Below, piece by piece: positions 1 to 64,000 of a stretch of DNA of 64,000 nt (positions within the stretch are counted from its first letter, which is position 1; every line of letters starts with the position of its first letter). The stretch lies in sequence record MW748999.1. The stretch is one strand, 5' to 3'. Under the pieces are notes generated by a model. The model saw only the letters and a list, made by a program, of their open reading frames with translations, had not been told where the DNA came from and did not search any database. The position numbers and the translations under genes were made by a program. The stretch comes from Escherichia phage vB_EcoM_Skers.

Positions 1-137
1 TTCAACGGTAACATTATTAGCCAGATCCACATCGTCTAAAGTCACCGTAACGCGTCGAGATGGATATGCTACCTGTTCTACTTCAACATGTGCACTTTCG
101 CAAGTAACCTTCATATCAATCATAATTAATTCCTCTA

Positions 138-1139
138 TTAGTAATGGCTAAAACCTTCGGTTACATCTTCAACCACATAGTAACGATGACAGCGCATTTT
201 GGCATTCGCATAATCTTTCGGGATACTTACAACGTGACGCGGATCAACTTTGCATTTAATGATTCGGCCTCGCCCACCGCCATAGTGCGGAATATAGTGT
301 TTCGCTGCAACGTGGAGGCCATTAGAGCAAGTACGATCATCATCTGGGTCCACGTCTTTACGCTTCATTTTAACCGTTCGCCCTGGGCTATTATCAAACG
401 TATGCGTAAAGAAATCTTTATAATCAACATCAACACGTTTCCATGCATAGAAACAACCGTCTTCCCCGATCTCAATGTCGTTGTGCTCTAAGAAGTCAAA
501 CAGACGATCTACGGCCTTACGGCTAGGGTTTTTCTTGCACTTCTCAAAGAAGTTCAGATAGTGCGTATATGGCTTATTCTCTTTAATAGACTCCACAACT
601 CGACGAGTCAGATTATTATCAAGAACAATATTATGATAATACACAATACCATTTTCGATACGGAAAGCGCCGTGATAATATACTTCAACCGCTTTCTTAA
701 TGTCAATCAGCGTAATTGCTTTAATGAAATCATTCTGCTTAACTGCTTCCAGTGCTTCATTAAAGTTAACATGTGATGGATCAGCAGTATAAACAATGTC
801 ACCACATGTAATAGTAATAAACTTAGTTGAGGCTATGGCTACGATTTTTGAGGAAGTAGTCACGGGCTTTTTTGCGCGTTCACCGCCTTTTCCTTTACTG
901 GTTTTACGGCGTGCTTTACGTTTTTCTAGTGCCTTGCGACCTTCCGCTACTGCGTCTTTCTGAATCAGTAATACACGGGAGGCAGTACGACGAGATACCC
1001 CAAATGCTGCCGCAAGTGCTTCGCGGGTAGTAAACTTACCTTCGCCCCACTGTTTAGCCAGTTTGATTTGTTTTTCAGAATCCAGGCATTGAACGTTACG
1101 GTCAGAGACGGTGATTTTTGCTTTAGTCATAGTATTCAT
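138..1139 (-). CDS. rIIB: RIIB protein (membrane-associated rapid-lysis / Rex-exclusion protein B); true start probably the 4th codon (MTKAK, ~1130)
   Basis: C-terminal half matches the conserved RIIB signature as I recall it from T4 (RLFDFL..DIEI.EDG.FYAWK..TFDNSPG..VKM..SIP.DY.NAKMR..VVEDVTE); HTH-like N-terminus; lies directly downstream of rIIA. Confidence 0.8.
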   Translation of the reverse strand: MNTMTKAKITVSDRNVQCLDSEKQIKLAKQWGEGKFTTREALAAAFGVSRRTASRVLLIQKDAVAEGRKALEKRKARRKTSKGKGGERAKKPVTTSSKIVAIASTKFITITCGDIVYTADPSHVNFNEALEAVKQNDFIKAITLIDIKKAVEVYYHGAFRIENGIVYYHNIVLDNNLTRRVVESIKENKPYTHYLNFFEKCKKNPSRKAVDRLFDFLEHNDIEIGEDGCFYAWKRVDVDYKDFFTHTFDNSPGRTVKMKRKDVDPDDDRTCSNGLHVAAKHYIPHYGGGRGRIIKCKVDPRHVVSIPKDYANAKMRCHRYYVVEDVTEGFSHY

Positions 1140-1192
1140 TCCTCTATTAGTTGGGCGACTATCGCCGCCCGATTCACATCATTATACCAGAA

Positions 1193-1324
1193 TTATTTTG
1201 CTTCGACAACCTTGCGGATTGTGCGGTCTGATACATTATAGATTCGTGCCAGTTCGCCTTTAGTCAAGCCGCGAGCGTATTGTTTACGGATGGTTTCTTT
1301 CTGGATAGCGGTCAGTTTAGTCAT
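1193..1324 (-). CDS. small helix-turn-helix protein (43 aa) between rIIA and rIIB
   Basis: ORF MTKLTAIQKETIRKQYARGLTKGELARIYNVSDRTIRKVVEAK with strong SD (AAGAGGTGA) 7 nt upstream; not in six-frame track (<60 aa). Confidence 0.45.
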   Translation of the reverse strand: MTKLTAIQKETIRKQYARGLTKGELARIYNVSDRTIRKVVEAK

Positions 1325-1335
1325 AATATCACCTC

Positions 1336-3444
1336 TTAAAATTTAACATTCTTAACCAGTTTCATAAAGTCTTGTGCGCGTTTGTCGTTATGCAGAATAC
1401 GATACCAGTTATCTACAATATCATACAGTAACGGGCTATTCTCTTTAAACTTCGCACAAACTGCTTTAATTCGTTCGTTTGCTGCCGTGAATTTTTCATC
1501 ACAAATCTTTTTAGTTTCTTCGTCCATAATCCAACGAGTATGAAGGAGTAACTTGGAAACCTCTTTATTATAATGACGACCGTACAGTCTGTCAATAAAT
1601 TCTGGAACACAGCGTTCTAGTTCATCGTCATGAAACAACATAGTGATCACACCCAGATATTCGCCATACCCCAGATGATTGGTCTTAACCTTCTTAGCCA
1701 GACCAGCCAGCTTACCGCAAACAAATTCTAGCGCACATTCCAATTGTTCGTCAACGAGATATTTTTGTGTCTCGTTTCGAGTAATAATATACTTTGTTAC
1801 CCCGAAGTAGTCAAGCGCCGTGTGTAATGTATTTTCACTATGGATCGATTTACGACTACGGCTTTCGAATGCATCACCTACGCGGAACATGTGCAAGCCT
1901 GATAACTCGCGAATCTCTGCCGCTTTCATGTGATGGCTGGTTTTATGCCAATTGTCACCAATCTTTTCCATAATATACACGTTAGGCAGCTTGGGAGTAG
2001 CTTCACGTTGTGTACGCTCGGTCTTTTCCGGTTTAACTGCTTTAGCACGCAGATCATCGGCCTCAGACACCTTAATCACGGTCATTTCAGAATCATCATA
2101 ATACTGTTTGATGTACTCGAAAGTCTCCATATGTTTTTCGTTGCGCTGACGGAACACAAGTACCTTTTTATTGATGCCGTATTCCTGGACCATACCGTTA
2201 AGAGTCAGTGCACGCAGTTTCGGTTTATCGGTATCATCAATAAGACACGTAATATCTTCTTTATGCATCCATACAAAATGCGTAATGTTGTATTGACTGC
2301 TAACGAAAGCAGGGCGCAATTTGCTGATCGTGTGTCGATGATGATACAGAGTATACACTTGACCTTCTACGTCATTAGGCGAATCTTTACCCGCATTCAC
2401 AAACTTATTATAGATTGCTACCGGATCGTCCCATTGTCCGATCTTACCCATCTTGCTAATAATATTGCGTTGAGTCGATGAATACTCGCTCATAAATTGC
2501 GCAAGTTTACGCTCTGTTTTAATGTTGGCGATCTTTTCTTTAACCTTTTCCAACATCATTTCATTGATTTCTGCAATGCGTTTTTCGATGTTCGCTTTAG
2601 TCTCAATTGACAAGTGAACTTCTTCACGCGATGGCATCAGGTCCAGATCACCCAACTCAAAATTAATGTAAATGGTCTGGTGCTGGCGGTTTACAGCTTC
2701 TAACCATGTTCCGCGAACATATTCATACGGGATCGGATACTGGATCTTACCCATGATTGCATATACTACATAGGAATCGTTATCACGCCCATTACAAACA
2801 TAATAATTATCAAAGCTAGGGAAATAATTAATTTCGATTGCATTGATATTAGGTTTGTGTTCCCCAAAATGACGAAGTACAAATTGTGCTTCTCGATGCC
2901 ATGTTTGAATGTCTTTTTCTTTCACCGGAATAGTGATTTTCAGACCATTGTCTTCATAGGTCGGTTCGTCGAAAATCTGCACCATTTTCGGCATAGAGTT
3001 TTGCACAAATGCAGTAAAGCCATAAGCGCGACCATTGTAGTAGTTTACGATTGTAAAGGTGTCGGTATAGCTATAAGCAGACTTCGCACCCAAACCAAAA
3101 GACCCGATATAGTCATTAGTCTGGTCTTTTGTTGATTCAAAGTAAACCGTAAACAGTTGTTCTAATTCTTTCTTAGACGGAATACCAGTACCATAATCAC
3201 GCACAGAAAAATACGGTTCGATTGCAGTCGGTAAATGAATATCAAACGGACGATCTAAGGTTCCGGCTTCTTTGTGAGTGTCGGTAGCATTGCACGAATA
3301 CTCACGGACGCAAGCGCGTTCACAATATTGATAAGTGTTCTTAGAAAGCACCATAAAAGCCTTGCTACTTGCTTTCAGTGAAAAATCAACCGCACCGCTC
3401 AAGTCACTGCCAAATACTTCTTCATTATCAATATGCATTTTCAT
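1336..3444 (-). CDS. rIIA: RIIA protein (GHKL/histidine-kinase-like ATPase fold)
   Basis: 702 aa; N-terminal GHKL-type ATPase-like region (DYGTGI, GSFGLGAKSAY); size and position upstream of rIIB as in T4; GAGGA SD before ATG at 3444. Confidence 0.8.
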   Translation of the reverse strand: MKMHIDNEEVFGSDLSGAVDFSLKASSKAFMVLSKNTYQYCERACVREYSCNATDTHKEAGTLDRPFDIHLPTAIEPYFSVRDYGTGIPSKKELEQLFTVYFESTKDQTNDYIGSFGLGAKSAYSYTDTFTIVNYYNGRAYGFTAFVQNSMPKMVQIFDEPTYEDNGLKITIPVKEKDIQTWHREAQFVLRHFGEHKPNINAIEINYFPSFDNYYVCNGRDNDSYVVYAIMGKIQYPIPYEYVRGTWLEAVNRQHQTIYINFELGDLDLMPSREEVHLSIETKANIEKRIAEINEMMLEKVKEKIANIKTERKLAQFMSEYSSTQRNIISKMGKIGQWDDPVAIYNKFVNAGKDSPNDVEGQVYTLYHHRHTISKLRPAFVSSQYNITHFVWMHKEDITCLIDDTDKPKLRALTLNGMVQEYGINKKVLVFRQRNEKHMETFEYIKQYYDDSEMTVIKVSEADDLRAKAVKPEKTERTQREATPKLPNVYIMEKIGDNWHKTSHHMKAAEIRELSGLHMFRVGDAFESRSRKSIHSENTLHTALDYFGVTKYIITRNETQKYLVDEQLECALEFVCGKLAGLAKKVKTNHLGYGEYLGVITMLFHDDELERCVPEFIDRLYGRHYNKEVSKLLLHTRWIMDEETKKICDEKFTAANERIKAVCAKFKENSPLLYDIVDNWYRILHNDKRAQDFMKLVKNVKF

Positions 3445-3458
3445 AATATAATCCTCAC

Positions 3459-3716
3459 TTAATTAAAATCTTCTTTGTCCATCTCTGCGTAAATTACATC
3501 CCACGCCCATAAATCAATAAACGCATTATATGTCACGGTGCAATCGTTGTCAATCACTTCTTTCGCATATTTCTTGATGTTTTCGTAGGAAACTTGCGGA
3601 TCAATTTTGTGTTTACGAAGATGCGCATATTCATACCTCAAACACTCCATAAACAGGTCCATCGATTTCTTTTCTCGATGACACTTGGCGATCATAAAAT
3701 CAAAACTTCGACTCAT
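3459..3716 (-). CDS. hypothetical protein (rIIA.1 position)
   Basis: 85-aa ORF in the minus-strand gene train; synteny only. Confidence 0.4.
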   Translation of the reverse strand: MSRSFDFMIAKCHREKKSMDLFMECLRYEYAHLRKHKIDPQVSYENIKKYAKEVIDNDCTVTYNAFIDLWAWDVIYAEMDKEDFN

Positions 3717-3726
3717 TTTCTACTCC

Positions 3727-3921
3727 TTATACATTTTCAATCACCCATTGCAGATGGGCTTCTGCGTCAACCAGTTCAGCGCGGCTTTTCTCTAAGCACT
3801 TGCTGTATTCTTTACGTTCCCACTCGGCAATTTCGTTTTTCAGGACTTCTTCATAGTAAGCAATTACGCCTTTCAGATCGGAAACTTTACGGCTTGCCAG
3901 TTCGATGTAATGGTTACGCAT
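3727..3921 (-). CDS. hypothetical small protein
   Basis: 64-aa minus-strand ORF, tight spacing with neighbours. Confidence 0.3.
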   Translation of the reverse strand: MRNHYIELASRKVSDLKGVIAYYEEVLKNEIAEWERKEYSKCLEKSRAELVDAEAHLQWVIENV

Positions 3922-4117
3922 TTTGATTCTCCTTTGTTACTAGATAACGAATTTGGTCTTGCATTGCAATCAGTTCCCAGCGTGCTACTTTCATCATAGA
4001 AACCGACTCTTTGAACATAATATTAGCTTTTTCCTTATCCCCTGTCAAGTAGATTTCTGCAATTTTTTCACAAAATTTTTGAGTTTCTTCATTCTTAAAC
4101 GGTTTCATATAAGTCAA
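3914..4117 (-). CDS. hypothetical small protein
   Basis: 67-aa minus-strand ORF overlapping neighbour by 8 nt. Confidence 0.3.
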   Translation of the reverse strand: MTYMKPFKNEETQKFCEKIAEIYLTGDKEKANIMFKESVSMMKVARWELIAMQDQIRYLVTKENQNA

Positions 4118-4174
4118 CCTTTTGTTTTCGATGGGGATATTATGATATATCCCCGATCCGGTGTCAACAGATTT

Positions 4175-4474
4175 TTAATCTTTTTTCAGTGCATCCATTA
4201 CTCGCTCTGCGATCAGTTCTCTTAAGCACTGATAACCATGATATTTGATGGCAATGTCACGCAGATCATTAACCAGTTCCCGTACTTCATGGTCTTTCAG
4301 ATCGTCTCTGTATTTCGATTTAATCGTATCTTTAGGTGGATTGCGGATAACCTGAAAACCTTGTTCTGCAATCACTGCGGCTTCTCGCTGGCGTTCATGC
4401 TGTACTGTATTTTTGATCAGGTCTGCTTCCATGAACTTTGCCACACTCATCATCATGTTATTCTTTTTGCTCAT
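4175..4474 (-). CDS. hypothetical protein (start at MSKKN, shorter than track ORF)
   Basis: GAGGA SD 7 nt upstream of ATG at 4474; track ORF 4175..4555 has an N-terminal extension running through the promoter. Confidence 0.4.
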   Translation of the reverse strand: MSKKNNMMMSVAKFMEADLIKNTVQHERQREAAVIAEQGFQVIRNPPKDTIKSKYRDDLKDHEVRELVNDLRDIAIKYHGYQCLRELIAERVMDALKKD

Positions 4475-4508
4475 CGTTAAATCCTCATAAAAGAAAAGGG
4501 AGACTCCC

Positions 4509-4536
4509 ATTATAGAGAATCTCCCTTGTATGTCAA
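4509..4536 (-). promoter_or_regulatory. sigma70-type early promoter (TTGACA-16-TATAAT) with flanking inverted repeat
   Basis: Reverse complement reads TTGACAtacaagggagattctcTATAAT; GGGAGA/TCTCCC arms bracket the -10. Confidence 0.45.
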
Positions 4537-4539
4537 GTG

Positions 4540-6363
4540 TTATGATTGCATCCAAATTTTGCGTTGATCTGCATCTTCACTATAGAGCAAATCGAATAGC
4601 TCTTTATAGTTTTCCGGTAACGTGATGATCTCCATTACAGGATCGTTGATCACGCGATGATAATCTGATTCTGTAAGCGATGCTAACCCTTTGATATATC
4701 GAATGTTGTAACCTTTGATATTATCTCGGTCGTTCTCGAAATCTTCTAGGTCATAATACCATCGAACATCATCACCTTTCTTTGGTTCCGCAATGATAAT
4801 AGGTGTTTTGATAAACCGGATTCGACCATCTTCGAACAATTCAGGCCAACGAGCAAAGAAAGAGATCAGACTAGGCTTAATAGACCCGATCCCGTCGGTA
4901 TCAGCGTCTGTCATAATCGCAATATTTTTGTATTGCATAACTTCCAATGCATCAACACCAAATTGCAAACCAGTGATCGCCATGATGTTAAAAATTTCAG
5001 CGTTCTTAACGATCTTTGCCTCCGGTTGTTCCCACGTTGTAAGAGTTTTGCCTCGCAACGGGAAACCGCCATGTAAATCTTGATCACGTACAGAGATCAG
5101 ATAGTTGATCGCGGAATCACCTTCCGTCAAAAACAGGGTAGTTTCTGCGTCAGTTCCAATAAGGTTAGCTTTAACGTGCTTTGCTACCTTAGCCCGTTTT
5201 GCTGCCTTTGCTGCCTTAGTCGCTGCCGCTTTATCTGCTGCCTCTTTGCGTGCCAGGACTACAGCAATAATAGGCATGATAATGTTTTCTTTCTTCGCAA
5301 TGACTTTAGCCAGCTTTTTAAAATCAAGATCAATATGACGCTTGATATCACCAGTCGGGTTAGTCAAGCGTTCTTTTGTCTGTGAATCAAAACGAAGGTT
5401 AGGCAATTCACGAACAATAAGAATACAGGTCAATCCAGATTTAACCGCAGCTTTAGTAACATCAACCTTATATTCTTTTTTGATTCGTTTTACAATCTCT
5501 TCACAAAGATCATCTGTCACATAATCAACGTGTGTTCCCCCGTTTTTGGTAAACAGACCGTTAGCAAAGGATACTGATTTAAAACCTTCTCCCTCGACCG
5601 CCGGAACGAGGGCAAGTGAAAAGTTTTTATCTTCAATGACAAACGGATCATCATTGTATAGTTTGGCATAATCCTTGAACTTGCTGGTTATCTTTTTGCC
5701 ATTAAACTTAAACGTGATCTTAGGAAAGATTACACTCAATGAATACATTCGATCGCAAATCACATCTGAAATTTCTTGTGACATGATCATACCTTCAAAA
5801 TGATCGAAATCGGGGCAGAACGTAACCTTAGTTCCTTTCAGTTTTGACGGCTTAGATGACCAGCTAATATTTTCTGCACCATTGGTACATTGAACGGTCA
5901 GTTCATTCTCTCCGTCACACGTCACACCAGTAAACCAGGACGAGAAAAATGATGTGAGCGCGCTTCCGATCCCATTCATACCCATAGTAACACGATTTGT
6001 ATCATCAAAGTTAGACCCTGCTTTAGCTCGTGTCCATGCAGCAACTGGTTGTGGAATCTGTTTCCCCTCTGGCGTCGTAACAATATGTTGCGGAATACCG
6101 CGACCATTATCTGTTACTGACACAATGTTATCTTTTATATCCACACTAATAACATTAGCGTACTCAAAATTAGTGCGGATCGCCTCGTCTACCGAGTTGT
6201 CGATGATCTCATCAATGATTTTAACCAGTCCAGGAACGTATGAAACTTTGGTCCATTTTCCAAATAGGAAACGATTGTGTGATTCATAAGTCGTTGACCC
6301 GATGTACATTGAAGGTCTCTTAAGACAGTGAGCGCGATCATCTAACAGCAAAAATTCAGACAT
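4540..6363 (-). CDS. 39: DNA topoisomerase II large subunit, unsplit (T4 gene 39 plus gene 60 equivalent in one ORF)
   Basis: 607 aa; N-terminus KRPSMYIGS..FGKW..YVPGLVKIIDEIIDNSVDEAIRT (GHKL ATPase) and C-terminal Toprim motif IAIMTDADTDG. Confidence 0.9.
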   Translation of the reverse strand: MSEFLLLDDRAHCLKRPSMYIGSTTYESHNRFLFGKWTKVSYVPGLVKIIDEIIDNSVDEAIRTNFEYANVISVDIKDNIVSVTDNGRGIPQHIVTTPEGKQIPQPVAAWTRAKAGSNFDDTNRVTMGMNGIGSALTSFFSSWFTGVTCDGENELTVQCTNGAENISWSSKPSKLKGTKVTFCPDFDHFEGMIMSQEISDVICDRMYSLSVIFPKITFKFNGKKITSKFKDYAKLYNDDPFVIEDKNFSLALVPAVEGEGFKSVSFANGLFTKNGGTHVDYVTDDLCEEIVKRIKKEYKVDVTKAAVKSGLTCILIVRELPNLRFDSQTKERLTNPTGDIKRHIDLDFKKLAKVIAKKENIIMPIIAVVLARKEAADKAAATKAAKAAKRAKVAKHVKANLIGTDAETTLFLTEGDSAINYLISVRDQDLHGGFPLRGKTLTTWEQPEAKIVKNAEIFNIMAITGLQFGVDALEVMQYKNIAIMTDADTDGIGSIKPSLISFFARWPELFEDGRIRFIKTPIIIAEPKKGDDVRWYYDLEDFENDRDNIKGYNIRYIKGLASLTESDYHRVINDPVMEIITLPENYKELFDLLYSEDADQRKIWMQS

Positions 6364-6369
6364 ATTATA

Positions 6370-7128
6370 TCATTCTCCGTCAGTTCGTTTCAGGTATTCC
6401 AATGCCGCATATAATCTTTGAGGATCGTCTTTGAACATCCCTAATCCGGCATTACATTTTCCACAAAGAACACCTCTTATCTTACCAGTCTTATGATTAT
6501 GGTCAAGATGTTTCCACTTTTGGCGTTTTCTCTCGCCGCATCGTTCATTTATGAATTTTACACCGCATATCTCGCAATTGTCAACTCTGCCTAAAATTTC
6601 TAACGCTTCTCTTTTTGATATTTTTATACCATTTTCGGCATGATGATATGGCCTATCTAGTTCTCGCTCTCGCTTCTCAAACAATCGACACTCATCAGAA
6701 CAATACTTTTGAGATGCGTTTATTGCAACAAATGGTTTACCACATTTAGCGCATTCTCGTTCAATCTTTATGTTTTGTGCCTGGTCCAACGATGCGCAAC
6801 GAGAACAGCAAAATTTATGATAGCCTCTAGAGTATGTATGATAATTTACAGGATTTGGGCATCTTGCACACTTAACTATTCCTGTTATTCCGTGGCGCAA
6901 TCTATAAACAGCCTCGTTATATGGTTGTTGATTTCTGAGACCTCCATTACAGAACTTAAACTCATTCCTTATAATCTGAAATTCCGCAGGATACAATTTT
7001 TCCATTTCTGGAATTTTATTTTCTTTAAAAAGATTTGAGTTTAGTCTATTTCCGCTTTTCGCCTCCAGAACATCAACAATAAACTTTTTGATGTTCACTT
7101 TTCTCTCTCCAATACATAACATAACCAT
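6370..7128 (-). CDS. HNH endonuclease of the endonuclease VII type with N-terminal zinc ribbons (putative free-standing homing endonuclease); start uncertain
   Basis: C-terminus CEICGVKF..WKHLDHNHKTGKIRGVLCGKCNAGLG resembles the EndoVII/gp49 catalytic motif (compare gp49 at 40824: HLDHDHDL..GRVRGLLHSCCN); several CxxC pairs upstream. Confidence 0.55.
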   Translation of the reverse strand: MVMLCIGERKVNIKKFIVDVLEAKSGNRLNSNLFKENKIPEMEKLYPAEFQIIRNEFKFCNGGLRNQQPYNEAVYRLRHGITGIVKCARCPNPVNYHTYSRGYHKFCCSRCASLDQAQNIKIERECAKCGKPFVAINASQKYCSDECRLFEKRERELDRPYHHAENGIKISKREALEILGRVDNCEICGVKFINERCGERKRQKWKHLDHNHKTGKIRGVLCGKCNAGLGMFKDDPQRLYAALEYLKRTDGE

Positions 7129-7200
7129 AACTTACTGCAACCGCCACAAAGACGGCTGCAACAATCATATTAAAAATTGAGTGATTGTCAAGTATATGAC

Positions 7201-7373
7201 TCATGACACGCGCACATTTTTATCATAGTACCCGCCATTAATCCCGCGCGGGGCAGTTAATCCCTGTTTGCATTCTTTACCACATTCAGGGCATTCTGCC
7301 TTTTCACGCTCGGAAATTTTGCGGATTTTCTGAAATTGACCGTGTTCTTCACAAGAATAATCGTATAATGGCA
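7201..7373 (-). CDS. FmdB-like zinc-ribbon small protein (start at MPLYDY)
   Basis: MPLYDYSCEEHGQF...ECPECGKE matches the FmdB-family zinc ribbon pattern; AGGGGA SD upstream of ATG at 7373. Confidence 0.4.
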
Positions 7374-7375
7374 TA

Positions 7376-8044
7376 TTATCCCCTTTGTTTCTTAACTGAA
7401 TTTGGATCTGGATTTTCTGGTAGGTCTTCCAGACCCATAGCATAACGTTGTGCATAGATTAGCATAAGAATATCGCGAGCGCAATCATGAATTGCATCAT
7501 GTGCGATAAAACCATCTAGCGTACCCATTGGTAACGGACACTCACACATCCCGCGATGCATCAATGTACGCTCAATGGCGGTGCGAACATCTCGGATATT
7601 CCAGAATCGCACAGGTTCAAGGCTGAACGTCTCTCGTGTATTGTGTGCACGGCGGATCATATCAACTAGTAACGGAATATCAAACGCATTACCGCGTGAC
7701 CACAATACGGATTTAACCGGATCTACTCCTACGGCTTCACAGAATGCGTTAAAACGCGCTAAACCTTCTTTAGTTGATACTTCCGTACCATTTGTGATTA
7801 ATTGCTTTCTCATGCCTTCTGAGGCGGTATTCTTCCACCATTCAACCACACCATGATCAAACACCCTTACACCTTTCTGGGAAGGAATATCAAATTTTAC
7901 CAGAAAGGAATTGTCCACCAGTTCTTTAAATGTAGGTGGATTGTGCGGATCTTCTTTAAATCCGATTGCCGCCATATTGATCACCGCCCCATCAGGCGGA
8001 TAACCTAAACTTTCAAAGTCAATCATTAAATCCACTGGAAGCAT
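7376..8044 (-). CDS. dexA: exonuclease A (DnaQ-like 3'-5' exonuclease)
   Basis: Starts MLPVDLMIDFESLG (DxE exonuclease motif); GGAGGA SD upstream of ATG at 8044; position between gene 39 region and dda as in T4. Confidence 0.7.
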   Translation of the reverse strand: MLPVDLMIDFESLGYPPDGAVINMAAIGFKEDPHNPPTFKELVDNSFLVKFDIPSQKGVRVFDHGVVEWWKNTASEGMRKQLITNGTEVSTKEGLARFNAFCEAVGVDPVKSVLWSRGNAFDIPLLVDMIRRAHNTRETFSLEPVRFWNIRDVRTAIERTLMHRGMCECPLPMGTLDGFIAHDAIHDCARDILMLIYAQRYAMGLEDLPENPDPNSVKKQRG

Positions 8045-8045
8045 T

Positions 8046-8288
8046 TTAAATATCCTCCGCGATATGCCGGAACAACTCCAGATCGTTTTTATCCAGAATG
8101 AAACCGCTACAATCAATAATCCCGTTACCGTAATTATCGGTTAACAGTCGGTCCGTTGCCATGTATGCGCGTACTTTGTTGTTAAAATTCATTACATGTT
8201 GTGCATAGTCACAATGAATCTTTTGACGGTTCCACGCGACAATTGATTGTAGATGTATTACATTAGCCATATTATTAATAACAACCAT
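8046..8288 (-). CDS. hypothetical small protein (dexA.x position)
   Basis: 80-aa ORF starting MVVINNMANV immediately after stop of upstream ORF (TGATATG junction). Confidence 0.35.
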   Translation of the reverse strand: MVVINNMANVIHLQSIVAWNRQKIHCDYAQHVMNFNNKVRAYMATDRLLTDNYGNGIIDCSGFILDKNDLELFRHIAEDI

Positions 8289-8340
8289 ATCAAAACCCTC
8301 GCTTAGTGGAATGTTCTGGCATTTTATTGATACATACAGC
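8285..8340 (-). repeat. direct repeat copy 1 (~56 bp, spans 3' end of a small gene plus start of the next)
   Basis: ccatatcaaaaccctcgcttagtggaatgttctggcattttattgatacatacagc is ~85% identical to 8463-8518. Confidence 0.5.
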
Positions 8341-8466
8341 TTGGTAGTCACGAGATTTTTTTGACGAATTAAGAGCTACAGCCAAAAAATCCTGTAACTG
8401 TTCGTTTGTCATTTTTGGCTTACACCGCGTATCTAAACCCTTCGTTCTTCTAGCTTCATTAGCCAT
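8290..8466 (-). CDS. hypothetical small protein (58 aa)
   Basis: ORF MANEARR...CINKMPEHSTKRGF; C-terminal 14 aa paralogous to the next small ORF. Confidence 0.35.
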   Translation of the reverse strand: MANEARRTKGLDTRCKPKMTNEQLQDFLAVALNSSKKSRDYQAVCINKMPEHSTKRGF

Positions 8467-8518
8467 ATCAAAAACCTCGCTTAGTGAAATGCTCGATCAT
8501 TTTATTGATACATGCAGC
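8463..8518 (-). repeat. direct repeat copy 2
   Basis: ccatatcaaaaacctcgcttagtgaaatgctcgatcattttattgatacatgcagc, partner of 8285-8340. Confidence 0.5.
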
Positions 8519-8635
8519 TTCACTATCGCCGGACACGTTCCAGCCGTATAGACCCCATCTAAAGCACATGGTAACAGTTCCATTGTGACGGCTTACCGTC
8601 ACATCATTAAATTCTGGGATACTTCGCATAATCAT
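8468..8635 (-). CDS. hypothetical small protein (55 aa)
   Basis: ORF MIMRSIPEF...CINKMIEHFTKRGF with GAGGAA SD. Confidence 0.35.
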   Translation of the reverse strand: MIMRSIPEFNDVTVSRHNGTVTMCFRWGLYGWNVSGDSEAACINKMIEHFTKRGF

Positions 8636-8645
8636 AATAATTTCC

Positions 8646-10037
8646 TCAAATATAGTCTACTCGATACCGCGCACGGGTAACACCCACATATAATAACTGC
8701 ATTGCCAATTCAAAGTCAACATTGTCTGTACACATGCAAGGAGTATACAGGAACACGCGGTCTACGCTGATCCCTTGTGACTTATGAATGGTGCAAGCTG
8801 GTAATGCTTTTACATTCAAGAACATACGCTTCATCGTCCAGAAGGAATCCCAATCTGGTTTAAATTTTGGATTCTCTTTCTTCATTTCGCGATATTGTCC
8901 GGCGACCGTATTCAGATAGATAGAGAAAATGTTCTTCTGACGTTGTTCTGTCAGAATGTTGATTTCTACTAAATCTGGTTTATCTGTAGTGATTCCGACT
9001 GCATCTAAACCGACTTTCTGATTTAGGATTTCTTTGTCTTCGTCATCATCGACGCTTTCCACTTTCAGAGTATAGCCTAAAACTGGTTGCGGATCTACCC
9101 CCGTGCAACGTAATGTAAATTCGCGCGGGATGACCTCTTTAACTCGGATCATCTCACCATTGTTAAAAATAACATTGGGAATCTTCTTCCCGCGTTCATC
9201 TCGCAGATATTCGATCAATGGTTCCTGAGTAACCAGAATTTCATCTACAATCACTGGTTCATCGGTGTTATAAACGCGCTTACGCACAATTTCATTGAGT
9301 TTTTCGACGCTCTTGTTAGTGTAGGCCAGAATACGGTTTTCTAGCAGGTCTTCCGGCGTTTTAACGGTTTCGAAATAATGCTTCATAAACTCCGGCAGAG
9401 TTGAGCTATGGAATACACCCTCGTTGCCGCACTGCTTTTCGAATACCCATTTACCATTACGGACAGCGGTCGCCACATCAATGATCGGTGCATTAGATCG
9501 TTTAATTTCTGTCAACTCCACGTTTTGAAAATTTTCATCCGTGAAGAAAGGAGAGATCGACGTTGCACCGCTCGGATCAACTGGTCGTAACTGGTGCGGA
9601 TCGCCAACTGCAATAACAACAATTCGACCGTTGATACTCTTCATGAGAATATCAAATAGTTTCTTATCGACCATACTCGCTTCATCAACAATGATGATCT
9701 GAACATCATCTAGCTTAGGAGTATCTTTTTGTTCAAATACTTGAGTATCTTCATAGTTGGTTGGATTTAGTCGCAGTAGTGCATGTAAAGTAAATGCTTG
9801 ACGACCTACCGCCTTACTCAAAACTTTTTTAGCCTGGTGGGTAGGCGTTGCCAAAACCACACCAGTTACACCACGGCGGACCATTTCCTGAACAATGAAT
9901 TTCATCATTGCGGTTTTACCAGTACCCGCCGCACCACGGACAGTTGTATGCTTCTTTTGTTCAATACGTTTCATTAGAACATCAAAAGCATGTTTTTGCC
10001 CGTCTGTTAACATATCGAAAGTTAATACTCTGCTCAT
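8646..10037 (-). CDS. dda: Dda DNA helicase (SF1)
   Basis: 463 aa; Walker A GAAGTGKT, DEASMVD motif II; N-terminus LTDGQKHAF like T4 Dda. Confidence 0.85.
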   Translation of the reverse strand: MSRVLTFDMLTDGQKHAFDVLMKRIEQKKHTTVRGAAGTGKTAMMKFIVQEMVRRGVTGVVLATPTHQAKKVLSKAVGRQAFTLHALLRLNPTNYEDTQVFEQKDTPKLDDVQIIIVDEASMVDKKLFDILMKSINGRIVVIAVGDPHQLRPVDPSGATSISPFFTDENFQNVELTEIKRSNAPIIDVATAVRNGKWVFEKQCGNEGVFHSSTLPEFMKHYFETVKTPEDLLENRILAYTNKSVEKLNEIVRKRVYNTDEPVIVDEILVTQEPLIEYLRDERGKKIPNVIFNNGEMIRVKEVIPREFTLRCTGVDPQPVLGYTLKVESVDDDEDKEILNQKVGLDAVGITTDKPDLVEINILTEQRQKNIFSIYLNTVAGQYREMKKENPKFKPDWDSFWTMKRMFLNVKALPACTIHKSQGISVDRVFLYTPCMCTDNVDFELAMQLLYVGVTRARYRVDYI

Positions 10038-10387
10038 TATCCTAAAATCCTCACCTTGCGAACACAGATAGTATTGAGTTCTCGCCGTACCCGTTCTTTT
10101 TCATATTCAGGAATTTTATATTCGATACCATCCCGAACAATTTCAGAAGACCGGATTATGCCAAATTTTCGTTTAGGTACAACCTTGTATTTCGGTTCAC
10201 CCGCCAATAGACTCTCACAATAATCTATCTGATCACACATTGACGCTAACGCAGCATCATGTGTTTCGCAAGTTAGGACGCGACCCTTCGCGTCCACTGA
10301 GTATTGAAAGAATCCGTCTTTATCACGATAACATACAGCAAATACATGCATTATAAACCTACCTTCGCTTTCATCAATTCGATCCAC
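10037..10387 (-). CDS. hypothetical protein (dda.1 position)
   Basis: 116-aa minus-strand ORF. Confidence 0.4.
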   Translation of the reverse strand: MDRIDESEGRFIMHVFAVCYRDKDGFFQYSVDAKGRVLTCETHDAALASMCDQIDYCESLLAGEPKYKVVPKRKFGIIRSSEIVRDGIEYKIPEYEKERVRRELNTICVRKVRILG

Positions 10388-11106
10388 GACGCATCAATCG
10401 GAAGCCCGTATTTCACGCGTTCTTTTTGTGCTGGCGTTAAGTTCTCATACTTAGAAAGAGATTCAATCAAAACGCTGGTATATTTTAGCACGATTTCGGT
10501 ATTGTTTGCAATAGCCTTAAGTTTTTCTTCTTTCTTGTTGATTTCGCTAAGGGCTTGCTTGAGATCTGCAATTTTCTGATAACGTTCTTCCATACGTAAG
10601 AGAGTATTTTTAATCGCTCGCTCGGCTGCCTCTGCTTTCTCCGGTTCGTTGTGCTTTTTGTGGCGCTCTATTGCTAATTTCTTTTCTTCGATTGCCATTT
10701 CCTGATTTTTGATGCGATTCTCGTTAAGTTCGATCCACTCGATGTACTTCGCACGTAGGGCAATTTCATCATCAGAAAGTTTACCGTTAGTTCCTAGTTC
10801 CTGGATCTCTTTAAGAGATTCGATAGTGTGATTGCCACGGAAAGAATTGTATTTCAGTTTAACCGGAATTACATTGCCATCAACATATCCCAGATTGCAA
10901 TCAATGCGCTCTAAGGAGAGTCCGTCATCACCTTCACCGAAAGCCTCACCTGAATAGGCACAATGAGTCTGGCGGTAAATGTTACGCACAGTGACTAAGC
11001 TCATAGAGAAGTCTTTGTTGCGACGTGAAGCACCAGCCATGATAGAGTTCAGCCGGAAAACAACCAGCGCCAATTCTTCGTTAGATTTAAAAGCAAACAG
11101 TTTCAT
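10351..11106 (-). CDS. hypothetical protein with C-terminal coiled coil (occupies the T4 srd position; identity not established)
   Basis: 251 aa; GGAGAA SD; heptad-rich C-terminal half. Confidence 0.45.
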   Translation of the reverse strand: MKLFAFKSNEELALVVFRLNSIMAGASRRNKDFSMSLVTVRNIYRQTHCAYSGEAFGEGDDGLSLERIDCNLGYVDGNVIPVKLKYNSFRGNHTIESLKEIQELGTNGKLSDDEIALRAKYIEWIELNENRIKNQEMAIEEKKLAIERHKKHNEPEKAEAAERAIKNTLLRMEERYQKIADLKQALSEINKKEEKLKAIANNTEIVLKYTSVLIESLSKYENLTPAQKERVKYGLPIDASWIELMKAKVGL

Positions 11107-11135
11107 AATTGATTCTCCTTAGTTGGTATGTGTGT

Positions 11136-11164
11136 ATTATTGTCTATCTGGTTTGTGCTGTCAA
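11136..11164 (-). promoter_or_regulatory. sigma70-type early promoter candidate
   Basis: TTGACA on minus strand 17 nt upstream of an AATAAT-like -10, just upstream of start at 11106. Confidence 0.35.
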
Positions 11165-11167
11165 CAC

Positions 11168-11671
11168 TTAAATTAAAGAAAATTTGTAAATCTCTATCAG
11201 ATCGCCATTACACGCGTAAACTTCCTCGATCTCATCAAGGATCATGGTCGTCCCTGTCTTGTATATGCACTCGCGCTCATCTGCCAACATAGCATACAAA
11301 GACAGTCGAGTAGTCGGATTGTCATACTCTTTAGACACCACTCGGTCAATAGCATGTTCGTAATAATTCATGCAAGGCTTGGTAGGTTTTATTGCAATAA
11401 TCTTTCCTGTTGCATAAACATCGGTTGCAAAGTCCTCTGCTGTTGATTGCAGTGGCGTAAAGCTCATAGGACGCTCTACAACGAAAGAATCGCCTACAAT
11501 TAAGGTATCCAGCTTACGGCCTTCTCTTTTGCTCACACCGCGATACAAGGCTTCATGATGCACTAACCGCTCAGTCTTTTCAATCAATCCATTAAGGATC
11601 GACATATCGATATTTTCTTTAGAGTTCATCACCTCATCAATGATGTTAAGTTCTTCTGGTGTAAATTGCAT
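11168..11671 (-). CDS. putative mono-ADP-ribosyltransferase (ModA/ModB-like R-S-E class)
   Basis: 167 aa; candidate R (LYRGVS), STS-like (MSFTPLQST) and ExE (ADERECIY) motifs in the expected order; synteny with T4 modA/modB slot. Confidence 0.4.
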   Translation of the reverse strand: MQFTPEELNIIDEVMNSKENIDMSILNGLIEKTERLVHHEALYRGVSKREGRKLDTLIVGDSFVVERPMSFTPLQSTAEDFATDVYATGKIIAIKPTKPCMNYYEHAIDRVVSKEYDNPTTRLSLYAMLADERECIYKTGTTMILDEIEEVYACNGDLIEIYKFSLI

Positions 11672-11740
11672 AATAAAAAAGCCTCCAATCTTTCGACGGG
11701 AGGCATAATAAAACCATTATAGAGTAGTGTCAACTAATTT

Positions 11741-12265
11741 TTAGTAGCCGCGTTCTTGACGGGCGAAGTTTTCAGCATTTTTCAGATAGTACAGAATAAA
11801 GAGTTCTTGAGCGTCAATACCCAGCGGGATCATCTTTGACAGAATGAAGTGGATCGCGTCCACAAATTCAAATTTCACTTCAAGCTGATCTTCCGGTGAC
11901 AGTTCAGAGAATTTACGCGCTCGCGCTTCCCCGTGGTTCTTTTTCCACATTTTCCAGATTGCACTTGCATCTTTACCATTGGACATTCCACCCAGCGATG
12001 TGTAAAGCTCTCGTGTTTCGTCTGCGATAGCGTCATCCATCCGTTGCATCCAATCCAGCATTTCACCGCAAGTCTCTAGCTTAGTTGGATTTGGGACCCA
12101 ATCAAATTTTTCGGATAATGCAACCTGCAAACCAGTTTGCATTTCGAGCATCACCTGAAACGGATCTTTACCTTCTGCAATCGCGTGATGATATGCGGCG
12201 ATAGCCGCGTTAATATCTTTTTCGTTAACCAGACCAGCACAAGAATTAAATTCTGACATATTCAC
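11741..12265 (-). CDS. 56: dCTP pyrophosphatase (MazG-like dCTPase/dUTPase)
   Basis: Matches T4 gp56 as recalled: KDPFQVMLEMQ, KLETCGE, RELYTSLGGMS, SPEDQLEVKFEFVD, LYYLKNAENFARQERGY. Confidence 0.8.
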   Translation of the reverse strand: MNMSEFNSCAGLVNEKDINAAIAAYHHAIAEGKDPFQVMLEMQTGLQVALSEKFDWVPNPTKLETCGEMLDWMQRMDDAIADETRELYTSLGGMSNGKDASAIWKMWKKNHGEARARKFSELSPEDQLEVKFEFVDAIHFILSKMIPLGIDAQELFILYYLKNAENFARQERGY

Positions 12266-12273
12266 CTCATTAA

Positions 12274-13302
12274 TTAAAATTTACAATATTTCATAAACCG
12301 CATTTTAGCCATCAGACCTTGTACGGTGTTCTCTTTGATATATTCCATGATCTGGTCGCGTGTAGCGCCCTCGTCCTGAATCATGGCGTTAACGTCTTTA
12401 GAATGCCACGGGCAGCGATCCCACAAAACAATCTTTTCCCCTGCATTGATAAACTTTTCCAGTCGGTGCATTGTATCGGCAGACCGTGGTTCCGCATCAA
12501 GTACAAACACTCGCTGATCAGGGAAAGGAATTTCATCTAATCCCAAAGTACCGCCAGTAATTGCACACCCGTTATCAATAAACAATGAATCGATCGGACC
12601 TTCTAAGAAATACACAGGTTTACTCGGATCGGCGCGTTCAAGACCATAGACCTTACTCGCTAACTCATGAGTTTTAATCGTCATATATTTGGTCTTTCCG
12701 TAATCCTTTCTCAATGCTCGCCCCTGAATGGATTCTATCTTGTTCTCGCGGTTAAAGATAGGAATCACTAAACGCGGTTCAGGTTGTGGATTCTTGAAAG
12801 TATCAGCCTTAATGTGATTTGCTACCTTTTGCCATTCTCTCGTGAAATACAGAAGATCCCATTTATCGTGAGGAATACAGCGATCACTGACATACTTTAT
12901 TATAGGATGATTAGCCGGAAGAGTATCTAATCTCTCGCAGAAAGGCAATGTTTGCACTTTCTTAATCTCCGGCTTTTCTACCTTTTTCAGTGGCTTGAAC
13001 GTGGTGTTCTTGTGGTCGCCTTGTTCCTTCCGTCTCTCCATAAGCCATTCCCTGAATAGGTCCGGCTTATACTGTTTGAGAAATTCACCTAACGGCTGAT
13101 TGTAGTTACAGTTGAAACAACCACAACGCAAACTATCTTTATAGGTATAGATACGGAATCGCGCTTGAGTATGATTTTTCTTTGAGTCACCGCAGATCGG
13201 ACAACTACAGACCAGCGTAAATGAGCTAGTATGCAACCGTTTAAAATTTCGTTCGCCGTATATGGCTTTTTCCGCTATTTCATAATCTGCGTAGTAAATC
13301 AT
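12274..13302 (-). CDS. 61: DNA primase
   Basis: 342 aa (same as T4 gp61); zinc-ribbon CPICGDSKKN...CFNCNY; Toprim-like core. Confidence 0.85.
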   Translation of the reverse strand: MIYYADYEIAEKAIYGERNFKRLHTSSFTLVCSCPICGDSKKNHTQARFRIYTYKDSLRCGCFNCNYNQPLGEFLKQYKPDLFREWLMERRKEQGDHKNTTFKPLKKVEKPEIKKVQTLPFCERLDTLPANHPIIKYVSDRCIPHDKWDLLYFTREWQKVANHIKADTFKNPQPEPRLVIPIFNRENKIESIQGRALRKDYGKTKYMTIKTHELASKVYGLERADPSKPVYFLEGPIDSLFIDNGCAITGGTLGLDEIPFPDQRVFVLDAEPRSADTMHRLEKFINAGEKIVLWDRCPWHSKDVNAMIQDEGATRDQIMEYIKENTVQGLMAKMRFMKYCKF

Positions 13303-13311
13303 AATAACCTC

Positions 13312-13515
13312 TTATAGCTCAAATTTCATGAAAGTTCCTACACTTTCATTTTCATTCTCTCCGTTTTCATCTAAGCCAAATTTGTAGACACTACCATCTG
13401 GCGATGTGTAAGAGAATACACGAAAACGGCCTACCGAATCAAGTTCTGTAAATTCATATTCTTTTCCGGCTTCAAAAAGTGCATATGTGCTTTTAAGACA
13501 TTTCATCGTAATCAT
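13312..13515 (-). CDS. hypothetical small protein (61.x position)
   Basis: 67-aa ORF; ATG overlaps upstream stop (ATGA). Confidence 0.4.
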   Translation of the reverse strand: MITMKCLKSTYALFEAGKEYEFTELDSVGRFRVFSYTSPDGSVYKFGLDENGENENESVGTFMKFEL

Positions 13516-13655
13516 TTAAGCGCCACCGACAACAGAATGAGAACTACACCAACATACATTGTGATCTCGGATAACTTTTCTGTTTTTGTTTTGTGTCCAG
13601 ATAATCCGAAAACAACAACACCGATAATAGCGGACAGCAAGCCAACGATAAACAT
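13512..13655 (-). CDS. small hydrophobic membrane protein (47 aa)
   Basis: ORF MFIVGLLSAIIGVVVFGLSG...; not in track (<60 aa). Confidence 0.3.
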   Translation of the reverse strand: MFIVGLLSAIIGVVVFGLSGHKTKTEKLSEITMYVGVVLILLSVALK

Positions 13656-13662
13656 GATGATA

Positions 13663-13839
13663 CTAAGCACCGTCTTTCTCCTTTTTGCGTTTTTCTTTAC
13701 CCGCTACACTAGGTCCACGATTGGTAATAGATCCGCTCGTTTCACCTGCTGCGATCTTCTCAGGATTGCCGCCAGCATCGCCAGCGGTCATATCTTCTTT
13801 GAGTTTATTTTCTTCAACAAACTGTTTAAAGCCAATCAT
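13663..13839 (-). CDS. small basic protein (58 aa)
   Basis: ORF MIGFKQFVEENKLKEDMTAGDAGGNPEK...; ATGA overlap with upstream gene. Confidence 0.3.
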   Translation of the reverse strand: MIGFKQFVEENKLKEDMTAGDAGGNPEKIAAGETSGSITNRGPSVAGKEKRKKEKDGA

Positions 13840-14213
13840 AGAATAATCTCTTTCAGTAAGTCAACAATCTGGTCTTTCGTCAGTTTATCCTGATTCTCTA
13901 CAATCTTGATAACACAAGCGTTAACATCTTTTCGAGTAACGCGGGAGATCGTTTTAATACGATGAAACGGTTCGTAGAAATATACTGCTTCATTATAGAG
14001 CGCAGCAATTTTTCGACGCATTTGATCTTTATCCGACAAGAAAACAAGTGCTGTTTTATGACCTTCTACACCCGCCACGTTATATAGTTCAGCAACACCC
14101 CAGCGACCTTCCGGTTCAATCATTCCGGCGTGTTTACCGTCGATAAAAATAAGAATATCTCCGTTGAATGCGGTTTTGAATGCTACATCTTCCGGCGTAA
14201 TCATATTTTTCAT
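13836..14213 (-). CDS. hypothetical protein
   Basis: 125-aa minus-strand ORF. Confidence 0.4.
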   Translation of the reverse strand: MKNMITPEDVAFKTAFNGDILIFIDGKHAGMIEPEGRWGVAELYNVAGVEGHKTALVFLSDKDQMRRKIAALYNEAVYFYEPFHRIKTISRVTRKDVNACVIKIVENQDKLTKDQIVDLLKEIIL

Positions 14214-14243
14214 AATATAGTCTCCTTAGAGTTTCATTATAGA

Positions 14244-14879
14244 TCAATCGAATGTAGAAAGCAAATGTTTTGTTTCTTTCAGTTGTCGTTCAAGATCTTT
14301 GCGTTTCTCTTTAAGTTGCATTTTAGCATTATTTCGCTGTTTTTCAACATCTTTATCAATGCTCTTATTCCAGTTATCAATATCAGAATAAGTTGGCATA
14401 CCCAATTCTAGACCTAATGCGGTTGGATACAGGGTAACAGTCCATAAACCGCTAATCTTCTTAAATAGGTCGGGGTGTAGTGTACTATCTACATCTTCCG
14501 GTGTCAACTCTTTTTCTTCTTTCAGTGGTGGGATCTCGTCATATGGTTCCAGTGCATTTACTTTAATATCAGATACCTCATCAAAGAATCCGCGTACATC
14601 CGCAGGAAATACACAAGCAATTTCCCAACCGTGATCACGCAGAGAAGTAATATTTTTCACTCCCCCACCATGTGTGATGATTGATGTGACATTGCCATCA
14701 AGGTCCACCGAATTTACGAGAAATGGCTTATCGTCTGTCAGATCATTATAAAACTGTGCTTCGGCTGTAGTCATCTCCAGAAACAGATCTCGGATCGGAC
14801 GACCATCAGGTGCGTTACCTTCCTTGAGAGTATAAAAGCGACTTACGATCCATTTTGGCGGTAAAGCATTAGCGATCAT
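14244..14879 (-). CDS. hypothetical protein
   Basis: 211-aa minus-strand ORF downstream of gene 41. Confidence 0.45.
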   Translation of the reverse strand: MIANALPPKWIVSRFYTLKEGNAPDGRPIRDLFLEMTTAEAQFYNDLTDDKPFLVNSVDLDGNVTSIITHGGGVKNITSLRDHGWEIACVFPADVRGFFDEVSDIKVNALEPYDEIPPLKEEKELTPEDVDSTLHPDLFKKISGLWTVTLYPTALGLELGMPTYSDIDNWNKSIDKDVEKQRNNAKMQLKEKRKDLERQLKETKHLLSTFD

Positions 14880-14929
14880 GTTATATCTCCTATCAAATCA
14901 TTCACCAGCGCCCCGCAGGGCGCATTTTA

Positions 14930-16342
14930 TTAGAAAGTCATGTTATTTGCTAGCTCGTCGAGTTTTTCTCGTTTCTCGGCTTGCTGTGCGCTTTGTGGTT
15001 TAACTTGTGCATTCTCCTGATCTGCGATCTGGTTTGGTACTTCATACCAACGCTGATTGCCTTTCTTCACACCAACGTTAAACCGTGAATAATAGTTCTT
15101 GTCACCGTAACGAGACTTGATCTGCTTCATGAGTTGGACGCCCATTTTAGCCAGGTCTTCGGTTTCGATAACACCCAACATAAAGTCGGCAGTAGCCGGA
15201 AGACCTGCTGATTCAGCGGTATCACTCATGTTAAGGTCGGAAGCATCCCAACCCGCGCGGGTAGTCTGTGCCGCAGTCCAACCAACAACATCCCACTTAA
15301 CAAAAAATCCTCGCAGTTCTTCCGCAATCGCCTTAACTAGTGTGTAACTATTTTCAGAGTATACACGCAAGCGAGACGATGCGCAAATCCCAAGATAGTC
15401 AACAATCACAACATCAGGTTTAAACTGTTTCTTGAGTCGCAATTCATTCATTAACGCCTCAAAGTGATTGGAGTTTGCGCCACCAGTCGGATACTGCTTG
15501 ATCATCAATTTTCCAACCGGACGATCTCCGATCTTCTTATTCTTAACACGCTTCATGCGTGCGGAATATTCCGCAAAAGAAACATTACCATTATCCAATT
15601 CATCTAATGTAATGTCAAGCAAGTTTGCGTCGATACGTTTTGCTACTACATGCTCTGCCATCTCCATTGAGATATACAATACATCATAACCACATTCCAT
15701 ATAATCCGCAGCAAGAGAACACAAGCCAAGCGATTTACCAACGTTTACACCAGCAAGCAACACATTTAGCGTTTTTCTTTCCGCCCCTCCTTTCGTGATT
15801 TTATTCAACATCGGCAGCTTAAACGGGATCTTATTCGCCTTAGTCTGATATAGCAAGAATCGTTTTTCAAAGTCATTAAACCAGTCATGACCTACATCAG
15901 AATCAAACGTAATGGATAGTGCTTCCTGCATGATCTCAGGAATAGCACCCTCACTCGGCAATTTCTTATTCTGTTTCTCTTTTGGTAGTTGTGCGTTCGC
16001 CTGAATCTCTAGCGCCCGTGACATTGCATTGTACATAGCACGGTCACGAATAAATTTTTCGGTTTCCTTCATTAACCAATCAAGGTCTTCCGGTGTATTC
16101 TCCAGCGAATCGAGAAGATTTTTAGCCCCTTCATATGTTGTCTGATTGCCTCTCTCCTTGTCTAAAGCAATCTGTAATGCAGTTGGCGTAGGAATATTGG
16201 AATATTCGTCTACGTGCTTTTTAATCAGCTTATAAATCAGTTTTTCTTCGTCTTCGGTGAAGTAGTCCGCTTTAAGGTGAGGCCATACATTCGTAAAGAA
16301 TGCGCCATTGTAAATCAACTGTGAAAAGATAGTTTTAATCAT
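14930..16342 (-). CDS. 41: replicative DNA helicase (DnaB-like)
   Basis: 470 aa; Walker A GVNVGKS; N-terminus resembles T4 gp41. Confidence 0.9.
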   Translation of the reverse strand: MIKTIFSQLIYNGAFFTNVWPHLKADYFTEDEEKLIYKLIKKHVDEYSNIPTPTALQIALDKERGNQTTYEGAKNLLDSLENTPEDLDWLMKETEKFIRDRAMYNAMSRALEIQANAQLPKEKQNKKLPSEGAIPEIMQEALSITFDSDVGHDWFNDFEKRFLLYQTKANKIPFKLPMLNKITKGGAERKTLNVLLAGVNVGKSLGLCSLAADYMECGYDVLYISMEMAEHVVAKRIDANLLDITLDELDNGNVSFAEYSARMKRVKNKKIGDRPVGKLMIKQYPTGGANSNHFEALMNELRLKKQFKPDVVIVDYLGICASSRLRVYSENSYTLVKAIAEELRGFFVKWDVVGWTAAQTTRAGWDASDLNMSDTAESAGLPATADFMLGVIETEDLAKMGVQLMKQIKSRYGDKNYYSRFNVGVKKGNQRWYEVPNQIADQENAQVKPQSAQQAEKREKLDELANNMTF

Positions 16343-16656
16343 ACATAGCTCCCAACTACACGCATAACAAAGGTCTTGAGTTTATACCAGAAAGTTTCTT
16401 TTTTCAACTTTTCTTCTGCTTCTTTGATCTGCGCGGTTAACGCCTTAATGACGTGTGGATATACCACATCACGATCTGACGGCGTGGAGTAGTCGACCAC
16501 AATACCTTTAGTGTCTGGATCGTATTCAACATTATGAATATAGACAATATGATGTTCTCCCTCTTCATCAACAATTATCAGTTCCTGGATAACTGTCTTC
16601 ATTGCTTCTTGAATCAAGCTGTGTGCTTCTTCTAAACTTGTTGGTTTCTTATCCAT
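16339..16656 (-). CDS. hypothetical protein with C-terminal hydrophobic segment (T4 gene 40 position)
   Basis: 105 aa; GAGAGGA SD; synteny between uvsX and gene 41. Confidence 0.4.
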   Translation of the reverse strand: MDKKPTSLEEAHSLIQEAMKTVIQELIIVDEEGEHHIVYIHNVEYDPDTKGIVVDYSTPSDRDVVYPHVIKALTAQIKEAEEKLKKETFWYKLKTFVMRVVGSYV

Positions 16657-16678
16657 AATATAATCCTCTCTAGATATG

Positions 16679-16698
16679 AAAAAGGGGCACGTAGCCCC
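16679..16698 (-). terminator. rho-independent terminator after uvsX
   Basis: On the minus strand GGGGCTACGTGCCCC hairpin followed by TTTTT. Confidence 0.5.
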
Positions 16699-16711
16699 TT
16701 TACTACCATTG

Positions 16712-17782
16712 TTATGCTAACATATCTTCGATTTCTTTGTCAACTGCTTCGTCGCTGATCACTTGCCCCAGCTTATAATGATCGTTGATTGCTTCGTTAA
16801 ACTTATCGTTTGTCAGAAGTGGTTTCCAGAACTCAATGCTATTGGTTTCTTTAGCACGGAACTTGCGTTCTTCGGTTTCCATCTCTCCGGTCTCGGTATT
16901 TAGGATTGAACGAGAATACCAGCCGTTTGACGGTTTCACTACCCAGCCTAACTCTACAGCCAATTCCAGCAAGCCGGAATAAGGATCGATGCCACCGCTA
17001 AATGTTACGCTAATCGGGAACTTAGATTTTTCTTTAACGGTTCGTGATTTTTCCGCATTCAGGATAAAATCATAACCAGTAATTTCGGTTCCTTCTTTCT
17101 GCTGACGACGACCAATAATGAAAACTTCATTGGCTGAATACATCGCGCCAGTACCGCCGGACATAACGGTCTTACTAAACATTTCTTGCGTTTCGTAAGT
17201 GTGGTTAATAGCGATGCACGGGATATCATTCATAGTCAGATACGGCGTAACCATACGGAACAAGCCTTTAAGTGCTTTCGCTCGCGTCATATCCTGTGCG
17301 GATTTCTCATTAATCGCGTCTTCAACTTCTTTTTTACTTGCTAAGTTACCGATTGAGTCAATAAAGATGATCACTTTATCTTCACGGGTAATTTGCTCAA
17401 GCTGGTTCATGATTTCAAATTTAAGTTCTTCGATGTTCTTGATTGGAACATGCACCACGCGATCAGGATCTACGCCCATAGATTCCAGATAAGCGGATGT
17501 AATACCGAACTCAGAATCAAAGAACAAACACGCCGCATCAGGATTCTGTTTCATGTATGCACTAACACAGGTTAATCCCATGTTTGATTTAAAGTGCTTA
17601 GACGGACCAGCAAAGAAAATCAGACCAGATTGAAAGCCTTTTTTAAGATCACCTGAAAACGCAATATTCAGCATCGGGATCTTAGTGCGAGTATTTGTTT
17701 TTTCGTTAAAGAAGCTGGATTTAGACAGTACCGCAGTAGTTTTCAGGGTAGAGTTCTTTTTCAGTTTTTCCAGTACAGACAT
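16712..17782 (-). CDS. uvsX: UvsX recombinase (RecA-like)
   Basis: N-terminus FFNEKTNTRTKIPMLNIAFSG..GLIFFAGPSKHFKSN matches T4 UvsX as recalled. Confidence 0.9.
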   Translation of the reverse strand: MSVLEKLKKNSTLKTTAVLSKSSFFNEKTNTRTKIPMLNIAFSGDLKKGFQSGLIFFAGPSKHFKSNMGLTCVSAYMKQNPDAACLFFDSEFGITSAYLESMGVDPDRVVHVPIKNIEELKFEIMNQLEQITREDKVIIFIDSIGNLASKKEVEDAINEKSAQDMTRAKALKGLFRMVTPYLTMNDIPCIAINHTYETQEMFSKTVMSGGTGAMYSANEVFIIGRRQQKEGTEITGYDFILNAEKSRTVKEKSKFPISVTFSGGIDPYSGLLELAVELGWVVKPSNGWYSRSILNTETGEMETEERKFRAKETNSIEFWKPLLTNDKFNEAINDHYKLGQVISDEAVDKEIEDMLA

Positions 17783-17793
17783 TATTAATACCT

Positions 17794-18021
17794 CTATTCA
17801 GTTAATCCGTAATACTTTAATTGCTTCATTGTTATTCGATCTTTGTAGTGCTCTTGAATTAACTTTTTCATCGCACCAACATCGATCGTCACAAATACTT
17901 CGTTGCTGTGATTTCCGTGAACTTTCTTGAAATGCTCTATGCCTTCCTCACGTCCACGTTTAATCTTTTCAATGTATCTCATAATATATTTCTCACATTG
18001 ACGGGTATCGTCACCCAACAC
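17794..18021 (-). CDS. hypothetical small protein (sits where T4 has beta-gt/42/imm)
   Basis: 75-aa ORF between uvsX and gene 43. Confidence 0.4.
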   Translation of the reverse strand: MLGDDTRQCEKYIMRYIEKIKRGREEGIEHFKKVHGNHSNEVFVTIDVGAMKKLIQEHYKDRITMKQLKYYGLTE

Positions 18022-18043
18022 CCGCCATTATACACACTTTATC

Positions 18044-20722
18044 TTAAATGTCAAACAGGTCAGTCAGAGAAGCAACTTTTTCATATTGCAGCTTTGCAGC
18101 CGTGGTAATGTTCTCCAGTGGTTTGACGAAAGTCTTATTAAACAACAAAGGCCAGTCCAACCACTTCAACACCTCTGATTCAATTTCTGGCGGAATACGA
18201 GTACCGGACAACCAACCAAAACAGATTTCTCCAAACGGATTTCGATCTTTAAGCGGTACAATCATAACCTTCTCGCCTTCACGAATCGGATCTAGTCCGA
18301 ATTTTCGAGCATTACGATTATAACACAATACACTCTTAACCGCATACGGACAACCCTTAATCGGATACCCGTTTGAATCGCTGTATTTCTGTAGGTTGTT
18401 TGCAGATGATACCGCAGCAACCTCAAGATAGTCAAGTTTTCTAAACTCTTGCTCAAAAATACCGTAGTATTCCTGCAATGACTCTTCACCTTCCTGCAAC
18501 ATACGGCGAATACATTCTTTCAGTGATTTCTGACATGCTTTAGGGGTGGAGCTACGTTGCGTTTCCAAGCCCATGATTTTTAGCTTAGGCTCAGCAAAGC
18601 GCGTTCCTTCCATATCCCAAACATTAAGAGCATAACGCTTTTTGCCAGTCCAGAATCCACCGATACCCGCAGATTTCAACGGAGGACCAGCAATTGCCTC
18701 ACGGTCCATAAACATCAAGTGCTCATAGTTGTTCATGTACTCGCATAACTCGCGATATCCCTTGTCGATAATCGGTTCCATTCTATGTTTACCGAAATTA
18801 TCAAGGAAGTCAACAAGTTTTTCGGTATCGTCGAAACGATCTTCCCCGCCAACCTTATCAACAACATTGTTAACCAGCACATAAACGGAGTCAGTATCAC
18901 AATAACGAACATATGCAAAATCAGTTGTTCCGCAAAGCTCGTTTAAGTATTCGTTAATCTTGCGCTCAATCCACTGAATTGCAAGCTGACCGAACAAGGT
19001 GATCGCACTAGCGTTGCGGAGATCATAAAAACGGAATTTAGGATTCCCCAACGCACCATAAAGGGAGTTGATCAAAACTTTTCGAGAAAGCTGGTTTGTA
19101 TTGCACAAGATCGACTCGTCTTTACATTCTTCCAGCAATTTCTCTAAGGCATCTTTACTTAATTCAGAAAGCATCGATTTAAACGCTTCATCGAAGTCGT
19201 GACGTACTTCAACGCTATAGCTAATGGTTCCCCCATAAACATGATTTTCATCGTGTAGAATCGCTTTACAGAGTTCAGCATTGCGATCACATGCCAACAT
19301 CATGTTTTTGTACTGCTTACGCTGATCGAATACCTTTTTAATCTCAATAGGTACGATACCGTGAATATCTTTTCTATACATCCATCCGTTAGGCGAGCAA
19401 GAATACTCATCACTCGGACGTGGTGCAGTTTTATTGATATACTCGTGCATCGGTGCAGCATCAAAAGATCCGGCGATTGTTTCCGGCGAAATGTTAACCT
19501 GTCGAATAATAGATGGATACAGACTTGTTAGGTCAAAGCTCATCATCCAACGGTAAGCATTCGGCACAGGTTCTTTTACAAATGCGCCTGGATACGTCTG
19601 CTTAGGATGTATCTTATTTTCCGGTACTACTTTACCCTCAGCTTTCAGAGATCCGAAGATAATAGCATCCCATACTTTCATCGGGTTATAAACATGGTTA
19701 AATTTAATCTTTGCATAGAAACATAGGCTATACACCAGATCGATAAATCCGCGCTTTTTATCAATCGCCAGCACACGATCAACGTCGCCGATGTTATAAT
19801 CGATGTAAAGTTGATGGTTGTCATCACGCAATTTCTTTAACGGACCATCATAATCAACCTTACCGATTCCGGTCTCATATTCAGCAACATAATCTAATGC
19901 ATATGTTGGTTGAGTCGTAAAGCTAAACTTCTTGTACAGGTCAATATAATCAAGGCTTTCGATCCCCATGATCGTAAATGCTTCACGCTCGTTGCCAAAA
20001 TCATCCTGTGAGATTCGGGATTTAATCTTACCGCACGGGCTTAGACGGTTTGCCGTTCGACTTCCAAACTTATTCCCGATACGTTTAATGATATATGGAA
20101 TATCGAATGTTTCTGTGTTCCAGCCAGTGAAACCAACGGGTCGGTTTTCCTCAAAGAATCGGATGTATTCTAACAGCAATTCATCTTCTGTGTCATAGAC
20201 GTTATAAACAACGCGCTCTACAATATCAGGTCGAAGAATAGACTTGCTAGATTCCCAGATTTCACCGTTTTTTCCTTTCAAATCAAATACAAAGAAACGA
20301 TCATGTACGGAATCATAATGCGTAATTGCATCGATAGGATATTTCGCTTCTTCTGGTTTAGGAAATTCTGGGGCAGTGACCTCAATATCAACCCATGCTA
20401 CACGGATTTTATTTCGGTCATATCGAATCTCGCCTTTATATGTATCGGACAGATAGGAGATGATAAAATCATCCATCCCTAGTGCCTCCTGCCCCATTTC
20501 TCCCATCTTTTTACGCCATTTGTTGGCCTCGTTCATAGATGGGAATTTTTTAGCAATGCAAGGCTTGCCGTAGATATCTTTATAATTCGTAACCATACCA
20601 GGCGCGGCATGATGAAATAAAGTTGGCATATATTCAACGTAACGCTCTTGTTCTTGTCCAGCATCATCAATATAACGCTCGTAGATCTTATCACCCACTC
20701 GCTCACATGACAGAAAATACAT
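18044..20722 (-). CDS. 43: DNA polymerase (family B); start at MYFLS, not the upstream ATG of the track ORF
   Basis: Exo motif WVDIEV, pol motifs DLTSLYPSII and CDTDS; AAGGAG SD 9 nt upstream of ATG at 20722. Confidence 0.9.
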   Translation of the reverse strand: MYFLSCERVGDKIYERYIDDAGQEQERYVEYMPTLFHHAAPGMVTNYKDIYGKPCIAKKFPSMNEANKWRKKMGEMGQEALGMDDFIISYLSDTYKGEIRYDRNKIRVAWVDIEVTAPEFPKPEEAKYPIDAITHYDSVHDRFFVFDLKGKNGEIWESSKSILRPDIVERVVYNVYDTEDELLLEYIRFFEENRPVGFTGWNTETFDIPYIIKRIGNKFGSRTANRLSPCGKIKSRISQDDFGNEREAFTIMGIESLDYIDLYKKFSFTTQPTYALDYVAEYETGIGKVDYDGPLKKLRDDNHQLYIDYNIGDVDRVLAIDKKRGFIDLVYSLCFYAKIKFNHVYNPMKVWDAIIFGSLKAEGKVVPENKIHPKQTYPGAFVKEPVPNAYRWMMSFDLTSLYPSIIRQVNISPETIAGSFDAAPMHEYINKTAPRPSDEYSCSPNGWMYRKDIHGIVPIEIKKVFDQRKQYKNMMLACDRNAELCKAILHDENHVYGGTISYSVEVRHDFDEAFKSMLSELSKDALEKLLEECKDESILCNTNQLSRKVLINSLYGALGNPKFRFYDLRNASAITLFGQLAIQWIERKINEYLNELCGTTDFAYVRYCDTDSVYVLVNNVVDKVGGEDRFDDTEKLVDFLDNFGKHRMEPIIDKGYRELCEYMNNYEHLMFMDREAIAGPPLKSAGIGGFWTGKKRYALNVWDMEGTRFAEPKLKIMGLETQRSSTPKACQKSLKECIRRMLQEGEESLQEYYGIFEQEFRKLDYLEVAAVSSANNLQKYSDSNGYPIKGCPYAVKSVLCYNRNARKFGLDPIREGEKVMIVPLKDRNPFGEICFGWLSGTRIPPEIESEVLKWLDWPLLFNKTFVKPLENITTAAKLQYEKVASLTDLFDI

Positions 20723-20754
20723 AATATAAACTCCTTCACTTACGAAAGACACTC

Positions 20755-20783
20755 ATTATAGGGGAATCGACCTAGTTTGTCAA
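20755..20783 (-). promoter_or_regulatory. sigma70-type promoter upstream of gene 43 (TTGACA-17-TATAAT)
   Basis: Reverse complement TTGACAaactaggtcgattccccTATAAT about 30 nt upstream of the gp43 ATG. Confidence 0.5.
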
Positions 20784-20804
20784 TACCCCTATCCCATCAG
20801 TATC

Positions 20805-21167
20805 TTATCGCCCGATCTGATATTTCTCTATCAGCGTCCACTCTTCTTTCTGTTTGAAAGACAGTACACGGAAATTATTAACTTCGGTAGTTTCAAAATC
20901 ACTATCAATCAGGGTACACAGATTCCACTGCGCCAGAAGTTTTGCAATGTTATTACGGCGTAATTCATCTTCCCACGTCATTTTAACACTACGACCATCT
21001 AATTTCAACAACTCCTTGAAATGAACGATGTAATAGCGCCCTTTCTTCTGGAGAATATGACAAGACTGATACAGTGTCTTGTCACGATTGTTGGCAATGC
21101 CGCAGCGGGTTAAAGTTTCCTTAATTTTAAGGAAGTTTTCAGGACTAATCAAATTAATTTCAATCAT
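20805..21167 (-). CDS. regA: RegA translational repressor
   Basis: 120 aa; near-identical blocks to T4 RegA as recalled (KETLTRCGIANN.DK.LYQSCHILQKKG.YYIVHFKE, NNFRVLSFKQK). Confidence 0.9.
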   Translation of the reverse strand: MIEINLISPENFLKIKETLTRCGIANNRDKTLYQSCHILQKKGRYYIVHFKELLKLDGRSVKMTWEDELRRNNIAKLLAQWNLCTLIDSDFETTEVNNFRVLSFKQKEEWTLIEKYQIGR

Positions 21168-21168
21168 T

Positions 21169-21747
21169 TTACCACCTTTCTATAATCTTTTTAAGTCGTT
21201 TCCTTTCTGTCTGATTCTTAGTAACACCCGCCAAAAGTTCATCGGTCGCATACGGTTTAATGTGCTTCAATAACTTGTCCATATATCCCTTTTCATTAGC
21301 CAAATCGAGATAAAACCGGGCGTCATCCATATTTACACAATATGCTTTCGCCACTGCCATTAAAACCAATTTTTGGTCCAATTCTTCTGTTAGTTTAGCC
21401 CATTTACCGTATCGTTTCCCCTTAGAAATACTCTGTAAGAGATAATCAAAATGCATTTGATCTGGGAGGCCATGACCGATTAAATTCATCACATACGCGC
21501 TATATAGGCAATCTGCGTGCTGGGAAAGAGCGGTATTAATCCATCTCTGATTGTATGCAGAATTATTCCCAACATTCACGCGCTGTTTATCTAAGGTGAT
21601 ATGATCCATCAGAGCAAATAATGCATTGTCGGTTTTCTCGGTGAATGTATCCGCTAATTCAGACACCTTTTCCCAATCACGAGAGCGCCATGCAATTTCA
21701 TGCTCGTTTAATTGTGTATCATCTTCACCGAAAAATTGACCTAACAT
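21169..21747 (-). CDS. 62: clamp-loader small subunit
   Basis: 192 aa; position between gene 44 and regA with overlapping stop/start. Confidence 0.7.
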   Translation of the reverse strand: MLGQFFGEDDTQLNEHEIAWRSRDWEKVSELADTFTEKTDNALFALMDHITLDKQRVNVGNNSAYNQRWINTALSQHADCLYSAYVMNLIGHGLPDQMHFDYLLQSISKGKRYGKWAKLTEELDQKLVLMAVAKAYCVNMDDARFYLDLANEKGYMDKLLKHIKPYATDELLAGVTKNQTERKRLKKIIERW

Positions 21748-22721
21748 TATACGAACTCCAATTCAACCATTAATTGCATTAACAAAAAGACAATGTGAAT
21801 CTCTTTATCAGCCGCGTGCGCAAACATCTGATTATTTTCACCGATAATCTCGGTCAGACGAATAATCGACGCTGGCTTAACTTGAGTATACAACTCATTA
21901 TAAAGTTTCTTGATAAATTGAGGGTATGTATTGGTATATCGCGGTGCAAGTTTACGCACATTAGCAAACTGTTTAGTTTTCAGTGCTTCCACCACATCGG
22001 TTACTTCGGTATTGCTACTTTCGATAACCATGCTCAATACGCCAGCATCAATTTTACCATGTTTAGCGTAGCGGTCCAAAAGTTTCATTACGCGTCGGAA
22101 GTCTGGGAAGTTCTGCTTAACCAATTCCGCTAATACGCGCATTTCTTCTACTGGTACACCTTCTTTATCAAGAATTGCTTTACACCGGACGATCATTTCT
22201 TTCATCATGCGAAGCTGATCATCTTTAGTCGGAGATCCAAACGTGATGGGGTCAAAACGAGATCGTAACGCTGGGATAATACCTTCTAGATCGTTTGCTG
22301 TGATAATGAATGTTACATTGTTTGAGTATGCCTCAGAGAAACTACGCAAGTGTCTTTGAGCGTCAGCCAACCCCGCTCGGTCATACTCATCGATAATAAC
22401 AACTTTGCCTTTTTCTCGTTTTTCTTCATCGAGTGATACACTCTGCGCAAAGCGTGTAATCTCATCGCGGATAAAATCAATCTTACAATCTGCGCCGTTA
22501 ACAAACAGATAATCAACACCCACATCTTCGCAAAGCGCCTTAGCAACGGTTGTTTTACCAGTACCCGGCGATGGGCTATGCAGGATCATAGAAGGGATTC
22601 GGCCTTGCTTAACAATCTGCGCGAAGATCTTTTTATCTGCTTCCGGCAGAATACATTCAGAAATTGATTTCGGACGGTATTTCTGTTCCCACTGAAACTC
22701 ATTTTCATTAACACTCAGCAT
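21747..22721 (-). CDS. 44: clamp-loader ATPase (RFC-like); start at MLSVNENEF
   Basis: EQKYRP...ILHSPSPGTGKTTVAKALC matches T4 gp44; GAGGTGA SD upstream of ATG at 22721. Confidence 0.9.
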   Translation of the reverse strand: MLSVNENEFQWEQKYRPKSISECILPEADKKIFAQIVKQGRIPSMILHSPSPGTGKTTVAKALCEDVGVDYLFVNGADCKIDFIRDEITRFAQSVSLDEEKREKGKVVIIDEYDRAGLADAQRHLRSFSEAYSNNVTFIITANDLEGIIPALRSRFDPITFGSPTKDDQLRMMKEMIVRCKAILDKEGVPVEEMRVLAELVKQNFPDFRRVMKLLDRYAKHGKIDAGVLSMVIESSNTEVTDVVEALKTKQFANVRKLAPRYTNTYPQFIKKLYNELYTQVKPASIIRLTEIIGENNQMFAHAADKEIHIVFLLMQLMVELEFV

Positions 22722-22786
22722 ATAATCACCTCTCACAAATTACATCATTAAAACGGGGAGTATTTACACTCCCCACAAACATTATA

Positions 22787-23476
22787 TTAGTCGGTGTAGC
22801 TGGAGTCAAGGTCACACGCGATCATATAAGATACGGTTTCACTTGCCAGCCATACAGCCTTACGGCGAGTGAAGCTCAGTTTGTAATCGCCGAAGTCAGT
22901 AGCAACCAGTTTCATGTTATCTTTACGAATAAAGAAATGGAAGTCGGCGGTTCCGGCATATTCGCCCATGTCAAGACAAAACATCTCATTAGGATTATTT
23001 TTGTCAATCTCTTCCCAACCTTTGATCATCAGACGACCATCAATCGGAAGAAATTCAAGGCGGTCCACTTTAAGCTGATTGCTCATTTTCATAAGCTGTT
23101 TCAGATCGTCGTTGCTCAGTTCGTAATCTACATCGCTTGCAGGTGGAGTAACTCGGCCTTTCGGTGATACGATAGCAGCAGCACTAGCACCAGGATAATT
23201 AATTTTCAGACGATCATTAGACACACGAATGTTTCCGGTGCGGTTATCAACCGTAATATCTGCTTCATCGCCTACCAGATTCAGAATACCCAAGAAAGAG
23301 TTAAGATCATAGATCCCAATTTCGTGTTCCAGTTCTTGATTCAGAGTCGCTTCACCATATACAACGTTTGTCATGTTTTTGGTGATCAGGACGTTTCCTT
23401 TTTTCAGGATGATACCTGGGTTAATAGCGGAAAAGTTTTTCAGGGTAGCAATGGTTTCTTTAGTCAGTTTCATCAA
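22787..23476 (-). CDS. 45: sliding clamp
   Basis: 229 aa; N-terminus KLTKETIATLKNFSAINPGI and IYDLNSFLGIL match T4 gp45 as recalled. Confidence 0.85.
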   Translation of the reverse strand: MMKLTKETIATLKNFSAINPGIILKKGNVLITKNMTNVVYGEATLNQELEHEIGIYDLNSFLGILNLVGDEADITVDNRTGNIRVSNDRLKINYPGASAAAIVSPKGRVTPPASDVDYELSNDDLKQLMKMSNQLKVDRLEFLPIDGRLMIKGWEEIDKNNPNEMFCLDMGEYAGTADFHFFIRKDNMKLVATDFGDYKLSFTRRKAVWLASETVSYMIACDLDSSYTD

Positions 23477-23503
23477 ATCACCTTTATCATGTTAATCAAT
23501 TAA

Positions 23504-23902
23504 TTACGGGTTTACTTCGTGCTCATTTTGAATCTTTAGCATTCTTTCGATAAATTTTTTCTCGGCTTCCTTATCGGATGAGTGAGTATACTTCAATCCA
23601 ATGTAAGCTGTCAAGTATTGTTGCAGAGCATAGACAGTAACAGGATTCTTTGCGGTCTTTTTTCCGTCGAGATATACCAGATCACCACGAACATCAAACG
23701 CAAGTTTACGACGAATCACATCATCAACAAATTTATCTAGGACAAAATACCACTCAATACACTCTATCCCGTGACGGTAGTTCATTACATCATTATCTTT
23801 GATATAGTCAAACGGAATATGACATAATTTACTATTTTGTAGGATGAATAGCATTTGTTCTTTTAAGCTCATACGTTTCATTCTATCACTTCCCATCAGC
23901 AA
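23504..23902 (-). CDS. hypothetical protein (RpbA position)
   Basis: 132-aa ORF upstream of gene 45; synteny only. Confidence 0.35.
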   Translation of the reverse strand: MLMGSDRMKRMSLKEQMLFILQNSKLCHIPFDYIKDNDVMNYRHGIECIEWYFVLDKFVDDVIRRKLAFDVRGDLVYLDGKKTAKNPVTVYALQQYLTAYIGLKYTHSSDKEAEKKFIERMLKIQNEHEVNP

Positions 23903-24278
23903 TTGCGATCAGACGAGTTACTACTACGCTAGCGGCTTCAATCAGCAGTTCATCAGTGTCAATCTGATAACCCTTTTCGAGAATATCTTTACCTCGAATA
24001 GTTTTAGCGCCTTTAGCAATTGAATCATCGTAATACTTGCGCATTGCCGCGATCCATTCTTTTTGCACCATATCATCAATATGCGCGTACAGTTCAAAGC
24101 GTGCTTGCTGCGGGATAACCTTCATTTTAGCTTTCTCGCTTTCCGGCATTTGTAGTACCCACGCTTTACGGATCTTGTTCATTGCTCGGTCAAATTCGAG
24201 ACTGGTTTTCTTGTTCTGAATGTCTGCTACAGTAATTTTAGCCAGGTTTGCGGAATTAGTCATAATATTAATCTCCAA
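23886..24278 (-). CDS. hypothetical protein
   Basis: 130-aa minus-strand ORF. Confidence 0.4.
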   Translation of the reverse strand: MEINIMTNSANLAKITVADIQNKKTSLEFDRAMNKIRKAWVLQMPESEKAKMKVIPQQARFELYAHIDDMVQKEWIAAMRKYYDDSIAKGAKTIRGKDILEKGYQIDTDELLIEAASVVVTRLIAIADGK

Positions 24279-24292
24279 ATAAAATCAGTATA

Positions 24293-24523
24293 TCACGTTC
24301 TAAAGTTTGTTGCAACCCCAGCATCAGGGTAATCAAGTTTATCAAAGTTGGGGACCAGCATAAACTCATGATGACGGCAAGACAACATTTTTGTTATGTC
24401 TTCATCGCTGTATATGCTGTTTTTCATATCCCCCATACTAACTACATATTCTTCACCGGAATATAGATTGATTAAGGTATACAATTCTAACTCCGGCTGC
24501 GTTACTCTGTCAAATGTTAACAT
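24293..24523 (-). CDS. hypothetical small protein
   Basis: 76-aa minus-strand ORF. Confidence 0.35.
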   Translation of the reverse strand: MLTFDRVTQPELELYTLINLYSGEEYVVSMGDMKNSIYSDEDITKMLSCRHHEFMLVPNFDKLDYPDAGVATNFRT

Positions 24524-26192
24524 TCATTTCAGTGAATCGCCCACGTTTAACCATCTTGAGATGACGGCTAAAATCATCAGGGTTATGGTCACGATGGCTG
24601 ATAATATACACGTTATCATCTAACTTGTCAATGATGGAATCAAGTGCTTTTACGCCTTGAACGTCCGTAGCCCCATCATAAATTTCGTCGAGTACCAACA
24701 AAGAAATATTAGTACCAGATACTTTACCAGCAACATCACGCCATGTAAAGAGCATCGCAAGGTCAATACGTGCTTTTTCGCCTTGACTGAATGATGTATA
24801 CGAAAACGATTCACGCCCCCGTGATTTGATTGTTTCGTTAAACTCTTCATCTAGCGTAAAGATATAATCCGCTTCCATGATATCTAGATAATACGCAATC
24901 CGATCATTGAAATATGGAATATATTTCTTGACGATAGACGCCTTAACACCGGAATCCTTCAACATTTCTGTTACAAATCCACGATGATATTTTTCAAGAA
25001 CTAGCTTTGATTTTTCATTAGTAATCTCTACCAGTTCGTGTTCCAGTTTAGCAAGTTCTTCGGAATTGTCAACCCTTTCTTTTTGTAATTCCTGAATTGC
25101 TTTCTGGATCTGTTTAGCCCGACCTACAGATGCCGTTAAATTCGCTCTCTGTGACTCTATAGCGCGTTTAATTTCCAAGACCTTAGTTTGTGCTGTCTGG
25201 AAAGAATTGGCCTTCTCCGCGTATTCTACGCGTTTCTCGTCAATCAGAGACAGTTTATGTTCTGCTTGTGCTTTTTGTTCGCGTACAGCTTGATCATTAC
25301 CTTGAATGATCGGTTGTGTGCACGTAGGACAGACCCCGCCTTTCTCATGCATATGAATAACACGGTCAAAGTTCTGGATCTGCGCACCAATCTGTGCGAT
25401 AGCCGTATTAATTTTAGCCAATGCCGCGCTAGGATCTTCCGGCATAACAACAGCCAATAGCTCATCGGTCAAGCGCGTTTCTTCGGCTTTAAATGCTTTA
25501 GCCGATTCTACCTCTTTATCATACATATTCTGTAAACGCTGGATATTCTCGGCACTCGCCTTGCTAGCGTCTTCTATGTACTTTTTATGAGTGTTGATTT
25601 GTTGCTGAACGTGATTAGCTTTCATTTCCTGCATTTGGATATTCTGGGTAATCTCGCGCACATACGCTTTATTCAGTTTATCCATTTCGCCTAGCGTAGC
25701 AATATCAAGCAAATCCTCTACCAGTTTACGGCGACCCGCTGCCGGAAGACTCATAAACGGAACATAACCAGCAGTGCCTAAAACAACGATCTGTTTGAAG
25801 CTGGCTAGGTTCATGCCTATGATACCTTCAAAATATTCCTGAAAGTCTTTGGTGCTTGCGCTCTCGTCGATCTTTTGACCGTCGCGATGCACTTCGAATA
25901 CTTCCGGCTTTTGACCACGTTTGATATAAAACTCTTTCCCGTCCAGTTCAAACCAGACTTCGACTAACAGTTTCTTTTTGTTGACGCTGTTAATCAATTG
26001 GCCTTTCTTGATACTACGAAACGGTTTACCGAACAACACAAAGCAAAGCGCCTCGATCATGGTCGATTTACCAGCACCGTTAACACCAGTGATTAGTGTC
26101 TTTTTGAATCCGTCTAGCTGAATCTCAACAGGTTCAGCACCCACGCTCATTATATTTTGATAGCGCAAGGTTTTAAAATTTAACTTTGCCAT
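24510..26192 (-). CDS. 46: recombination nuclease subunit (Rad50/SbcC-like ATPase); start at MAKLNFKTL
   Basis: Walker A GVNGAGKST; N-terminal block matches T4 gp46; coiled-coil middle; CPTC zinc hook. Confidence 0.85.
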   Translation of the reverse strand: MAKLNFKTLRYQNIMSVGAEPVEIQLDGFKKTLITGVNGAGKSTMIEALCFVLFGKPFRSIKKGQLINSVNKKKLLVEVWFELDGKEFYIKRGQKPEVFEVHRDGQKIDESASTKDFQEYFEGIIGMNLASFKQIVVLGTAGYVPFMSLPAAGRRKLVEDLLDIATLGEMDKLNKAYVREITQNIQMQEMKANHVQQQINTHKKYIEDASKASAENIQRLQNMYDKEVESAKAFKAEETRLTDELLAVVMPEDPSAALAKINTAIAQIGAQIQNFDRVIHMHEKGGVCPTCTQPIIQGNDQAVREQKAQAEHKLSLIDEKRVEYAEKANSFQTAQTKVLEIKRAIESQRANLTASVGRAKQIQKAIQELQKERVDNSEELAKLEHELVEITNEKSKLVLEKYHRGFVTEMLKDSGVKASIVKKYIPYFNDRIAYYLDIMEADYIFTLDEEFNETIKSRGRESFSYTSFSQGEKARIDLAMLFTWRDVAGKVSGTNISLLVLDEIYDGATDVQGVKALDSIIDKLDDNVYIISHRDHNPDDFSRHLKMVKRGRFTEMNVNI

Positions 26193-26436
26193 TAATCCAC
26201 TCCGCAATCACACATTCCATAATATTAAATGCTAACACATCTTCATCAATGTTGTAAACACTTGCTGCCTTCACTTTAACTAATGTGTCTCTGCGATCTG
26301 GCAGCATGATCACATAATCCAGTGTCGCAGGATCATATGTCATAAAGGGATCAATGTAAACCCCTTTATTCAGTGCCAGATATTCGCGAAGACCTTCTAT
26401 AACCCTATGTCTAAGGTAGGTCATCGATAGAATCAT
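26173..26436 (-). CDS. hypothetical protein
   Basis: 87-aa minus-strand ORF. Confidence 0.4.
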   Translation of the reverse strand: MILSMTYLRHRVIEGLREYLALNKGVYIDPFMTYDPATLDYVIMLPDRRDTLVKVKAASVYNIDEDVLAFNIMECVIAEWINGKVKF

Positions 26437-27029
26437 TTTAGTTTATGTTCCTCTAAAAATTCTTCAATTTCACCTTGCAGGTCTTCCGCTTGCTGTTCCA
26501 GAATATCGCGAAATTCACCTACAGTCAAGCGGTAATCACATTTCACCAGTCGATGCGGGAGAATATACCCTTTATACATTGTCTCTGACGCTTCCAGGAA
26601 TACCCCACTATGCATGACAGAGATCCAACCTGTTAACGTCAATGGAGTATTCGGAAAATAATACTTGCTGGATTGTTTCCACTGTACGAAAGCACCATAT
26701 ACAATCGGATTATATTCACCAACCACACTCTTAATAATGGATTCTACTTTGTCTTTTACAAAGTCGCCAATGTCCATAGTTACCATCAAATCCTGTGGAT
26801 GAATCACTTTAAGGTAACGACGATAACCGTCATCATACCACATCTTAACCACTGGCTGACCCCACATTTTAGCAATACGCGCTTTCAGATAGCCATAGAT
26901 CGGATTCTTGTAATATGATTGTTTTAGTGTGTATGTGTGCACCAATTTAATAAAATGTTCCATTACCAGCAAATCAGAATCAGCCGCGACCATAGTCGTA
27001 TTCATAATATGTTCCTCGTTCAATCTCAT
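26433..27029 (-). CDS. hypothetical protein (start probably internal Met)
   Basis: 198-aa minus-strand ORF between genes 46 and 47. Confidence 0.4.
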   Translation of the reverse strand: MRLNEEHIMNTTMVAADSDLLVMEHFIKLVHTYTLKQSYYKNPIYGYLKARIAKMWGQPVVKMWYDDGYRRYLKVIHPQDLMVTMDIGDFVKDKVESIIKSVVGEYNPIVYGAFVQWKQSSKYYFPNTPLTLTGWISVMHSGVFLEASETMYKGYILPHRLVKCDYRLTVGEFRDILEQQAEDLQGEIEEFLEEHKLK

Positions 27030-27297
27030 ATTGTTTCAGGTCTTCTAAAAGTTCATCCACTGCTTGTTTCAGCACATGACGCAGCGTAAAGTAATAACTT
27101 TCATCAAATTCTATTTCCGCGCGAGGAATAGAGCGAAACTTACACTTAACAGTAGTATCGGTGAGTCGCTTTTCGACCATCATCCGAACTTCTTCATGCT
27201 CTTTGGAATACCATACATCAACGGAGATCCCCTTACGTCGAGCAAACATAGGCAACGCTGAATTAAATTCCATTACTTTTTGTGCAAGTGTTTTCAT
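26980..27297 (-). CDS. hypothetical protein
   Basis: 105-aa minus-strand ORF. Confidence 0.4.
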   Translation of the reverse strand: MKTLAQKVMEFNSALPMFARRKGISVDVWYSKEHEEVRMMVEKRLTDTTVKCKFRSIPRAEIEFDESYYFTLRHVLKQAVDELLEDLKQYEIERGTYYEYDYGRG

Positions 27298-27557
27298 CGT
27301 ACAGACTCCATAGATCCACGCGCAATAACATTCTGGGTAATATCAGCAACCTTACGGGATACGATGTTTGTTAGCCCCTCTTTGGTGATATTTTCACGAT
27401 CAAATGGGATTTCGTCATGAGTCCACAAACCATAGTTAGACCGAAATGATAGCATATACTGACCATCTCGCACAACCTCAAATACATGGATCTTAGTGAA
27501 TTTCGATAAACCTTCGTTGATTTCTTTCAGTGCATTAGTAATCATAACAACCTCCAA
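27294..27557 (-). CDS. hypothetical protein
   Basis: 87-aa ORF; GGAGG SD. Confidence 0.4.
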   Translation of the reverse strand: MEVVMITNALKEINEGLSKFTKIHVFEVVRDGQYMLSFRSNYGLWTHDEIPFDRENITKEGLTNIVSRKVADITQNVIARGSMESVR

Positions 27558-27571
27558 TCAATTTTTAGAGA

Positions 27572-27599
27572 GTATAACGGGGATTTCTCCCCGCGTCAA
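27572..27599 (-). promoter_or_regulatory. promoter candidate (TTGACG-16-TATACT) with GGGGA/TCCCC hairpin in the spacer
   Basis: Motifs read on the minus strand upstream of ORF starting at 27557. Confidence 0.35.
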
Positions 27600-28625
27600 C
27601 TAACTTTTTGCGCTATTTACTTCGGCTAAAAGTTCATCAGAAATACGCTTGACCGCCGCAAGTTCTTCCGGTTCTAGGTTTTGTTCTTCCAGATATTCAT
27701 AGACCATCTGAATAGTGCTTTTAACTTCAATAACACCTGTTTCCTGTGATGCGCTACTCTCCAGCTTATGGACCACTTTTAGCTTGTGCACAACGGACTC
27801 TAACGCGCTTTCTAACTTAGTTAACCCATTATCAGCGACCGTTGCGATAAGACGCACACTAAGCCCTTTAAAGCGTTCTACGTCGATTTTATCATCTGAC
27901 GGGTAAGTGATACGCACATGATAAGTTTTGTCATTCTGAATAAACTCTTTTTTGTGTGTATCGGTATCGAATACCCAAAAACCACGAGGGTCGTTTTCGT
28001 CACCCGCCGTTAGTGTGTATGGTGTACCGATATATGTTACGTTACCGCCATCGCTGATAGTATGAAAATGACCGGAAAACACTTCACGGTATTTCTTTAG
28101 GAAGTCCGCGCTATAACCTTCGGATTTTAGTCCTTTATAGAAATAGTAGCCAGACAATTCCCAATGGCCTACACAATATTCACTGAATGAGTTTTGAATA
28201 AACTCTAAAATCTCTGATTTATTGTCATCACAAAACCACGGGAACAGATCAAATGATACACCATCAAAGGTAACTGTTTCCGGTTTATCGATAACCTTAA
28301 TGCAATCATACTGGCTTAACACTTCACGCGGTGCGTTAGGCTGGATCTTGTTTCGTTTAAACATATCATGATTCCCGACCGTGGTATAACAAGTAATATC
28401 AGCCTCTTCCAGTAACGGGATGACCTTAGTACGGTTAAATTTCATGGTTTCATGGGTAATTGCTTTTCGGCAATCAAACCAATCCCCTGTTTGAATCCAT
28501 GTCTTAATATTATGCTCTTTGGAGTATTCAACCGCTTTCTTGATGGTATCAAGAATATACTCATGCACCCACGGATCATCGCCACCGATACCAGTATGCA
28601 GATCACCCAAAAGCAAAATTTTCAT
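27600..28625 (-). CDS. 47: recombination nuclease subunit (Mre11/SbcD-like phosphoesterase)
   Basis: 341 aa; MKILLLGDLHTG and GNHD metallophosphoesterase motifs. Confidence 0.85.
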   Translation of the reverse strand: MKILLLGDLHTGIGGDDPWVHEYILDTIKKAVEYSKEHNIKTWIQTGDWFDCRKAITHETMKFNRTKVIPLLEEADITCYTTVGNHDMFKRNKIQPNAPREVLSQYDCIKVIDKPETVTFDGVSFDLFPWFCDDNKSEILEFIQNSFSEYCVGHWELSGYYFYKGLKSEGYSADFLKKYREVFSGHFHTISDGGNVTYIGTPYTLTAGDENDPRGFWVFDTDTHKKEFIQNDKTYHVRITYPSDDKIDVERFKGLSVRLIATVADNGLTKLESALESVVHKLKVVHKLESSASQETGVIEVKSTIQMVYEYLEEQNLEPEELAAVKRISDELLAEVNSAKS

Positions 28626-28715
28626 AGTCTCTTCCTCTCTTCGTTTTCGATGCTCTCACTATATCACAGAAAAATAAAAAGGGAAACCCCTTTCAGAGTC
28701 TCCCTTATAAAGCCA

Positions 28716-29030
28716 TTACAGCATACTTAATACCGTTTGCCGTGTACTAATCCACATAGCAGAAAGCAGTTCTGGCGTGTGTGGCTGTTTGTAGATATCA
28801 CGTAACTTTCCGATAGCGTAGATATACGCATCACGGTTATCATCGATGATAGCTTGTTCAGCCCACCGCTTAAGGCGTGCAATCTCTCGCGAGTTCTTAC
28901 GCAAGATCTTTTCCGCTTTCTTAGCGGCTTTAGCCTCTAGTTCTGCTTGTACTTTGTCTACTTCACTCACTGCAATCTGGTCATGCTGTTCATCGTAAGT
29001 CATGTTATTTTCCTTCTGGGATATAATCAA
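28716..29030 (-). CDS. hypothetical protein (coiled-coil rich)
   Basis: 104-aa ORF in the slot where T4 carries alpha-gt. Confidence 0.35.
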   Translation of the reverse strand: MIISQKENNMTYDEQHDQIAVSEVDKVQAELEAKAAKKAEKILRKNSREIARLKRWAEQAIIDDNRDAYIYAIGKLRDIYKQPHTPELLSAMWISTRQTVLSML

Positions 29031-29238
29031 TTATTAAAGAAAATTCATCTTCTGATACATTATAGCTATGTGAGATTGTACCCGTCAAGACCTCAAGATC
29101 CGGTGATTTGATATTGCACGGATCGATAATCACCGGAACGCCGCAATCTCTCAAAAATAATTTGGCGAAATACGGCACAAGGTCAGTTTCAAACTCTGCT
29201 TCTTCCAGCAAACGGGAAATGTTAATTTTCAATCTCAT
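29005..29238 (-). CDS. hypothetical small protein
   Basis: 77-aa minus-strand ORF. Confidence 0.35.
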
Positions 29239-29755
29239 AAAATTGGTCCAGGCTAGGCAATTCCTCGGTCAATACATCTTCAACCTTTGGCGCTTTCGGT
29301 TTATTGACCGATTCCTCGTAGTTGTTGATTTTATCGTAAATGTCCTGTATGAATGCCTCATCAGCAATCTGGCACATATCAGCGTCGCGTTCGTCATATA
29401 CATGATGCACAAAATATTTGTATTTTGCGGCTGTCGCTGTTCTCTCTTTTTTAATGCGCTGTACAAAAGCATTAAAGCACGCTTGCGTGATGTAAGCATG
29501 AGGATTTTTATACTTTGTCTCGTCAAAATTAATCAAACCCTTGACCGCCGCTTCGATTCCGTCGTCGATCATTTCTTCGCGCCATGTTTGACTATAACCA
29601 GAAAAGTTAAAACGACGTGATAGATTTTTAGAGATTTGCATAATTGCTAGGCCGATTTGATCGCTCATTGGAACTTGCCGACCTTCTGCTGCAATTCGTT
29701 GTTTCCAACGGCAAATTTCTTCGTAAAGCTCTTTATTGTTTACATAATCAGACAC
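29222..29755 (-). CDS. 55: late-transcription sigma factor
   Basis: [55 protein letters not shown] match T4 gp55 almost exactly. Confidence 0.9.
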
Positions 29756-29795
29756 TTCGCACCCTCGCTATTATTTAGGAAATAACCCTTTCGGA

Positions 29796-31265
29796 CTATT
29801 CCCCATTACCATTATACTTTCTTTGTTTAGTTATCCACACTCTAACCATCTCTACTGATTCACCGTCAGACGGGTCAAGAGTTTTTCCCTTTTTCTTCAT
29901 GCGGTACTTAAATCCGTTAAATCTTGCATTCTCTTGTTCGTTAAAGTCGAACATCTTTTTAAATGATTTTCGCCCTTTACGCTCACCACATTCTAGCGGA
30001 ATCATTCGGTCTGTTATTACATTGGCATTAGGTAGAAACGTTTTTAGATAATCGACCAACGCCCAATCAGGAACATATAGATTAACATTCTCCTTGCTCT
30101 CGTTGTCTCTCAGGTTACAACGCAAACATAATTGAAATGCTGGTTCCAGATAATCAGACACATGACGCGCTTTCAAAAACTCGTTTGTTGGGAGATCGCA
30201 ACTATTAGCAAGACCTTTTAAAATATCAATCTCCCATCGTTGAGGGTTAAAGCTGAACATCACAGCAACATTTTTATGATGAATGTAAGAGTTAAGACCA
30301 TAAGATCCGTAAGGTATCCGCTCACCAATACCATTTGTACACGCTTCACGGTCCCGATTCACGGTATAAATGAAGTCATCGCCACATTCATTTTTAACCA
30401 TATCAACAAGACGTTCAAAGGTATTGTTTGTTTCTGACTGGTGACGAGACCATCGTTCGGAGTCCGTCATAAGGATGATGTTAACTCTATCTGTATTTTT
30501 ATACTCTTTGAAATATAGTCTGGATTCTAGCGCACTCGGAACAAAATCGCAATTTGCATAGTATCGTAGATACTTCCCACTATATGTATCAAAGAGATTT
30601 GCACATGCTATCGTAACCTTTTTAAAGTCTCCCCACGTACCGTGTTTGTTATCGTTCAAGAAAACAATTTTCGACCCATTCTTCCGGTGTCCTTCGTTAT
30701 GTTTTACCATAACGTTGATTTTCTTCTCTAATAACGCCTCATAAAGCCCTCTAAGAGAAGAATCGATCATATCAGTACCATCCTTTGCACTTTCTATCTT
30801 TTCTTTGATAGCGGCCTTCTCAGAGTCTTTTAGAACTAAGTTCTGTAGGCATTCCGATTCGTCGGCGATTGGTTCGCAATGCTTCGTGATAAGTTCAAGA
30901 TTAGACTTAAACGGATACTCATTAAATTCAACCAGTTGAGGAACTTCATCAATATAAAGAGCATATTCACTAAACATTTTTGAACGTTCCATATTAGATA
31001 ACGCTGTATGTGTGATGAATATCACATCAGCACCATCTTTAACTGATTGCATTATCGACGCTTGCACTGTCTTAAGGCTTCTTAGTCTGGTGCTATCAAT
31101 CAAGACAGCACGACCGCCCATTCTTTTAAACTTATTGTAAGATTGTTCACTTAAAACACGAGATGGCGAAGCAATAACCGCTTTTTCTTTTGTCTCTAGG
31201 ACGTGGGAAAGTATAGCATCCGTTTTCCCCGCCGCTGGCAATGCGATTAATGTTTCAATCTTCAT
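29796..31265 (-). CDS. P-loop NTPase-like protein of unknown function (489 aa)
   Basis: Deviant Walker A ALPAAGKT, Ia-like IASPSRVL, Walker B-like YIDEVPQ; no T4 counterpart recognised. Confidence 0.5.
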   Translation of the reverse strand: MKIETLIALPAAGKTDAILSHVLETKEKAVIASPSRVLSEQSYNKFKRMGGRAVLIDSTRLRSLKTVQASIMQSVKDGADVIFITHTALSNMERSKMFSEYALYIDEVPQLVEFNEYPFKSNLELITKHCEPIADESECLQNLVLKDSEKAAIKEKIESAKDGTDMIDSSLRGLYEALLEKKINVMVKHNEGHRKNGSKIVFLNDNKHGTWGDFKKVTIACANLFDTYSGKYLRYYANCDFVPSALESRLYFKEYKNTDRVNIILMTDSERWSRHQSETNNTFERLVDMVKNECGDDFIYTVNRDREACTNGIGERIPYGSYGLNSYIHHKNVAVMFSFNPQRWEIDILKGLANSCDLPTNEFLKARHVSDYLEPAFQLCLRCNLRDNESKENVNLYVPDWALVDYLKTFLPNANVITDRMIPLECGERKGRKSFKKMFDFNEQENARFNGFKYRMKKKGKTLDPSDGESVEMVRVWITKQRKYNGNGE

Positions 31266-31570
31266 TAGAAACCCTTACGTCGTGCTTTCTGGCATTTCTT
31301 GATCATTTTATCAGAAATTTCGCGCTTAGGTGCAATCTCTTTCACACCGAAAGCACTAATGCCAAATTCAGAGAGAATATATTCAACTAACAATTCACGC
31401 ACACGCGCTTTACCGATATTCACGCCGTTATTTTTCAGATATGTCTGGCCTTCGACTTGCATCAGATCTAAATCTGCGTCGGTAATATTGATTTCTTCCA
31501 TGCGCCCAAATCGAGAATAAACCATGTGTGCGATTGCATTGTGTACTAACATAATATATTCCTCACTCAA
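31265..31570 (-). CDS. hypothetical protein
   Basis: 101-aa ORF; ATGA overlap with downstream gene. Confidence 0.4.
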   Translation of the reverse strand: MSEEYIMLVHNAIAHMVYSRFGRMEEINITDADLDLMQVEGQTYLKNNGVNIGKARVRELLVEYILSEFGISAFGVKEIAPKREISDKMIKKCQKARRKGF

Positions 31571-31573
31571 GAA

Positions 31574-31732
31574 TTACTTAATGATACTTACTTTACCAGA
31601 TCCGTGACAATGAGCACAACACCCATCACCACGCAATCCTGTTCCGTTACAGTGTTTACACTTCTTCAACGGTAAAGTCATTATAGCAAATAAAGCAATA
31701 ATGAACACCGAAACTAAATTCTCAATAATCAT
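31574..31732 (-). CDS. small membrane-anchored zinc-ribbon protein (52 aa)
   Basis: ORF MIIENLVSVFIIALFAIMTL...CKHCNGTG..CCAHCHGSG; not in track. Confidence 0.35.
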   Translation of the reverse strand: MIIENLVSVFIIALFAIMTLPLKKCKHCNGTGLRGDGCCAHCHGSGKVSIIK

Positions 31733-31991
31733 AAATCGCCCTCAGTTCTTTATAGCCTCCAATGTGCTCGTTGTCAATGAATATCTGGGGGTATACAAAC
31801 CGGAGGCTCTTTGAGTTCAGCCTCCCCGCCAGTTCTTCAATCATATCACGGTCGGGAATAATGTCAACCCCGACCTGCTTGAATACTGGTTTAAGTGTAT
31901 ACGGAATACCCAGATCATCCAGTAGCTTCATTGCACTAATACAACCATAACAATGATAAGCCTCTTTCGGTATACCGTATATCTCGATCAT
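31722..31991 (-). CDS. nrdH: glutaredoxin-like protein (NrdH-type redoxin)
   Basis: 89 aa; CYGC redox motif near N-terminus and C-terminal IGGY; position upstream of nrdG region. Confidence 0.6.
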   Translation of the reverse strand: MIEIYGIPKEAYHCYGCISAMKLLDDLGIPYTLKPVFKQVGVDIIPDRDMIEELAGRLNSKSLRFVYPQIFIDNEHIGGYKELRAIYDY

Positions 31992-32488
31992 TTCTCAGCC
32001 TTTAATCTTTCTAGTTCTTCTTCCAGTTCCTTGATCCGTTGGTCACGTTCAAAGTCACGCTGTATCTTAGTGGCGAATACTCGTTTAAACTGATTGTAAT
32101 CATCGATTTTAAACACTTCTTCTTCGCCATAGCGACGCACAGAAACTTCGTAGTTATTGAAGAATTGTTGCATCATTGCTTCGGATGATAGCTCTGCTGA
32201 TACCACTTTAAAATATTGATCTTCGGTAGGTGAAAACCAATTACAAGCATAAAGATAAACCTTTTCATTGTCTGGACACTGGTAAGCCTTACCATCGATT
32301 TCAATCACAGAAACATATTCAGGTATACTAGATGAATCAATAGCTAAGACTTTAAACGCACGGTCCCCGATAAACTCGGAGATCACACGATTCGCATCAC
32401 TGGTTGCAAATGCTTTACGCGCTTGTTCGTTTTTCCACTGATAGGTCATACCAACAACAAACATATTACCAACCTCGCTCTTTACCAA
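31988..32488 (-). CDS. repeat-domain/coiled-coil paralogue family member A1 (1 domain)
   Basis: GMTYQWKNEQARKAF...AFKVLAID...IEIDGKAYQ...YFKVV then coiled-coil tail; paralogous to 32466-34308 and 38123-40820. Confidence 0.55.
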   Translation of the reverse strand: MVKSEVGNMFVVGMTYQWKNEQARKAFATSDANRVISEFIGDRAFKVLAIDSSSIPEYVSVIEIDGKAYQCPDNEKVYLYACNWFSPTEDQYFKVVSAELSSEAMMQQFFNNYEVSVRRYGEEEVFKIDDYNQFKRVFATKIQRDFERDQRIKELEEELERLKAEK

Positions 32489-33290
32489 TCAAAAATTCAA
32501 CTTCACGACGTTTAATGTCTTCTTGAAGGTCTTTAATCTTCTGGCGATCTTGCATTATTTCATCCATCTTGTCAAGTGCCGCAATGAAATCATCGAAACG
32601 TTCAAAGGTTTTACCTTCATTTGCTTCGCCAAATTTAACCATTGTCAGGCCATAACGACTACTAAAAAGACGCTTCAACTGTCCAACGATCTTAGAATCA
32701 GTGGTTATAACTTCCAATTCTTCTACTTCTTGAAAGAATTTTCTATCAGAATCAATAAACCAGCTAGTTCCTTTATGGTCGCTATCTTCTGTTGCACTCA
32801 TTAGAGTATGGTCTTTACCATCAATTTCAATTACATTAACTTGCCCACATAGACTAACATTTTTAACAGTAAAAGGTCTATAATTTATTGCTCGTGCAAT
32901 AACATAATTAAGGTTAGATACGTTTTCAGCATAATGACAGAAGTCGGTCATAGCATTCGCATCTTTCCAAGTATAAGTTTTACCAACTTCCCATTTCTGG
33001 GGAACTTCTTCAACTTCACGAAAGAATTTTCGATCGAATGGACTAAAGAAATATGTTGCAGTCCAAATGTCTTTTCCTGTAGCAGTTTTCGCCGTATGAT
33101 AAACACCGTCTAGCTCTATTGCATTAATCCAACCGTTACCCTCGATCTCGATGATGGTAAATGGCTTGTCACCAATAGCTGCACTAATATCGCTGTTAAG
33201 TGGAGAAAGAACACCTTCTCCGTTAGTAATAAACTCAGTTTTAGCGTTTTCATCTTTCCAAGTGTAAGTTTTACCAATTTCCCATTTCAT
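32466..33290 (-). CDS. paralogue family member A2 (2 tandem domains + coiled-coil tail)
   Basis: Two internal copies beginning KWEIGKTYTWKDENA and KWEVGKTYTWKDANA, each ending RKFF.EVEE. Confidence 0.55.
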   Translation of the reverse strand: MKWEIGKTYTWKDENAKTEFITNGEGVLSPLNSDISAAIGDKPFTIIEIEGNGWINAIELDGVYHTAKTATGKDIWTATYFFSPFDRKFFREVEEVPQKWEVGKTYTWKDANAMTDFCHYAENVSNLNYVIARAINYRPFTVKNVSLCGQVNVIEIDGKDHTLMSATEDSDHKGTSWFIDSDRKFFQEVEELEVITTDSKIVGQLKRLFSSRYGLTMVKFGEANEGKTFERFDDFIAALDKMDEIMQDRQKIKDLQEDIKRREVEFLIGKERGW

Positions 33291-33302
33291 AATATATTCC
33301 CC

Positions 33303-33782
33303 TTAACCGATTTTATCAAGTTCGTTTAATGCTTTCTCTGCTTCCTGTATAGCTTGCACCCTTTCCGGCATTTTGTCAAGAAAATCTTTCAACTCTTCAA
33401 AACTGGAGATATGACGCAAGGCGTTAGCACCGATAGCTGCATGTGATTTGCATTCAAAGCGGATTTTATAATTATCCATAGCCAGCTTGAGTAGGTCCAT
33501 TAGTTTAGATTCTTCTGGAATACTAATTTCTTCAAATCTGCTACGGTCGTGATCCAGAAACCAACAATATAGACCTACATCGGTTGAACTCATATAAGTT
33601 CCATCATGAAGATATACAGATCGCACGTATCCTTTTTTCGCATCAACCGACGCAACTTTAAACGGTAATCGCAGATATTTCAAATAATCAACATCATACC
33701 ATTTAAAAAATTGGTTTGCATCTTTTACATCTTTCCATACATAGGTCTTACCAGCTTCCCATTTCATAATATCATCTCTCAT
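33303..33782 (-). CDS. paralogue family member A3
   Basis: KWEAGKTYVWKD...RSRFEEI then helical tail with FLDKMP motif. Confidence 0.55.
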   Translation of the reverse strand: MRDDIMKWEAGKTYVWKDVKDANQFFKWYDVDYLKYLRLPFKVASVDAKKGYVRSVYLHDGTYMSSTDVGLYCWFLDHDRSRFEEISIPEESKLMDLLKLAMDNYKIRFECKSHAAIGANALRHISSFEELKDFLDKMPERVQAIQEAEKALNELDKIG

Positions 33783-34308
33783 TTTTGATACGTGATTCTA
33801 ATTGGATCATACGGTCGCGCGTTTGTTTGTATTCTCGGATAGCACCGATCCGGCTAGGCATACCATCCAGTACGCTCTTAATACCTTCTAGGGTAGTAAT
33901 TTTGGCAATGCTATTATGTAACCCCATCTTATCGATCAACTGAATGTCGTAGGCTTCCATAAGCAGACCCAGGCGTTCTAAAGTTAGGTCTTCTTCTTTT
34001 TCTTCTGAATCTGGAATCTTAGGTTCAATAGTAACTTCGGTAAAGAAACGACGCTCACCCGACCAAAACCACACACCAGAACAACCAATAGGGGATTCTT
34101 TTAACGTCATAGAGTCGAAATCACTACCAATAATAGTAATTTCTCTAACATCACCATCATCGTCAAGGTCTTCTACCCTAAACGGGCGACCAGCCAACAA
34201 GTCAACAATACATCTGTTAATAAACGACGAAAATTTAGTCAGTTCGGCTTTCGACGCTTCGCATTCGATCTTGTAAGTTTTACCAACTTCCCATTCCATA
34301 ATAATCAC
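33772..34308 (-). CDS. paralogue family member A4
   Basis: EWEVGKTYKIE...RRFFTEV then helical tail VLDGMP... Confidence 0.55.
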   Translation of the reverse strand: MIIMEWEVGKTYKIECEASKAELTKFSSFINRCIVDLLAGRPFRVEDLDDDGDVREITIIGSDFDSMTLKESPIGCSGVWFWSGERRFFTEVTIEPKIPDSEEKEEDLTLERLGLLMEAYDIQLIDKMGLHNSIAKITTLEGIKSVLDGMPSRIGAIREYKQTRDRMIQLESRIKNER

Positions 34309-34309
34309 C

Positions 34310-34819
34310 TCAAATAATTTTCACTGGAATACTATTAACAATCTTGTATTGTACTTGATTGTCAGATCCCCGCCACGGCTTCTTCGTTGGCATATCTTTA
34401 ATATAACGCCCATCGATGAACATGTCAACTGATTCTACAATTTTTCTTTGCTCATCATTCAATTGGTCAAGGGTATAACCAGACCATAGCCAAATATCTT
34501 TATTTGGCATCCATGATTTTACTTCATCGATGATCCGCTGTACACCCTTTAAATTGCGTTTATACAATGGATCGCCACCTAAGAATGTTAGCCCCTGAAT
34601 AAAATCAGGTCTAAGCAGATCCAGAATCAATCCCATTGTATCATCGGTGAATGGTTCCCCGTTCTTAGGATTGAGTAGACTGGAATTAAAGCAACCATCA
34701 CATGCGTGTGAACATCCGGTAACGTAAAGGGAGACTCTCACTCCCTCACCGTTAACCATATCACAATCTTTAATATCGGCATAGCGTAGTTTGCCGTATG
34801 TATCAGAACTCATATTCAA
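34310..34819 (-). CDS. nrdG: anaerobic ribonucleotide reductase activating protein (radical SAM)
   Basis: CSHACDGC (Cx3Cx2C) radical-SAM cluster motif; 169 aa; adjacent to nrdD module. Confidence 0.85.
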   Translation of the reverse strand: MNMSSDTYGKLRYADIKDCDMVNGEGVRVSLYVTGCSHACDGCFNSSLLNPKNGEPFTDDTMGLILDLLRPDFIQGLTFLGGDPLYKRNLKGVQRIIDEVKSWMPNKDIWLWSGYTLDQLNDEQRKIVESVDMFIDGRYIKDMPTKKPWRGSDNQVQYKIVNSIPVKII

Positions 34820-35030
34820 TTACCCCGAACTCGTTTACAATCTGCGCTTTATAGTAACCACCGCGAGATGCTAATAGATAAGCTGGGCTTAGGTATTCGT
34901 ATTCACGGATTTCTACTTGTGCGTTTTCAGTTTCCCAAATCAGTAAAGTCCACATATTTGATTCTCCTGTAAAGTTGTATCTCGTCTTGATGAATATAGT
35001 ATAGGGGATCTCGCGATCCCCGTCAAGCAT
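34803..35030 (-). CDS. hypothetical small protein
   Basis: 75-aa minus-strand ORF. Confidence 0.3.
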   Translation of the reverse strand: MLDGDREIPYTIFIKTRYNFTGESNMWTLLIWETENAQVEIREYEYLSPAYLLASRGGYYKAQIVNEFGVIEYEF

Positions 35031-35564
35031 TTATTTTAAATTTTTTCGAATGTATTCAGACCATTCCTTCCCTGTCATTTCGGACCCATTCTGGAAACTG
35101 AAATATTCATACGGCATCGAGTCAAGATAAAACAGGATCATACATCGCGCCATATAATACCAATCACGATTAAAGTAAACTACGTTATCGCCAGTACCAT
35201 CAGCACCTTTATCATAACCATCGCGGGTACGGGCGACCCATTGAATGGTATCATTTTTCTCACGGATAGTAACAGGTTCCCAATATCCAGCACATCCAGC
35301 ATGACCACACGAACAAGTAAGGAAATATTGACCTTTTGCTTTGTTGTCATCCCATTCACGATGAATTGGTTCGATTTCGTGAAACAGTGCTAAGCAATCA
35401 TGATTATGCAACACTGGCTCACCATCAATCAATGCATGGAATGTATACAAACGACCCGTAGACAAATAGCTATCCTCACGCTCAACCAGTTCAATAGCAA
35501 TCTTTTTAGCTTGTTCTTTGTGTCGTTGTGCTTTACGTTTACGGTTTAATGATTTCATAGTCAC
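35031..35564 (-). CDS. hypothetical protein (Cys/His-rich)
   Basis: 177-aa ORF between nrdG and nrdD. Confidence 0.4.
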   Translation of the reverse strand: MTMKSLNRKRKAQRHKEQAKKIAIELVEREDSYLSTGRLYTFHALIDGEPVLHNHDCLALFHEIEPIHREWDDNKAKGQYFLTCSCGHAGCAGYWEPVTIREKNDTIQWVARTRDGYDKGADGTGDNVVYFNRDWYYMARCMILFYLDSMPYEYFSFQNGSEMTGKEWSEYIRKNLK

Positions 35565-35575
35565 CTCACATTATT

Positions 35576-36115
35576 TCAAAGATCGCGATATTGTACATTA
35601 TGAAAATGAGAACTTGCATTACCAATATTGTAGATAACAAATTCTTCATCCGGCGCTTGCGCTACAAATTGAGTATGAGCAACCGCTACGACTTTAAAAA
35701 TACGATCCGTGATCTTGTGTTTAATTTCGACTCCTACTTCCATAGGAACATATTCATGTGTTTCTGTTTCAGTCGCAAAACAGCCATCTTCTTCATAAGC
35801 ACGAACAAATCGATCGCAATCAGTACGCTTAACAAATTCAAGAGTATACAATTCTCGTGAATTGTCGGTATAGACCAATACAGAATTATTATGATAGCGA
35901 ATCACATACAGGTTATTATCATCGTCAATTACGCAAAAGCTACGGATTCCTTCGCCTTGACTCCAGCAGATATTAACCACCGTTCCTCTAATAAAAAAAC
36001 TTTCCTTTAAATTAAAACTAGTCAATGTGCTAGCGTGCATTTTAACAACAACACCATCGCCAATTTCCAGTTTACGAAGTTTAACTTCTTTGCTCAGTAC
36101 ACAAAACATCATCAT
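35576..36115 (-). CDS. hypothetical protein
   Basis: 179-aa ORF downstream of promoter cassette at 36144-36171. Confidence 0.4.
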   Translation of the reverse strand: MMMFCVLSKEVKLRKLEIGDGVVVKMHASTLTSFNLKESFFIRGTVVNICWSQGEGIRSFCVIDDDNNLYVIRYHNNSVLVYTDNSRELYTLEFVKRTDCDRFVRAYEEDGCFATETETHEYVPMEVGVEIKHKITDRIFKVVAVAHTQFVAQAPDEEFVIYNIGNASSHFHNVQYRDL

Positions 36116-36143
36116 GTTGTCCTCTCGTTGTTTTCGATGTGAA

Positions 36144-36171
36144 CATTATACATTAGCTAATCAGGTTGTCA
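36144..36171 (-). promoter_or_regulatory. sigma70-type early promoter (TTGACA-16-TATAAT)
   Basis: Minus-strand TTGACA and TATAAT hexamers directly downstream of the nrdD terminator. Confidence 0.45.
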
Positions 36172-36176
36172 ACACC

Positions 36177-36209
36177 TAAAAACGAAAAAGCCGACCCTTT
36201 CGGATCGGC
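36177..36209 (-). terminator. rho-independent terminator after nrdD
   Basis: Hairpin AGCCGAtCCgaaaGGgTCGGCT followed by U-tract on the minus strand. Confidence 0.5.
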
Positions 36210-36215
36210 TGAAAA

Positions 36216-38078
36216 TTACATGTGCTTAACGCGGTTTACCATCTCGGAGTGTTTCCCGTGGTTAAATGGACGCAGATCAACAGATCCAAGATATCCACTA
36301 ACGCGACGGATAACATTCATCTTTTCCAGATTATCATTTCCGCAATCAGGACAAACAAAACCAAACTCGGTCGCTCTCATTTCCTTAGTAGACCCGCATA
36401 CATGACATACATCAGAAGGAGTATTAACACCGAAGTAGTGCAATTTATCCATTGCATAGTCTACTACAGTTTCAAGACCTTTCAGGTTGTTTTTCATGTC
36501 TGGGAACTCAACATAAGAGATCATGCCACCGGACGCCAGCCAGTGATAATCTTTCTCAAAGTCGATTTTCTCAAATGGAGTGACTTTCCGGTCTACGTCA
36601 AGGTGGAATGAGTTGGTGTACCAGTCTTTATCGGTAGCACCCTTAACAATACCAAATTGCTCTCGGTCCAGTCGATTAAATCGATAGCAAAGGCTCTCGG
36701 CTGGCGTACCGTAAAGACTAAACCCAAGTCCGGTTTCGTCCTTCCATTTTTCAGTATAATGACGCAAGATCTTAAGAATATGTTTACCGTATCGCTGCGC
36801 ATCTTCCGAATCAAACGGATGAACACCAAACAGGACGCTCAATACCTCATGTAAACCAATATATCCAAGAGAGATACTAGCGCGACCATCTTTCAACACT
36901 TCCAAAATTTCATCGTTTTGATGAATACGGAAAAATGCACCTTCTGTATACAGCACCGGAGCAACATTGGCTTTAGCCCCTTTTAAAGCGTCTACGCGAC
37001 TCATGAGCGCATCAAAGCAAATAGGCATACGATTAGCTAGCTCTTGTTCGAATAGCTCAATTCTGCGCATTACAGACGCTTTACCAGCACGACGCGCGGC
37101 AATAAGGGCAATACGCGGAAGATTCAGAGTCACAACACCTAAGTTATTACGTCCGTCTAATACTTCCTCGCCTTTCTCATTATGCCACACACCCAGGAAG
37201 CTACGACAACCCATCGGGCTAACCGGAACACTAGATCCGGTGATGCTACGGTTATTCTTCGCAGAGATATAATCAGGGTAAAGACGCTTACTAGAACATT
37301 CCAATGCAAGTTGCTTAATGTCGTAGTTCGGATCTTCCGGTTTAAGGTTTAATCCTTCTTCTAAGAACATCACCAGCTTAGGAAACACCGGAGTGATACC
37401 ATCTTTACCTAAACCTTTAGTTCGAACGTTCAGGATCGCTTTCTGAATCAGTTTTTCTTCCCAGCTAGTCCCCATACCAAAGGTTAAAGTCACAAAAGGT
37501 GTTTGACCGTTGGTAGAGAACAAAGTGTTGATCTCATATTCCAACGCCTGATATCCGTCTAACGTTTCTTTTTCTGTCTTCTCTTGTGCATAGAGAGTAT
37601 CAGCTTTGATTCCGTAGGTTTCGGCATCAGCAAGGTGTTTATGATATGTTTTCTCAACGTATGGCGCTAAAACCTGATCGATGTTTGCAATTGTGGTCCC
37701 GCCATATTGATGACTTGCCACCTGTGCGATAATTTGAGCGGTTACAGCACAAGCAACGCCGATCGATTTCGGGCTTTCGATTTGTGCGCTACCCAATTTA
37801 AAACCATTCTCTAACATGTCTTTGAGATTAACAAGACAGCAGTTAGTAAACGGCATAGCGGGTGCATAATCCATATCATGATAATGAATGTCACCGTCTA
37901 CATGCGCTTTATAGATGTGCTCAGGTAACACGGTTTTAGCAATCTGTTTAGACACAGCACCAGAAATCAGATCTCGACGTGTCGGGAATGTTCGCGCGTC
38001 TTTGTTCGCGTTCTCTTTGCTTACTTCGTTTTCTTTACCCGTTGCGATCTCTGTAATGTCTTTGATTAGTTTTTCCAT
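36216..38078 (-). CDS. nrdD: anaerobic ribonucleoside-triphosphate reductase (class III), uninterrupted
   Basis: 620 aa; C-terminal glycyl-radical motif RVSGYLGS and zinc ribbon CHVCGS..CPDCGN. Confidence 0.9.
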   Translation of the reverse strand: MEKLIKDITEIATGKENEVSKENANKDARTFPTRRDLISGAVSKQIAKTVLPEHIYKAHVDGDIHYHDMDYAPAMPFTNCCLVNLKDMLENGFKLGSAQIESPKSIGVACAVTAQIIAQVASHQYGGTTIANIDQVLAPYVEKTYHKHLADAETYGIKADTLYAQEKTEKETLDGYQALEYEINTLFSTNGQTPFVTLTFGMGTSWEEKLIQKAILNVRTKGLGKDGITPVFPKLVMFLEEGLNLKPEDPNYDIKQLALECSSKRLYPDYISAKNNRSITGSSVPVSPMGCRSFLGVWHNEKGEEVLDGRNNLGVVTLNLPRIALIAARRAGKASVMRRIELFEQELANRMPICFDALMSRVDALKGAKANVAPVLYTEGAFFRIHQNDEILEVLKDGRASISLGYIGLHEVLSVLFGVHPFDSEDAQRYGKHILKILRHYTEKWKDETGLGFSLYGTPAESLCYRFNRLDREQFGIVKGATDKDWYTNSFHLDVDRKVTPFEKIDFEKDYHWLASGGMISYVEFPDMKNNLKGLETVVDYAMDKLHYFGVNTPSDVCHVCGSTKEMRATEFGFVCPDCGNDNLEKMNVIRRVSGYLGSVDLRPFNHGKHSEMVNRVKHM

Positions 38079-38122
38079 TGTATCACCTATGAAAAAGCGG
38101 GATTTCTCCCGCTCGTTGATAG

Positions 38123-38617
38123 TTATTTTACCAGTTCTGCTAATTCTTTTTCTTTAGCTTCCAGTTCAGCTTTAAGCTGTTTAATCTCTTGTCGCTTCTT
38201 ATTAGCGGCTTCCTGCTTACTATTGCGGATAATCTGATCTAGATACAACTCCCAATCCTGAATATTTTTGATAATGTAGCCGTCAACATTAATTGGTCGG
38301 AGATTCAGTACAGCTTCCAGTTTAGTTGCAAAAACTTTAATTGCTGGTGTGAAGTATTCATACTCGTTATCTTCAAACCAATAACCTAGACTTGCATTAT
38401 CAATACGAAGACGAAGTTTAAGATCAAGGTCTTTATCGTCGGTGTAAAGATCTTTCACCTGACCCAGCGAACTAACAACAACTTTAAAACGAATTTTATC
38501 TACACCGCCAAAAACATCTTCAAGAATATCAGCAATTGAGCTATTAGCGCAAGATTGGTCGCTGAATGCGTCAAGGTTTTCTTTAGTTACAGTATACCAA
38601 ACATCTTGTACCCACAT
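38123..38617 (-). CDS. paralogue family member B1 (divergent domain + coiled-coil tail)
   Basis: 164 aa; WYTVTKENLDAF...IRFKVVV...; C-terminal EIKQLKAELEAKEKELAELVK coiled coil. Confidence 0.45.
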   Translation of the reverse strand: MWVQDVWYTVTKENLDAFSDQSCANSSIADILEDVFGGVDKIRFKVVVSSLGQVKDLYTDDKDLDLKLRLRIDNASLGYWFEDNEYEYFTPAIKVFATKLEAVLNLRPINVDGYIIKNIQDWELYLDQIIRNSKQEAANKKRQEIKQLKAELEAKEKELAELVK

Positions 38618-38647
38618 AATATAATCCTCTCGTTGTTAAGTGGGAGT

Positions 38648-38675
38648 ATTATAGCATACTCCCTTCGCATGTCAA
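38648..38675 (-). promoter_or_regulatory. promoter-hairpin cassette (TTGACA-16-TATAAT inside GGGAGTAT/ATACTCCC palindrome)
   Basis: -35 overlaps the stop codon of the upstream family gene. Confidence 0.45.
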
Positions 38676-39850
38676 GCACTAACTTTTTTCTTTACTGCTT
38701 TCACCTTCTGGCGAATTGCTCGAATCTCTTCGATCTCTTTTTCAGTCTCTTTAACAATTTCTTTGCGATTCTGAATATCTGTATCGAGATTATCATCAAG
38801 TTTAGGCAGCATGTCAATCAAGAACTTTTTAAAGTCTTTCAGGTTTCGAATAACAGCACCTTCGCCCATTACCGCAACACCCACACCATCCGGCAGATCA
38901 CCAAACAGCTTAACCAGTTCAGACAGATGATCATGATCTTCTAGTGCTTCTTCCGGTTCAGATGGCAGTTCAACAAAGTTATAACGTTCATCATTGCTGA
39001 TCAAGTGATACCAGCAAAGCCCGAAAGATTTCGGTGTATATTCTACACCATCAATTTCAACCGCGTCAACACTTCCATAATCATCTACTTTAGTTACCTT
39101 AAATCCTTGTCCCAGCTTTTGAACAATTTCAACAACATGACTTGATACAGTTTCAGCGGTAAACCAATATGGCAGATTATGCTGATTTGGCTTGTAGCGT
39201 TCACCGACTTTAAATCTCTGACCAGCAGCTTGCATAGCATGAAATTGTTGTTTCGTGATTTCCGCGAAGTATTCAAATTCGCTACAATCAAACACACAAG
39301 CCCATTGATCACAAAAACGATCTGCCTTAACAGTTTCACCTTTCGCGGTGATCATGGTAGCTGATCCGTGAGATTCTTCTTCAACTAAAAAGCCATATTC
39401 GACAAAATCAACAAGTTTCATGGCTTCTTTGTGCTCTGGATCATGCTCTCCCCAGAATCGCTTAAATTCTTGCAAACCTTCCGGGGTAAACGAATAGCAC
39501 TTACCTTTTTCAAAGTAAGTAGGCATTGCATCCTCTTTCTTGTTCATCGCTTCGTATGCCTCTTTTGAGATGCGTTTAAAGTATTTACGCTCATTGTTCA
39601 TAATCATAGTAGCCCAATAATCCACAATATCATTAGCGGAATAAACTACATCTCCAGCTTCAATAGTAATAACATGACCGTGGTCATCTTTTTCTAATAC
39701 TTTAAAGCCCTTTTCTACGATTTCAGCAACCCGAATATGACCACGGCGCGAAGCATCGGTCAGAATAATTGAATAGCGAGAAAAGTCTAGAAACTCATCT
39801 TTACCGCCTTCACGGAATGCATAGTAATGACCTTCAAAGAATTTAGCCAT
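38672..39850 (-). CDS. paralogue family member B2 (3 tandem domains + coiled-coil tail)
   Basis: 392 aa; three copies starting GHYYAFREG, GKCYSFTPEG, GERYKPNQ, each with GFKV and YF.x(I/L) elements; ends in coiled coil. Confidence 0.55.
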   Translation of the reverse strand: MAKFFEGHYYAFREGGKDEFLDFSRYSIILTDASRRGHIRVAEIVEKGFKVLEKDDHGHVITIEAGDVVYSANDIVDYWATMIMNNERKYFKRISKEAYEAMNKKEDAMPTYFEKGKCYSFTPEGLQEFKRFWGEHDPEHKEAMKLVDFVEYGFLVEEESHGSATMITAKGETVKADRFCDQWACVFDCSEFEYFAEITKQQFHAMQAAGQRFKVGERYKPNQHNLPYWFTAETVSSHVVEIVQKLGQGFKVTKVDDYGSVDAVEIDGVEYTPKSFGLCWYHLISNDERYNFVELPSEPEEALEDHDHLSELVKLFGDLPDGVGVAVMGEGAVIRNLKDFKKFLIDMLPKLDDNLDTDIQNRKEIVKETEKEIEEIRAIRQKVKAVKKKVSA

Positions 39851-39881
39851 AATATAATCCTCTCGTTGTTTAGATGGGAGT

Positions 39882-39910
39882 ATCTTACTACTCCCGTTTC
39901 ATCATGTCAA
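39882..39910 (-). promoter_or_regulatory. promoter-hairpin cassette (TTGACA-17-TAAGAT, GGGAGTA/TACTCCC palindrome)
   Basis: Same architecture as 38648-38675. Confidence 0.4.
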
Positions 39911-40491
39911 GCGTTAAATGACTTTTGGATCTCTTTCAGTTCAGCTACTTTATCGGCGCTATATTTTGCTTGATGTTCCATGCGCTTAAGCTCACCTTTG
40001 ATATAGGTTTCTAGCTTAGGTTTATTCTCAATCAGAAAATCTTTCAAGTCATCGGCATTTTTAAAGTATAGCTGATTATCAAAGCTAAAATCTTCCAGCG
40101 TCAATGATACCAAAGAAGACTTCGCAAACAAGTTAATCAGATCTTCCAGAGATTCTTCTTTCTTAACTGGTTTCATTTCTTCAAACTGCTTTTTAGTGAT
40201 GCGTTTAAAGTATTTGCGCTCGCTTGCATCAATCATGATTGACGCACCCTCATAATCATGAGTTTCTACCAAATACACTTTACCCATAACATTAACCGTA
40301 AGAACTTTAAAGCCCCTGTGAAGCACACCATACAGGAACTTGTTATGTTGTGGATAGCGTTTAACAAATTCCTCTGCGGACTCAGCATTACGGAAAGTGT
40401 AATAACGACCTCGTTCAAAAACAGCATCATTTGAAGACTTAGCCGGATACAATTTATACGTTTTCTGTACCATAGTATAATCCTCTATCAT
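39907..40491 (-). CDS. paralogue family member B3
   Basis: 194 aa; GRYYTFRNAESAEEF...GFKVLTV...ERKYFKRITK; tail LKDFLIENKP + coiled coil. Confidence 0.55.
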   Translation of the reverse strand: MIEDYTMVQKTYKLYPAKSSNDAVFERGRYYTFRNAESAEEFVKRYPQHNKFLYGVLHRGFKVLTVNVMGKVYLVETHDYEGASIMIDASERKYFKRITKKQFEEMKPVKKEESLEDLINLFAKSSLVSLTLEDFSFDNQLYFKNADDLKDFLIENKPKLETYIKGELKRMEHQAKYSADKVAELKEIQKSFNA

Positions 40492-40760
40492 TTCACTAAT
40501 TGAACAGCACGAAACAGAATGCGGTCACACGGAAGCAGCATAAATTCCCAACGCGGATCAAAGTCTTTAGCGGTGTATGTTTTCCCGTCAACCGAGATTT
40601 CACTTACATAACCAATGGGTGACACTTTAAGAACAGTAAATCCATTCTTGATGACTTCGTAGGTATCTTTCAAACCTTCGTAGTCATCCTCTAAGAAGTC
40701 TTTACGTGCTTGCTCAGATTTAAAAACATAGGCAACACCGGATTTAAACATCTTACGCAT
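40488..40760 (-). CDS. paralogue family member B4 (single domain, no tail); start at MRKMFKSG
   Basis: GVAYVFKSEQARKDF...GFTVLKV...ISVDGKTYT...RILFRAV; AGGAGAA SD; track ORF extends falsely to 40820. Confidence 0.5.
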   Translation of the reverse strand: MRKMFKSGVAYVFKSEQARKDFLEDDYEGLKDTYEVIKNGFTVLKVSPIGYVSEISVDGKTYTAKDFDPRWEFMLLPCDRILFRAVQLVK

Positions 40761-40791
40761 TGTTGATTCTCCTTCTTGATTAGATGGGAGT

Positions 40792-40820
40792 ATTTTACTA
40801 CTCCCATTTCTTATTGTCAA
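40792..40820 (-). promoter_or_regulatory. promoter-hairpin cassette (TTGACA-17-TAAAAT, GGGAGTA/TACTCCC palindrome)
   Basis: Located between gene 49 stop and B4 start. Confidence 0.4.
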
Positions 40821-40823
40821 CTA

Positions 40824-41297
40824 CTATCTTAATCTTTGTATAAATTGTTTCTTATACTTCTTCGTGATCTCTTCTCTTGTATCAGCGTCGCAGTAATCGA
40901 AACCTTCTGCGTCCATAATAGCAACCATCTCCGCGCGTGTCAAGCGTGAAAATCGTTTTACTTTATCAACAGCATATTGAGGATGTAAATGGTTGTTGGT
41001 GTAATCTCCTTTGATGTAATTAACATAGTTTGTAGCCCAAACAACGAAATCAGCACCTAAAGCACCAACACCAAACCGCTTAAAGTCTCCGGTCAACGAT
41101 CCTTCTAGGCGGTTGCAACACGAATGAAGCAATCCCCTTACGCGGCCTTGCCCTTTCCCATCTAGATCGTGGTCATGGTCAAGATGGTTTTTGCTCATAT
41201 CCTCAAAAAGTGGCAATTGACAAAGGGGGCAAATGCCCCCCTGTTTTTCGAATAGTTCTTGTTTGTACTCTTTAGCACTCTTAGCAGTCAGTAACAT
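40824..41297 (-). CDS. 49: endonuclease VII (Holliday-junction resolvase); start at MLLTAK
   Basis: CPLCQ...NHLDHDHDLDGKGQGRVRGLLHSCCN matches the T4 gp49 catalytic/zinc motif. Confidence 0.8.
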   Translation of the reverse strand: MLLTAKSAKEYKQELFEKQGGICPLCQLPLFEDMSKNHLDHDHDLDGKGQGRVRGLLHSCCNRLEGSLTGDFKRFGVGALGADFVVWATNYVNYIKGDYTNNHLHPQYAVDKVKRFSRLTRAEMVAIMDAEGFDYCDADTREEITKKYKKQFIQRLR

Positions 41298-41321
41298 AAA
41301 TTCACCCTCCAAAGAAGGTAT

Positions 41322-41615
41322 TTAACCATTAATCTTGTTTTTGACTACAAAGGATCGGAACTCATCAAAGCCACCAATATAATCACCATTATAGAAAATC
41401 TGCGGCATGGTGGCAATAACTTCTACCCCTGCGCGATCCTGAATGTCGACAATTATAGAATCAATCTTTACAGGGCGACCGTTTTCGTCTACACCATCAT
41501 TAACCGGAATGTATATATAAGGGATCTTACGCGATTCACAAAGGCGCTTTGCATTCTGGCAATACTTACAGTTGTAACCTTCAAAACCAAAAATTTCTAC
41601 CATGTTATACCTCAA
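41322..41615 (-). CDS. nrdC: thioredoxin/glutaredoxin-like redoxin
   Basis: CKYC redox motif and TMPQIF..G.YIGGFDEF as in T4 NrdC; start may be MVEIFG. Confidence 0.6.
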   Translation of the reverse strand: MRYNMVEIFGFEGYNCKYCQNAKRLCESRKIPYIYIPVNDGVDENGRPVKIDSIIVDIQDRAGVEVIATMPQIFYNGDYIGGFDEFRSFVVKNKING

Positions 41616-42424
41616 TCTACGTTAGTTACATAAACTTCTTGTGTATCAGAAGACTTGCCACCTGAACGATCTAGGCAATAGGTCTTATTCAACAGGACGC
41701 AGTTTAAATCATTCCGCTTGATAAAGTCAAGGAGATGATCATTTACCTTTCCCTTATGATGTGTGACATTACTGATACCAAACCGAAAACCACGCGCCAT
41801 AATAGATTCTACCCACTGATAGAATTTAATCTCTTCCTCGTCACTCCAGAACTTATTATATTCCGCAGAAGTGATAAGGTACGGAGGGTCCAAATAAACG
41901 AAATCACCTGGCAAGATCTCGATCTCGTCATAACGACCAGACGTAAAATTGATTCGACCGTCTTTGTTTTCTTCTTTAAAATTCAGGACACGCTCTACCG
42001 CGTTTTCGTTAAAAGTCCGGCGACCAAAATTAGCATTAAATTCTCCCTTCCGGTTATGACGGTTAATGTTGCTAAAACTATGCTGAATCAACACAAACAG
42101 CGATAGTGGATCTGGATTCTCGTTATACTTCTTACGGAATGCCATGTAAGCATCTTTATCATCACGAGACAAACCATTTTCGGAAATAATCCGCTTGATC
42201 GTAGAAACCGGATCAGGACACTCGTCAATCGCTTTGTAAGCATCAATTAAGCGGTGATCATAGTCATTAGCCAGCACATCACCTTCGACGTACAGAGACA
42301 CGCTCAAGCCGCCACAAAAGGCATCAACAAAGCGGTTATAATGCTTAGGGAAATACTTACTAACACCAGGCAATAACTTTTCCTTATTGCCCGTATAGGG
42401 AATTAAACCTAATGCTTTCTTCAT
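41612..42424 (-). CDS. dam: DNA adenine methyltransferase (GATC-type N6-adenine MTase)
   Basis: 270 aa; motif I FVDAFCGGLSVSL, motif IV DPPY; long colinear similarity to T4 Dam as recalled (PYTGNKEKLLP, GDFVYLDPPYLIT, YNKFWSDEEE). Confidence 0.85.
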   Translation of the reverse strand: MKKALGLIPYTGNKEKLLPGVSKYFPKHYNRFVDAFCGGLSVSLYVEGDVLANDYDHRLIDAYKAIDECPDPVSTIKRIISENGLSRDDKDAYMAFRKKYNENPDPLSLFVLIQHSFSNINRHNRKGEFNANFGRRTFNENAVERVLNFKEENKDGRINFTSGRYDEIEILPGDFVYLDPPYLITSAEYNKFWSDEEEIKFYQWVESIMARGFRFGISNVTHHKGKVNDHLLDFIKRNDLNCVLLNKTYCLDRSGGKSSDTQEVYVTNVD

Positions 42425-42858
42425 TATCCCTTCCTCAAATAAGTTCTTTCAATTTCTACCAGTTCGAAAAATTCTTCCCAACCACACGGAAAATTGCAGT
42501 TTCCAAAATGGTCTTCATTGTAAAGTTCTTTACCGGATGGCAACTTAATATCTGTTACAGTATACCAACCGCAACAATCGCAATCACCCTCAGCAACAGA
42601 AACCTTCGTAGGAATTTGCATCATTGCCAGATAGGTTGGCACGTCAGACTGTTCAAAGATCATGTAACCTTCATGGTCAAACGAGACAAAATTGTCATCA
42701 CCCAAAAAAGGAATGTAATGGTCATAATCGGTTACAGGTTGACCGTGTAATTCCCATTCTACAATATTAATCTTACCGCTAAAAGTGATACCCATCATAT
42801 CAACCATAAAATGGGTATCATCGATGTAAATCTTACTAGGAGTTGGATAAACCATCAT
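42424..42858 (-). CDS. hypothetical protein (nrdC.x-like cluster)
   Basis: 144-aa minus-strand ORF; no motif recognised. Confidence 0.4.
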   Translation of the reverse strand: MMVYPTPSKIYIDDTHFMVDMMGITFSGKINIVEWELHGQPVTDYDHYIPFLGDDNFVSFDHEGYMIFEQSDVPTYLAMMQIPTKVSVAEGDCDCCGWYTVTDIKLPSGKELYNEDHFGNCNFPCGWEEFFELVEIERTYLRKG

Positions 42859-42865
42859 ATAATCC

Positions 42866-43162
42866 TCATATCTCAGAGAATAGAATCTCTGTTAATCGTA
42901 CTGACTGCTCTCTGAATGTTAGCGTATACTCGAAAGGAAAGTCAACACCCAACTTCAAAAGAGAATAGCCTACCGACTCTTTATGCTTATCGGTTAGGGC
43001 GATCCTAACCAATTCCCGTTGAATCTCTTTAGGCGGTGAATGGATAGTAACACGGGTATCATGTAATGTCCAGTCACCATTTCGAATTAAGATTAACGGT
43101 TTATCATCATTGAAGATCACCGACCCCTTTCCGGTCGGTGAATGTTTTATATTAATCATCAA
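42866..43162 (-). CDS. hypothetical protein
   Basis: 98-aa minus-strand ORF. Confidence 0.35.
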   Translation of the reverse strand: MMINIKHSPTGKGSVIFNDDKPLILIRNGDWTLHDTRVTIHSPPKEIQRELVRIALTDKHKESVGYSLLKLGVDFPFEYTLTFREQSVRLTEILFSEI

Positions 43163-43373
43163 ATTCTAAGAAATATTCTGGAACGATATAACCGTTAAAG
43201 TCATTGCACTTATAAAAATGTGGTGCATTTAATGCTGGGTGAGCGTTTGTAAACCGCACGTCAGCCAGAAACAGAACGTAATTAATAGGTCTAATACCGA
43301 CAGAATCAGGGTCTAAACCTTTTTCTTTCAGTTCAGCCAGCGTTAAAACTCGTCCAGATCGTAACTTAGCCAT
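43152..43373 (-). CDS. hypothetical protein
   Basis: 73-aa minus-strand ORF. Confidence 0.35.
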   Translation of the reverse strand: MAKLRSGRVLTLAELKEKGLDPDSVGIRPINYVLFLADVRFTNAHPALNAPHFYKCNDFNGYIVPEYFLEFDD

Positions 43374-43659
43374 GATTTACCCCCAATTCATCAAGATTGT
43401 GTCGCAGCATTTCAGAGTATTTTTCTACTTCCTTGATCTTAGTGTGGATCTCCACGATCTCATCTTCACTATCAGAAAGTTTAATGGCAATTGCTAGCGT
43501 GCTTTTACCAGCTTTCATAGTCTCTTTACGTTCAACCAATAGATCCGCGTGTTTCAGTAGCAGTTCTTCACGTCGAACATAAGCAACAGTTAGAGCTTCA
43601 TCAGCGATTTCTAAAGCATTTTCAGCGACGCCAACAACCATTTTACGAGTAGACAGCAT
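43366..43659 (-). CDS. hypothetical protein
   Basis: 97-aa minus-strand ORF. Confidence 0.35.
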   Translation of the reverse strand: MLSTRKMVVGVAENALEIADEALTVAYVRREELLLKHADLLVERKETMKAGKSTLAIAIKLSDSEDEIVEIHTKIKEVEKYSEMLRHNLDELGVNHG

Positions 43660-43673
43660 AAATTCACCTCACA

Positions 43674-43982
43674 TTATTTCACGTTAACGCCGTCATCAAT
43701 CCAGCCGACGCTATTTGGTTTAACAGTTTTACCATAGGATGCATACTTAATCAAGCATGGTTTAACATCGTTATCAAATCTTCCTAAACGCACTCCAAAA
43801 TCAGGAATATCCATGTATGCGGCTTTATATCCCCATGTGCCATATTCAGAATCAATCTCAACCGGACGGCCTTTAAAAGCATACACTACACCTTGACGGT
43901 CAACGATAACATAGCAATAACCAGCCGGAAGATACACAGTTTCGCCGTAAACTTTAACTGGAGTAGCCGAAGAGATAAACAT
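43674..43982 (-). CDS. hypothetical protein
   Basis: 102-aa minus-strand ORF. Confidence 0.35.
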   Translation of the reverse strand: MFISSATPVKVYGETVYLPAGYCYVIVDRQGVVYAFKGRPVEIDSEYGTWGYKAAYMDIPDFGVRLGRFDNDVKPCLIKYASYGKTVKPNSVGWIDDGVNVK

Positions 43983-44051
43983 AATATAATCCTCACATCG
44001 TTCATTTGATGCGGCTATTATAGATTAACCGCATTTTCATGTCAACCGTTT

Positions 44052-44426
44052 TTAAAAATCTTCTTCCGGTTTATATCGACCGTCATCGACTGGTTTTGGA
44101 GTAAATCCTTTATGTTTGCGCTGCTTCGCTTCCGGTTTCCCCGCGATCGATAGTCCAAGCCATTTAAGAAGTTTGTATGAGTAAGCGATGATCACAACTA
44201 CCCACGTTAAAGGCCATACAATAGAACAAATGGCATATGCTCCAGTATCGACCTCTTTGGTGTCCTTATCGAATCTGGCATACAAGCAAATTATAAGATA
44301 GGTGATCATTGCACCAGTAGGCCAGATATAAAGAACATTAACAATATCTTGTGTTGTCACGTTATCCTCCTTACATGTCTTGCAGTGCATAAAAGCATTT
44401 TTCTTCGTAGTCATAGAAAATGTCAA
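44052..44426 (-). CDS. hypothetical membrane protein
   Basis: 124-aa ORF with two hydrophobic segments. Confidence 0.35.
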   Translation of the reverse strand: MTFSMTTKKNAFMHCKTCKEDNVTTQDIVNVLYIWPTGAMITYLIICLYARFDKDTKEVDTGAYAICSIVWPLTWVVVIIAYSYKLLKWLGLSIAGKPEAKQRKHKGFTPKPVDDGRYKPEEDF

Positions 44427-44649
44427 AGTATGCTTTTTCTACATACTCGCCATTGATCCAAGCGGCAGTAACAATCAGAGTGGTCCAGTTAGATCCGCTC
44501 TCAACCGTAAAGGTTTTAATACCCAGCTTCGCTGCTAAGTCGAACGCAAACCGGACGCAACCACGGCAGGAAGTGATATTGGAAGTTTTGATTTTAAAGC
44601 CACCGCGAGTTTTAGAAATTTCTACTTTAGCGAAAGACAGGTTGCTCAT
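44371..44649 (-). CDS. hypothetical protein
   Basis: 92-aa ORF; AGGAGAATCAAA SD. Confidence 0.4.
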   Translation of the reverse strand: MSNLSFAKVEISKTRGGFKIKTSNITSCRGCVRFAFDLAAKLGIKTFTVESGSNWTTLIVTAAWINGEYVEKAYFDIFYDYEEKCFYALQDM

Positions 44650-44691
44650 TTTGATTCTCCTTAAGAAAGTGTGTTTCGTTTTGATGTGTGT

Positions 44692-44720
44692 AGTATAGGG
44701 GATACGTGATCCCCTGTCAA
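44692..44720 (-). promoter_or_regulatory. promoter-hairpin cassette (TTGACA-17-TATACT, GGGGAT/ATCCCC palindrome)
   Basis: Minus-strand motifs upstream of ORF starting at 44649. Confidence 0.4.
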
Positions 44721-44728
44721 CAACTTTT

Positions 44729-45058
44729 TTATGATTTTAGTGAATTAACTACTACATCAAAATGATGTACAGAGTACACCTTATTAAACACATACTCATC
44801 GTGTTTAGGAATAGCGCCTAACCGCTTTATTTCGCTCGCTGACACGATAAACCGTTTATCCGGTGCATTTACCTTATATGCTTCAACAACGCACGGGAAA
44901 CGCGTTTCAGAGAGTTCTGGATAGTTTTCTGAATCCATCAGGACAATGAATACCCTGTTACATTGATTGTAGAATCCTGTTTTTGATTTCATCAAGTTTT
45001 CTTCTCTGTACAATTCGTGCAATCTTCCTTTCATGATTTCGTTGGTTCTTGTCTTCAC
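44729..45058 (-). CDS. hypothetical protein (start probably internal)
   Basis: Track ORF overlaps upstream ORF by 100 nt, so the true start is likely a later Met. Confidence 0.3.
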   Translation of the reverse strand: MKTRTNEIMKGRLHELYREENLMKSKTGFYNQCNRVFIVLMDSENYPELSETRFPCVVEAYKVNAPDKRFIVSASEIKRLGAIPKHDEYVFNKVYSVHHFDVVVNSLKS

Positions 45059-45299
45059 AGTTTACCCACTCAACAAGATCTTTACCTAACTCGAAAGCCC
45101 ATTCTCGGTCTTGCTTTACGTTTTGTAGGTATGGACTTTCTGACACTCTACGAAGTGATGTTGTCGTAACAAGAATGATCCCAGGAATGGTCGGATGTTC
45201 TTTTCCATATACAATAGGACGCGAGTCACTATCAATACCTTGTAAGAAGGTGTATCCTGAATCACTTAGAATCATATACATTTTCATTTCACACATCAC
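44958..45299 (-). CDS. hypothetical protein
   Basis: 113-aa minus-strand ORF. Confidence 0.35.
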   Translation of the reverse strand: MMCEMKMYMILSDSGYTFLQGIDSDSRPIVYGKEHPTIPGIILVTTTSLRRVSESPYLQNVKQDREWAFELGKDLVEWVNCEDKNQRNHERKIARIVQRRKLDEIKNRILQSM

Positions 45300-45553
45300 A
45301 GTTTCCTCAACCAGTTATTAAAGCGAGCAAACCATGACGCTTTTCGTGCTTCTTTTACTTTATGTGCACGAAAACCACTGAAACACCATTCATAATCATC
45401 ACTGAAACATGATTCAACAGGAACACCCGCATTTCGTAGTTCTCTGGTCTTTATCATGAATCCTTGACATAAGGGGCGACCTTCAACAATGATAGGAAGT
45501 TTAACTTTTTCCATGAAAGTATACCCAGCACGGTCAATAATTTCAATTTTCAT
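45296..45553 (-). CDS. hypothetical protein
   Basis: 85-aa minus-strand ORF, ATGA overlap. Confidence 0.35.
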   Translation of the reverse strand: MKIEIIDRAGYTFMEKVKLPIIVEGRPLCQGFMIKTRELRNAGVPVESCFSDDYEWCFSGFRAHKVKEARKASWFARFNNWLRKL

Positions 45554-45798
45554 TTTACATTATCTCCATAGATCTTTCCATCAATATCAATTTCACCAGC
45601 GCGAACATCTAGGATAAGATGCGGTAGGTGAATGCAGTTTTCCCACCCTACGCGCTTCATTTCTGAAACAGTGACGTAAGCCCATCCGTTCGCTGTAATA
45701 AAGTCTACTTCAACCTTGAGAGGAAAGCAAGACTTTTCTATGTTTTCAAATCCGATAATGTGTTTTGTCGTTGAATATGGAATATATCCGGTGATCAT
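45550..45798 (-). CDS. hypothetical protein
   Basis: 82-aa minus-strand ORF, ATGA overlap. Confidence 0.35.
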   Translation of the reverse strand: MITGYIPYSTTKHIIGFENIEKSCFPLKVEVDFITANGWAYVTVSEMKRVGWENCIHLPHLILDVRAGEIDIDGKIYGDNVK

Positions 45799-46301
45799 TT
45801 TGTGATCTCCTTATACTCAACACACCATAAGCGGGTAGCCCATGATAAACGCTCATAACGCTGGCAGAAATCGGACCATAGATATTGTGTACCGTCTTGC
45901 ATGGTTGAAATATGCGTTTTCTCACCTACTTTCACGAAAGAAGTATTCGATTTTGTGATCTCGACCGGAGTATATCCGAAAGCTGGTTCCAAGCCAACAT
46001 CTGAACTAAATGACAATTTAACAGAATTTGTTTTTCTGACCGCTGTCCGGTTTCCTTCTGGGTATAGCACAGCAGGTTTAGCGCCTAAGCGGATAAACTC
46101 AGTATTTTTAATGAACAGAATATCATGATAACCGTCATATTCCGACACTTCCATAGTAACAGGAAAATCGACATGTTTTAAACCTGGTAGATCTCGCATA
46201 TCATGAAATGTAGCCATCAACTTTTTCATATTGTATTCCTCACTCTTCTGTTTCATTTCTTTTATATGGTACGATAACAGGATTAATACAGCAAGCACCA
46301 A
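45795..46301 (-). CDS. hypothetical protein (start probably internal Met)
   Basis: 168-aa track ORF overlapping neighbour. Confidence 0.35.
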   Translation of the reverse strand: MVLAVLILLSYHIKEMKQKSEEYNMKKLMATFHDMRDLPGLKHVDFPVTMEVSEYDGYHDILFIKNTEFIRLGAKPAVLYPEGNRTAVRKTNSVKLSFSSDVGLEPAFGYTPVEITKSNTSFVKVGEKTHISTMQDGTQYLWSDFCQRYERLSWATRLWCVEYKEITK

Positions 46302-46476
46302 TTACGTTATGAGCACCACAATTTAAGCATTTATAGTCATGGAACTTATTAAGGAATCGACCAAACTCATAACCGACTAGCGCCGCATGTACTTGAGTCT
46401 CGATCTCATCCATATCAGCCAATGTTTTAACATTCATAGTATAATCCTCAAATGGTAGTTTTGCGAAGATGGTCAT
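46240..46476 (-). CDS. hypothetical small Cys-containing protein
   Basis: 78-aa ORF with CLNCG...GACC. Confidence 0.3.
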   Translation of the reverse strand: MTIFAKLPFEDYTMNVKTLADMDEIETQVHAALVGYEFGRFLNKFHDYKCLNCGAHNVIGACCINPVIVPYKRNETEE

Positions 46477-46738
46477 TACACGCTTTTAATGCATCAGTCG
46501 CGGTGTCATAGCGAGTATTATCATAGCACCAATAACCATCTGTCAACTGATAAATTAATCCATCCTTTTTAGCTTCGATGAAAGACAATTCTTTGAATGT
46601 TTCTACTTTCTTTGCTGATACTCCACGGTCACGGCGTTTATAGAGTTTAGCTAAAATGCGTTCAGCTTGTTCCTCTTTATCACCAGACAGATCCCAGATG
46701 ATGTTTCGGATATGCTTGATTAATTGTTTAGTGGTCAT
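46448..46738 (-). CDS. hypothetical protein
   Basis: 96-aa ORF downstream of promoter cassette. Confidence 0.4.
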   Translation of the reverse strand: MTTKQLIKHIRNIIWDLSGDKEEQAERILAKLYKRRDRGVSAKKVETFKELSFIEAKKDGLIYQLTDGYWCYDNTRYDTATDALKACNDHLRKTTI

Positions 46739-46767
46739 CTTTGATTCTCCTTAGTTGGTATGGTTAC

Positions 46768-46795
46768 ATTATACGGGGATTTCTCCCCGTGTCAA
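46768..46795 (-). promoter_or_regulatory. promoter-hairpin cassette (TTGACA-16-TATAAT, GGGGA/TCCCC palindrome)
   Basis: Minus-strand motifs upstream of ORF starting at 46738. Confidence 0.45.
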
Positions 46796-46798
46796 CAA

Positions 46799-47020
46799 TT
46801 AAATGATCTCTGCTTCACCGTTAAGGAAGAAAGACCATGTTTTGTTAGGATAGCGAAGCGCCCATGATTCAGCAGTTTTAACACCAGCTTCGAACAATTG
46901 ACGGCTGGTTACTTTAGCCATACCATCTTCGATGGCAACGTTTTCAATAATCATCGGGTACTTAGCGCCACGCATGAAACCGAAGCCAGCGGAAGATTTG
47001 ATAATTTTAACAGTTGCCAT
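46799..47020 (-). CDS. hypothetical protein
   Basis: 73-aa minus-strand ORF. Confidence 0.4.
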   Translation of the reverse strand: MATVKIIKSSAGFGFMRGAKYPMIIENVAIEDGMAKVTSRQLFEAGVKTAESWALRYPNKTWSFFLNGEAEII

Positions 47021-47060
47021 TTTTTGATTCTCCTAGAAAGTGTCGTGTTTCGATGGGTGT

Positions 47061-47089
47061 ATTATGCAATAACACCGGATCGCTGTCAA
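47061..47089 (-). promoter_or_regulatory. promoter cassette (TTGACA-17-CATAAT)
   Basis: Minus-strand motifs upstream of ORF starting at 47020. Confidence 0.4.
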
Positions 47090-47107
47090 CACTTTCTAAG
47101 AAAAAAT

Positions 47108-47392
47108 TTAAACTAATCGAATATAACCAAGAATTTCAGCGCCTTTAGCCAGTCCTAAAACTTCCCATTCAAGGTCGCCGTAGTCATAATTTGCAACCAT
47201 CAACTGATCATTTTTCATGCAGCAATCATGAGAGAAAATTTGCCCCGCATAAACTACGATAGTAATAAACTTTCCTGATTCTGGCGGTGTGGAAGACAAA
47301 GCGACCATATGACCATTCAGCTTAGTCACCAGTGATGGAACAATAAAATTCGGGCTTACCTGAATCCCTTTCAATTCGTTAATATCTTTCAT
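47108..47392 (-). CDS. hypothetical protein
   Basis: 94-aa minus-strand ORF. Confidence 0.35.
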   Translation of the reverse strand: MKDINELKGIQVSPNFIVPSLVTKLNGHMVALSSTPPESGKFITIVVYAGQIFSHDCCMKNDQLMVANYDYGDLEWEVLGLAKGAEILGYIRLV

Positions 47393-55722: not shown

Positions 55723-55914
55723 TTAGATTCCGGCGATCCTGCATATAGTTCTTGTATTAGCACCAATCAGGATCGCATTAACGACAACCATTCCCCAATC
55801 AACCCACTGATTATTATAAATGCTAAACCCGTTTGCAAGACCAAATACAAGCATTCCGGTACACATACTCAGAGCAATAATCAACATCACGGTAAAACCA
55901 AATGCAAATCTCAT
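55723..55914 (-). CDS. small hydrophobic membrane protein
   Basis: 63-aa ORF, two predicted TM segments. Confidence 0.3.
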   Translation of the reverse strand: MRFAFGFTVMLIIALSMCTGMLVFGLANGFSIYNNQWVDWGMVVVNAILIGANTRTICRIAGI

Positions 55915-55915
55915 A

Positions 55916-56182
55916 TTATTTTCCTTTTCTCTGTTTACGTTTATAAAAGTAATACATTACCTCATCGCGTCCGGTGATCCAACATGCTAGGGCGGTAAAC
56001 AGGTTTACAATTCCCAACACACCTACGGATGCGGCGCTGTCAACAGACATAGGAACAGTAAAGGCCATAGCTAACATAGCAACGCCACAAATGACATTAA
56101 GCACCATTATAATAAGACCGAAGAAAACCATTGTCAATCCTCCGACACAAGAAAACCAACAATCACGCCAGTGATAAGACAT
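55916..56182 (-). CDS. small hydrophobic membrane protein
   Basis: 88-aa ORF. Confidence 0.3.
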   Translation of the reverse strand: MSYHWRDCWFSCVGGLTMVFFGLIIMVLNVICGVAMLAMAFTVPMSVDSAASVGVLGIVNLFTALACWITGRDEVMYYFYKRKQRKGK

Positions 56183-56325
56183 GATGCGCCGCTAATCAGA
56201 CAACCCACACCAAGTGATTCCCACCAGATCAGAGAAGCGACAATAACACAGAATCCCCATACTACCGCAATCACAACATAGGCAAGGGTCGCCCAAAACA
56301 TATATTTGTTCATAATAAATCCCAT
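56134..56325 (-). CDS. small hydrophobic membrane protein
   Basis: 63-aa ORF. Confidence 0.3.
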   Translation of the reverse strand: MGFIMNKYMFWATLAYVVIAVVWGFCVIVASLIWWESLGVGCLISGASCLITGVIVGFLVSED

Positions 56326-56498
56326 TCACCAAACAAATAAGAAAAAAGCCATATCAACAGAAACGAGGCAATTGATCCGGCAAGCAAAATGATATTAGAG
56401 AATCCGCCGTCTATCCAGGCGACAAAACAGAATACGCCAGTATAGAAGCATAAACCCAGTACAAAGCATACTATAAGCAACCATAGATAAAACGCCAT
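56310..56498 (-). CDS. small hydrophobic membrane protein
   Basis: 62-aa ORF. Confidence 0.3.
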   Translation of the reverse strand: MAFYLWLLIVCFVLGLCFYTGVFCFVAWIDGGFSNIILLAGSIASFLLIWLFSYLFGEWDLL

Positions 56499-56559
56499 AG
56501 AAATCCCTCCAGTGAGCTAATTTAGTGCGGGTAGTACATTACCCTACCCGTATTGTTAA

Positions 56560-56718
56560 TCATCGCAGAGCTTCTTCTAGCGCGATCCCAAACCATCCAC
56601 AAACAACGCCCATACAGACAGCTACAAGAAGATTCATTCTCTCTTTAGGGATCATTGCAATCATAACAACAACCATACAGAAAGCCATTACCATTGAAGT
56701 TAACATTTGTTCAACCAT
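56560..56718 (-). CDS. small hydrophobic membrane protein (52 aa)
   Basis: ORF MVEQMLTSMVMAFCMVVVMIAMIP...; its 5' part is duplicated in the artifact at 56906-56978. Confidence 0.3.
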   Translation of the reverse strand: MVEQMLTSMVMAFCMVVVMIAMIPKERMNLLVAVCMGVVCGWFGIALEEALR

Positions 56719-56757
56719 TATCACACCTTTAAAGTCATAGACGCATAAACATTAATG

Positions 56758-57017
56758 GAAGAGCGTCGTGTAGGGTTGGGGGGTCGGGGGGCCAAACAAC
56801 GCCCATACAGACAGCTACAAGAAGATTCATTCTCTCTTTACACAACGAACACAAAACTCTACAGAAATCTAAACACTCAAAGTCTACACGACGCTCTTCC
56901 GATCTCTTTAGGGATCATTGCAATCATAACAACAACCATACAGAAAGCCATTACCATTGAAGTTAACATTTGTTCAACCATTATCACACCTTTAAAGTCA
57001 TAGACGCATAAACATTA
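56758..57017. other. probable assembly artifact: Illumina adapter sequence plus re-duplicated flanking phage sequence
   Basis: GGAAGAGCGTCGTGTAGGG (adapter reverse complement) + poly-G junk, then copy of 56601-56647, then ACACGACGCTCTTCCGATCT (adapter), then second copy of 56643-56757. Confidence 0.8.
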
Positions 57018-57322
57018 ATGCCAGGCCAGTTAGGATCGCAATTATACTCAACATCCCACAAATAAAGCGGTTTAGATGTATCAGCCAAGTTTTTAAAATC
57101 TTCTACCCACATTTCAAGGCTATAGGATGGATAAACTAGGCTATCATATCCGCCGTAACGTTGGCCTACTGGTCGGTCAGTAAAAACTACCTCAAGATCC
57201 GGTAATTCTTTTTCAAGGATAACCGCCAGCGCATAAATCAGACGGTCTTCCTTGTTACGCTGCCGAAGGACCGTTGTCAGTTGGTTTTTCTGGTTCACTA
57301 GCAAGCACCTCCACATTTTCAC
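56984..57322 (-). CDS. hypothetical protein (start uncertain, possibly GTG at ~57298)
   Basis: 112-aa ORF; its 3' end lies in the duplicated segment. Confidence 0.35.
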   Translation of the reverse strand: MKMWRCLLVNQKNQLTTVLRQRNKEDRLIYALAVILEKELPDLEVVFTDRPVGQRYGGYDSLVYPSYSLEMWVEDFKNLADTSKPLYLWDVEYNCDPNWPGINVYASMTLKV

Positions 57323-57575
57323 AGAATGAAATTTTCACAGACACAATTTTACCATAAGTGAAGAATGAATATACATTATCGAGATATTCAACGTCACCTA
57401 CAATCACATCAAACTGCGGATCAGCAACCGCCGCAACATATTCTACCAGTTCATCAAGAGAATGCAACTTAATTTCATCAATTCGGCTGTATTTGGTTGC
57501 ATCTTTAATTTTAAAACCACGTTCTTTCAGTTTGTCAATCAGAATTTCACGCGGAGTTTCAAACAGTTTGCTCAT
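57255..57575 (-). CDS. hypothetical acidic protein
   Basis: 106-aa minus-strand ORF. Confidence 0.35.
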   Translation of the reverse strand: MSKLFETPREILIDKLKERGFKIKDATKYSRIDEIKLHSLDELVEYVAAVADPQFDVIVGDVEYLDNVYSFFTYGKIVSVKISFCENVEVLASEPEKPTDNGPSAA

Positions 57576-57596
57576 AATATAATCCTCACATTAAAT

Positions 57597-57797
57597 CTAA
57601 AATTTGTTAACGACGAATTGCATAATTAGACTAATCACAAACATTGCAAACCAAGTATAAATGCAACAGATAAAAGCTACATACAATTCAATCTGGTCAG
57701 AGAATACACCGGGTAAAAGCATTAGCAAAATAACAACAGTAAAGACGCTAGCGATACCCGCAACAAAACCAATATCATTTTTCCTAATCGTCATCAA
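57597..57797 (-). CDS. small hydrophobic membrane protein
   Basis: 66-aa ORF. Confidence 0.3.
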   Translation of the reverse strand: MMTIRKNDIGFVAGIASVFTVVILLMLLPGVFSDQIELYVAFICCIYTWFAMFVISLIMQFVVNKF

Positions 57798-57991
57798 GTC
57801 ACCGTTTTGTAAAGAAACACAATAAAATCCAAGACAAGAAAGACAGTGTAAATGATCATCGTCAAGCCAGTAAACACTGTCAGATTTTCATCGTTAGTTA
57901 ATTCATAGTCGCCCATCCATACAATCACAAGATATAGCATTGAAATAATGGAAGCACATACGAAGTTGAAAAACATATTCTTGATCGTCAT
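57794..57991 (-). CDS. small hydrophobic membrane protein
   Basis: 65-aa ORF. Confidence 0.3.
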   Translation of the reverse strand: MTIKNMFFNFVCASIISMLYLVIVWMGDYELTNDENLTVFTGLTMIIYTVFLVLDFIVFLYKTVT

Positions 57992-57992
57992 A

Positions 57993-58175
57993 TTAACAAT
58001 CCTCGCGGCTTAAGTCAACTGCAATTGCATACAGCATAATGAATATGCTAGCAGATCCGAGAATCAATGCACCGTCACATTTTGAAACTCGCTCATCAAA
58101 ATGCAACATTATCAATCCGAGGATGTTAAAGGCGCATACCGCGCCTATGTTCGCTAACCAATTAATCTTTTTCAT
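57993..58175 (-). CDS. small hydrophobic membrane protein
   Basis: 60-aa ORF. Confidence 0.3.
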   Translation of the reverse strand: MKKINWLANIGAVCAFNILGLIMLHFDERVSKCDGALILGSASIFIMLYAIAVDLSREDC

Positions 58176-58183
58176 AATATACC

Positions 58184-58510
58184 TTAGAAAGAAACCGTTT
58201 TCAAGAAATCCAGATTTTCAGTACCGAAAACAGAAAAGTAGTGTTTTCCTTTTTCGGTTTTAGAGAAAGCGATTGTCTTCTCTACATGGTGACGGAAGCC
58301 AGACAGACGATCACCCAGGTCAAGGCGGCAAGCGTAAGTAGTGCCGTTTTCGAAAGTAACCTCGATTTGAGTTTTGTCATATTCGCTTTCATAGGCTTTT
58401 GCTGCCGCGTCCAGTGCTTTACGCTCGAAGTCTTCGAAGTGGAATACTTCGTTTGCGTTAGCGAATACAGAAGATTCAGAGAAGATAACTTTAACAGATA
58501 CTGGTTTCAT
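58184..58510 (-). CDS. hypothetical protein
   Basis: 108-aa ORF with SD. Confidence 0.4.
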   Translation of the reverse strand: MKPVSVKVIFSESSVFANANEVFHFEDFERKALDAAAKAYESEYDKTQIEVTFENGTTYACRLDLGDRLSGFRHHVEKTIAFSKTEKGKHYFSVFGTENLDFLKTVSF

Positions 58511-58601
58511 TTGATACTCCTTAGTGTGTTTCGATGAGGTAACTATACTCTAGCCACCTCATTAAGTTTTAACAAAAAGTGCTATTTTCTAGTTTAATGT
58601 A

Positions 58602-58745
58602 TCAATCCCAGACAATCCAAACCTGTATAGAAGACTTTGCATCTGGGTTATCTTTAAGGATTTTATCAATGGCATTGTTTAGCTTCTCTCTTGTTTTGAA
58701 CAAACCAACAATACAACCCATTGCTTGTAATTTAAAAACTGGCAT
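58602..58745 (-). CDS. hypothetical small protein (47 aa)
   Basis: ORF MPVFKLQAMGCIVGLFKTREKL... downstream of promoter cassette; not in track. Confidence 0.3.
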   Translation of the reverse strand: MPVFKLQAMGCIVGLFKTREKLNNAIDKILKDNPDAKSSIQVWIVWD

Positions 58746-58779
58746 TTACCCCCCCATATCTTCTCGTTTCGATGGGTGT

Positions 58780-58808
58780 ATTATGCTATACACCCTCTCG
58801 TATGTCAA
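58780..58808 (-). promoter_or_regulatory. promoter-hairpin cassette (TTGACA-17-CATAAT inside GGGTGTAT/ATACACCC palindrome)
   Basis: Minus-strand motifs. Confidence 0.45.
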
Positions 58809-58815
58809 CAACTTT

Positions 58816-59004
58816 TTAGTCTTTTTTCATAATTTCTAGAGCAGTTTCTACAGCACCTTTCCAACCTTCCCACATAATGGACATAGTAAGGAAGTTAAAG
58901 CACCCGCAGGAATCAACCTTTTTAGAGATAAACCACTCTAAAAACGCTTCGCTCATACCATGCTCTTTAGCGGATTCGCGTAATTGTTCAATTTGGTCTT
59001 CCAT
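58816..59004 (-). CDS. hypothetical small protein
   Basis: 62-aa ORF. Confidence 0.35.
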   Translation of the reverse strand: MEDQIEQLRESAKEHGMSEAFLEWFISKKVDSCGCFNFLTMSIMWEGWKGAVETALEIMKKD

Positions 59005-59026
59005 AGTATCACCTCAACACTTAACG

Positions 59027-59227
59027 TTATTCAAACTCAAACGGTCTATTCAACCTATTGTAAAAGTACATATAACAAGCAAAATTATGCTTTGGCTGTA
59101 CCGTATCAGATAGACACGCTTTTACAGCCTCGCGGTCCGATGGATCTACACCCTCAGCTTTAAGTAATGCTAAAATCTGGTTATAGCGTACTCTTAGTTG
59201 TACTAATGGTAATGGTTTATCCCCCAT
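59027..59227 (-). CDS. hypothetical small protein
   Basis: 66-aa ORF. Confidence 0.35.
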   Translation of the reverse strand: MGDKPLPLVQLRVRYNQILALLKAEGVDPSDREAVKACLSDTVQPKHNFACYMYFYNRLNRPFEFE

Positions 59228-59236
59228 ATTACCCCC

Positions 59237-59458
59237 TTATAGTTGATCAGCGATGTAAGCGTGACAAGCGCGGAGTTTCATTAATGCACTACCTTTCACT
59301 TCGCCTACGATGTTCATAACTTCTAAGCGGTCGGATGGATTCATCTTAGAGCACCAGATCTGGTTAGCCAATTCCAGTTTACTCATATTTGGTTCCATCT
59401 CAAACAGTTCACGCTCAAAGTCGATAATTTCTTTTGCTGCGTCTTTAAAGTTAATCAT
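59237..59458 (-). CDS. hypothetical small protein
   Basis: 73-aa ORF with GGAGAATCAAA SD. Confidence 0.4.
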   Translation of the reverse strand: MINFKDAAKEIIDFERELFEMEPNMSKLELANQIWCSKMNPSDRLEVMNIVGEVKGSALMKLRACHAYIADQL

Positions 59459-59487
59459 TTTGATTCTCCCGTTTCGTTGATGGTTGT

Positions 59488-59516
59488 ATTGTAGGGGAGT
59501 TATCCTCCCCTGTCAA
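59488..59516 (-). promoter_or_regulatory. promoter-hairpin cassette (TTGACA-17-TACAAT, GGGGAG/CTCCCC palindrome)
   Basis: Minus-strand motifs. Confidence 0.4.
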
Positions 59517-59524
59517 CACTTTTA

Positions 59525-59710
59525 TCAGAAATATGCAATATAGTTTGCCAGTCCTACAGAGTCATCATTCGGCATTGCTTTTACTGCCAGTTCAAACCCT
59601 GCTTCAACTTTCTGTTTAGCGGATTCTTCGTTATAACCCCAGATTACCAGAATAGCTACTACGTTTTCTTTGCTTACTGCTTTCAGTGCTTTAGTGATGC
59701 GACGTGCCAT
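59525..59710 (-). CDS. hypothetical small protein
   Basis: 61-aa ORF with SD. Confidence 0.4.
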   Translation of the reverse strand: MARRITKALKAVSKENVVAILVIWGYNEESAKQKVEAGFELAVKAMPNDDSVGLANYIAYF

Positions 59711-59756
59711 AATTTGATTCTCCGTTTAAGAAAGTGTGTTTCGTTTCGATAGGTGT

Positions 59757-59785
59757 ATTATGCTATAGGAGTGATCTGGTGTCAA
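59757..59785 (-). promoter_or_regulatory. promoter cassette (TTGACA-17-CATAAT)
   Basis: Minus-strand motifs upstream of ORF starting at 59710. Confidence 0.4.
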
Positions 59786-59810
59786 CAACTTTTTTAAAAA
59801 AATTTTAGGC

Positions 59811-59838
59811 AATAAAAAAGCCACTCCGAAGAGTGGCT
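59811..59838 (-). terminator. rho-independent terminator
   Basis: Hairpin AGCCACTCttcgGAGTGGCT followed by U-tract on the minus strand. Confidence 0.55.
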
Positions 59839-59983
59839 TATAGGGAAGGTAGCGAATCTTCCTTGTCTCCAACCTGCTAGCGGCCTAGCAAGTGAATGCT
59901 TTAGCGTACCGGATCGCCCACATACGCTGTAATAAATGCGGCTAGGTGACGTCCAAATCATTCTAACCGCGCTGTCTTTAGTT
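59839..59983 (-). ncRNA. candidate small non-coding RNA (~145-170 nt) between a late-promoter core and a terminator
   Basis: No convincing ORF or SD; several internal inverted repeats (CCTAGC/GCTAGG, GGAAG/CTTCC, TGCTAG/CTAGCA); bounded by TATAAATA and an intrinsic terminator. Confidence 0.25.
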
Positions 59984-59988
59984 CACTA

Positions 59989-60207
59989 TTATTTATATCG
60001 CTTTCTCTCGCGACGTTTTTGATCTTCTTCCTTGATAGAGTTAAATGCATCAAAAAGACACATGACACTAATAATAAACATAACCGTATTTTCTACGATA
60101 TCCCACGGCTTCGCATCAGTACAGATCCCCCAAACGGTAAGAAATGCAAATAGTGCAGAAGAGATCACAAGCATGATACTTGCTAAGATATAAAAAGTCA
60201 TTTTCAT
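59989..60207 (-). CDS. small hydrophobic membrane protein
   Basis: 72-aa ORF. Confidence 0.3.
   Translation of the reverse strand: MKMTFYILASIMLVISSALFAFLTVWGICTDAKPWDIVENTVMFIISVMCLFDAFNSIKEEDQKRRERKRYK
59990..59997 (-). promoter_or_regulatory. T4-type late promoter core (TATAAATA)
   Basis: Exact TATAAATA on the minus strand overlapping the stop of ORF 59989-60207. Confidence 0.35.
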
Positions 60208-60398
60208 GGTTTTACCTCAATTCTTCGATATTCATCACACATCCACGCAGTAAGCAAGAATCCCAACACATAAGCAACAAAATACGTTAATGCTTCTTCT
60301 GGTTCGGTGCTATGCGCCATCATCAGACCAGCGAGAAAGGTCTTAACAATCACATTTAAAATAATTAGCCACGCAAATAATTTCATCGTTTGCCCCAT
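60204..60398 (-). CDS. small hydrophobic membrane protein
   Basis: 64-aa ORF. Confidence 0.3.
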   Translation of the reverse strand: MGQTMKLFAWLIILNVIVKTFLAGLMMAHSTEPEEALTYFVAYVLGFLLTAWMCDEYRRIEVKP

Positions 60399-60622
60399 TT
60401 CGGTCGAGTCTTTTCAAACTTATACATTCCGTAACAATCTCGAATCATCCACGTAACAAGAGCACCAGTCAACACAGACAATACACAGAAGAAGTAAAAC
60501 GGTCCGGTTGCATTATCAACATGAGCAAGCCAGGTAAAGAAAACACATGCTAAGAATGTAAAGAACATCATAAAGCACAAGAAAGCGAAATATTTTATAC
60601 TACTCATAGCGCCACCATACAA
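60383..60622 (-). CDS. small hydrophobic membrane protein
   Basis: 79-aa ORF. Confidence 0.3.
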   Translation of the reverse strand: MYGGAMSSIKYFAFLCFMMFFTFLACVFFTWLAHVDNATGPFYFFCVLSVLTGALVTWMIRDCYGMYKFEKTRPKWGKR

Positions 60623-60710
60623 AAGATCATAAGAAAACCCAACGCAATAAGAATTGCATCAAATTTAGTGAACTCAGGTCCACCTATCAACATCATTCGT
60701 TCTATTTCGT

Positions 60711-60953
60711 TCATAGCGTACAAAGCCATTTAAAAGCACCACATAAAGCGAGCAGAATACTAGGTATAAACGAGATCAAAACAAGTTGGCAAAAATCATC
60801 TAAGGTAACACCGGAATAGCTACCTACTGTAACAACACCGATCATCAGACACAGAAAGAAAACAAATGCAATCATAAACAAAGTATTGCTAAACAGTTTA
60901 GTGATCATTAGACACCCCACGACAATCAATTTCAAAAACTTTTTTATCATCAA
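60711..60953 (-). CDS. small hydrophobic membrane protein
   Basis: 80-aa ORF. Confidence 0.3.
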   Translation of the reverse strand: MMIKKFLKLIVVGCLMITKLFSNTLFMIAFVFFLCLMIGVVTVGSYSGVTLDDFCQLVLISFIPSILLALCGAFKWLCTL

Positions 60954-61101
60954 CGAAGCATGTCACAACTGCCTCGTTGACTTCCGCAAATTGTTGTGTT
61001 ACCCACTTAAGGTCAGAGCGAAACAATGTTCTATTAATAACAAATGTTTTACCGCTCTTATCCTTACCCATAAATTTTGCTTTAACCATATCCAATTCCA
61101 T
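60898..61101 (-). CDS. hypothetical small protein
   Basis: 67-aa ORF. Confidence 0.3.
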   Translation of the reverse strand: MELDMVKAKFMGKDKSGKTFVINRTLFRSDLKWVTQQFAEVNEAVVTCFVDDKKVFEIDCRGVSNDH

Positions 61102-61110
61102 ATTATCACC

Positions 61111-61269
61111 TTATTTGCTAATCGCTAAACCCAATCCGAAGAGAGCACCCGATGCTACAGTATACCCGAAAGTTTCAAAGGCAGTAAAGATATCTAAGCC
61201 ACCAGCTAACAGAGTTGCAGTAAACAGAGTACCAGCTACGAACATAAAAGTTTTACCGATAAATTTCAT
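61111..61269 (-). CDS. small hydrophobic membrane protein (52 aa)
   Basis: ORF MKFIGKTFMFVAGTLFTATLLAGG... with GGAGAATCAAA SD; not in track. Confidence 0.3.
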   Translation of the reverse strand: MKFIGKTFMFVAGTLFTATLLAGGLDIFTAFETFGYTVASGALFGLGLAISK

Positions 61270-61299
61270 TTTGATTCTCCTTTCGTTTGTTTGTGGGGG

Positions 61300-61329
61300 T
61301 ATCTTACTACCCCCGTTTCATGTTGTCAA
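61300..61329 (-). promoter_or_regulatory. promoter-hairpin cassette (TTGACA-18-TAAGAT inside GGGGGTA/TACCCCC palindrome)
   Basis: Minus-strand motifs. Confidence 0.4.
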
Positions 61330-61335
61330 CTGTTT

Positions 61336-61710
61336 TTAAGAAAATTTTACTTCGTCTACAATGTCTTTCATGACATTGATTTCCATTCCGGTCAGAACAC
61401 GTTGGAACATGTGCTGCACATACGCTTTCAGGTATTCATTTGATGGCTTGCTATCGAAAGTCTTTTTAGTGTAGTAGTCATCACCGAAAGCTACTGTAAT
61501 TACATTTTCGTCGTCGTTCCAAGCGATATAAGCAAATTTGCCGTTATCCCAGAAGCGAGCACTAATTGCTACTTTTGTTGAATCGAATCCTACTTCGCTG
61601 TGAGATTCAAGAACTACTTGCGTGCCAGTTTCTTTATGAATGTAGTAGCGGGATACTAAGTCAAAGTTACGTGTGTAGTGACATTCGAATTTATCTTTAA
61701 ACATCATCAT
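61336..61710 (-). CDS. hypothetical protein (start at MMMFKDK)
   Basis: AGGAGAATCAAA SD before ATG at 61710; track ORF over-extended into the promoter. Confidence 0.4.
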   Translation of the reverse strand: MMMFKDKFECHYTRNFDLVSRYYIHKETGTQVVLESHSEVGFDSTKVAISARFWDNGKFAYIAWNDDENVITVAFGDDYYTKKTFDSKPSNEYLKAYVQHMFQRVLTGMEINVMKDIVDEVKFS

Positions 61711-61747
61711 TTTGATTCTCCTAAGTGTGTTTCGTTTCGATATGTGC

Positions 61748-61776
61748 ATTATGCTATAGTCGTTTATGGTTGTCAA
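61748..61776 (-). promoter_or_regulatory. promoter cassette (TTGACA-17-CATAAT)
   Basis: Same cassette as 36144-36171 and 48303-48331. Confidence 0.45.
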
Positions 61777-61781
61777 CACCT

Positions 61782-61817
61782 AAAAACAAAAAAAAAAACC
61801 CCGAAAAATTTTCGGGG
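61782..61817 (-). terminator. rho-independent terminator
   Basis: Hairpin CCCCGAAAAtTTTTCGGGG with long U-tract on the minus strand. Confidence 0.55.
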
Positions 61818-61824
61818 TATAAAA

Positions 61825-62295
61825 TTACAGTTTGGTCGTCCACTCCAGGTCTAGATCTTCGACATACTCATGAGATCGGACAATCTCTAAATCGAACTCT
61901 AGGTCAGTGCCAAATTTACGCGCACCAACATCATAAGAAAGCGTGATATGCGGTACATATTCAGGATAATCCCACGTCGCGCCTAAAGCAGTTCCGATAT
62001 CGTGTCTGAATTGCATGTAGTCGCTTTCAAATGCCAGCACAAGTGCATTAGTACCGGATTGAGTTTCAAACACTTTCAGATGACACAGAGAGCCTAAGAA
62101 CTTTTCCCCTTCTTCTGGGATAAACGGAACATATACACGAGAATATAAGATAGTGCTATGCAGTTTATCACGAGGAACGGCATTAGGCAGATCGTAGAAC
62201 TCCTGCAATTTTTCAATGCGGTCTAGTGTATCCTCAGTGAATTTAACCGCCGCATATGTACCTTTAACGGATTCTCTAAACGGGGTCATAATCAA
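61825..62295 (-). CDS. 2H-phosphoesterase (LigT-like), positional and motif equivalent of T4 57B/Acb1 anti-CBASS nuclease
   Basis: Two H-x-T/S-x motifs (HSTILYS and HITLSY) with spacing typical of 2H phosphoesterases; lies directly upstream of 57A and gene 1. Confidence 0.55.
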   Translation of the reverse strand: MIMTPFRESVKGTYAAVKFTEDTLDRIEKLQEFYDLPNAVPRDKLHSTILYSRVYVPFIPEEGEKFLGSLCHLKVFETQSGTNALVLAFESDYMQFRHDIGTALGATWDYPEYVPHITLSYDVGARKFGTDLEFDLEIVRSHEYVEDLDLEWTTKL

Positions 62296-62558
62296 GCCTC
62301 CGTGATCAGTTCTACTTCCTCTTTAGCGTCTTCCTCTGCTTCGTCTTTAGGGAGAAGTGCTTTCACTTCTTCGACAATAGCATCAAGGGAAACAGTGCCG
62401 TTTTCGTCTGGCTGAATACCCAGAATGCGTACCAGTTCCATCAATACACGCTCACGATCTTTCAGTTGGCCTTCTAAGAATGCGGCCTTTTCTTGAGTGT
62501 CAAACAGACGTACTTTCAGGACATTAATCATTTGTTCATGCTGATTGGACATATTCAC
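62292..62558 (-). CDS. 57A: tail-fibre assembly chaperone 57A
   Basis: 88-aa coiled-coil protein directly upstream of gene 1. Confidence 0.55.
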   Translation of the reverse strand: MNMSNQHEQMINVLKVRLFDTQEKAAFLEGQLKDRERVLMELVRILGIQPDENGTVSLDAIVEEVKALLPKDEAEEDAKEEVELITEA

Positions 62559-62584
62559 ATCTCCTACTTGTTGATAACTTTTTA

Positions 62585-63241
62585 TTAAATGTTCGCGAGA
62601 ATCGCGCTTTCAAATTCTTCTAATGTACCATTATTTATGATAATGGTTTCACCGTCAATAGGCAAAATTCCTTTTTCGGTGGAGTGAGTCGATACAATAC
62701 CAGTATCACGCTGAATATGCAACACCTTAGCACCCATAGCACGCACGAGAGCAATTTCAATAGGCTGACGCACATCAACCACTACAAAATAACCTTCTTC
62801 ATTTTTGCGCTTCATAAACTCATTCACAAAGAGATTACACCAATAAAGCGGATTGATCAAGTTAACCATTATATCAGTACCGAGAGTGGTTAACATGAGA
62901 CGAATAGACCAGACGTTATTATGTTTTTCGCCAATCTCATTAACGACCTTGTAAATCTCAGCCAGACGATCACAAGTAAAGGAACTACCGCCATACTTCG
63001 AATCTAGCATAAGCAGACACTGAATAAACCACTTATGCGCGGTATAGGTATCAATACCTAGATCGGCTTCTCTGTCACGCCCTAACCCGTCAAAGTCAAG
63101 ATAAGTCAGACCTAAGTCTGGTTGACATTCACATAAGATTTCTTTGATCGGTGCTGCCAGTTGATAACTATGTCCATCAATGATTAACGCGGCAGTGTCT
63201 TTTCCTACTCGCTTTTTACCACAAAGTGCAATCAATTTCAT
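62585..63241 (-). CDS. 1: deoxynucleoside monophosphate kinase
   Basis: MKLIALCGKKRVGKDT P-loop, MGAKVLHIQR and ST.HSTE blocks consistent with T4 gp1. Confidence 0.8.
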   Translation of the reverse strand: MKLIALCGKKRVGKDTAALIIDGHSYQLAAPIKEILCECQPDLGLTYLDFDGLGRDREADLGIDTYTAHKWFIQCLLMLDSKYGGSSFTCDRLAEIYKVVNEIGEKHNNVWSIRLMLTTLGTDIMVNLINPLYWCNLFVNEFMKRKNEEGYFVVVDVRQPIEIALVRAMGAKVLHIQRDTGIVSTHSTEKGILPIDGETIIINNGTLEEFESAILANI

Positions 63242-63256
63242 TATATAAGCCTCTTA

Positions 63257-63847
63257 TTACTTTCTAAAAGCAGGGTGCATAGCTTTAATACCTTCCACCC
63301 TCTGACGATCCGCCGCCTGAATTGCTGGGCGAGGAACGATCAGTTGACCATCACGTTCAATGCTCATTGTTTTAAAGGGAAGAATTGCAGTACACACCAG
63401 AGATTCATGCATATCATTGGTGTATGTTAACTCAAGTTCCCCCAATTGTGAACACCAACAACCATAAAAGTTAAAAGTGCACACAATGTTACGTCGTTCG
63501 TTGTCCATCATGTGAACTTGAACGGCTTCCGGCATTGAATCCTTCCACGCAGTGGAGTTACCGTTATTGTAGTCTACTATAGAAAGCATCCATGTGTAAA
63601 GGTTTAGATAGCTTTCCAAATGCTCATCGACAATAAACCGGACTACCAACGGGTCAAACTCCACATGACTAGACGGATAATCAGCGACCGCCAAACCATA
63701 TTGACCAGCAACTTGCTTAGTCGGTGGAATGGTTATAGCCGGAAGTGTAACACCTTGAGCATTTAAAGTAAAGCCTTTTGTTAGTTGTCCATCTGGAATA
63801 TTGATCTGCCAGTTGCTGGGGTTAGCATAGTTAAAGAGATTAGACAT
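63257..63847 (-). CDS. 3: putative tail sheath stabiliser/tail completion protein (gene 3 position)
   Basis: 196-aa ORF immediately after gene 1; synteny only. Confidence 0.45.
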   Translation of the reverse strand: MSNLFNYANPSNWQINIPDGQLTKGFTLNAQGVTLPAITIPPTKQVAGQYGLAVADYPSSHVEFDPLVVRFIVDEHLESYLNLYTWMLSIVDYNNGNSTAWKDSMPEAVQVHMMDNERRNIVCTFNFYGCWCSQLGELELTYTNDMHESLVCTAILPFKTMSIERDGQLIVPRPAIQAADRQRVEGIKAMHPAFRK

Positions 63848-64000
63848 TACTGATTCCTCAAATGAAAATATTTATTAACAATTGTCGCTTTGCGACGTGC
63901 CGGAGGCACTGACTACTTTTTAACCGAAACAAATTTTTATTATTCTAAAGATCTTTCTTCGTTTTGGTTATGTTTTAACCAATAACTATATTTTTATACA

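Follow-up and report, generated by a model that had tools for sequence, protein, structure and literature searches.

A candidate structured non-coding RNA between two small genes of RB49-like coliphages

T4-type phages are among the best-studied viruses, and the small non-coding RNAs rnaC (species 1) and rnaD (species 2) of T4 are cut out of a tRNA precursor, not bounded by a promoter and a terminator of their own. The element described here, a body of about 150 nt on the minus strand of an RB49-like Krischvirus (a T4-related coliphage), resembles them as a small non-coding stretch of a T4-type phage on the same strand, lying in the region transcribed after genes 1, 57A and 57B. The analogy with T4 small stable RNAs drawn in the preliminary description holds for position, but extends neither to sequence nor to genomic context. 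Whereas rnaC and rnaD end a tRNA gene cluster, tRNA genes are absent from RB49 and from the window (the whole 64-kb stretch of DNA analysed), in which ARAGORN reports neither tRNA nor tmRNA, in agreement with the preliminary description, where no cloverleaf was seen. T4 rnaC also has a tRNA-like T-arm sequence, whereas no tRNA-like domain was recovered in the element by a permissive Rfam scan (E ≤ 10) or with ARAGORN. Homology to rnaC and rnaD was rejected, the best local score being 16 for each, with a shuffled mean of 15 and shuffled maxima of 22-25.

The 3'-UTR-derived, terminator-sharing sRNAs of bacteria, of which CpxQ, SroC and CisR of prtV are examples, are like the element in sharing the intrinsic terminator of the upstream operon, and they can come from read-through transcripts. 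The element has a possible internal promoter within the final part of the last gene; unlike those of the bacterial RNAs, it would be of the phage gp55 late type. Such sRNAs occur in bacteria or temperate phages, are usually Hfq-dependent and have a defined seed, whereas no target complementarity was found for the element; an intrinsic terminator with a long 3' U-tail is a feature that it has in common with Hfq-dependent sRNAs. The phage sRNAs characterised so far are likewise small, terminator-ended and phage-encoded, as is the element, which may act in the lytic cycle; they come, however, from temperate phages or prophages and show no sequence or Rfam relation to it. One example is a lambda small RNA that affects host replication (bioRxiv 10.1101/2024.10.31.621285). 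Phage-derived small RNAs were reviewed in 2025 (PMC12197685) without mention of T4 or T4-like phages, and a 2010 review recorded no trans-acting regulatory RNA or riboswitch functionally characterised in T4.

The promoter-early stem-loop (PeSL) cassettes of RB49 and Phi1 form a further point of comparison. They constitute a repeat of ~100 bp in the hyperplastic region (Arbiol et al. 2010, PMC2839356). The sequence at 59839-59711 has the PeSL arrangement of terminator hairpin, AT-rich spacer, sigma-70-like early promoter and SD of a 61-aa ORFan, and the same features are annotated in GEC-3S. The 150-nt body, in contrast, lies outside the ~100-bp repeat and is single-copy, and the stem of the element is not of the polyG/polyC type described as frequent (PMC2839356). 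The reading that we favour, and regard as an even call, is that of a functional non-coding RNA element, confined to RB49-like (Krischvirus) phages, which acts as RNA of the minus strand.

Locus layout and terminator cassette

The body lies between two small genes. Upstream is the gene of a 72-aa hydrophobic protein (59989-60207, minus strand; homologue of RB49p118), the last gene of the dmd operon, which spans ~1.5 kb and comprises a 52-aa ORF, dmd and five small membrane-protein ORFs. Because no terminator is predicted between the nearest upstream early promoter (TTGACA-17-TAAGAT, 61301-61329, minus strand) and position 59839, the element would also constitute the 3' UTR of the dmd operon, so that a late promoter would not be its sole route of transcription. 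In RB49 the intergenic gap holding the element measures 278 nt, as against 66-113 nt for the neighbouring PeSL gaps, and its GC content (48.7% versus 40.2% for the window) falls at the 98th percentile. CsrA-type GGA motifs number four in 180 nt by our own count, which is about chance level, and enrichment in them was dropped from consideration.

The earlier statement that the ~150-nt stretch contains no credible ORF stands: only a 55-aa ORF (59961-59794) and a 48-aa TTG ORF (59872-59726) are present, neither has an SD and both run through the terminator, and six-frame translation meets stops in the other frames. Both are ruled out because of frameshifting indels in relatives, where the 55-aa frame is broken by 1-2 nt; the conserved ORF that had been named as an argument against non-coding status is thus not what the relatives contain. 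As a candidate protein, the 55-aa product was also rejected by tblastn, which finds it in Krischvirus only, often split by frameshifts, and elsewhere only at E ~1. The adjacent 72-aa gene displays a coding pattern, with 16, 7 and 41 variable sites at the first, second and third codon positions.

The strong intrinsic terminator (59811-59839, minus strand) was recovered as proposed, with a 9-bp stem at 59839-59818, a UUCG loop and a following TTTTATT; the 3' tail is a U6 tract and then AUU. TransTerm predicts the same terminator in RB49 (confidence 100), as does ARNold in two GenBank records, and none of its 29 sites varies among 20 sequences. Beyond it, at 59757-59810 on the minus strand, come the AT-rich spacer and the sigma-70-type early promoter (TTGACA-17-CATAAT, 59785-59757; 11/12 positions matched) that drives the downstream 61-aa gene.

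The order of promoter, structured leader of ~150 nt, terminator and gene is the classic layout of an attenuator, in which transcription from the late promoter would yield a structured leader, and expression of the 61-aa gene and those beyond it would be set by regulated read-through at the terminator. Such control is nonetheless very unlikely, as a strong early promoter past the terminator already serves the downstream gene, no riboswitch or leader family was matched, and no antiterminator pairing was found. Holding the 3' arm of the terminator open costs the best fold 12.9 kcal/mol and yields no dedicated antiterminator helix; the best competitor of the terminator pairing overlaps hairpin 3.

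With the last gene of the dmd operon immediately on one side and the only terminator predicted for that operon on the other, the element is also compatible in position with a purely cis-acting 3' UTR. Its hairpins and terminator would then govern how stable the early polycistronic mRNA is, how it is processed or how its 3' end is formed; they might, for instance, hold up 3' exonucleases or present sites to RegB or RNase E, the unpaired GGAG at ~59870 being one such site. RB49 encodes RegB, an enzyme that cuts GGAG when the GGA is unpaired. Long 3' UTRs may, moreover, recur in these genomes, since another long 3' stretch poor in ORFs (48371-48599) lies in the window and likewise ends in a terminator and a PeSL promoter; comparison of the two stretches gave no sign of paralogy, their terminators alone being alike. 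On this account there would be no independently functional RNA, and we hold it to be possible though doubtful for reasons that concern the promoter motif and the unpaired sequence and are given with them below.

The setting raises a further alternative, that conservation acts on DNA: an extended PeSL recombination linker, a binding site, an origin or another double-stranded site, kept similar by homologous exchange. PeSLs mediate module shuffling in the hyperplastic, mosaic part of the genome (PMC2839356), the flanking genes occur as divergent alleles (a 73-aa gene, for example, at 77% versus 100% identity), many metagenome contigs break right after the element, and CTAG is enriched in it (3 occurrences in 150 nt, 0.27 expected). 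The repeated sequence of the cassette behaves differently, however: the part with the promoter and 5' UTR is found at 8-10 places in each genome (the -35 motif has 8 copies in the window) and is far more variable (14/53 sites), whereas the body is found at one place per genome.

The late promoter motif

The exact T4-type late promoter core reported in the preliminary description, TATAAATA, is indeed present on the minus strand at 59997-59990, where it overlaps the last codons TAT AAA TAA of the 72-aa ORF (60207-59989), taking in TAT AAA and the first base of the stop. By the rule that TATAAATA occupies positions -13 to -6 relative to the late start (quoted in PMC1524935), transcription is predicted to begin at a G at 59984, and the discrete RNA, extending to the end of the terminator U-tract (59813-59984, minus strand), would be ~172 nt long; the same sequence would form the 3' UTR of early transcripts.

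Within the window the exact core occurs at 2 sites, against 5.5 expected, so that the match is not beyond chance there. The RB49 genome holds 14 exact sites where ~14.6 are expected by chance, and 12 of the 14 precede late genes, standing just upstream of an SD, a start codon and an ORF, as do 9% of random positions; taken together, these figures suggest that stray copies have been purged from RB49. The copy of the element is one of the two orphans. It is not followed within 70 nt by an SD, start codon and ORF, the usual late-gene spacing (~25-45 nt upstream of SD and start codon) is absent, and the site is not on the 17-site HMM-based list of RB49 late promoters (Nolan et al.). The other orphan lies after gene 23, and the best local alignment between the two orphan regions is not significant (60/300 shuffles equal).

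A purely cis-acting 3' UTR would make the core an accident of the Tyr-Lys-stop codons. Yet, while stray copies look purged, this one is kept in 27/28 related sequences, even where the preceding codon changes. The remaining case is a metagenome variant (L037) in which the core is deleted and the element retained, as a cis-acting 3' UTR would permit; unless that contig is defective, the late promoter is dispensable for keeping the element.

Fold and sequence constraint

The internal inverted repeats noted earlier are present, with weak thermodynamic support: the folding energy has a z-score of -3.5 with the terminator and -1.7 without it, the latter not significantly better than shuffled sequence. 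The proposed model has five hairpins, all on the minus strand. Hairpin 1 (59938-59970) consists of stems of 8 and 4 bp separated by an internal loop and is capped by a UUGGAC loop; hairpin 2 (59903-59928) combines a 7-bp stem with a hypervariable apical part; hairpin 3 (59871-59893), with a 9-bp stem and a GCCG loop, contains two of the three CTAG sites. A single-stranded GGAG/AAGGAAG linker (59863-59870) stands immediately upstream of hairpin 4 (59844-59862), which is formed by GGAAG/CUUCC pairing around a 9-nt loop, and the terminator hairpin completes the series. In the minimum-energy fold, part of the hairpin 4 region pairs with the 5' end of the element instead. Across 19 distinct sequences, all 798 cells of the model pair (798/798), a score equalled by 10/500 shuffles.

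The comparative alignment that had been suggested as a check for compensatory changes did reveal substitutions that preserve pairing in the stems, with true covariation at one base pair in one hairpin, in sequences that all come from one tight genus. This is pair 60-83 of hairpin 2, which is GC in 16 sequences, GU in 1 and AU in 2. Besides this series there are four stem changes, all wobble-compatible. In hairpin 2, pair 59-84 goes from AU to GU and pair 62-81 from GC to GU, so that every stem change of this hairpin retains pairing; hairpin 4 has one A-U to G-U change, compatible with its stem. Hairpin 1 is invariant except for one loop change from C to U, and hairpin 3 has an invariant stem and one change in its loop. 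Only the minus-strand RNA accommodates the six invariant G-U pairs and the whole set of one-sided changes. This argues against a DNA-level site, since A-U to G-U and G-C to G-U changes keep pairing in that RNA and worsen a DNA palindrome.

The element is under strong purifying selection. Outside hairpin 2 its nucleotide diversity (pi) is 0.004-0.006 with 5/120 sites variable, whereas the adjacent gene has a pi of 0.059 and 64/216 variable sites, including 41/72 third codon positions; diversity outside hairpin 2 is thus ~10 times lower than in an adjacent coding gene of the same genomes. Hairpin 2 is the sole fast-evolving segment (pi 0.10, 11/28 sites variable). In the most divergent lineage (L023) the gene carries 45/216 changes and hairpin 2 carries 9/29, while the rest of the element has a single substitution in 152 nt. 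Eight further divergent contigs follow the same pattern, and lineages whose neighbouring gene differs by 10-21% show 0-2 changes outside hairpin 2. Such an arrangement, a divergent hairpin 2 within a conserved block, cannot be produced by a single recombination boundary; a 29-nt island inside invariant flanks would need two extra crossovers, and on balance a DNA-level explanation is unlikely.

Close kinship of the sampled phages could also create an appearance of conservation in a non-functional gene remnant or spacer. The known copies are all from a single tight genus with core genes that share 96-99% identity, the element alignment as a whole is 97% identical, and among cultured isolates alone the element (96-100% identity) is conserved about as well as its flanks. 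The tenfold deficit of diversity relative to the adjacent gene and the near-invariance of the element in lineages whose gene has diverged speak against such a remnant, as do the lack of a homologue elsewhere for the translated stretch and the record of 0 losses in 58 genomes, in a region of known gene turnover. We consider a remnant highly implausible.

Variable columns are concentrated in unpaired positions, both with hairpin 2 included (5/84 paired versus 19/91 unpaired, p=0.004) and without it (1/70 versus 12/75, p=0.002). Judged from the alignment, hairpins 1, 3 and 4 and the linkers are constrained in sequence, and hairpin 2 is constrained only in pairing. A cis-acting stabiliser needs structure, not a particular sequence, yet loops and linkers are near-invariant, with 12/75 unpaired columns outside hairpin 2 variable against 41/72 third codon positions of the neighbouring gene.

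Distribution and possible role

The element is present as a single copy in 58/58 Krischvirus records and in 12 metagenome/Logan contigs. In the E. coli genomes searched it is absent, the match being limited to 26 nt of the terminator, and plasmids gave no match. Two 20-21-mer scans of GTDB genomes returned no match in one case and a single match in the other, to an Acidobacteriaceae MAG that was rejected, as it lacks flanking similarity and ~1 such match is expected by chance. With no real match in the E. coli, plasmid and GTDB searches, an origin from the host, a plasmid or another bacterium was rejected. In one contig (L038), 46 nt at the contig end replace hairpin 4 and the terminator; this tail, which matches nothing among the sequences compared, may be a real variant or an assembly artefact.

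No Rfam family matches anywhere in the window at gathering score, and a permissive scan of 59600-60200 yielded sub-threshold matches only (EF3314_EF3315, RNAI and STnc100), all of them due to the terminator hairpin and scoring ≤24 bits where the cut-offs are 41-100. Although the element has conserved unpaired segments, exact and G-U-tolerant scans for antisense targets, covering the window and the complete RB49 genome, did no better than shuffled controls, the longest Watson-Crick run to RB49 transcripts being 12-13 nt (12-14 nt in the controls). A type I toxin-antitoxin antisense RNA was rejected, as there is no complementary run of ≥11 nt in the upstream operon (59989-61329). The literature search returned no transcriptome study of an RB49-like phage.

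From the sequence we infer transcription of the element by two routes, the exact 5' end, and action in trans. Early in infection, the dmd operon transcript from the promoter near 61329 would carry the element as its 3' end and stop at the terminator (59839-59818). After the onset of replication, the gp55-type late promoter (59997-59990) most likely starts a separate transcript at ~59984, which would end at the terminator shared with the early route, as a discrete RNA of ~172 nt. This RNA would fold into hairpins 1-4 and the terminator hairpin and be recognised by specific partners, either protein or another RNA, which are postulated on the grounds that fixation extends beyond the stems to loops and linkers. 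The original proposal of a structured sRNA is thereby retained in part: genus-wide presence, purifying selection, preserved pairing and frameshifted ORFs favour it, while the late promoter would not be the only source of transcript.

If the element is such an RNA, its role is most likely that of a trans-acting riboregulator or a protein-binding decoy in late infection, not of a passive stabiliser. It is tempting to go further and see in it an RNA that regulates in trans or serves as a decoy, the first of its kind from a virulent T4-type phage: a ~172-nt product of a gp55 late promoter, kept in sequence by its binding to a specific host or phage factor, through which it would reshape late RNA metabolism; we put this stronger version forward tentatively, as a somewhat unlikely one. 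Candidate partners would be components of RNA degradation or RNA chaperones, such as RNase LS/RnlA, RegB with ribosomal protein S1, Hfq or ProQ, and the fast-evolving hairpin 2 could then serve as a structural spacer or as a surface under host-driven diversification.

The element is a concrete candidate, being short and single-copy, with predicted 5' and 3' ends and a defined five-hairpin fold, and it belongs to a genus used in phage therapy work (Phi1, GEC-3S, ECD7). If expressed and functional, it would open the way to studying how virulent myoviruses use RNA in regulation or counter-defence. A further implication would be that an exact TATAAATA can mark non-coding late transcripts; RB49 has its second orphan after gene 23. 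Should it be only a 3' UTR stabiliser, it would still explain an unannotated, strongly conserved gap in ~60 GenBank genomes, a gap in which several annotation pipelines have called spurious ORFs.

Genomic layout and coding potential

The window matches RB49, Phi1, ELT4 and other members of Krischvirus, a genus of T4-related Straboviridae, at 98-99% identity, and the minus strand carries every gene surrounding the element. On this strand a hydrophobic 72-aa ORF (60207-59989) ends in ...CGA TAT AAA TAA, its last codons forming the exact late-promoter core TATAAATA (59997-59990) reported in the preliminary description. A body of ~150 nt separates this motif from a terminator hairpin, AAGCCACUC-UUCG-GAGUGGCUU (59839-59818), with a U6 tract after the stem. 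Beyond the terminator lie an AT-rich tract, a near-consensus early promoter TTGACA-17-CATAAT (59785-59757) and a 61-aa ORF starting at 59710. The terminator, described earlier as strong and intrinsic, is also predicted in RB49 by TransTerm (confidence 100) and is the one given by ARNold predictions in GenBank records. The RB49 counterpart of the element lies in a 278-nt gap between RB49p118 and RB49p117. The body stands out by its GC content (48.7% versus 40.2% for the window, 98th percentile) and by three CTAG sites where 0.27 are expected.

The earlier reading of the stretch as lacking a credible ORF or Shine-Dalgarno (SD) sequence holds: its sole ORFs, of 55 and 48 aa, have no SD and both cross the terminator, one of them crossing the early promoter as well. 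In relatives, where a conserved coding ORF was sought, the 55-aa ORF is frameshifted by 1-2-nt indels in the hairpin 2 loop and the 48-aa ORF by indels in T/A runs and the promoter. Translation of the stretch revealed no homologue outside the genus, and GenBank annotators disagree here, giving differing, mutually incompatible ORFs or none. Coding is excluded for this stretch. As stated before, the window contains no tRNA; the Rfam scan proposed alongside found no family at gathering score in the window, and a permissive scan of the element region gave only weak, terminator-driven matches. The preliminary description of the features is confirmed; the analogy drawn with T4 small stable RNAs is one of position only, the element being unrelated to either rnaC or rnaD.

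Conservation and predicted RNA structure

All 58 phage records in which the body occurs, with at least 96% identity, belong to Krischvirus; since a search with the core genes 57A and 57B of this genus, at a threshold of at least 95%, recovers exactly 58 records, every sequenced member of the genus carries it. Further copies are found in metagenome, IMG/VR and Logan contigs (L023, L037, L038, L039, L045-L052), and nothing similar was detected in E. coli genomes, plasmids or GTDB genomes. In contig L038 (1-60) the sequence diverges fully after GGAAGA, 46 nt before the contig end, and consequently lacks hairpin 4 and the terminator; the 46-nt replacement, which matched nothing among the sequences compared, could reflect either an insertion or faulty assembly.

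Diversity computed by segment over 20 sequences is uneven. The 72-aa gene varies at 64 of 216 positions (16/7/41 by codon position, pi 0.059) and hairpin 2 (59928-59903) at 11 of 28 (pi 0.10), the 5' and 3' parts of the element at 2/57 (pi 0.004) and 3/63 (pi 0.006), the terminator at 0/29 (pi 0) and the PeSL (promoter-early stem-loop) promoter at 14/53. L023, the most divergent lineage, differs from the window at 45/216 positions in the gene, 1/60 from the stop codon to the end of hairpin 1 (59970-59938), 9/29 in hairpin 2, 0/63 in hairpins 3 and 4 (59893-59871 and 59862-59844), and by one indel in the 29 nt of the terminator. Eight additional contigs, obtained via divergent homologues of the 72-aa protein, repeat the pattern (21-38/216 in the gene, 3-9/29 in hairpin 2, 0-2 in each other segment). 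A single recombination boundary would not yield a 29-nt island diverging like the gene inside invariant flanks; the pattern is consistent with purifying selection that acts on the sequence itself in hairpins 1, 3 and 4, in the linkers and in the terminator, and with a constraint on pairing only at hairpin 2. In the window and many relatives the loop of hairpin 2 includes a GATC (Dam) site, which is lost in several lineages (AATC, GACC); RB49 has its own dam gene.

Hairpins 1-3 and the terminator are common to RNAalifold and the single-sequence fold, and for 59862-59844 the predictions leave a choice between hairpin 4 and long-range pairing with the 5' end. Over 19 distinct sequences the five-hairpin model, derived from the same sequences it was scored on, has 798 of 798 cells paired. 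The comparative alignment proposed earlier delivers compensatory change in part: pair 60-83 follows a complete path (GC in 16 sequences, GU in one, AU in two), three other pairs change to G-U only, real covariation amounts to one pair, and 10 of 500 column shuffles score as well as the real alignment. Variable columns are rarer in stems than elsewhere (5/84 versus 19/91, Fisher p=0.004), also when hairpin 2 is left out (1/70 versus 12/75, p=0.002). Under this model the G-U pairs and one-sided changes are compatible with a minus-strand RNA only. Without the terminator, fold stability is not significantly above that of shuffles (z=-1.7).

Predicted expression and possible role

The closest early promoter upstream lies at 61329-61301, with no predicted terminator between it and 59839; this would also make the element the 3' UTR of a ~1.5-kb early operon comprising a 52-aa ORF, dmd and five small membrane-protein ORFs. 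TATAAATA is not enriched in the window (two sites versus 5.5 expected), and the complete RB49 genome has 14 exact sites versus ~14.6 expected at random. However, 12 of these 14 are followed at 25-45 nt by an SD, start codon and ORF, versus 9% of random positions, so non-promoter sites seem to have been purged from the genome. The genes behind the 12 are mostly T4 late genes (53, 9, 18, 22, 23, 24, 34, rI, 31), joined by uvsW and 51. The element's site, one of two orphans in RB49, persists in 27 of 28 sequences, among them lineages with a changed preceding codon. Against a promoter count its absence from the 17-site HMM list of RB49 late promoters (Nolan et al.) and contig L037 (3330-3400), which keeps the element after a 14-nt deletion removing TATAAATA; a 2-nt insertion there also alters the C-terminal sequence of the 72-aa protein. 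As the late core occupies -13 to -6 relative to the start (PMC1524935), transcription would begin at G59984 and give a product of ~172 nt.

The other RB49 orphan, outside the window (genome 94950-95370; L042 44950-45370), lies just past the gene 23 terminator, with ~360 nt lacking an annotated ORF before ORF162. This region, without significant similarity to the element, could represent either a long leader or another non-coding transcript made late. Within the window TATAAATA occurs once more, at 49315-49308 (minus strand), ahead of the rI homologue; there an inverted repeat CCCCAGAT...ATCTGGGG (within 49330-49270, minus strand) covers promoter and SD, an arrangement similar to that of T4 e, soc and 49, in which the SD is sequestered in early read-through transcripts but not in late ones.

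The element contains no antiterminator alternative pairing, which makes a riboswitch or attenuator unlikely. Its near-invariant loops and linkers favour specific recognition over the generic stabilising effect of a hairpin array; complementarity to phage transcripts is not above chance. The main rival is a purely cis role, compatible with the position in the operon's 3' UTR. The best account is a functional RNA, probably acting in trans, which would be made early as the 3' end of the operon transcript and late in infection as a discrete RNA. Reviews report no trans-acting RNA characterised in T4, and T4 and T4-like phages go unmentioned in a review of small RNAs from phages published in 2025. 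No Rfam family and no paper describing the element was found, and about 60 GenBank records carry no annotation of it; it is a new candidate phage-encoded small non-coding RNA with good comparative support.

PeSL cassettes and neighbouring genes

The stretch from the terminator through the AT tract and early promoter to the SD is a PeSL cassette, one of the repeated regulatory elements through which modules are shuffled in RB49 and Phi1 (PMC2839356). Its promoter part is found 8-10 times per genome, whereas the body is single-copy in every genome, and its 150 nt account for a gap of 278 nt versus 66-113 nt for neighbouring PeSL gaps. The same layout recurs after the rI.-1 homologue (48599-48303, minus strand): ~230 nt without a credible ORF (48599-48371; only 51- and 30-aa ORFs), a strong terminator with an 11-bp stem (48370-48345) and a PeSL early promoter (48331-48303), with an unannotated 328-nt counterpart in RB49 (47675-48002). 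This stretch is not homologous to the element, the likeness being limited to the terminators.

Downstream of the PeSL, the 61-aa gene (59710-59525, minus strand; Pfam DUF7421) has homologues (L007-L022) that are 75-80% identical and belong to IMG/VR viral genomes of ~50 kb, unlike T4-like phages in size, which suggests exchange of this cassette gene between phage groups; the RNA element was not found beside them. The independent metagenome and Logan contigs L046-L049 and L051 end 170-310 nt past the 72-aa gene, inside the terminator/PeSL region or shortly after it, probably through assembly breaks at the repeated PeSL sequence. Two cassettes downstream, a 73-aa gene (59458-59237, minus strand) falls into two sharply distinct allele classes (~77-80% versus 92-100% DNA identity) in Krischvirus genomes that are nearly identical elsewhere, which clearly exemplifies allele replacement bounded by PeSLs.

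Follow-up and report, generated by a model that had tools for sequence, protein, structure and literature searches.

A gene at the 57B position of an RB49-type phage sequence is very probably an orthologue of the T4 anti-CBASS gene acb1

The reading frame that closes the 3-1-57A-57B gene block in the window (the whole 64,000-nt stretch of phage DNA analyzed here) is almost certainly the Krischvirus (RB49/JSE-type) orthologue of T4 57B/acb1, and the mechanism of T4 Acb1 offers the best explanation for its function, as every residue known to matter has been kept. The analysis established the integrity of the gene, its family membership, the equivalence of its residues to those of the known enzymes, its synteny, and the purifying selection acting on it. 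Both the gene and its family are already known, the phage lineage that carries it has been sequenced many times, and nothing about the gene as such is new.

The protein was matched by the Pfam profile PF23474 (Acb1) with a score of 174.4 bits, the gathering cut-off being 27 bits, and its residues 9-152 covered positions 1-143 of the 144 in the profile. A PDB-wide phmmer search returned a sole match, Acb1 of Erwinia phage FBB1 (7T26/7T27; E = 1.8e-43, residues 10-153), and BLASTP aligned the protein with T4 57B (NP_049750) over the full length at 47% identity (E = 3e-47). Taken together, these matches bear out the designation of the product as an Acb1-like 2H phosphoesterase in a preliminary description of the region, which had been made from the sequence alone. 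No Acb1 match was obtained with NCBIfam, which is without a corresponding model, or with PADLOC, the scope of which is defence and not anti-defence proteins. Since the AlphaFold2 model computed from the single sequence was of unusably low quality (pLDDT 37.6, pTM 0.37), the fold assignment rests on homology to the solved structure 7T26; we infer a 2H phosphoesterase fold from the FBB1 chain, to which 142 residues align at 53.5% identity with one gap of two residues. That structure (7T26, apo; 7T27, with 3'3'-cGAMP) is FBB1's own, from a phage of a different host genus, whereas the window protein is known by its sequence.

One possible alternative is that the product is a general 2H enzyme acting on RNA ends (a 2'-5' RNA ligase of the LigT type or a 2',3'-cyclic phosphodiesterase), with a role in RNA or tRNA repair and not in the destruction of immune signals. 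The family matched in PHROG (PHROG 755, E = 9.8e-55) is indeed named 'RNA ligase', as are several RefSeq records, and the HxT/HxT chemistry is common to Acb1 and LigT-type enzymes: both have two H-x-T/S-x motifs, the 2H fold (predicted for the window protein from homology to 7T26), and metal-independent cleavage via a 2',3'-cyclic phosphate. Weak Pfam matches to 2_5_RNA_ligase2 (PF13563, 19.4 bits) and LigT_PEase (PF02834, 14.1 bits) point in the same direction, but these generic 2H profiles fall short of their curated thresholds of 27 and 23.3 bits, respectively, compared to 174 bits for Acb1, and the 'RNA ligase' label goes back to an earlier deduction from the 2H fold. A ligand pocket of its own and a C-terminal lid for cyclic oligonucleotides set Acb1 apart from the LigT-type and cellular 2H phosphoesterases (PMC9117128), and the residues that hold the bases of the cyclic dinucleotide, together with the glutamate that reads the adenine, are kept in the window protein. 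Furthermore, the T4 orthologue was found by activity-guided fractionation as a cGAMP-degrading activity, which is abolished when the gene is deleted (PMC9117128). An RNA-end enzyme is thus very improbable and, because only the superfamily motif is held in common with the LigT-type families, the acb1 product is not filed here as an RNA ligase.

The paired H-x-T/S-x motifs noted in the preliminary description are present: the pattern H-x-[ST]-x occurs exactly twice in the protein, as HSTI (residues 44-47) and HITL (residues 114-117). At least two HxS/T were also found in 13% of composition-preserving shuffles of the protein, which is within chance, and the motif pair alone was rejected as proof; it is homology, and not the pair, that makes the observation solid. 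In T4 Acb1 the catalytic tetrad consists of H44/T46/H113/T115, residues Y12, W74, F107, and W147 stack on the bases, E141 contacts the adenine N6, and a C-terminal lid is present (PMC9117128). These published residue numbers fit the T4 57B sequence. An alignment of eight sequences was constructed from the window protein, its counterparts in T4, Mokit (an Acinetobacter phage), MP1 (Morganella), AsFcp_4 (Aeromonas), K571 (Vibrio), and 05F (Klebsiella), and the FBB1 chain, spanning six strabovirus lineages in addition to FBB1. In this alignment the T4 residues map to Y12, H44, T46, F74, Y108, H114, T116, E144, and W150 of the window protein. The two histidine motifs are therefore the catalytic ones of Acb1, as H44/T46 and H114/T116 fall in the columns of the T4 and FBB1 tetrads, and the HxT/HxT tetrad is complete at the positions of T4 H44, T46, H113, and T115. 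The lack of equivalence that the preliminary description had named as grounds for refutation was thus not observed. No variation occurs among the eight homologues at Y12, H44, T46, H114, T116, and E144, and positions 74 and 108 are aromatic in every one of them. All of the ligand-pocket residues, namely the stacking aromatics, the glutamate facing the adenine N6, and the lid tryptophan W150, were kept in the window protein.

Compared to T4 Acb1 (NP_049750.1), the window protein is of nearly the same length (154 versus 152 aa) and shares with it the HxT/HxT tetrad, Y12, the adenine-reading glutamate, and the lid tryptophan. It differs by one additional residue after position 79 and two near position 128, and by F74 in place of W74 and Y108 in place of F107, both still aromatic. 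FBB1 Acb1 is identical to the window protein at all of the named catalytic and stacking positions, F74 and Y108 included. Two variant Acb1 architectures were also seen among the homologues. In the Slopekvirus form (Klebsiella phage vB_KpnM_05F, L006 1459-2082) the protein is 207 aa long, with a C-terminal extension of ∼55 aa and a lysine in place of the lid tryptophan; in Pseudomonas phage psageK9 (L007 52-1854), a 600-aa protein adjoining the terminase contains an Acb1-like segment with 37.6% identity over query residues 38-123.

The coordinates of acb1 and of the features around it are listed in Table 1. An uninterrupted reading frame extends on the minus strand over positions 61825-62295, with its TAA stop at 61825-61827. 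The TTG at 62295 is the mechanical start of this frame only, being the first permissible start after the preceding stop, and it overlaps the TGA stop codon of 57A (62292-62294). Translation most likely begins at the ATG at 62289, judging by the spacing of the GGAGG (7 nt to this ATG versus 1 nt to the TTG) and by the annotation of phage JSE, in which 57B has the same length of 154 aa; the TTG was ruled out as the acb1 start on the same two grounds.

Table 1. Positions of acb1, its sequence motifs, and neighbouring features in the window.
Feature	Position	Strand	Evidence and remarks
acb1 (gene 57B) CDS	61825..62289	-	154 aa plus TAA stop; ATG at 62289 (most likely start)
Shine-Dalgarno GGAGG of acb1	62297..62301	-	Inside the last codons of 57A; read from the sequence
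First 2H motif, H44-S45-T46-I47	62149..62160	-	Codons read; aligned to T4 H44/T46
Second 2H motif, H114-I115-T116-L117	61939..61950	-	Codons read; aligned to T4 H113/T115
Gene 57A (tail-fibre chaperone)	62292..62552	-	PHROG 1002, E = 1.6e-26; Pfam GP57, 27.2 bits
Gene 1 (dNMP kinase), synteny anchor	62585..63241	-	Pfam DNMK, 228.7 bits
Gene 3 (tail completion, sheath stabiliser), synteny anchor	63257..63847	-	PHROG 45, E = 2.3e-43; JSE annotation
Intrinsic terminator	61788..61818	-	6 nt past the acb1 stop; 9-bp G/C stem; terminator scan
Sigma-70-type early promoter, TTGACA-17-CATAAT	61748..61776	-	11/12 consensus; predicted to drive the next gene
125-aa ORFan	61336-61713	-	phrog_15253, function not assigned; found only in 58 Krischvirus records
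52-aa ORFan	61111-61269	-	phrog_16462; hydrophobic look
dmd orthologue	60898..61101	-	PHROG 2102, E = 2.5e-32; JSE annotation dmd; exact start unsure
Macro-domain protein, 151 aa	50626-51081	-	Pfam PF01661, 28.9 bits; phrog_335 'phosphatase'

The genes run in the order 3 > 1 > 57A > 57B on the minus strand, and this order is identical in T4, JSE, Mokit, AsFcp_4, K571, 05F, and MP1, so the 57B position attributed to the gene in the preliminary description was borne out. The same description had placed it upstream of 57A, which holds only in plus-strand coordinates; on the coding strand acb1 lies downstream (3') of 57A. As in T4, it follows 3-1-57A on the same strand, with its start abutting or overlapping the stop of 57A. 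Gene 57A itself begins at an ATG at 62552 with AGGAG 8 nt upstream, and is annotated with 261 nt in JSE. Since its stop codon ends 2 nt ahead of the acb1 ATG and the acb1 Shine-Dalgarno sequence lies inside it, acb1 is probably translationally coupled to 57A; the arrangement also suggests that the two genes are co-transcribed. The T4 late promoter motif TATAAATA was looked for around the operon and is absent from positions 61800-64000, and a sigma-70-like site inside the 3' end of gene 1 (62658-62630) is a consensus match only.

Downstream of acb1, a strong predicted terminator closes the unit; it consists of a 9-bp stem (ACCCCGAAA/TTTCGGGGT) with a 3-nt loop, followed by a T run, and its RNA fold was computed at -13.5 kcal/mol (z = -2.8). 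The early promoter beyond it belongs to a 59-nt repeat that occurs three times (58755, 59732, and 61723). PeSL ('promoter-early stem-loop') cassettes combine a stem-loop with an early promoter, and the type with a G/C stem has been described for RB49 and phi1, in which PeSL elements were reported to mediate modular shuffling (PMC2839356). From their sequence, the terminator and the promoter downstream of acb1 can be read as a cassette of the PeSL type and, because this cassette follows it, acb1 is the gene that closes the conserved core block and borders on a hyperplastic region. Cassettes were seen on the minus strand at 61748-61818, 59757-59839, and 58755-58813, sharing the 59-nt repeat of promoter and 5' leader at 69-81% identity, and G/C stem-loop terminators precede two of the three copies of the repeat.

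Over the 2.6 kb around acb1, the window is 98.9% identical in DNA sequence to Escherichia phage JSE, and 98-99% identical to 58 RB49-like records (genus Krischvirus, family Straboviridae). Krischvirus RB49 encodes an identical product (100%); a protein with at least 99% identity is encoded in 55 phage records, and a homologue in 1475. Compared to JSE, acb1 displays 11 synonymous and no non-synonymous differences, a pattern which indicates purifying selection on the coding sequence. The RB49-type phage vB_EcoM-G2494, which is 98.6% identical over the acb1 region, was among the 57 phages in the lysate screen of Hobbs et al. (PMC9117128). In the main texts searched, nothing was found that couples Acb1 with RB49 or Krischvirus, nor were biochemical or genetic data on precisely this protein found.

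A second alternative is that the Acb1 fold persists in Krischvirus with its activity lost or changed, the protein being a decayed remnant or having shifted to other signals, for example only to the cyclic oligoadenylates of type III CRISPR systems. Two stacking positions, F74 and Y108, do differ from T4, but the same two residues are found in the active, crystallized FBB1 enzyme, and all of the catalytic and ligand-contact residues are present. Under Panoptes pressure acb1 is lost or mutated in some phages (PMC13577387), and a direct assay of the Krischvirus lineage was not found in the literature searched; conversely, the reading frame is intact, a protein with at least 99% identity is present in 55 records, every difference from JSE is synonymous, and all nine further Acb1 homologues assayed by Hobbs et al. 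were active, on both 3'3'-cGAMP and cAAA (PMC9117128). The chance that a lost or altered activity is the correct reading appears to be minute.

The reading preferred here, an Acb1 working as in T4, can be set out on the basis of the family's biochemistry. T4 Acb1 degrades 3'3'-cGAMP, cUA, cAAA, and cAAG and leaves cGG intact; cleavage occurs 3' of adenosine in two metal-independent steps, via a cyclic phosphate, and T4 without acb1 suffers a loss of replication of more than 300-fold against CBASS (PMC9117128). By analogy, the window protein would be a small, metal-independent 2H phosphoesterase which binds 3'-5'-linked cyclic di- and trinucleotides with at least one adenosine (3'3'-cGAMP, cUA, cAAA, and cAAG). 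The ligand would be held in a U-shaped pocket under the C-terminal lid, with Y12, F74, Y108, and W150 stacking on its bases and E144 reading the adenine N6. The tetrad of H44/T46 and H114/T116 would then carry out acid-base catalysis, the 2'-OH attacking the 3'-5' bond located 3' of adenosine by way of a 2',3'-cyclic phosphate intermediate. The linear product would be unable to activate CBASS effectors, and the phage would thereby escape abortive infection. It is on this analogy that the window protein is credited with enzymatic activity, with this range of substrates, and with an anti-CBASS phenotype.

A strategy of removing the cyclic-nucleotide second messenger of the host is also followed by Apyc1 (anti-Pycsar) and Acb2 (an anti-CBASS sponge), both of which are unrelated to the window protein. 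Apyc1 is an enzyme of the metallo-beta-lactamase fold that acts on cyclic mononucleotides, and Acb2 sequesters the signal without cleaving it (PMC10312549). The possession of an Acb1 carries a cost of its own: Panoptes restricts phages which express Acb1, and escapers mutate acb1 (PMC13577387). By extension, the protein would also be a liability to its phage wherever Panoptes is encountered.

In practical terms, the significance of the finding beyond correct annotation is small. The name supported for the product is 'anti-CBASS nuclease Acb1', while many database records still carry 'RNA ligase' or 'hypothetical protein'. If the T4-group phages are taken as a guide, an intact acb1 predicts that RB49-type phages, which find use in phage therapy work, will withstand CBASS systems signalling through adenosine-containing cyclic di- or trinucleotides, and will be vulnerable to Panoptes-type guards fired by the depletion of cA3 (PMC13577387).

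The surroundings of acb1 were also inspected. Its actual near neighbours are 57A, the dNMP kinase gene, two small ORFans, and dmd. The dmd orthologue shares 48% identity with T4 Dmd (E = 8e-21), an antitoxin against RnlA/LsoA; it lies 724 nt downstream of acb1, with the two ORFans, both found in Krischvirus only, in between. The arrangement differs from that in T4, where ∼54 kb separate dmd (20.4 kb) from acb1 (74 kb) and a tRNA cluster and ipI, the downstream neighbour of 57B, come just after it; in the window this place is taken by a Krischvirus-only ORFan, and a scan of the 64,000 nt with ARAGORN found no tRNA genes. Because dmd is so near, acb1 heads a small counter-defence cluster together with it, which is the only mildly new point to emerge.

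The larger of the two ORFans, of 125 aa, has a near-consensus early promoter of its own. It gave no Pfam match above the cut-off (a weak one to Gp30.7 had E = 0.004), no PADLOC match, and only chance-level HLA matches in the PDB. The hydrophobic look of the 52-aa product suggests that it may possibly be a membrane protein. As both genes lie between acb1 and dmd, they could be unrecognized counter-defence genes, part of an anti-defence islet at the PeSL-punctuated hyperplastic edge; drawn from position only, this proposal is a speculative one and more probably wrong than right. The closeness of acb1 and dmd nevertheless marks the two ORFans as reasonable candidates for an anti-defence screen.

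The preliminary description had further located the gene next to candidate ADP-ribosylation machinery, and this part of it did not hold. The larger reading frames beyond ∼48.6 kb were scanned up to the window's end, and no such machinery was found within ∼10 kb of acb1. The nearest candidate is the macro-domain ORF, which is probably part of the ADP-ribosylation-related machinery that was meant; it is situated ∼10.7 kb away, a distance at which the two genes are not adjacent, and many small ORFs lie between them. In addition to this ORF, the scan identified a thymidine kinase, a valyl-tRNA synthetase modifier, an SLT lysozyme-like protein, RegB, an RlaP-type nucleotidyltransferase, a glycyl-radical fragment, an M15 peptidase (annotated as endolysin in JSE), and small ORFans. 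The RlaP-type product is a 232-aa protein (53420-54118, minus strand), matched by the Pfam family RlaP (RNA-repair-pathway nucleotidyltransferase) with 52.6 bits and by phrog_388, and its gene sits between regB and a short ORF with a glycyl-radical domain (54205-54621). Two perfect (100%) direct duplications were also observed, one of 118 nt (56640-56757 and 56903-57020) and one of 48 nt (56600-56647 and 56793-56840); they suggest that small ORFs in the hyperplastic region underwent a recent local duplication, within 56600-57020.
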